DNA of 64,000 nucleotides from Blastocystis sp. Blastoise (GCA_039096225.1 JBBPEB010000025.1:496001-560000); one strand, 5' to 3'. Shown: positions 1-64,000, counted from the stretch's first letter. A program made the numbers and translations. The notes: generated by a model not told the origin, from the letters alone.

Positions 1-110
1 GAATCTTTTTTTGTGGTCAAACCACCCACTTTTTCTTTGTAAAAGATCAAAAGACTTTTAAAGTGATATTTCACCTTTATATTGACTATATATTTGATTT
101 TTAAATAAGA

Positions 111-918
111 ATGGCTGATCAAGCTCTTGAACAAAAGATTATAAAACAAGTTGAATTTTATTTTAGCGAAGCTAATTTAAAGAGAGATAAATTTATGCAA
201 ACTACTATTGCTAACGATGCTGATAAAGCTGTCTCCATCGACACTTTAATGACTTTCAATCGTTTAAAGAAACTCTCTGAAGATAAAAACGTTATCATTG
301 AAGCTCTTAAGAAATCTACTGAACTTACTGTACGTAGAATGTATTATTGTCGTTTTTTTTATCATTTTATTCTTATTTAGTTTTTTAACATATATTTTTT
401 AAAATTGAAATACGTTTATATTACCTATATGCTTTATGTAGTTAACTGAAGATTCTCAAAAAGTCAAGGCTACTGTTATTCCTACTCAAATTGAAAAGAA
501 TGCTAATTTATGTGTTCATCTTCGTGGTTTCCCTTTAAGTTGTAATCTCGATGATATTCTTAAGGGATTAGAACCTTATGGTGCTGTTCAATATATTGAA
601 ATGAGAAGATTTAAAAATAAAGATTTTAAGGGAACTGTTAATGTTGAATTTAAGACTGAAGTATATTTATATTTATTTTGTTTATTATATTTATGCTTAT
701 TTTGATTATGTTTATTATTATGATTATTATTATTATTATTATATATATATATATAGGAAGAAGCTAAGGCCTTTTTAGAAAAGACTATTATGTTTGCTGG
801 ACAAGAAATTACTGATAAATCACTCTTGTATATATTATTATTATATTTATTATATTTATTATTATTATTATATATATATATATAGATCTACTCACAATGA
901 AGAAAAGAAGAAGGCTGC

Positions 919-984
<66 letters not shown>

Positions 985-1541
985 TATAGTCTAAATATGC
1001 TATGCGTCCTAATTCTCTTCTTAAACTCACTGTTGAACCTGATGTTACTAAGGAAGAAATACTTACTATATTAGAACCATATCAATGGACTAATTTCTTC
1101 TTATATTTTATTCAAGGTGATAAGCATTGTATTGCTAGATTAGAAAATAAAGATAAATGTGAAGAAGCTAAAGCTCAATTATTAGATGTTCTCGTTAAAG
1201 GAAAGAAAATACGTCCTTTTATTTTAAGAGGTATATATATATATATATTATTATTATTATACTTATTATAATAAGTATAATCATAATAAATAATAAGTAC
1301 AATAAGTATAAGTATAATAATAATATATATAGGTAAACAAGCTAATGATGCCTGGTCTAAGGTTAAAGCTGCCATGCAAGCGGAAGAACAACAAGCACAA
1401 GAACCTAAAGAAGAACAACCTGCTTCTGTTAAGAGACCTGCTGAAGAAGAAACTGTTGAAGATAATAAGAAGACCAAACAAGAAGAAGAAGAAAAACCAA
1501 CTGAACCAGAAGCTCCTAAAGAAGAAGAAAAACAAGAATAA
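111..1541 (+). CDS. SSB: La/SSB-like RNA-binding protein (La motif + RRM1 + putative RRM2, acidic C-tail), multi-exon
   Basis: Exon 1 has the La motif KIIKQVEFYFSEANLKRDKFM...LMTFNRLKKLS. After intron 330-441, exon 442-660 encodes the RRM CVHLRGFPLSCNLDDI...KDFKGTVNVEF. Further GT-AG exons follow; stop TAA 1539-1541. Confidence 0.9.
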
Positions 1542-1855
1542 ATATATATTCCAATCATAAATATATATATATATATCTTTTTTTAAATAATTCTTTTCGA
1601 GTGAATTCTTTTATACTTATTTTTATAAAATTAATATATTGTATGTAATGCTTTGATTGTTATAAAAGTAATATCTCATTTATATTGTATTGTTTTATGA
1701 TTCCTTATATAAAATATATATTTCTACAAATAAAAATGATACACAACTTTCAGCAAAACAATTTCGTCATTAATTAATTTGACCAGAAACAGAATTCTTT
1801 TTTGCCAGTCAAATTTCTCAATTTTTTTTATAACTATTTTGACGTTTAATTCTGA

Positions 1856-5687
<3,832 letters not shown>

Positions 5688-6744
5688 TTAGTTTTGTTTT
5701 ATGTATATATATTTTGATAATATGATAGTATAATGTATAAAAACCAAAAATAGTAGCTTTCATTTATATTTATAAAACTTCATAACTATATAAAGATAAA
5801 AAACGTTTATATAGTTCATTTAAAATAATATATAAAGAGAGAATTTTTTTAAAATTTCAAGAAAAAGCTAAGAATAATCTTAACCAAACTACTATCTGAT
5901 AGTTAAAAACTTAAAATTAATTAATATATATATTCAGAACAATACTAAAATCTAGTTAAAACTATAAATATACAATTTATAAAAAATATAGCTTATATAT
6001 TTATTATATAAATAATATTTATATATAAAAACCACTCCAAAGGGAAATAAAATAATAAATTAAAAAGAGAAAAATTATATAATTTATATATATAATAATA
6101 AAAAATTAAAAAAATAAAATGGAAAAAGAAACAACTGACTAAGGAATACAGAAATGATACTCATTATTATTATTCAATGATAATAAGAATAAGAATAGTG
6201 AATAAAGACTATTTTAATATATAATATATATTGATCGAAAAAAATAAATGAATTTTCAATATATATATTTATATATGTTTAGGATATAAAAAACAAAATA
6301 AAAATGAAATGAATAAATGTGAAAAAAAAAGATGAGAATAAAATATCGCAGAGTTATATTGAATAACAATGAATAAATAATATATTTATATATTCATTAA
6401 AAACATTGTAATTAAAGAATCATTTAAAATGAAAATGAAAATGAAAATAAAAAAATAATCTAAAGAAATATATATTTTCTATTAATATATATAAGCAATA
6501 ATAAATAAAAGAAAAGAGAGTAATCTATAAAGGATCTCGAATAAAGCAAAACGCAATAGAAAAAAGTTAAAGAAATATATATATAAATATATAGAAGGAA
6601 AAGAAGAAAAAAAGAAGTTTGTTCTGAATGTTTATATAATGTTAATATATCTAGTTGTAAGATAAAATCATATATATATATATATATGATTTGTTTAAGA
6701 TAAAGTGAAATACAAGATGAAACAAAAAATATAAAAGAAAGTGA

Positions 6745-22498
<15,754 letters not shown>

Positions 22499-23268
22499 AT
22501 TTCTACAAGCTAATAATCTAATATATTTTTAAAAGAATATCAACAAAAATTGAGTTCTATACCATAAAAGTCTAATGAAAAGTGATATAGAATCAAAAAC
22601 ATGTTTAATATCTATTATTTAGATTTTTTTCATGAATAAGCATCAAAAATGAAAAATACTATTTGAATGTTTACCTGTATCTAACAAGACATTTGATTCC
22701 ATATTTAATAAAGGTTTTATGAACAATGATTGTGTCAATCATTCTTTATTTCTGAAGAAAATTCTCTTCGATTTCTTTGTTTTAATGTATCATTCATGTA
22801 AAACAAGTGTGAGACATTATGGAGATCTAAAGTGATTCTTTATTATTAATCTATCTGAAAAAACTGAAAAAATTCCTTTAAACACAACAAGAACAAGCGA
22901 TAACTATAGTTTTGAACAAAATAAAAAAATAAATATTATAAAAAAATGTATTTGAAATCTAATTCTATAAAGAAAACGATAAAAAAGGGATATATAAAGT
23001 ATTTACATATGCATAATAGAATCATTGAAATAAAAAAAAATTTCAGACCTTATTTAAAAAATAATAATATATAAAACTATATATATATATAGTTGATAAT
23101 TTTTATAGAAAAAAAAAATAGTATTAAAAATATATAGATATTTTAATAAGATGAATAATAGATGCAAAAAAGAGTCTATAGTGAAATAGAATAAAAAATA
23201 AAAAATAAAAAATAAAAAATAAAAAATAAAAAATAAAAAATGAGCTAGAATGTATAAATAATGAATAT

Positions 23269-23405
23269 TTATAATTTAAAAAATGTAACAATCTCAACAA
23301 TAATAGCTATAATGACAACAAGAATAATTGTGATTTTATTTTCTTGATTAAGAAGAGGTTGTTCTTTAACAGGAGTAATAGTAGTAGTAGTAGCAGGATT
23401 AATAG

Positions 23406-23440
<35 letters not shown>

Positions 23441-24653
23441 GTAATAGTATTAACAGGAGAAGATGAAATTGATGATTTTGTTTCTTTTATAGATTTATCT
23501 TTATTGATTTCACGAATAGCAGCATTTAAAATAGTTCTTGGATTAATAATATCTTCTACTTCAGATATCATTTTATCAATATCTTCTTGCTTTTCAGGTA
23601 CAAATTCAAATATACCTTTTTCTAAAACAAAGAAATAAAATAGTATTTATTTATTTGAATAATTATTTATAATTAAAAATATTACGATATAAAGATAGTA
23701 TAAATAATATATAATTATAATATGAATATATATAATATAAATGTACATAATAATAATATGAATAAAAAAATATATATATAAATATAAATAAAAAATTAAA
23801 AAAGCAAATATATATAATAACATATACCTTCTCTAGTAGAGCAGTCATCTTTTTCTGTTTCAGAAATAATCAAAGAAGCAGCAATAGAAGGAGGTAACTC
23901 TATATATATATATATATATATATCATTATATATATATCATTATAAATCATATTTTTTATTTTTTTTCAAGAATTAAAAAAAATAATAATAATTGATATAT
24001 ATATAATAAAGAATATAAAAAAAAAATACTTAAGTCTTTATCTTTATCTTCAAGGAATGGAAGAGTATATTTCATTCCTTTCTTCTTACCAATAACACAT
24101 AGTAATAATAATGTATCAATGATCTTTTTTACCTACATATATATATAAAATAGTATAAGTATAAATAGCACAATTGTAGCCTTAGAATATAATAATAATA
24201 TTAAAAATAAACAGATTATACATTTCGTTGTAAGAAATAAGGTTCATAAAGGAAATAAGATGATTTTACACCCATTTTACTGATTGTCTGATCAAATAAA
24301 AACAAGTTATGCCTTGCTTGCTCCGATTTCAATTGGGCTCCATTTTCCCATCCAAATATATGACATCCTGGAATAGTATCCAAAAATTGACACAAAACAA
24401 CACCATTAGCAAGAGAGAAGCATAAATCATGATCTACATCTTTCAACAATAAATTTGATAAATATTCAGCAAGAGAATCTTGAATTTCTTTTACATCATC
24501 ATAATCAACTAATCGGGATAGAATCGATTTCGTAATACGATGACGACCATTAGTACTTCTCAAACTAGGAACAGACACAAAATGTTCTCTATCAGGAAGC
24601 TCAGTAGCAACATCCTCCTGTAATTCTTCATTAGTCTCAGTTTCAATACTCAT
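23269..24653 (-). CDS. Calponin-homology (CH) domain protein with a C-terminal transmembrane anchor, 4 exons
   Basis: CH signature LAEYLSNLL..SLANGVVLCQFLDTIPG..ARHNLFLFDQTISKMGV..KKIIDTLLLL. The protein ends ITIILVVIIAIIVEIVTFFKL*. Confidence 0.8.
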
Positions 24654-25322
24654 AATTCAATCAATATATAAATTTTCTATACAATATTAAATGAAATAAA
24701 TTCAAATTTAAACAATGTTTTAAGAGTAACATGATTGCAATCTTTTTTATCATGAAAAGAATTTCATTTCTGGAAAAAGAGCAGTTTTCCTAAAAATTCC
24801 TCATTTCTATTGGCATCAGGAAAAAACAAGAACATAATGAAACTGTCTCTATTATGAAGAATCCAAAATTTCTCATTTCTACAAAACAACGTTTATATCT
24901 TTATTCTTATAATTTAACTTACTTTTTAATGATTATTTACTATTGAAAATTAGTATTTATTATTCAACTTAACTATTTGCGTATATATATACATACTCAA
25001 GAGAAAAAACAATTCATTTTGAATCATTGCCTCATTTCATTCTTATATTCTTTTAATTTTGGCTTTGTTATCTACATTCATGTATAAAGTTCTTAAATAT
25101 CATTTTCTTATTGCCATCATTATTTATTAATTATTTTAATATTCATACGTAACTAATGAAATATCAAATAAATTTAAAAAATTAGCATATAAAATTTATA
25201 AAATAAAAGAAATATAATAATAAAAAATTGTTTAAAAAATTAAAATATATTAAATATAAATTATACAAAATAAAATAAAAAAAATAAAAAAGATAAATAA
25301 AAGTATATTTATAGAAATCACA

Positions 25323-26970
<1,648 letters not shown>

Positions 26971-28543
26971 TAATGAAATAATGCTAATTAAATAAATATA
27001 TTTGTTTCCCCTTGTTTATTTTATTCTTTTATTATTCTTTTATTTCTTTATTATTCGCTTATTATACATATATAATTATTCATAATATTTAAAATAATTA
27101 ACATTAGATATGATCTACAAAAATATCTCAATAATTTCCAAAAATAGGTAACTCATTGTGGATCTTCGTTTCATTTTTAATTTAAAATAATGTATTGAAT
27201 ACTAATTAAAAATATAGAGTACACTACAAACAGATTTGTATGTCTAATCAATTTATATTTCTTACATAATTCACATTTTGATTGATAAGTCTCTTATTTT
27301 TAATATATACATTTTTATTTTTATTTATATATATTTATATGTTTGTATATGCTAACTATTATTTATCTAGAAATGAATTACTTAATTTCTTTGTAATCAT
27401 TCCTAATTTCTGACTGAATTTAGTACATTATTATTTATTTTATATCATAATTATAAAATATGCACCTATTACTCAAATAGAATATCTTCTATAGCCTACT
27501 GATGCAAAAAGCTCTCCTGTTCTTTCTATCTCCTTCTTCTCACTCTTCCATTTCTTTTTTATATTATTTTATTTTCATAGTTTTTTTACAATAATTTATG
27601 AAGATATCAAAATCATCATATTCATATAGATAATATATTATCATATATATATGATGAATAACAACTATTTTTGATATTTTATACAACATATATTATTGGT
27701 AATAGAAATGTATATTATTTATATGTTTCGCTTATATATTAATACGCAAATATATGAATAATTAAATATGATAATATTTTACCTATGATTAGTCCATAAT
27801 TCTCAAATAATATCCTTTGATTAATTATTTAAATTTAAATCTAATAAGAATTTAAATCATAAAATATTTTATTACTCTCAATGCATTTTGATAAAAATAG
27901 ATTTCTTACTAATATATATAATAATGTAATTATGATTAGATTTATTTGTATTTTTATTTAATTATATAACTAATACTTCATTATAAACTATTCTATATTG
28001 AAAATGAAAAATATATTTCAGTAAATAATACATTTTATTTTTTTTAGAACACTTTTTAGCGATTCTTTATATATAAACTAAAATATTATATAAAAAATAA
28101 TAAATAAAACATCAAAAATATTTAAAATCTCATTTATTTTCTTAATATACTAATAAAAATGTTTATCAAGAAGTCATTCACTTTTATATATTATATTTAA
28201 AAAATATTAAAAACAATTTTAATTATATATGAAGATGTTATTCAACTAATTATCATTATGTAGAAATATTTATAAAGTTAAAACTTCATAAATACTTTAC
28301 ATTAAACTCATAATACACATTAAATAGTATTCTATTATATGTATGTCATGTATATATGTTATAAGAAATATATTTTGTTTATTCATTAATATTTTTATGT
28401 TTTAAAATAAACCATGAAGAAATAGTAATAAAGTTTTATATATACTTTATATAAACGTTAATAAATAAAAAAATAATAATGACAAGAAATTGATAAAAAA
28501 AATATAATAATATAAGATATAAAAAATCTATATTTAAAAGAAT

Positions 28544-29997
28544 TTAATTGTCTTTTATAAGTTTATAATCGACATGATTTTCCTGAATAAATGTAGAATC
28601 CTGTAATTGTTGTTCGTATATATCAATTTGTTCAGTTGAAATATCACAACCTAAATAATATATTATCTATACAACAAATTATATATATATACCAATATAA
28701 AAAATAAATTCTTTCAGTTTAGGAATTTTTCCAGTAGTAATAAAATTGATAAGTTTTGACAATTGTTCCTCATCATAAATATCTATAAAAAAGAAATTTC
28801 TTATAAAAAATAAATATTAATATACATAAATTTAAGCTTCTTATATTTTGAGTTTTATTTTCATTTATACAATCAAATAATGTTTCTATCTCAAATGTAC
28901 TCATTGTTTCATCTATATATATAATATGTTATTATATAAATATATACCATATGTACCAATAATTGTATTTATAAATGAATTACTATCATATTTACATCGA
29001 AGAATAGAATAATTTGGGTCATATACACAATACTCATCATAATCAGAATCATAATAATATTCTATAGAATAACGATATTAATGAATATGAATAGAATCAT
29101 TTTATTTATGACATACCTCTTAATCGGACAATACTTGATAATTGAAAGTTATTATTATTCATATATCTATAAAATATATCAATAAAAGAACTCCACCATT
29201 TTCTATCGTAAAGGTCACCTATATATACATGTATTATTTTTAAAAAAATTACCTTTATATAAAGAAATGTGTATATATATACATATATATGATTCATAAT
29301 AGAGAAAAAAAAATATTATTAAAATATATACAAATATTGATAGATTTTAATTGAGGGAAATTATTTGTAGTATATAGTTTACAAAAATTATCATTTGGCA
29401 TATCATAAACTTCTAAATTAATATTCATAAAAAAATATTTGAATGAAATATAAAATATATTATAATTGAAATAATATGTATATTTAATATATTTACCTAG
29501 AAATAATTGAGTTGTTTTATGGAAACAACCTTTAGGAATTAATCGATTTAAAAGAGTCACAGTACAATCTATAACGAATAGTTAAATATATGTGAATAAA
29601 CTATCTTTACAAAGAATAATTATATAAATAATTACCTCTTATTGTAACAATAGAAGCCTTAGAAGTTAATTTCTCTAATATATTTTCACATGCTGTTAAA
29701 CATTCAGATGATGAATCTTCTTTGATAGAATATACTATATATATATTCATTATTTTATAATATAATATACAATTAATTCTTAATTTATGAATAGTATTAA
29801 ACGTATTATCATTAAAAAGAGTTGATATCCATGTTAAATATTCTACACTTATATCATCATCAACTATAGATATTAAACATAGAATAATAATATATTTAAA
29901 GAAAGAATATACATGAAACATATAAATAATTCAAATGTTTTAATATATTAGTATTTAAGAATCTTTCTAATGCATTTCTCACATCAATTTTATGTTG

Positions 29998-30035
<38 letters not shown>

Positions 30036-32498
30036 CATTATCATCTTTATCTTTATCTTTATCATCATTATCATCATCATTATCATCATCACTATTATCA
30101 TAATAATAATCATCATAATAATAATCATCATCATCTATAAATGAATAAGTATTATTAATATTATATATCAACCATGTATTTATTAATATATTTTATACAT
30201 ACCATTAAACATTATATCTAAACTATCAATATTTTGATTATTATTTTCAATAGACTCAAACAAATTAATATTTTCAGAACGAGAAGAATCAACTTTATAG
30301 AATAGTATATAAAATATATATATAAAAAAAATAGCAATCAAAAGAATAAAGAATATTTCATACTATAAAAATAATCATTTAAAATAAGATTTTTGGCTAA
30401 TAACTCTTTTAGATGCGGGAGAAAAAAAATAAAATCATCTATATATAAATAAACAAATATAATAAATTATATATATAGTATTATATTCTTAAATGTAAAA
30501 ATTTATATAATACACATAATTATACCATTTATATCAATATGAATTGAATGAGTATAAGCTATTTCATCTAAACGAAGAACTATTTCTTCTTCTTGATCAA
30601 AAACAATTTCATTTATACGTATAGTATCAATCATAGATATTAAACTAGCAGGAAATAGAGAATCAAAATTGTCAGTAGCTAAATTAAGAATAATAATTTA
30701 TTTATTAATATATTAATATACTTATTATAATGTCGTAATTGACAATATGTAGTTTGGGAAAGCATTCTTTCTTTATTAAAGATAATTGGAAATGTTCTAT
30801 AAATAATAATAACAATAATAAATATATATATATACCATTATTATCATCATAATAATCATCAAAATCACCATAAATTAGTTCACTAACATTAGGAAATACA
30901 TGTGTTGTCATTATTTTGTTAAATAAATTCTCATCAATTATATTTGCTAATCTTTTAACTATGCAGAATTATAATATTGATAATATTAATAATTTAAAAA
31001 GAAAATACTCCACTTAATACTGAATGTAGTTAATGAATCAAAAACACCTTCTTCAAATAATTTCATAAAAAACATAGGATCAATTTGATTATATAAATCT
31101 AAAATAAATTAGCATATTTATTATATAAATATTTATTTACATTCATTAAAAACAATTTTTGAAATACACAAATAGGAAGGAAGAAATAATAATTGAGATA
31201 TACCCAATTTAGAAGATACTGTATCAATACTATTTATATATTAATATAAAATAATATATAATTATTTACGTGAATGTTTTATCATTTGTTTTTTCTACAT
31301 AATAATAATAAAATATATGATTCTATAGTATATATATACCATCATAAATAATAATGACTTCATCATCAAGTGTATATTCATCTTCTATTTCATTAGTTTC
31401 TACACTTGAATAATCATTTGTATATAAAGCTTCATTAACGACATATCTATATAATTTAGGTAATTCATTCTTTTCTCTTCTTTCATTATAGGAATCAATC
31501 AAATCATGTGAATAATATAATTTATTCAGGTCTAAAGAAGAAATCTTATTATATTCATTCATCTCTGATTTAGTGTAATATTCATATATTTCAGGATGAC
31601 CTATTTTATAGTTATATTTTTTAAATAAGCGAATATATTCCATTATATATTCATCACTATTTGGATTCAACAATACATCAGTTTTCTTATAATGTGTAAT
31701 TACTATATGTATATTTATTATTATAAAATTATATATATACCAGTAATTGCTAATTTTTCTAATGAAGGGAATATATCTTTAATACATGATGGACATATAT
31801 ATTCTAATGGAATATTCGAAGAATAATCATCTATATATATATTATTATTTATATTATATTATTATATATATTTACATATAATTATAACTTTAGTAATATT
31901 CATCATTTTAATAAGAAGAGAATAATATAATAATTCATTTTTTCTTTTTGATGTAAATAAGTCTATATATGTATATATTATAAATATTATAAATATATAT
32001 ATACCATAATATATTTTTTTCTCTTCTAAATTGAATAAATCCATAGGCATATATGATTTGACATAGTTATAACGATATCTATCTACATGACAATTATTAT
32101 TTTTCAAATATTTATAGAATAATTCTTCTATATGAAATAATAAATCACTTTGAATTTCTTTATCGATCGTAACTGAGTATTCAAAAAGTGTTTTATATAT
32201 ATCATAACTTTCTTTCAAATCTAATGAATCAATATCCATGTTTTCTTCCATTAAAAAAGAAATCACTTGTTCAATATGAAAAGGAAGCATATCTATATAA
32301 TAACTTCCATCATCATATTTCTCAGAGTGCTCAATAATATTATAAAAGGGAAATTGAGGATACTTCTCAATAAATTCTTTTGGAATCCACAATTGCGTCT
32401 CATCTTGGAATGTAAATAAATCTAAAAATAGATTAAGGTATTATTAATAATATTCAAATACATTTCTCTTCAGTTAATTGAAATTCTGTTGTTGACAT
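28544..32498 (-). CDS. Lineage-specific protein with a BTB-like N-terminus and degenerate LRR-like FPxLxxL repeats, multi-exon
   Basis: ATG at 32498, a 40-nt first intron at 32422-32461, then FTFQDETQLWIPKEFIEKYP..DDGSYYIDM. Repeated motifs FPSLEKL, FPNVSEL, FPKLHIV, FPQLKSI and IPKLKEF follow; stop 28544-28546. Confidence 0.6.
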
Positions 32499-35400
32499 TA
32501 CTTGAATTCAACTATAATTAGAGAAGGATAATATGTTATTATTCTTAAAAGATATACCTTGATTTAATCAATAAATAAATATCCTAAAGTTGCTGAATAT
32601 AGTCTAATTATCATAAAACATTGAAATAAGAAAGAATAAAACTTGGAAAACCTTTGAAAAAAACTAATGAGAATTTTGTAAAAATTACTCTATTGAACAT
32701 CAACTTTCGCGGTTTTTATTCAGTCTTTTTCAGATAAACTTATTTGAGATTCATATTAAATTTCAGAAACAACACATTATTCACTTTTTAAAGCATATTA
32801 TCTGTATTCACTTAAAATGAGATTCTCTTTATGTTTCTATTATAGTATAGAATACATTTATTCTCAATAAAATGAAAGATAATTGTAATTATGTCAATCA
32901 AGTTGAAGAAATGGAGTATATACTTTGTTTAGGTTATTGGAATTAACTAGAAAAATGTTACTACTATCAAATCATTAATCATTCTTTCAAACATTATATT
33001 TTTTTAAAACAGATTAATAAAAATGAATAATATTTGTCTTAAAATATCATTTAGATATCTATTAAGATGTGAAACATAGTCTTATATATGAAATGATTAT
33101 CAAAGGAACATCACTCGTATATTCTGAAGTGGAATCACATTAAAAGTATCTGCTTTCTTCAGCAAATCTTATTATTATATTCAAAATTCTCTACTCTTTT
33201 CTTTATCAAAATCAAGCTTATTAATTAGTCTTATCTTCCTTGAATCCTTAGATTAAATGAAATACGTTAAAAAACATAGATATTATTTATGCTATTAATG
33301 CATATATTATGAAATACATTTCTTTCTATATCATTATACAGATATTCAATTTTTTTTTATTTAGCTTATTTCTAAAAATCTACTCATTTAGTTCTTTCCA
33401 TCAATTATAATCATAAAAACATATTTTAACAATATTTTTAAACATATATTTATATTATATTTATTATAATAATTTTCTATGAACTCTATGATAAATAAAA
33501 TATGTATTTGGATACTTTTTAATATATATAAATAACCTATTAATACTATTACTATGTATAAAATATATTTTTAACTTTAACAATAAAAGAAAATAGAATA
33601 TTTACTCTCTTAATTAATATTAATAAATCTATAAAAAAATATATAAATAATAATAATATAATAAAAAATAAACTAACCACACTATCTTAAACAAAACTAT
33701 TTATCATTTTCTTGTCATATCACTGTAAAGATTTGCTTTATTACAATTATCAACAAATATAATATAAAAAAGTTGTTTAGTAATGATTATATCATTTCTT
33801 ACTCATAAAAGATAAGTTTAACTGAAAGTGATACTAAAATATAGTCATAAAAGTGAATAAAGTCTTTGAATATCTTATTAGAATACATAATATAACACAT
33901 TATTAACTATGTTAACAAAAACATATATAATAGTACCATTTTATTTTTTAAAAGTAATCATTACTTTAATTGGTGTGAAATATCTGTAAATCTTATAAAA
34001 TTGAAATTTAGTATATTTATTAATACTTATTACTTTCACTTAAATTATTCATAAAATATAACTATCATAATAAGATATAAATTTAAAATAACAAAACAAA
34101 AAATTAAAGTTAAATCTCGAATAATAAATAGAATAGATAATTATATAGAAATGGAAAGATATATATATATATTTTAATATATATATATAAAGATTAGTAT
34201 CAATATCAAGAAATCTATGAATAGAAAGCATAAAAAATTATTAAGTAATACCAGAAGATATATCAAGAAATAAAAAAGATATATCTATAGTATTTGGAAA
34301 TAAAAAAAGAATTATGATAATAGTATTAATGATGATATAGTGTTTCTAATGTATATAAATAATAATAACAATACTAGATAATGATTTGAAAAATTATATA
34401 TGATATAAAGTAATATAAATATAGTCATAAAAAATAATAAAAAATGAATAAAAATAATAATATAATAAACCTCTATTTCAAAAGAAAGTCAATGATGAAA
34501 GAGAATAAGAAATAGAACTAAGAAGATGAACAGTTATTAGCAAGTATACATATATATATAATAAAATATTTTATATAATAATTGTTTATTATTCACTTTA
34601 TATACAAAAACTATTGTGTACAGAAGATACATACGATAAAAAATGTAATATATAAAAGGTTAAATAAAATTCTAGTATATAAGAGTAATTTATGGATTAT
34701 ATTATAAATAATTAAAACTAAATAACAATAGAAACATTAAAGATATAAAGAATAAAGAGATATCTTAAAAGAAATAATATCATTGGAGTATATATATTGA
34801 AAGAAAACCATACATTTATTTTTAAACCAACAATAATAGTATTCATTTGATAAGAATAACATAATTGAGTAAAAGTGTAGTAAAAGATATGGTTTTCTTT
34901 AGTTGATTAGTTAATACATTTTCATTGAAATAATTGGAAACAGTGTCATATTCAAATAAAAAAATATCAGGTAAATTATGTGAGAAATAATAAGTTTTAT
35001 GTTCTTTTCTAATATATTTGTCTATTATTTATTTAAAAAAAGTGTTTTTTAATGAAGTAATTCTTTTCATTTAATGTAAAATAGTTCATTTTTTAAATAG
35101 AATATATATATGTGAAAAGATTAATAATAGTTCGTAGTAATAAAATCTTTTTAAAAGAATAATTTAGACACTATTTACTTTCTATATAGTTTTATACTCT
35201 ATTATTTAATATAGTTGAAAACTATATTTAAAAACTATATTTAAAAATAGAATTCTTGCATAGATTATAAATAGCTATTTAAAATATGATTAGACATTTA
35301 TATTATCCAAACTCTTATTTATATATCTTTTTTATATATAACTAGTGATTTTTGAATAATAAATATATAATTCTATAAGTTTATTGCCTTTTTACTTTTC

Positions 35401-36715
35401 TCAATTTGTTTTTTAATAATGCTATTATGTATGTATATATTTAAATAATTAATCACATATATATTCTACTAGTTTTATTATATGAATATATTTTTAAATA
35501 TTTCTATTAAATATATTAACGATTAGTGTTTAAAAAATAAATAGTATTATCTGTTAAATTTATGATACTGACATATATTGTTTAATTTATAGAATACTAT
35601 AAAACAATTAATTATATATATATTTAAGTTTTATAAAAACTATTTATAAACAAAATTCAATAGAAATCAATCATCTATTAATTAATAATATAGTAAATAA
35701 ATATATAAAATAATTTAAATACTAAAACATATTAATAAAATAATCTTATTTATATAATATAATAGTTATAAAATTGTTATAATAATTCATAATATATAAA
35801 CATGATTTCTTCCTATACTTCATAATCTTCTAGTATAAAAAGATTCACCTTCTATGAACAGCCAATATTTACAAATAAAGAATACTCTTTATTAGTATTT
35901 GAAATACTAGAGTGATTTGCAATACAAGAAGCTTTTATATTACTATAACATCCTCTTTTATTTCTATATTATCACTCATATAATCAGTATAATATAAATA
36001 ACAACATATACTACTTTTTTATTACTATTAGTATAATCATAGTTCGTTTGAGGAATACCAGGTTCGTTTCTTAAAATAGAAGCTCTATTAAAAATAAATT
36101 CCAAACAATATAATATATACTGAATATTCTATTAAAATGAAATTTGTAAATATACTATATGAATTATAACAACTTTGATCTGTATATCTTCCAAATTTAT
36201 TCATATAATTATCATGATCTAAATGTTTAAGTCACTGTTACACCTTTATTATCATAATAGTTATAAAAATCATCTTTAGAATACTTATATTCACTTGTTC
36301 TTTATAAATAGAATAAAAAAATATTAAATCACACCTAACTAATAATCTCCTTTTCTTTCCCTTATCAAGTCAATTTTGTAATTGATAATCTATATTCTTA
36401 TTATAAAGAATTGAATTAAAAAAAATGAGGTTTTATATTTAAACATTATTTCAAGATAATAAAAGAAAATAAATAGAATTTTTATTGCCATAACAACTAC
36501 TTTTAAATTTATTTATTAAATAACATCACAAATAATTCTTACGAATTGATTATTTTTCTTAAAATATATATATATTATAACTACTCACAATAACAAAACA
36601 AAAAAATATATATTTAAAACAAATCTTAATATACTCCATATATAAAATATAATAGAATATATATATATAAAATATAATAAAAATATAATTAAAAAATAAA
36701 TTATTAAAAATTCAT

Positions 36716-39700
36716 TTAGATTTGGACTTCATCCTTAGGAGCAGTAGTAGTAGTAGTAGAAGTAGTAGTAGCAGGAGGAGGAGTATTTACAGCAGCAGGA
36801 GCTGGTGGAGGAGCATTAGTAGCAGGAACAGCAGTAACAGCTACAGTAGCAGGTGCAACAGCAGCAGCAGCTTCTTTCTTAGCTTTAGCAGTAGCATTCT
36901 TATTAACTTTAGATAACTTAGGTTTCTTAGCATTAATCTTCTTTTGTTTGTTAATAAAGAAGAAGACAATACCAGCAATAATAATGATAACTACAACAAC
37001 AATAAGAATAATAGCCCAAACAGGGAAAACGAAAATACATTTCATAGTTTCAAGATCACATTTACCACTTTGACAATCAGTATCAACAAGACAATTCTTC
37101 TCATTAGGACAAGGAGAACAAGTACTACCACCACAATCTATATCTGTTTCTAATCCATTTTGTACATTATCTGTACATAAAGGACCATTATTAACAGGTT
37201 CAGAATTAACAGTAACACTAGAAGCAGTAATACCTTGTTGAACTAAAGCAGCAACAAATGAACCATCACTAAAACTATTAGTTAATAAAGTAGCACTTTC
37301 AGCAGCTGTATCTTTAGGAACATTAACACGAACATCAAATTCTACTTGATTTTGATAAATAGAAGCCTTTAAATAAGAAGTAGTAGTTGAACTAGTAACA
37401 CGAATATCATAACAACATTTCATAGACATGACATGAGCAATAGCTAATTTAATACTTTGAATATTTTCTTCACTAACAGGAGCAGAAATACCACTAATAG
37501 TAAATTTAGTTAAAATAACACTCATAGAATCATCAGCAGCTTCATTAGGATTTTCACCAGTAATAATATCTAAAGTACCACAATTTTGATTTTTATAATT
37601 AATATCACAAGTACAACTAGCAGTCTTAGTAATAAGACTAGCAGAACAACTACCATGATTACTACATTCAACTAAAGGATCAAAAGTAGTACTAGGACAA
37701 GTAGTACAACCAGCTTCAGGATAATAACCAGCAGAAATACATGTACAACCATTAGCAGTACATTCACCAAGATTTGTTCTCATATTACAATTATGTGGAC
37801 AAACAGCATTATAAGGATTTGTAAATGTTACTTGAGAAAGATTAGGTATAGTTTCACTATTAAATTTAAATGAAACAGAAATAGTTTGATAATCAATATT
37901 ACCATCAATAATAGGAGTAGTATAAGTATATCTAAATATACCAGTACTAGATTTACTAAATACACCATCAGTTATAGAATTAAATGATAATGGTAAACTC
38001 CAATCAACAGCAAATGCACTTGAATAATCAGTAGGATCAGTAGGATTATTATATAGATCATAAGTATGGAATTCAAAGAAAGAAGAAGTCTTTTGTTGAA
38101 CATTTATTGATCCAGTATAAGTAATCTTAGAAGCAGCTGTAGTAGAAGCAATAACAGAAATAGAAGTAAAAGGACTATGATTAATATGTGTATTAGTAAC
38201 AGTACCACAAGATGCTTGAATAGTTAATGTATAACTACCAGCAGATTCAGGTGTACATGAAATAGTAATAATACCATTTTGAGTTAATTGACCAATAGTA
38301 ACAGGAATAGTACTAGGACCAACCATAGTAGCAGTAATAGATAAATCACTTAAAGAACTACCACCTAAAACCATATTAGTTAAAGAAGTAATATCTTCAT
38401 CATTACTATTCTTTAAATGTATTTCCCATATAGCAGTAGCACCAGCAACTAAATTAGATGTAATAAGACCATTACTTACAGAAGTACCAGTTAAATAGAA
38501 TTTACTAATATCAGCAGCATATAAAGTAGTAAAAGAATATTCACCAGAATTTAATCCTTGATAAGGAGCACCACTAGTAGAACTTAAACAATTAGCAGGA
38601 ATAACTAAATTATAAGTACCAGGAGTTAATATAGAAGTAGGAGTAATAGTAACAACAGTATTATCAACAACAACTTGAGTACTAGTAACATCAATATTAA
38701 TAGTAGTAGGACCAACAAATTGAATAGAACCAGTACCTTTTTGCATAGCTTGACTAAATGTTAATATAATAACAACACCTGAAGGAACAAGATTAGGAGT
38801 ACCAGTAGGAGGAGATATATTAGAAATAGTAGGGAATGAAGGAGTAGAAAATACTAACATATATTGAGTATTACCTATATCATAATTATTTTGTACTAAT
38901 CCTGATGGTATATCTAATGTATAAGTAGAACCATTTTCTAATGTAGTACCAGTAGATAAAGAAATAGTTAAAGTATTACCATTAATTTGACAATTACCAT
39001 CAGTAATAGAATAAGTAATAGTTGGTTTACCAGAAGCAGTAAATGAAATAGATCCTGTACCAGCAACAATAGTAGAAGAGAATGTAAATACAAATACTTT
39101 ATTAATAGAAACATTAGAAGCATTATTACTTGGATCTGAACTACTTACAATAGGAGCAGAAGCAGTATGATAAGTAAATATACCTACAGTATTCTTAACA
39201 CCTTTAATATCAGTAACTAAATCAGCAGGAATAGAAACATAATATTGAGAATTAGCAGTTAAATTTTCTGTAAAACTAAATTGTACTTCTTTAGGATTAC
39301 TAGTACTAATAGTACCAACAGTAGTAATAGTATTTGTACCAGCAATAGTAACACTATTAGTAGTACTTAAACTAGCAATATCTCTATTAAATGTTAAAGT
39401 AATAACAAAATTTAATTTTAAGTTTTCAGAAGATTCAACAGGAGATACAGTATAAGTAAGAGCAGAAGGAGTTGATATAGTATAATCAGTAACAGCATTA
39501 CAAGGAATATTACTTTCTTTAGAAACAACTATACCTTCAGGAAGTGTAACAGTATAAGTTAAACCAGTAAGAAGAGAAGGAGTAATAATTAAAGTTTTTT
39601 CATCTTCAGAAATAGTAACAACAGGATTCATAACATCAATAGTAATAGCATTACCAGAAGAAGGAGTAAAAACAATAGAACCAGAATTCTTTTGAATAGC

Positions 39701-42700
39701 TATATTATAAGTAATTTGAATAGGTTCATTTATAGCAATATCAATAGCACCATTAATAGGAGAATAAGAAGAAACAATTGGTTGAACAACAGTAGTAAAA
39801 GTATATTCACCAGCAGCAATACCATTATAAGCTATATTACTAGTAGTTTCAGTAAATACACCACTAGGGATAATAACATTATATAAAGTAGAAGATATTA
39901 AATTAGAATACACAATAGTAACAATATTGGATTGAATAACAACATAAAGAGAACTAATACTAATATCATCTTGATCTTGAGCTCTTAATATAATATTACC
40001 AGTACCATATTGAACAGGCATATCAAAAGTTAATTCTATATTACCATTAAGAGGAACATTAATACTATTAGAAGCAGGAACACGAGTACTAAGAGAAGGA
40101 GCAGAAGCAGCACTTGTAGTAAATTTATATTCACCAGCAGTTAATCCTGTATATATATTAGAAGCCATATCCATAACTAATCCACTAGCTATACTTAAAG
40201 TATATTCTTTTTCAGGAGAGAATAAAGAATTCTTATTAATAACAACAGTTTTCTTATCTTCAGAAAGACTAATACCAGTTCTATCAACAGTAATAGCATT
40301 ACAAGTATTTGTACCAATACACATAAATTGTACATTAAAAGTATTACCAAATTGAATAGTTTCACTAAATGTTAATTGAATAACAGCATCTAATTGTATA
40401 TCAATACTATTATGAGCAGGAGAATAAGATTGAATAGAAGGAGGTACACAATCAACAGTAATATCATAAGTAGTTTCTTCATTACAATTATTAAATGTAT
40501 CACATATCTTATCAGAAAGTAATTTAATAGTAAGAGTATTATAACCAGTAGGAGTAATAGTAAATGCAGCAATAGCAGTAGTAGAAGTTAATAATTGAGT
40601 ACTAACACAAGTAATAGTAGAACTAGTTTCAAAAGCATCACAAGATATAGAACTAACTTCTTTATTAAAACTAAGATTAATAGCATAAGAAGTAGCACAA
40701 GTAGCACCTTCAGCAACAGGAGTAATAGTAATAATAGGTTTAACATCATCTTTCATAATAATTAAACTATTAGAAGTTGAAGTACCATAAGTATTAGTAG
40801 CTTTAACAGTATATACACCAAAATCAGTAGAAGTTAATACTTTAGAATAAGTAGTAGAAATAGCACCTTCAATAGGTAAATTATCTAAATACCATTGATA
40901 AGTAGCAACTGGAACAGCAGTAACAACAACTTGAAGTGATATAGTAAAACCAATATTACTATTTAATGTAGAAGGTAAATCAGTAGTAAAAGTAGGTAAT
41001 CCACACATACTACAAGCAACATGGAAATTATATTGAGAACTAGTAAAACCATTAAAATATTTATTAGTAGTAGTATCAATAAAGAAATAAGAAGGAATAA
41101 CTAAAGTATATGTTCTATCACCAATTAAAGATTGAGAAATTCTAAAAATAACACTAGAACCATCAAATTCAATTAAACTACTATTAGCATCATAAACAAT
41201 ACTACTTTCAGTACCACTAGAAAATATAGCAGAACCAGAACCTCTTGAAGGAGTACTATCAAATGTTATACGAATAGTTTGAGTATTAGCAGGTACATCA
41301 ACTTTACCATTAATAGGAGTAATACTAGTAATAGTCATAACTTGAGGACTATAAGTAATAGTTAATAAATTAGATTCAGCATTATCTATATCACCAGCAC
41401 CTTTAACACTATTAGCATTTACTTTAACAGAACCAGTAATAGTATTACTAGAAGGATTAGAAAAAGTATATATAGCATTCCAAATCATACCACTACCAGT
41501 AACACTAGAAATAGTACCAGCAGTAGAAGTAAAAGAATCAATAGTTAATCCAGTAATATCAGCATCAAATGTAATAGTAATAGGAACAGTTGTACTAGAA
41601 ACAGGCATATAATAAGAAGTAGAAATAGTAGGTAAAGGAACAGCATAATCACTCTTATAAACAAATGAACCACCATTAAAAGAAGTAATAGCATTTCCAG
41701 CAATATCATAATACATAGTAGTACCCATAGATACACGTACATAAACAAATGAAGAAGATTCTATTTGTATTTTAAATGAAAAAGCAGTATTAGTAGGTGT
41801 ATCAGGAATAGGAATAAATGAATTAGAAACTACATTACCACCAGTAATAGCTAAAATACCTTGATCAACATATGCCATTTCTTCAGAGAAATATAATTCA
41901 CCATTAACAATAGGTGTATTTACAGTACCAGTAGGTAAAGATACATAAGCATTAGGTTCAGTAGAATCTAAACCAATAGTAAAAACATTAGATTCTTGAG
42001 AAGGTTTATTATCAGATAAAGAAAGAGCAAATCCAGCCTTCAGTCTTATAGTAGCAGTAAAATCTAAATAACCAAATTGAATATTAATTGTATTACTAGG
42101 ATTTGTATTACTAAGTGCATTTATACAACGTAAACCATTAGCAGCAATATATACTTTGACACTAGATACAGAACTAGAAGGAGTAACTTTAAATGTATAT
42201 TTAAGTGAATGAACTTTAGTAATTTCACTAATAGTAGCACCTTCAACTGTAATAGCACTTTCAGGAAGATTATTAATAGGTTTAGAAGAAGAAAGAGTAA
42301 TAATAGCATAAGGATCAGTTACTTTATTTAATCCATTATAAGGAGAAGATAATTCATAAGTAGGAATATCAATATCTTCAATATATAAATAACTATTAGG
42401 TATAATTTGTTTTGTAATACTAGCATCAGTAGATTCCCATTCTAATTGTAATTTACTAGTAGCACTATTACTTCTATAACGTATAGTAATAGGAAGTAAG
42501 CCAGTAGTAAGAGAAGCAGTAAAAGTATTAATCTTTTCACCACATTCAGTAACTTCTAATTGAGTAACACCATTAAAAATAACTATAGCTACACCATTAG
42601 TAGTAAGAGTAAATGTATAAGAACCAGTAACAGGTATTTGTAAATGTGTAGTAAAAACAGAATAGAAATTAGCAGGTAAAGTAACAGAAGAAGAGAAAGA

Positions 42701-45545
42701 AGTAGTATCAGAAGCAACAAAATCAAAATTAAATTCATCAGGATATTGATTAGCACTAACATAATTACTACCACCACTATTTGTACCAGCATTCATTATA
42801 GAAGAACTAGGCCAATCACAAGTATTATCATCATCAAGATTAGTATAATAAGCATTAATACCATGTTTATTACCTAAACCAATCTTAACATTATCTTTTA
42901 CATTATTACCTTGAGGATCATATATATTAATAATACATGAAAAACCACCACCACCATTACCAAATAATACTATAATTTTATGTTCACCAGCAACTAAATC
43001 AACAGAAGTCTTTACTTCATTTGGACCACAGAAAGTATAATAAACAATATTATTATTCATATCAAAACTATCTATTAATACCATAAGAACATCATCTTGA
43101 GTAACACCAATTTGATAAGTACCAGAAGTAGTAGCAGTAAATATACCACTATGATATTGAATCATACCTTCATAAGTAGAATAAGGAATATTACCATAAT
43201 TACCAGCATTATTACTATTACCTACAATATTTAAGGATGAATAATATAAATTAAATGTTGGATTCATAGATCTATAAGCAGATATAGGTGTAGGTAAAGA
43301 ACTAATAGCAGTACTAAAATGTCTAAATGCTTTTGTATACCAACCAGTAATATCAAAAGAAACACTTCCAGAAACACAAGCATCATTACAAGTAAATGTA
43401 TCATGATTACAATATACAGGATTTACTTTAACATTACCATCACATAAACAATAACCAGAAGAAGATGAAGGTACTAATGCAGAACAAGATAAATCTAAGG
43501 AAGGATCTAAAGTACCATAAGGACTACATGTAGAAGTACCTTTAAATCCTATACAACCAATAGAACGAGTAGTAGTAGCACTAATAACATTATTAGCCAT
43601 TTCTTCTTGAGTAATAACACCATTACCACCTTGTTCAAAATACATATATACTTTATAACTTTGATCAGAAGCTAAACCATGAACAGATAATGTATTTATA
43701 ATATTAGAATGAATAGCATAAGAAGCAGAAGAAGCTTTCACTTGATCTATAGTAGGAATAGCACTATTACTAAAATAAGCAGCTACATAAGCATATAAAT
43801 TAGCATCTTCTACACCAGTAATTTTCATTTTAATATCAATAGAAGAAGGATTAGGAGTTACAGAATCAACAGTTACAGTAACAATAGGATCAATAGGGAA
43901 ATTATCAGCTAAAGCAAACATTTCAGCATCTTGTAAATATTTATGATAAACACGTAAAAATTTTATAGTCATATCATTCAATGTACCAAATTCACTATTC
44001 TTCCAGAATACCCAAGTATTTGGTTGAAGAGGAGCATATGTATCATCAATAACATATTCGAAAATATTAGCTTTATCTAAATAAAGATGTGTCACATGAT
44101 CAGAGACTCTATGATTGAAACCAATATAATGAATAGTACCATCATTTATATTTTTAGTATTAATACTATATTTATAAGCAGCAGCTTTATTTAAATAATG
44201 CCATCTAGCTTTATTGGCAGCAACTAATTGACATCTAGAACCACTAGTAAAAGCAGAAGGATAAGGTTGTGTACAGAAAATAGGACCACTAGCACCAGTA
44301 CCAATAATACCAAAATGATAAGAATAATCACTATCAGCACGAGAAGAAACCCAGAAATGTTCATAATCATACATAGTATTACCATTAGAAGTACTCATAG
44401 GCATAATTGTTTCAAAATCAGAATGATAAGTAATTTTCATATTTTCCATAATATTTTGAGCAGTTTTAATATCACCTACTTTAGAAGCACAATAAATAAC
44501 ATTAGTACCAACAGCAGAAGGAACATCAAGAATAATTCTATTCAGAGTAATAGCAGAATTACCAGTAAATCCAGAAAGATCAATTTCAGTAGTACTAGCT
44601 AAAACTTCATCTACAGTAGGTACAGTAGTACCTTCAGGAATACTCTTACAACCAATAGTAACACCAGTAGCAGGATAATGAGCATATACATAAGCTTTTA
44701 CATTAGTTTCAGAAACAACTAATTGTTGAATACCCATACCTGTATCATTAGGTTGTGTACCTTTATATTGAGTTAATTCAGTTTCACCAATAATAGTATT
44801 AGGAAAAGCAACTACATTAGCAAATGCACCATGAAGTAAATCAGGAACAGGATCTGTTGCACCAGAACGAGAATATTTCATATAACCTAAAGATACTTTC
44901 TGACTAGTAGTAGGAGCAGGAAGAGTATTAAAAGCATTAGATGTCATTTCAGCAGATGTTAAACACTATAATATATCAATTTATTATAAATTTATTGTTA
45001 AAAAAATAATAATAATTAATTAATAAAAAAATAATATTAAATAATTTATAAAAAAATATTTATAAATATTTACAAGAGTATCATCTACATAAATCTTAAG
45101 ATCATTTGTATTCTTAGTATATATAATTCTCCAATGTCTCCAAGTACCATCAGCAACATTAGCACAAACACCAGTCTCAGAACCTTGTACTTCAACAAGT
45201 AATCCACGAGCTTCAGCATAAACTTTACCGTTCTTAATACCGATAAAACGATCACCACTTCCAGAAGCATATTCGTTATCATTAGTTAAAGCAAAAAGAA
45301 TACCAAAACGACTAGTACTTTCCTTATCAGGATTAGGAATAGCACGTATCCAAGAAATCAAAGAAAAATCATTAGAAAAATCAAGTTTCCAAGAGGACTC
45401 AACATAGGTTTCACCAGGCTTGTAAGAATCAAAAGAAATGTAATCTCCCCAATTCTCGACAGCTTGGGTCAATACTATACAAATTATTAGACATAGATTG
45501 ATCAAAGAACTTACCTAACAAGATTAATAAATAAACAAATTTCAT
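36716..45545 (-). CDS. ~2893-aa adhesin-like type-I membrane protein (LamG/ConA-like x2, Cys-rich module, PA14 x2, bacterial Ig-like SbsA/Big repeats, I-set Ig, filamin-like, EGF, SEA-like, CxDxxxNGxETDxDCGG module, TM)
   Basis: Exons 45545-45515, 45474-45074 and 44965-36716 splice in frame (8682 nt). Signal peptide MKFVYLLILLVLTQA; LamG ADGTWRHWRIIY; PA14 GIFTATTSGTYQIGVTQDDV; repeats PSIQSYSPAHNSIDIQLDAVIQLTFSETI; TM VWAIILIVVVVIIIIAGIVFFF. Confidence 0.9.
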
Positions 45546-45697
45546 GTTCATAATTATTTATTAAAAAGATTTTATTTAGAAAAATGTGGTCGGATTCTGA
45601 AAGTGAATTGATTTTACTAAAAATCCACGAGTTTCTATAGATATAAAAAAATGTCCCAAATAAAAAATAAAATAAGAGAAAAAAGGGAATACCCAAA

Positions 45698-45715
45698 TGA
45701 GTCATTGACCAATCA
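45698..45715 (-). promoter_or_regulatory. Candidate promoter module TGAGTCA + TTGACCAATCA (AP-1-like and CCAAT box)
   Basis: Lies about 160 bp upstream of the adhesin ATG; the same pair recurs upstream of the MFS gene at 56333-56361. Confidence 0.4.
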
Positions 45716-46899
45716 TATCGTGGATCTTTGTTTTATTCTTTTTATTAGTGTTTTATTGTCCAAAACAAAGAAATAGAGAAGAACATAAACCGAATAGAGT
45801 CATGGCGTCACTTGTTTTGAAAGTTCTTTATTTTCCGCTAAACACCGAGACATCATCAGAAAACTCTTTAAGAAATAGATGTGTCATCAATAGTTAACCC
45901 TATTCTTTTCTATTCTATATGGGTACCCTAATGAAAATCGAGTTTTATTTTTTCGTTTTTCTTTGTCTCTTTTTAAAGTATACGAAATATTTATAATAAA
46001 GAAATGAATATTATTATGCTTAGGAGACTCATAATGTGCTTATCTTTGGGTATATTGGACTAATAATCAATTCTATTTTATCATGATTATAATTCACTAC
46101 TGTGTACTTTTAACAGTTTAAAATATATTAGTCACAATTTCTTGATGTATCATTTAATTGATTCGTTTAAAAAGTCTAATGTTTTATAGCAATTACGAAA
46201 TAAAGCAAAACAAAATGGTTATAAATACAAAGTCTTCTAATAGGGTAATCGTTATTTCACTCAAAAATGAGAAAAATAGTCGTTTATCCGTGTTTATTCA
46301 ATAAATTTTGCGGAACAAACAATTATCCCCGTTTTCATACGAGAGTCTACGGGATTAACTTATATTCTTTATAATTTTACATTTTTAGTGAGATATATAG
46401 AAAACACTAGAGTATTAATATATATTATGCTTATTTTTTTATATATAACTATTTTTATTGTAAAAATTATACTAATGAATGTGAAATGACTGCTATAAAC
46501 ATTTTTGCTAATAGAGTTTATGGAAATAAGTGCATTGAAAGTTTTGATTACATTATTAAAAGATGATTACCTATTTAGATGGTGTGAGTATGCCTAAAAG
46601 ATCAATCAAAGATTATTAAAAGTATTTTTATAAATATAGACTACTTCATTCACGAATTAGTTCCATGATCTCTGTAGAGTCATAGTTTAAGTTATTTAAC
46701 TAGTTAGAAAGATGTATATTACATATTTAAGTATGTTCTGAATGCGAAAAAGTGTTTTATGAATAAAAGCCAGCAATGAATTACATCATTCTGTAGACAG
46801 TTATATACTATAATTGATTACTACTTTTGATCCCTATGAATCATGATAAAGATGAAACAAACAACATAATATATTATAACGACTTATTAAGAGAGATAT

Positions 46900-49010
46900 A
46901 AGCGTTTTAGTTTATGATTGAAATATTTTTTTAAATATATGTATATATAGGGATGTCTATATAAAATAGTTATTTAAACATAATTGATATCGAATAAATG
47001 TGTATTTATATATTATATAATATATGATATCATATATTCTATAAATAGATCAACAATATATATTATATGATATAAATAATAATAAGATAATAATCTATAA
47101 TACAATATGATTACTATATAGTATATGCTATATAATATATAATAGAAAGCAATCTATATATATTATATTCTATAATAGAATGTAGTTTTATAGTAAATTT
47201 TAATATATAATATACTATAGAAAAAGTGTTAAGGTATGTAAAAAGGATGAAAATAAATATTATATATATATATATAATACTTACATAGAATAGAATAAGC
47301 TGAACAATCCCATAGTAGTTTTTATCACTAATGATATATAACTATATAAATAATAATATAAAAGAAGCATATTCCAATCAAGATAAAGCTGCTATACAAT
47401 ATATTATAATTGATAATCAATAATATATAATAGATGAAATAGAAAAAGTAATTAAATAGAATAGAAAGATTTAATAAAAAAGTACTATATAACTTAGAGC
47501 ATTATATATAATAGAGTACAATAATAAAGTATAATATAAGAGATAATATACTATAGAGTAAGAAGTAATATAAGAAAATAATATATGATGTAATAGAATA
47601 TAATATAGATTATAAAAGATAAAACAATAGAATATAAACGAAAATATAATTGATATTAGATAGTATAATAGGTAATATATAATATAATTAATGGATAATA
47701 TATAATACTAACTATATATAATATAATAAAAGATAGATAATATATATTATAATATATAATCTGAATTATAAAATATAATATACTAAATTATTTACTATAT
47801 AATATAATACAATATATAATAGTGTATTACATACTTAATTAGTTAAATTAAATAATATATAATACTATACTATACTATATCCTATAAAATAGTATAATAT
47901 ATATATAATGTTATAACTAATAATATATAATATATACTGCACCATATAATACATATATATATTAACTATATAATGTATAATACTAACCAATAATATAATA
48001 AATAATATTATATTGTACTAACTATAGTCTATATAATATATAATACTCTCTAATATTACCTAACTATATAGAATACTAGACTATATAGCATTATATATTA
48101 TATATTATAATACAATAATAAATATGTATTATAATATATATAATATATAATACTATATATATCATAAAACACTAGATTAGTATAATATAATATATAATGC
48201 TAACTATATAATATAATATAATATAGTATAGTATATGTAATATAGTACTATACTATACTATATACTATATAACATAATACTATATAATACTGTATTATAT
48301 ACATATATATAATAATACTACATACTATATAATATACTACATATATAATATAATGTACATTATACACCATATACTATATGATATATAAACTATATTTTAG
48401 TATCATGCCATACTATATTATTATATATACTATACTACCTTATATAGTCATATAATATAATACTATATAATATAGTGCTGTACTATAGTATACTAGATGA
48501 TACAATTCTATAAGATACTATACTAGTATATATATATATTGTATATTATATCATATATATCTATAATATATCTAATATAATATATCTAATAAAATATTAT
48601 ACTATACTTTATAATATAATGGTATATATTATATAGTATATAGTACCATACTATACTACACTATATAATATATACTATACTATATAATACTGTATTCTAT
48701 ATACTGTATAATATATAATATACTACATATATTATATTATATATATTATATTATATATACTATATGATATATAATGCTCTTCAGTATAATGCTATACTAT
48801 ACTATATAATACAATGTTGTATTATAGTATACAATATGATATAATATTATATGATACTATACTAATATATAGATATATATATCTAATACCATAGAGAATA
48901 CTATTTATTATATCATATATATTATATTATACTATATAATATGTAATATATATCATATACATCTAATATTATACTATACTATAATATGTAATATATATCT
49001 ATATAATATA
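46900..49010. repeat. TA-rich cryptic/degenerate satellite domain (TATAC/TATAG/ATACTATAT micro-motifs)
   Basis: No ORF. Especially over ~47.7-49.0 kb it is mostly alternating T/A with interspersed single C or G and has few long A/T homopolymers, unlike other intergenic DNA in the window. Confidence 0.7.
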
Positions 49011-49014
49011 TATA

Positions 49015-49255
49015 TATAATATAATATAATATATATATAATATAATATATATATAATATAATATATATATAATATAATATATATATAATATAATATATAT
49101 ATAATATAATATATATATAATATAATATATATATAATATAATATATATATAATATAATATATATATAATATAATATATATATAATATAATATATATATAA
49201 TATAATATATATATAATATAATATATATAATATAATATATATAATATATATATAA
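49015..49255. repeat. (ATAATATAATATATAT)n 16-mer tandem array
   Basis: About 14 near-perfect copies seen directly. Confidence 0.9.
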
Positions 49256-49285
49256 TATAATAAAAAAACAATATAAAAAACAAAA

Positions 49286-49358
49286 GATTTAAGCCAGGAA
49301 TTGAACCTGTATATACATATATACATATATATATCTCCATCCGTTATGGAGCTTAAAT
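49286..49358 (-). ncRNA. tRNA-like cloverleaf (mascRNA-like; no canonical anticodon arm)
   Basis: Minus strand reads ATTTAAGC TCCAT AACGG ATGGA G ATATATATAT GTAT ATATGTATAT A CAGG TTCAATT CCTG GCTTAAAT C, then TTTTGTTTTTT. This gives an 8-bp acceptor stem, a D-arm with GG, an AU hairpin and a T-arm with a canonical TTCAATT loop. Confidence 0.75.
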
Positions 49359-51830
49359 ATAATGAATAAGAGTACTAATAACTGAATAGAGAGTATAGGA
49401 AGAAGAATAGAAATAGTACTAATAACACCATATACTGTACCAGAGCATAGATAATAGATGGAGAAACTAATACCATAATCAAAGCTACTATATATAGTAA
49501 AATAGAATGATATGAATATATAAACACATATCAAGATAAAGTATATACATATATATAGAAATTAATATAGAGGAAATATATATCGAAACATATACGTATA
49601 TATAAAGAGCTATAGAGACAATAGATATATATATATACTAGTAATAGTAAGTAAATAATGTAAAAAAAGATAATAATACTATAAACAACAGTGCTCATAT
49701 ATAAATAGATATAGAAACATAATATATAGATGAATATAGGTATATATTCATATAAAACAGATATATATATATATAATCATGCATATACATAAAAAAAAAA
49801 TTAATAACAATAGAAAGATAAATATAACTAACACAAAATGATATAAATAGGAAACAAGATATAATACAAATATGAAGACAATGAATATAATATATACATA
49901 AACCAAAATATGGTCCATATGACAAAGAGTAATCCAAGCCAATCAATAAGATTGAAGAGAGACACAAAGAGACAAAATCATGACTGAAGAGAAAGAAATT
50001 ACTAAAAAATAGAAACAATAATATATATATAAATCAACAAGAGGAAAGCTTATTTGAAGATAATATAATAATAATAATAGACTAGAGAGTAAATAAAACG
50101 AATAGAAAGATTTAAAAAAAAAAGGAAAAACAGAATAAAAGATATATTAATAGTAATATATATATATATACAGAACACTAGTTAACCAATTTGAAGAGAA
50201 CAGATAGGAACACATCAAACAAACAGATTCAAATAATAGAAAACAGACTATATAATAGAATAATAATAAATAATATAATAATATAAAGAAACGAAAGAAT
50301 AGCATATATATATAGAAAAGCAACTAAAAGACCAGTAATACAATAAGAAAGATAATAATAACAGATAAAAGGAAGAAAACGATATAATAACGTAATAATA
50401 GAATGAAATATATATATACCTAGAAATAGAGCCATATAATCAATCTATAGGAAAAAGGCCACAGAAAGCCACAAGAAAGAACCACCAGAGTGGAAGAAGC
50501 ACAAGAAATGCTAGATTAATAGAATAATAGATATATTAATAGATAAAAAGAAATAGATATAGCAATATATATATATATATATATATATATACCTAAACAA
50601 CATAAATAATACATCTGAAGGAAAATACCACCAATAGCATATATACAGAAAGCAAGGAATCACTATAATAGAATATATAGATAGAAATATAATATAATAA
50701 AGAAAGCAGAAGCTAAATATTAATAACAGTAAATATATACATATATATAAGAATAGAAGCAAACCAATAAGGAACCATTAAATAACCAACAGCATGAAAA
50801 CAGCAATAATAAATGCAATAAACCTATATATAAATATATTTAAACTAAAAACAATATATTATGTAGATTAATTAATATAAATGGTATAAAGCAGTATAAT
50901 ATATAATAGAAATATGTAAATATAAACAAATATACACATATAATAATAAAATTAAACATATATAAAGAAATAAATGCATAATATAATCAAAAAAAGATAT
51001 ATAGAATAGATAAAGATAAATATAATAAAGAAAATTAAATTAAATATTATATATATATACATACCTAAAACACACAAGAAATTAATTAAATCTCTCTTTA
51101 ATAGCATCAGGAGACCATAAGCTGTTCAAAGAAACCATTAGCTAACAATAGAAGAAAAGAAGCAGGAAGAATGAAGATGATCATCGTCTTGTCAATCATC
51201 TATACTATATATAAATAATATATATAAGAGAAATAAGTGATAATAAATATATTTAAACACATATATATTAATATAAACGTAAATAAGAGATAAAAAACGA
51301 ATAAAAAGAAAAGAAAAATGAATAAATAAAAACATACGGAAAAACCATCAAGAAGAAAGGAGACATCATTTGAGTGCCATAGGCAAGTCATAAGGAGCCA
51401 TACCTGTTAGAAGACCATTAATAAAAGAAGAAAAGAAGAACGTAGCCCATGATGAGTCAATTAACCCTTAGACTAGATAAAAAATGTAATAAAAACAATA
51501 TAAAATATATGTATATACCTCGTAACATATTCTCAACGCACGAGTACCAACAGGGAAGGACAAGAAACGGAGATGACCAATCAGGACAGTAGCAAGACTT
51601 TCTATATATACAAGTAATAGTAAATGGATAGTTAATATAGAATATATACCTTTCAGAACGTTTTGAACAACTTCGACAGGAATTGCGATTTTGACGATTG
51701 GAGCGACCAGAAGACCTGAAAATGAACCAGCTAGGAGATATAGAATAGATAAATGAATAACATACGGAAATAAACCAAAAAGACGACTTCTTACAGGCAC
51801 ACAAGATAAATAAAATATGAGATTTGAAAT
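49359..51830 (-). ncRNA. Putative multi-exon spliced long non-coding RNA
   Basis: GT-AG introns in this genome's style at 51731-51765, 51602-51649, 51473-51518, 51200-51337, 50824-51064, 50663-50740, 50511-50592, 50248-50419 and 50082-50171. The joined exons are U-rich, have stops in all frames and contain no long ATG ORF. Confidence 0.55.
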
Positions 51831-53649
51831 CTGTTTTTGGTGGCAATGCAGGATTAGGCCGCGTAAACGAGAATCATGTTTATTTAAAAGATCTCGTGAT
51901 TATCTTAATGAAATTCACGACTATGCGAAATTCATTTTTGATCATCTTCAGATAGTGTGTTGTTTTAAGTTTATATGTGTTTTTGAGTATAAATAATGAC
52001 TTGAGATGAAAAATGATGTGGTGAAGTTGTTTTAATTAAACTTTTAATAGAATGAAAAGTCACTGATCTGCCATAAAAGTCTTTAAAACAGAGATTTTAT
52101 TGTAATTTATGCTATAATAGAGCATTTAATAACAGAAAATGCAGTTTAACTCAGTTCAATACCACAAACTAAGACTTTTTTAAAATGACTCTTATTTATA
52201 GTTTATTATGTTATTTTTCACTCATTTAAAGCATTTATGACTCGTAGAGATAGAAATGAAACTTTTATAAAAGACAATTAATTCTGACAATTCTTTGAAA
52301 TTATGATATAGAGCATATTGATCATATACACAACCTTTAAAGCCTTATAATAGTCATAATCACTTATAATATACTCATAAATAACAACAATGACTGACAT
52401 AATTGCATTTCTTTGTTGATTCACTCTTTTATTACTTTATAGTTAAATATGACCTCATTATATAATGTTACATCACATATTGCATAGACACGACCCGGAA
52501 AAAATTTCAGAAAAAATTCTTAAAAGACACATTTTGGCGATGCAAATTTTGAAAATTGTCAAAAAGCATATTTAAAAGTCTCTATGGATTCATTATAGAA
52601 TATAGATTATATATATATCATTTATAATGCATAAAAAACAATATAAGGGTATTAAATAGCCTCTCGAAATTCATACAATTGTGTCTCATTTCGAACTTCG
52701 TTAAGAACTTTTACTATATTTTCCTCTAAACTTCTCTTTAATCCTTATATAGTATAATTAACAACATATTATTAATATAGAGTGTCTATTATATAAAAAT
52801 AACTCAAGATAAGTCGAAAATTCGACTAGTCATTTTACGATTATGGCGAAATTTCGGACTTTGAGATGTTTTTCTGAGTTTATAGGGGTCCAGGAATGCT
52901 GCTATGGGGTCAAAACATGCAAAATGCAATTTAGTAGAAATTATTTTTTTGAAAACCCAGAAGCCCCAGAAGCTCCTACGAAAAGCATTCGTTTTTTTCG
53001 TTTTTTTCTTTGCCAAAAATGTGAGTGGGGGCTTTACTCACAGAATGGCTATTTGACTATATATTCTTAATCTAGAGACTATAAGGATGTCAAATATGTA
53101 TATATTAATTGAATCAAAAATCATTTATAATTAGATTATTATAACATGTGTTAAAAACTTGATTTGACTGTTAATTATTAATATAGAGGTCATACATATA
53201 GTTTATATACATTTATTAATAGTTTTCAATAGGTCTATAAAATCAGATGTTAATGGGGTCAATGAAAACTATTTTTGAACTTTCCTTTGGGAGTTTCTAT
53301 GTATATAGCGGGTCATATACAAGATCTTAGATGTCATTTATTTATATAAGCTGAGATCTAAAATATATGGAAAATAGCCTAACTCGTCGCAAAACGGGAA
53401 AAAAACACTCTTGGGGAAAAATATATATCTAATCACGGATATCACTCAAATAAATCTAGTTTTGAGTGAAATAACGATGACCCCTTCTAATAACTGGAAA
53501 AAACCCATAAAAATAGGTTGTTTGATTGGATTCACTTTTTCTTGATTTTCCTTTTCTTTTATGGACTGAATTTATTTTTTTTCACAAATAAAAAATATTA
53601 ACAAGAATCATTAAATTTTTGGCAATTTGTTAGCAGTTATTCATTCAAA

Positions 53650-53946
53650 ATGGTGTATGACAACGCTAGACAGAAGCTTACATTAGCTGCTATTATTGTA
53701 GTAGCCATATTATCTCTTGCATGTCCTGATTACTGGATACAAATTGCTACCATCAATATTATGATTATTTCTATTCATATCTGCGATATCCTCTTTTTAG
53801 ATCCTAATGGATTTCAATATGAACCTATTTACGAAGTATATACATTGTATAGATCATAAATTGTCTCATTTCCTTATATTTGTATTATTTGATTCATTTA
53901 TTATACTATTTAGGATTGGGCAAGAAAGAATGAAGGTCCTTATTAA
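53650..53946 (+). CDS. 72-aa two-TM membrane microprotein, 2 exons
   Basis: Exons 53650-53835 and 53914-53946 give MVYDNARQKLTLAAIIVVAILSLACPDYWIQIATINIMIISIHICDILFLDPNGFQYEPIYE/DWARKNEGPY*. Confidence 0.7.
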
Positions 53947-54559
53947 ATGAGATACTCAAGGTCTCTTCTATCTATTTTATAAATCAATCATTATCATATG
54001 ATAAGTGTATATTATCTTATTTCATAGTTGAATGTATCAAATAGTTACTTGTTTTGTTTGCCTTTTATTTCTCTACATGTATTGTGTTTCTTATACTTAT
54101 TGTCAACTCATTTATAAAATAAATTTATTTTAGTTAAAACATTATAAGAACTGAGAATTAACTACAGTTTTTACTCAAGTGTCTTTATAAAAGTATATAT
54201 AGGTTTATAATGAATTATCGTTAAAAATGTTATATTAAAACAAAAATATATTTGTTTAATTGCTATATAGACGACCTATAATAAGTCAATATTATTCATA
54301 TTGTTAAGAAATGATCAATTTCAAAAGTATAGAATAAATATCAAATAAAACAGGATAAGGAATACTTTGAATTATTTATACTGACGGGTAGCAGTATAAG
54401 AATTCTATTCTATATATCATTCTTCATAATTCATCATGTGAATATATATTATGACTCAATGAATAAAGAATCAAAATAGATTAAATAATACTCTTAACTT
54501 TTATTAATTTGTGATATATATAGATAAAACAATAATATTATTCATCATAATTCTATATG

Positions 54560-55214
54560 TATTATATTTTCTTCCATTAATAAATAAAGAAACTTCATCG
54601 TTTTCTTCATATTTCTTCTTTTTAATATCTCTTCTTATCCTACAATTTAGTAATTCTACAAGAAGAGATCAATTACAAAATTCAATTAAATCTAATAATT
54701 CTAATTGTTCTTCATAACAAAAAGAATCAAAATATACTTTCTTTCCATTCAAATAATCTAATAAATAATAAATAAATGCATCATTTCCTCTATAATCAAG
54801 ATATATAGATCCATCATTTGTTCTATATTCTTCACCACGTTGTTCTTCAATAAAAGAACCTCTTAAAGAATCTAAAACTGATTTCGATATTTGAAATATA
54901 GGACCATTATTCTTAAATTGAATCAAATCCATATCACTATCATTATTATTATTCATATTTATATTCATATCTACATTATTATAACTTTCATAAACACATT
55001 TCTTTTCAAACTCATTATTTTCACCTTCTTTTTCTATACAATCATCTCTAATATTCTTTATAATTCTATTAATCGATATTAAAGAATGTATTCCAAGATT
55101 CATTACTGATCCAAATACATTAACTACATCTTTCATCAATTTTTCATGTACATTGATATCCTCCTTCAATCTATTAAATCTATCAATATCAAATAAAGCC
55201 TTTTCTTTTACCAT
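54560..55214 (-). pseudogene. Truncated paralogue of the BTB-TLDc gene at 25323-26970
   Basis: Near-identical N-terminal ~180 codons (MVKEKALFDIDRFNRLKEDINV...). An in-frame TGA at 54669-54671 replaces the paralogue's TTA. Homology fades after EVSLFING and the TLDc domain is absent. Confidence 0.85.
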
Positions 55215-56657
55215 TCCTTTAGATAACAAAAAAATGAAATATTGAAAGAAAGAAACACTAAATTTCACATTTATTTTCTAAATTAATTTATAAGCTATTG
55301 TTTCATTAATAGAACATAATAATGATGAATAAAAATTAATTATGTATATTTGTTCATAATAGGCATTAACCTGTATGAAAACAATACATATTATATACGT
55401 ATTTTATTTCAATTCAATAGAGAGTTGGTGAATAAGAAGATTTACTTGTATATATATATACACTACATTTATAGAAAGAAATATATACATACTTATATAA
55501 ATGAAATATGTATTGTATGAAGATGGTGTATTCAATTATTATTCGCAGATAATCATATTATTGTTTTTCTTATTTGTAGCACTCTCTTTGAATTCGATTA
55601 TTGTTATAATAAACGTTTTATACTTGGATTTATTATTTATTTATCAGTACATCTAATTAATTGCTTATTTAATTCGTTAAATCATACATTCTCAATAATT
55701 CTTCAAAATATCAAAAAAAAAAGGAATATCCTTCAAAGGCAATGAGCATGTAACTAATGAATTAAAACCAAAACTAATCTTTCGTTTCCCATTTAATTCA
55801 CTTTCATAGAATAATTTTATTTATATGCATCCATTCCTTTATAATGATGTATATAGAGTTCAATGAATAAAAAATATCCTTTTTCTATATATATATAATA
55901 CATTTATATATAGAAACTTCTCTTGTTATTCGTTCTCTTCAACAAATCTCATGTATATAAATAGATTAAGTCTCAATCTACATAACTATATATATTGAAT
56001 GGTATCTAATTGTTTTATTTTATAGCCAAAAAATATGAAATTAACCTATTTCAATTATTTTGTGTTTCAGTCTGCCTCCTTTTCATTATTCAGTATATCA
56101 TATCAAGATAAGGATGATCAGTGAAGCTTCAGTTCTTCTATGAAGAAAAAACAAATACTACAAGCATTTCATGAAGGATTTCTTTTTAGTACTTTTTCTC
56201 TTTTTGGTTTTTCTGCCTTTAGTACTTTTCAGATATGGGGCAAGTTTATATATCAATTAATTGGTATAATTCTGTAAAATGTATATGAAAAGAAAATAAA
56301 ACAAATGAAAATAAAAATGGCGTTTCATGGAATGAGTCACATTAGGATCCAGATTGGTCAAATCTATGTTATATGTATTTGTCAAGAAAAGAAAAATGAA
56401 GCAAGAAATATAATTATTTGTTGGCTTTCAATTTATAACATGCGAATAATATATATTTATTAAAAAAACTATTGAAGAAAAATGTTTCTCCTTTTACTGT
56501 TCAAAAAGGGGGTTTACTAAAATTTAAATAGTTGCTCTATTTCTTTAATGGAAGATTACTACAGACTCATGGCTTATATTTATTTTTATTTACATAATTT
56601 TATTCGTTGATATATACCTTTATATAAATAAATAAGTTCTAGTACTCTAATACGATA

Positions 56658-58534
56658 ATGGCAGTTTCTAAAAAGCATTTCATGTTCATGTTGATTGCTT
56701 CTTTCTGTTCAATGATTACACAAGGTCTATTGGATAACGTGAAGTCAGTCACATTACCTCTATTACAAACAGAGTTTCAAGCTTCTGATGATCAGTATGG
56801 TATCTTGGCTTCTATGGTGAATTTAGGATATGTACTATTTGCTTTCGCTTCATCATATGTCGTACGTCCATGGGGATTTAAAGCTACAATGATTGTAGCA
56901 ATGACAGGTGGAGCTTTAAGTTGTATTATGATGGCTTATGTTCCTTCTTTTTCTTGGGCTATTGTTTTTCAGTTGATTGGTGGAATAGGATTAGGAGCTA
57001 CTGATCTGCCTCCTGATATCCTAGGAACATTAATTTTTGGAAATAAAATGGCATTTTATATGACTCTTCTGAATGCATTTTATGGTGTTGGTGGTTTATT
57101 TAGTCCATTCTTAGCTACTTATTCTGTCAACTGGTATCCTTATGGTTATAAATCCATTTATTTATATACAATGGTTCCAATTATTCTGATGATTATCTAT
57201 GTGATGTGTGTTCCTTTTGCTGTAAATAATATGGACAGTGTAGATAAAGAAAGTGAAGATATTGAAAAGAAACAATCTCATAGAAATTCTTCAATAAACT
57301 CCCTTGATCATCGATCAAGTATAGACTCAATTGATACAAAGAAAAAAATAAGCGATTCAGATATTCATAATGATCAGACTGTAGTTGGCGAAGATTCAGG
57401 TAATATATATTTAGTATATTTATTGTGTTTATATGTTTATTATTTATTGATATAATAATTTATATACTATTGTATTTTATATATTAAAATATTATAAATA
57501 TATATTTATTGTTATAAGCATATTATAATTTATTTATTATTTTCTGCTGCTATTTCTCTTCCTTTAACATATAATAAACATAATAATAATAATAATAACA
57601 TATATATATAGATTCTGCTTCATCTCCTGTATCTATTGGAAATCCTACAATAACACAACAAGAGATTTTATCTTCTAATCCTTCTGATAATGCTATTATT
57701 CATATAACCGATAATACTATAGTTCATGACTCGAATATAATAAAGAATTCACAATTAGAAGAGGATAATGTATTATATATGCCTCGTTGTTTATCTCCTT
57801 CTATTGATGAAACTTCTATAAAAAATGATATAAACACAAATTCAAATCCTTCTTCAAGAAAGCAATCCATACAATCATATACATCTCAAACACAAACAAT
57901 TATCCACGAATCATGGTTTAGAAAGTTAAAGAAACATCCAATGGTTGATGCCCTTTGTACTCCTACTATGTATTTATTTTCAATTACATTAACAATGACA
58001 ACTATGGTTGAAAGAGCTAATATAAATTGGTCTACTATATATATAGATAAAGTTTTAGGATTAGATCCGGTTCAAGTAGGTGGTCTCTTTAATAGTTTAT
58101 TCTTTATGTTATATACTATAGTACGTTTTTTTGGAGGATATATAACAGATAAATTAGGAAATTTACCTACAATGTATGGATGCTTAATTATTACTATTCT
58201 GATGTTACTGATTGGTTATTTTACAGAAGTTGTAGGATTATGGATTATTTGTGCTTCTAGTATATTTATATGTTTATTTTGGCCAACGATGATATGCTTA
58301 GCAAATGAATATTTTGAAGAGAAAGGACCAACTATAGTTAGTGTAATGTTACCTTTTCAATCTGTTCTTTCAGCAGTATTTCAGCCATTCTTAGGATGGA
58401 TGAATGGAGAGTTTGGTCCTGCTTCTGCTTTTCGATTTACTATTGTTTTTGGTATTTTAGCTTTATTATTACTTATTTGGGATACATTATTAATTGTTAA
58501 AAAAAGAAAACTATCTAAAATAATTGCTATTTAA
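56658..58534 (+). CDS. Major facilitator superfamily transporter (FucP/TsgA/MFSD4-like), 2 exons, long central loop
   Basis: Two hydrophobic 6-TM halves; motifs LLNAFYGVGGLFSP, ERANINWSTIY and RFFGGYITDKLG. Intron 57400-57611 keeps the frame. Confidence 0.88.
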
Positions 58535-58950
58535 TCAATCATCATATTATTGTTATTGTTATTCTTTGTATATTCTCTATATACTTATTTTTGTCATAAT
58601 TAATATTATTTATATATGTTTGCATCCTATACATGTTTAGTTAGTTGTTTTTTTTTGTTGTTTCTTCAACATAAATCATAATTATTGGTGACACTAGTTG
58701 TGGTTGTTCTTTAATATTTCTTTTTATTGAATATTATATTTGGTAACAAAAATCAAAAATAGAAAATAAATATATTGACTTCAATAATCAAATAGATAAT
58801 ATAATTTTGAATAAAAATTAGTAAACATCTATTAGGAAAGATTTAAAAAAGTGAATAAGAAATCAGACATAAAAAAAAAAAAAGAAAACTAAGTATTTAT
58901 TAATAAAATAAAGAATCTATTCTATTTAAAATAAATTTCTATTTATAATT

Positions 58951-60676
58951 CTATTGAGACACTGGCTGTTCAGTAACTACTATTTTTTCTTCTTCTAATA
59001 AGGATACTTTTGTATCTATATTTATATTATTTTTAATTTTAATATATATATATATATAATAAAAAATTAAAAAAAATAATAATAAAAAATAAAAAAATAT
59101 TAAAATAAAATAATTGACATACCATCATCTACTTTCTTTTGAATTTCTTCAATAGGTCCATAGATAACATCAGTAGCATTCATTCTCCAATTCTTTTGAC
59201 CTGCAAAAGTAGCTAAAGCTAAGCCTAAAATCCATTCTACAGAATATTTAAAATGAATCTTTTCCCAACCATAAGCAATACCTAATATATACGTATATAT
59301 AGTTATTTTATACAAGTATATAATGTTATATAATTTATATAATAATTATAAATATAACTATAAATATAACAATGAAAACAATAAATATGACAATGAAAAC
59401 AATAAATATAATATAAAAATCAATAAATATAATATAAATATAACAATAAATATAACAATAAATTATAAACATAATATAAACATAAATAAAATAATAAAAA
59501 TAAAAAAATTACAATAAAATAATATAATATACAGAACCAAATAATTAAATCGATAATAACAAAAGAAGCACAAGGAATAACACCCCATAAGAAATGAGCA
59601 TCATCACCATGAACACAAGGAGCACCAAAGAATATTCTAAAGAATAATTGAATTTGACGACCAACAAAAGGACATAAACAGAAAGCAGTTAAACTAATCA
59701 TAGATAAACGACGAAGATAAGTAGTACGTTTTCTAGAAGCTAATAATTTAATATCTTTTCTATTACCATCACAGAAATAACAATGCCAACTAATAATTTG
59801 AGTTTCTAAACCCATACATAATATTTGACCAGGTAAAGGAACATCTTCATCAACTATATGTTCTAACCAAGAACCATCTATAAGTGCCCAAATAACAAAA
59901 GTAGATACACATAGTATAGTTAATCCACAATTATACCATAATAATCCTTTTATATTCCATTTACTTTTATAAATAATAGCAAATATACAACCTAAAATAA
60001 CAAAAGCAAATGTTTGAGATAATTTAAAACGACCAATAGCAATTTTACCACAAAGTACTTCAAATAAAGAAATATTATGTTCATGGAAAAAATCAACTAA
60101 AAATGAAAAACCTTCAGTTACCCAAGGTGATATACCAAGAGAAATAGCAACAAAAACACTAAGAACAATAATTTGTACAAGAGGCTTTTTTATTTTACAA
60201 AGATAAAGAAGATAAATAATAATTGGAGAAAGGAAACAACTCCAACCTATAGAATCTAAAGTAGTAGCATCATTAGAAATAGGAAATGAGGGGAAGACAA
60301 TTTCATGCTTTAAGAATATATCATATTGTTCATTTAAAATAGTCCAAAAGATAATTTCCATAATCTTTAAAAGAATACAAAATAAGAGCTTGTTGACAAT
60401 ATAAGGAAGAACTCTATTATATTGCTCTTTTTCACACATACTCATAACTGAAAAAGAAGTAGTCATAGCAGTCATAACGGTGAAAATAGTACCAAAGAGA
60501 CCAAGAATAACAAAAGGATATATCAAGATATAAAGAACCCAATTTGGAATAAGATCTAATAAAGAATAGAAAACTTTACCATCATTTTCAGCTAAGTTAT
60601 TTGTAATAGCATGGACCAATATCATAATAAGGATACCAGTACCTTTAGTCATATCAATACCACTAAGACGAGGCAT
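58951..60676 (-). CDS. DUF1624/HGSNAT-like membrane-bound acyltransferase, 3 exons
   Basis: N-terminal RLSGIDMTKGTGILIMILVHA matches the RxxxxDxxRGxxxxxMxxxH/N motif. About 10 TMs; late motif LSMISLTAF. Introns at 59282-59532 and ~59016-59122; stop TAG at 58951. Confidence 0.65.
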
Positions 60677-61881
60677 TTTCTTTAACTTTTTATTTAATGA
60701 AAAGATAGAAATAAAAAGAAAATTAAAAAGAAAAGAATAATTTTATATGATTGCCTAGAAATGAAATTCTGGGAAAAAACATTATTTAAACAACTAATTT
60801 ATTATAAACATGATTATTGAATGAATATCTATAGAGAAAGGAAAAACTTCCATGATTTTTTTAACACTGAATAAGAATTAATTCAAACATCTATGATTTG
60901 AATTAACATTTTTATGTTACATCAATTTTTGTGGTTCATTTCTATAAATGACGTCTTTAGGTAATTATTGATGACGTAATTCCCCGAGTTCGAATCGAAT
61001 GAAAGGTTGAATTGAAAAAAGAAATCGAATCACTATAGAATTCGATAAACAAAAAGCCTGTTTTTTTGTTTGTTTGAAAAGAGATGATGAATATTCTTGT
61101 ATTGATCTTAAGAAAGATGTTTATTTTCTTTATTAGCTGTTGCAAGTATAAAGATCAGTTTAGATTTTTTATAAAACCGATTTTTACCATTAATTTCATT
61201 TCAAATATATTTCTTTTGTGCAAGCAACAGTGAAATGTATGCCACTTAGGAATTTGAATATTAAAATTTGCTAATTTGGCAGTTTTTTTTATTAAGAAAG
61301 AATAAATAAAAATTTTGGTTGTAAATAATCCACAAAACATATAAATAGTAGAGTTCAAAGAACAAAGTATATATCACGATATAAAATGATATGTGAATAG
61401 ATAAGAATAGAACAATATATTCTAAAATTAAAAAAATATATACATATATGATAAATAGAAATATATATCCTGAAAGCCATATAATTAAAAAAAAAAGTAA
61501 TAAAAGGAAAAAAAGTTAAAAATAAATATATATTATAATGTATGGGAAGAATATATATTTTTTAGTTATAAATGTTTATTCAGCGATTATATTTATATAA
61601 AAAATAAACATGTTAAAGAATATAAAACAAAATAGTATAAAAAATAGAATTTATATTCATATTGAATATATACATATAGAATATATAAATGTAAAAAAAA
61701 TATAAATATATAATATAAATACATAAATATAGAATAACCTAGATAATTTCATAGTATGAACAGTTTAGATAATATATGAATATAATATATATTATAACCC
61801 CAAATAAAGAATAGTATAGTAACAAATAGTACAATAATCATAAATGATTTATAAAATTATATATATATATATATATATTAT

Positions 61882-64000
61882 TTATTCTTCGTCATGAGTT
61901 GATTTTCTTCTTTTAGGAACAGGACTATCATTATAAACACGTTTATTATCTAATCGAACAGTACGTGTAGGAGATAAAATATCATTATCTATAGTAGTAG
62001 TAGTAGTATTATTAGTATCTTCTTTATTATTAGTATCTTCTTTATTATGATTATCTTCTTTATTATGATTATCTTCTTTATTATGAATATTATCTTCTTT
62101 ATTTTCAGAAATAATTTCATCTTTTGTAGATATTTCAGACTTTATATCATGTATATTATTAGAACTAGATTCTTTACTATTTTTCTTTTCTTCATTATTC
62201 TCTTTATGAATATCTTTATTATTATTATCATCTTCATTATTACTATTATTATTATCAATAACTTTATTCTCTTTAATCTCTTTCTCTTCATATATATCCC
62301 TTAAAGAATGAACAGGTAATAATCTTGTTTGAGTTAACTCTAAATTCTCATCTATATCTATATCAGCAGAAGTAGTTGAAGTTGTAGGAATAGAATCTAA
62401 TATAGAATGAATAGAATAAGGATTATTTAATGAGATTTCTTTTTCGACTATTTTAATACATTTTTCATCTTCTTTCTTTATAATTGTTTCATCTTCTTTC
62501 TTTATTGATTTTTCATCTGTTTTAATAGATTTTTCATCTTTTTCTTCTTCTTTTATAGGAAGCGTATCAACAGTATTATTATTATTATTATTATTAATAA
62601 CATCATTATTAGTATTCACTTTATGATCAATCTCTTCATCAATATCTTTATATATATCATCACTATCACTATCATTATCCTTTATATTCTTATTAATACT
62701 ATTTGAAGCATTTTCATTTTCTTTCTGATTCTTATTATTGTTATTTATATCATTATTATTATTATTATTAGTATCACTATCACTATCACTATCACTATCA
62801 TTATAAGGTACTAAATGTAATTGTTGATTCATTTTCTTTCCTGCTTCTAAACTAGTTTCTAATACTCCTTTTTCATTTAATAATTTCTCTATACTTAAAT
62901 CAACACTATGATATTGATTATAATGTATTTTATCCATTTCTTTAAAGAAATCAATTGTATCTTTATCTTTATATTTATAAGCTTCTGGATCATTAATATC
63001 TATTAATTTAATACTTCCATCAGGATTATGTGGACATCCTTCTTTATCTATATAGGTTTCTTCTTTCTTTATATATGTATTAGAATCATTATCATATATA
63101 TAATCTTCTATTTTAGGAGTGGTATTCAATTCATCATCATCATCATTATTATTCTCAAGAATATTCTTCGAATTCGTTGAATTATTCGTAGTATTATTAT
63201 TATTAGTAGTATCATCATCATCATCATCATCAAAATATTCCTCTTCTTCTTGTTGAGCTCTAAAACGTGAATCTTCATCATCACTATATATATATATATG
63301 TTAAATAACATTGAAATAATATTGAAATAATATCTAAATATTATTTAAAATAACAAAAAAACAAAAATAATAATAATATATATATATATACATTTTTCGT
63401 TTATTTCTTTTTTCTAATTCTTGTAATTGTTCATATTGAGTAATAAATATAGCTATTGATCCTAAATGTCTTATAGATTCTAAGTGATTCATATGATCGA
63501 CTATATATTTTAACATTATATTACATTTATTATCACGATTACGTATATAAGCAAATATCTCTAATATTGCACTTATTATAATACCCGATTTATAATAATT
63601 CTCATCTAAATAATCCATAAATGGTAAAAATAAATTATTTTTTACTATATTTTGTGTATACCATTCAGTCTTTATAACTATACATTGCTTATAAAAATTT
63701 ATACAATCTATAGAATATATAATATTTAGTTATTTTATATATATCAAATATGAATAGTATAATTAAAATAATAATAATAATATAATAATATATATACTTA
63801 ATTGAAGATGTTTTTGTGGTGAATTCATATATCTTAAAATAATATCAAATAATTTATTTTTTATTAAGAAATATTTCATATGGAATCCATGATCATTTAA
63901 GAATTGACTTAAGAAATCCATACATAAATATTGAGCTTGACATAAGGATGTATATGCTTTATATATATATTTTTATTAATTAATTATTATTAGTATAATT
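61882..64000 (-). CDS. PPP4R3: Protein phosphatase 4 regulatory subunit 3 (SMEK/Psy2), 3' part, with a long low-complexity tail
   Basis: DFLSQFLNDHGFHMKYFLIKNKLFDIILRYMNSPQKHLQL..EWYTQNIVKNNLFLP..IISAILEIFAYIR..QYEQ, EEEYFDDDD and LVPYNDSD match SMEK motifs (HHTYHIKNYI, FYNRYITKGNLFEP, LLNSAVIELFEFIR, LVDYPDD). The gene continues beyond the window. Confidence 0.85.

Follow-up and report, generated by a model that had tools for sequence, protein, structure and literature searches.

A transposon-borne family of tRNA-shaped elements in Blastocystis and its possible role in RNA processing

Results

Host transposon and neighboring genes

We analyzed a 64-kb window of the Blastocystis sp. Blastoise genome (the whole stretch of 64,000 nt, with positions counted from its first letter). 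Within it, a 7,241-bp DNA transposon carries a tRNA-like cloverleaf on the minus strand (Table 1). Alignments of this host element with two further copies had sharp ends, and the window element was 93% identical to the copy at L009 and 91% identical to the copy at L010 over 7.1 kb. These two copies were flanked by 9-bp duplications of their own (GTTTTTTCC and CAAAAATTT, respectively). The host element ends in GGGTAATCGTT, and genome-wide such ends marked three complete and about two partial copies. We found no open reading frame (ORF) longer than 130 amino acids and no Pfam domain in the element, so it encodes no transposase. MULE transposase domains were matched 28 times in the genome, and none of these matches adjoined host-element ends. 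Mutator-like elements typically make target-site duplications (TSDs) of 9 bp, with a range of 8–11 bp. Because its own duplication is 9 bp, the host element is probably a non-autonomous, Mutator-like DNA transposon, with the superfamily assigned by TSD length alone. Downstream of the cloverleaf, the element is filled by 1.7 kb of TA satellite.

The transposon shares its orientation with a giant adhesin gene and lies ~0.7–1.3 kb upstream of it. The encoded surface protein contains seven bacterial Big_5 Ig-like domains together with Big_12, PA14, filamin-like and Ig domains; EGF-like repeats and a transmembrane end were apparent by reading the sequence.

Table 1. Coordinates of the cloverleaf, its host transposon, neighboring features and related arrangements on other contigs (C numbers). 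TIR, terminal inverted repeat.
Feature	Position	Strand	Details or basis
Giant single-exon surface protein gene	36716–45505	−	2,743 aa
TSD, left copy	46234–46242		CTTCTAATA, 9 bp
Host element, DNA transposon	46243–53483	.	Sharp-ended alignments, TIR, TSD
Left TIR	46243–46266	+	GGGTAATCGTTATTTCACTCAAAA; 23/24 match reverse complement of right end
TA-rich satellite	47566–49262	.	16-nt unit, ~103 copies; Tandem Repeats Finder
T-runs directly 3' of discriminator	49262–49285	−	T4 49285–49282, T6 49280–49275, T7 49268–49262
tRNA-like cloverleaf, type A	49286–49358	−	Sequence, MFE fold, family model R1
Acceptor	49358–49351 and 49294–49287	−	ATTTAAG(C)/(G)CTTAAAT
Acceptor 5' strand	49358–49352	−	C8 at 49351
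D arm	49350–49336	−	TCCAT-AACGG-ATGGA; G at 49335 next
(AU)n hairpin in anticodon-arm place	49334–49311	−	(AU)n stretch broken by two G
T arm	49310–49294	−	ACAGG-TTCAATT-CCTGG; stem CAGG/CCTG 49309–49295; T-loop 49305–49299
Acceptor 3' strand	49293–49287	−	CTTAAAT; discriminator C at 49286
Direct repeat, 12 nt	49415–49426 and 49371–49382	−	GTTATTAGTACT
T-rich, G-poor low-complexity tract upstream of cloverleaf	49359–51100	−	Composition
Conserved leader of module	51100–52100	−	Alignment across host repeats
Right TIR	53460–53483	−	24 nt
TSD, right copy	53484–53492		CTTCTAATA, 9 bp
MFS transporter gene	56658–58534	+	Intron ~57400–57612 (GTAATAT...TATAG)
Type D then type C pair	C1:132935–133003 and C1:137253–137319	+
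Type D/type C, same spacing	C6:12709/16932, C10:1977/6161, C11:15193/19513, C14:137147/141370, C16:1151992/1156216, C31:514590/518911
MULE ORF to type I	C8:23982 to 40258; C13:1285511 to 1301784; C14:1316345 to 1332616; C20:55491 to 71766
MULE ORF to type I	C31:614933 to 598889; C23:134815 to 118768	−

Sequence and fold of the cloverleaf

RNAfold returned the cloverleaf as both the minimum free energy (MFE) and the centroid structure (−20.4 kcal/mol, z = −2.9), and an equally good fold arose in one of 200 shuffles. The predicted stems were an 8-bp acceptor, a 5-bp D stem with a 5-nt loop ending in GG and a 4-bp T stem with a 7-nt loop, so that the acceptor/T stack measures 12 bp; a 10-bp AU hairpin with a 4-nt loop stands in place of the anticodon arm. 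The preliminary description of this locus had reported a 73-nt minus-strand cloverleaf, and all of its features were confirmed in the sequence and in both predicted structures. Sequence and fold likewise supported its reading as a non-decoding tRNA mimic. It retains a 12-bp acceptor/T stack, a T-loop and the GG of the D-loop, the features read by RNase P, RNase Z and the CCA-adding enzyme. Diverged copies show this fold again, with compensatory changes, and we take the window fold to be more than chance.

No CCA is encoded in the genome after 49286. The B box, GGTTCAATTCC, is intact in the window cloverleaf, and in the A-box region ~3–5 of the specified positions of TRGCNNAGTGG could be read from the sequence. 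Upstream of the cloverleaf is a short direct repeat (Table 1), of which only the proximal copy (TTATTAGTAC...) is common to other A-type lineages.

Comparison with known tRNA and RNA families

ARAGORN found no tRNAs in the 64-kb window, and an Rfam cmscan of the whole window gave no match at the gathering score. On the 451 nt from 49100 to 49550, neither the Rfam tRNA model nor the mascRNA-menRNA model gave a match at E ≤ 10. The Rfam tRNA model also gave no match to the better-formed type C relative described below. The best 63 matches to the Rfam tRNA model in the genome were ordinary tRNAs located elsewhere, and none of these 63 coincided with a match of the family studied here. A canonical tRNA gene has a 7-nt anticodon loop, U8, N9 and a variable region. 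The window element, which no detector matched and which has an (AU)n hairpin with a 4-nt loop as its arm, is not such a gene.

The element had also been likened to the mascRNA found at the end of vertebrate MALAT1. In MALAT1, a U-rich triple-helix element (ENE) and a genomically encoded A-rich tract lie directly upstream of mascRNA and can stabilize the cut 3' end. By inspection, the 150 nt upstream of the window cloverleaf are T/C-rich and contain no A-rich tract and no U-rich triple-helix element. Together with the missing covariance model match (RF01684), even at E ≤ 10, this spoke against membership in the mascRNA-menRNA family.

A genome-wide family of tRNA-shaped elements

We searched the 33.34-Mb assembly (34 contigs; GC ~16–33% in the window's 2-kb stretches) for related elements. 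A 111-nt query around the cloverleaf was found by BLAST at 27 places in the 33.3-Mb assembly, at 77–100% identity, and the family as a whole comprises ~300 tRNA-shaped elements genome-wide. The T-arm core AGGTTCNANTCCT occurs 350 times in the genome versus 7 times for a reversed control. Nearly all of these occurrences read AGGTTCAATTCCT; the real tRNAs of the genome read TTCGAAT. A covariance model made from types A, B and C had at least 150 matches in the genome, and pattern matches divided the family into at least nine sequence types.

Members of the family share several odd features. The acceptor has 7 bp, position 8 is a C (or U) that pairs into a short D arm, the loop of that arm ends in GG, there is no variable loop, and the T arm is almost invariant. 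An anticodon-like arm with a 7–8-bp stem is found across types; in types A and B it is an (AU)n hairpin, whose length ranges from ~12 to ~60 nt among copies. The window cloverleaf has the features of family model R1 (7-bp acceptor, C/U8 paired into a short D arm, no variable loop, D-loop ending GG) as well as its T-arm pattern, (T)CAGG-TTCAAYT-CCTG(A). With filters off, it matched this model with 83.4 bits; in the whole-genome R1 search the window, L009 and L010 sites each scored 83.4 bits, and a search with default filters left out these three copies. A model search with filters off found no second cloverleaf in the 7,241-bp element. Positions 51024–51063 were masked or skipped in that search, in R1 scoring, in the host-repeat alignment and in the tandem-repeat search. 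One metagenome scan for relatives gave a single chance match (L028) with no cloverleaf.

Several arrangements of family members recur. In a repeat near contig ends, cloverleaves of types A1 and B stand in tandem ~110 nt apart with T-runs between them (L018 and L020–L026, on C13, C14, C17, C25, C26 and C31; 17–23 kb and ~40 kb from contig ends). This repeat is at least 7.8 kb long, has no ORFs, is 95–99.9% identical between chromosome ends and shows a sharp boundary at L023:7913. The tandem occupies a fixed place 17–23 kb from at least six contig ends and always points inwards. At many loci, a type D cloverleaf is followed 4.2–4.3 kb later by a type C cloverleaf in the same orientation (Table 1). 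The tract before type C is strongly pyrimidine-rich (Y = 0.74–0.82), and a 295-aa "ORF" before one type C copy proved to be an artefact of such a pyrimidine tract. If both the D and the C cloverleaf were cut, the RNA of the tract would be freed at both ends, as in tRNA punctuation.

At no fewer than six loci, a MULE transposase ORF is followed on its own strand by a type I cloverleaf, at a constant distance of 16.0–16.3 kb (Table 1). We therefore infer that giant Mutator elements also carry a family member. Separately, the small contigs C9 and C12 hold the same AT-rich, canonical tRNA set in mirrored order (e.g., C9:1940–2011 and C12:17018–17089), and probably represent the organelle (MRO) genome, which would have been assembled twice or in two orientations. 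The T-loops of these tRNAs, TTCAACT and TTCAAGT, are closer to that of the mimic than is the nuclear TTCGAAT.

The upstream module

Upstream of the cloverleaf on the sense strand are a T-rich tract and, beyond it, a conserved leader. The sense strand of the tract is 55% T and 9% G over its proximal 1 kb, and the tract holds low-complexity pseudo-ORFs only. Between copies its length varies from ~0.4 to 2.2 kb, and unlike the leader and the cloverleaf it could not be aligned between host repeats. In every type, the 1 kb upstream of the cloverleaf is pyrimidine-rich on the sense strand (0.58–0.82 versus 0.48 for the whole window, in 23 of 24 copies), with the exception of the truncated copy L011 (0.54).

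The leader is ~71% identical over 1 kb to the subtelomeric repeat at L023. Leader homologues were found at 15 places, always upstream of A-type cloverleaves. Apart from the leader, the subtelomeric repeats that bear it share with the 7.2-kb element only the cloverleaf and its near flanks. A seven-way alignment showed exon-like blocks in the leader, with the motifs GGTATAT (5' splice-like) and TATAG/CTAG (3' splice-like) conserved at their boundaries. These motifs resemble the one real window intron that was checked, GTAATAT...TATAG; it belongs to the MFS transporter gene (Table 1), the only local example of real splice signals.

No Pfam match was found in the leader. We considered a protein-coding leader, in that its blocks translate alike between copies, but the blocks contain indels of +2, −1, +1 and −1 nt. 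Because these are not multiples of three, the leader is probably non-coding. Two pseudo-ORFs of the module had no exact protein on record.

Conservation of base pairing

Acceptor stems differed in sequence, yet all of them pair: ATTTAAG/CTTAAAT, CTTTATG/CATAAAG, TCTTATA/TATAAGA, ACTTAAG/CTTAAGT, CCTTAAG/CTTAAGG and CCTTAGA/TCTAAGG. The D stem is CTCCAT/ATGGAG in type A versus TTCTAT/ATAGAA in type B, two types that have an acceptor in common. The fifth T-stem pair, which lies outside the B box, is T-A or A-T among types, and the long anticodon-like arm varies from AAACAATC/GATTGTTT through TTACAATC/GATTGTAA to GCTATC/GATAGC. In the counted alignment, which was fitted to the model and includes two weak rows that are probably chance, 97% of cells paired and four acceptor pairs changed on both sides. 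None of 500 shuffles reached the alignment's values, and slid controls paired in 9–57% of cells. Types D to I, which were read from pattern matches, were left out of the alignment and the pair counts. Folded individually, types A, A1, A2 and C each had the cloverleaf as their own MFE structure; it was absent from the MFE structure of type B because the all-A/U acceptor of that type is too weak.

Among six A-type lineages, the two halves of the cloverleaf were 0.93 and 0.91 identical versus 0.55–0.73 for the flanks. In these lineages, the D-loop GG and the whole 5' half were conserved to the same degree as the B box. The (AU)n arm varies in length, as would be expected if the function depended on the acceptor/T stack and the elbow but on no particular arm length. 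Within the 7.2-kb element family there was no signal of selection, the cloverleaf being no better conserved than its flanks. These copies taken alone show none because they are too young; that is, their flanks are also 93–100% identical. Two A-type copies are decaying (L013:4912–4986 and L014:4963–5037): both have a C to A change in the T stem (AAAGG), and L014 also has a disrupted acceptor 3' strand (CTTTTAT). Thus, individual insertions drift once fixed.

Part of the covariation between types could reflect founders derived from different tRNAs. We favor one founder with later compensatory evolution, because of shared derived features and compensations within types. Features that count against separate tRNA founders are C8, the lack of a variable loop, the 8-bp anticodon-like stem and the identical T arm. 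We concluded that the window cloverleaf is very probably a member of a transposon-borne family under structural selection.

Discussion

Proposed role of the cloverleaf

RNase P, RNase Z and the CCA-adding enzyme recognize the acceptor/T stack, the T-loop and the elbow formed with the D-loop GG. The family keeps the acceptor/T stack, coaxial and 12 bp long, a T-loop containing T54 and A58, and the D-loop GG, together with a fourth arm of arbitrary length. Because the parts kept by selection are those that these enzymes read, we favor a signal that would act at the level of RNA. Our main reading is that the type A cloverleaf may be an RNase P/RNase Z/CCA signal closing a non-coding module that travels as transposon cargo, and we give it a probability of about 0.45. 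For its components, we hold that processing of the cloverleaf by tRNA-maturation enzymes has slightly better than an even chance, and that the chance of the cloverleaf defining the 3' end of the upstream transcript is somewhat less than even.

The module runs, on the minus strand, from the 1-kb leader with its splice-like signals through the T-rich tract and the cloverleaf to the T-runs. We propose that it would be transcribed, and presumably spliced, and that the cloverleaf RNA would fold into a tRNA-like L-shape. Cleavage by RNase P would then separate 49359 from 49358 at the cloverleaf's 5' edge, and RNase Z would cleave 3' of the discriminator (49286), probably with subsequent addition of CCA. 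The upstream RNA would thus end without polyadenylation, and a tRNA-like RNA of ~72 nt would be released. The main argument that the cloverleaf may end a transcription unit, as opposed to standing alone, is that leader and cloverleaf are conserved together in unrelated host repeats.

As to the polymerase, a Pol II transcript of the whole module is suggested by the weak A box and the co-conserved leader, whereas the B box, the T-runs and the tandem A1–B arrangement would favor Pol III. We tentatively prefer the Pol II transcript as the substrate, at rather less than even odds, over a short Pol III transcript, which we judge less likely still.

The preliminary description had placed the cloverleaf at the 3' end of a spliced non-coding transcript. 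One part of this interpretation stood: the unit that the cloverleaf ends is conserved and apparently non-coding, and unrelated host repeats retain its splice-like signals. The idea of a single host lncRNA locus did not stand: the unit is cargo of a 7.2-kb TIR transposon, with ~27 close and ~300 distant copies. The likening to mascRNA was therefore right on shape and possibly on mechanism, and wrong on uniqueness and family membership.

Alternative explanations

A serious rival, which we regard as rather unlikely, is a stand-alone Pol III gene. TFIIIC would bind the B box, transcription would start just upstream of 49358 and stop at the T-runs, and a small tRNA-like RNA would be made, with the leader and tract as unrelated neighbors that happen to travel along. 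The ends of the elements suit such a gene, since a run of T4 or longer follows within ~10 nt of the cloverleaf in 12/12 aligned A-type copies, strong T5–T7 runs follow types C and E, and the genome's genuine tRNA genes end likewise; however, types D, F and I lack a T4 run in the 15 nt that follow. Of the two internal promoter boxes, GGTTCAATTCC is near-invariant in ~300 copies, whereas the A-box region is poor, with ~3–5 specified positions of TRGCNNAGTGG. The tandem A1 and B elements, ~110 nt apart with T-runs between, look like separate small genes, and acceptor covariation would also be expected of a processed Pol III product. A self-contained gene needs no leader, yet the leader 0.4–2 kb upstream is co-conserved across unrelated host repeats, and pyrimidine bias marks the upstream sense strand in every type.

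The B box might instead act in the DNA, by recruiting TFIIIC without productive transcription (an ETC-type site) and so serving as a chromatin boundary or a Pol II roadblock for the transposon or subtelomere. Binding of TFIIIC needs no base pairing, yet covariation is seen in the stems of the acceptor, the D arm and the anticodon-like arm as well as in the fifth T-stem pair. Of all parts the B box varies least, but the D-loop GG and the entire 5' half match it in conservation. The positions of some copies would fit a boundary, in that the tandem A1+B copies sit 17–23 kb from at least six contig ends, always pointing inwards, and the window element lies a short way (~0.7–1.3 kb) upstream of the giant adhesin gene in the same orientation. 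We consider this weaker alternative improbable.

We think it quite improbable that the cloverleaf is a functionless relic. In that case a repeat would have picked up a tRNA pseudogene, an (AT)n microsatellite would have overrun the anticodon arm, and the hosts would have copied the whole passively. Compensatory double changes in the D and acceptor stems, one architecture kept in ~300 copies of many sequence types, and identities between lineages of 0.91–0.93 in the cloverleaf versus 0.55–0.73 in the flanks all count against it. A relic would account for the length-variable microsatellite in the anticodon arm, for the visible decay of several copies (e.g., L013 and L014) and for a cloverleaf no better conserved than its flanks within the 7.2-kb element family. 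Finally, the locus could be one host lncRNA gene whose 3' end is of the MALAT1/NEAT1 type and is either homologous to mascRNA or its direct analogue. The layout, a long, non-coding-looking unit ending at a non-decoding cloverleaf, resembles this, but such a gene is most improbable given that the whole unit is multi-copy and lies inside a TIR/TSD-bounded transposon, that no Rfam mascRNA-menRNA match was found at E ≤ 10, and that there is no ENE or A-rich tract.

Significance

The genome paper on tortoise Blastocystis (PMC12129017) reported 5.6–7.5% transposable elements and 12% low-complexity DNA, and tRNA is never mentioned in its text. Because that paper never mentions tRNA-like elements, the family of tRNA mimics appears to be undescribed in print. 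The window cloverleaf is not a unique lncRNA locus, and the functional role given to it here is a proposal drawn from sequence. To our knowledge, tRNA-like processing signals of nuclear long RNAs are known essentially from two vertebrate lncRNAs. Other classic tRNA-like cases are the t-elements of plant mitochondria and viral tRNA-like structures. If the main reading is true, ~300 structurally selected mimics in transposons would mean that mobile elements can adopt and spread host tRNA-maturation signals, and the family would be a naturally occurring set of minimal substrates for RNase P and RNase Z in which the fourth arm is dispensable.

A wider scenario, which we find doubtful, is that several DNA-transposon superfamilies in this stramenopile share a module that would make a spliced leader joined to a long U-rich RNA, whose 3' end would be formed by RNase P at the tRNA mimic and not by polyadenylation. 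The MALAT1/NEAT1 mechanism would then have been invented independently and spread by mobile elements, and the anticodon arm of type A would have turned into a freely expanding (AU)n hairpin.

Comparison with known systems

The host element resembles non-autonomous Mutator-like or Pack-MULE-like elements in its TIRs, its 9-bp TSDs in three copies and its lack of a transposase. It is unlike Pack-MULE-like carriers in that its cargo is an RNA-like module, not a fragment of a host gene.

A tRNA-derived SINE is a unit of ~100–500 bp with target duplications and a 3' tail of its own that disperses alone. The preliminary description had named recognition as part of such a SINE as an outcome that would count against it, and this is borne out in part, the family being a multi-copy, tRNA-derived repeat. 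Like tRNA-derived SINEs and Pol III tRNA-like genes, it has a conserved B box, with T-runs downstream here. It is not a SINE unit: no duplication flanks the cloverleaf, there is no tail of its own, and the copies seen sit within larger repeats. Unlike a SINE, the segment shared between contexts is a 1.7–2.9-kb module of leader, tract and cloverleaf, found in DNA transposons and subtelomeric repeats. The A box is weak, and the stems covary, which those of SINE heads need not do.

TFIIIC-bound ETC sites and tDNA boundary elements likewise have a conserved B box away from a real tRNA gene, and some copies of the family hold fixed subtelomeric positions. The family differs from ETC B-box sites in its conserved pairing at the RNA level, which a protein-DNA site does not explain.

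The closest resemblance in layout is to the mascRNA and menRNA of MALAT1 and NEAT1, the sole lncRNAs known to use the tRNA-processing machinery (PMC12941219). In both systems, a long and apparently non-coding unit ends in a cloverleaf that decodes nothing and in which the acceptor/T stack and the T-loop are intact and the anticodon arm is crippled. The mechanism proposed here is also the same, with RNase P forming the upstream 3' end and RNase Z plus CCA addition forming the small RNA. The Blastocystis mimic is unlike mascRNA and menRNA in having no Rfam sequence or structure match and no upstream triple-helix or A-rich element. It also differs in its hundreds of copies, its place as transposon cargo, its stramenopile host and its (AU)n microsatellite arm.

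The closest functional analogue is found in the t-elements of plant mitochondria, non-decoding tRNA-like signals for RNase P and RNase Z that set the 5' and 3' ends of other RNAs (PMC1920247). Like them, the Blastocystis mimic has a tRNA-like structure that decodes nothing. Plant mitochondrial t-elements differ in being organellar, few in number and not carried as cargo of mobile elements.
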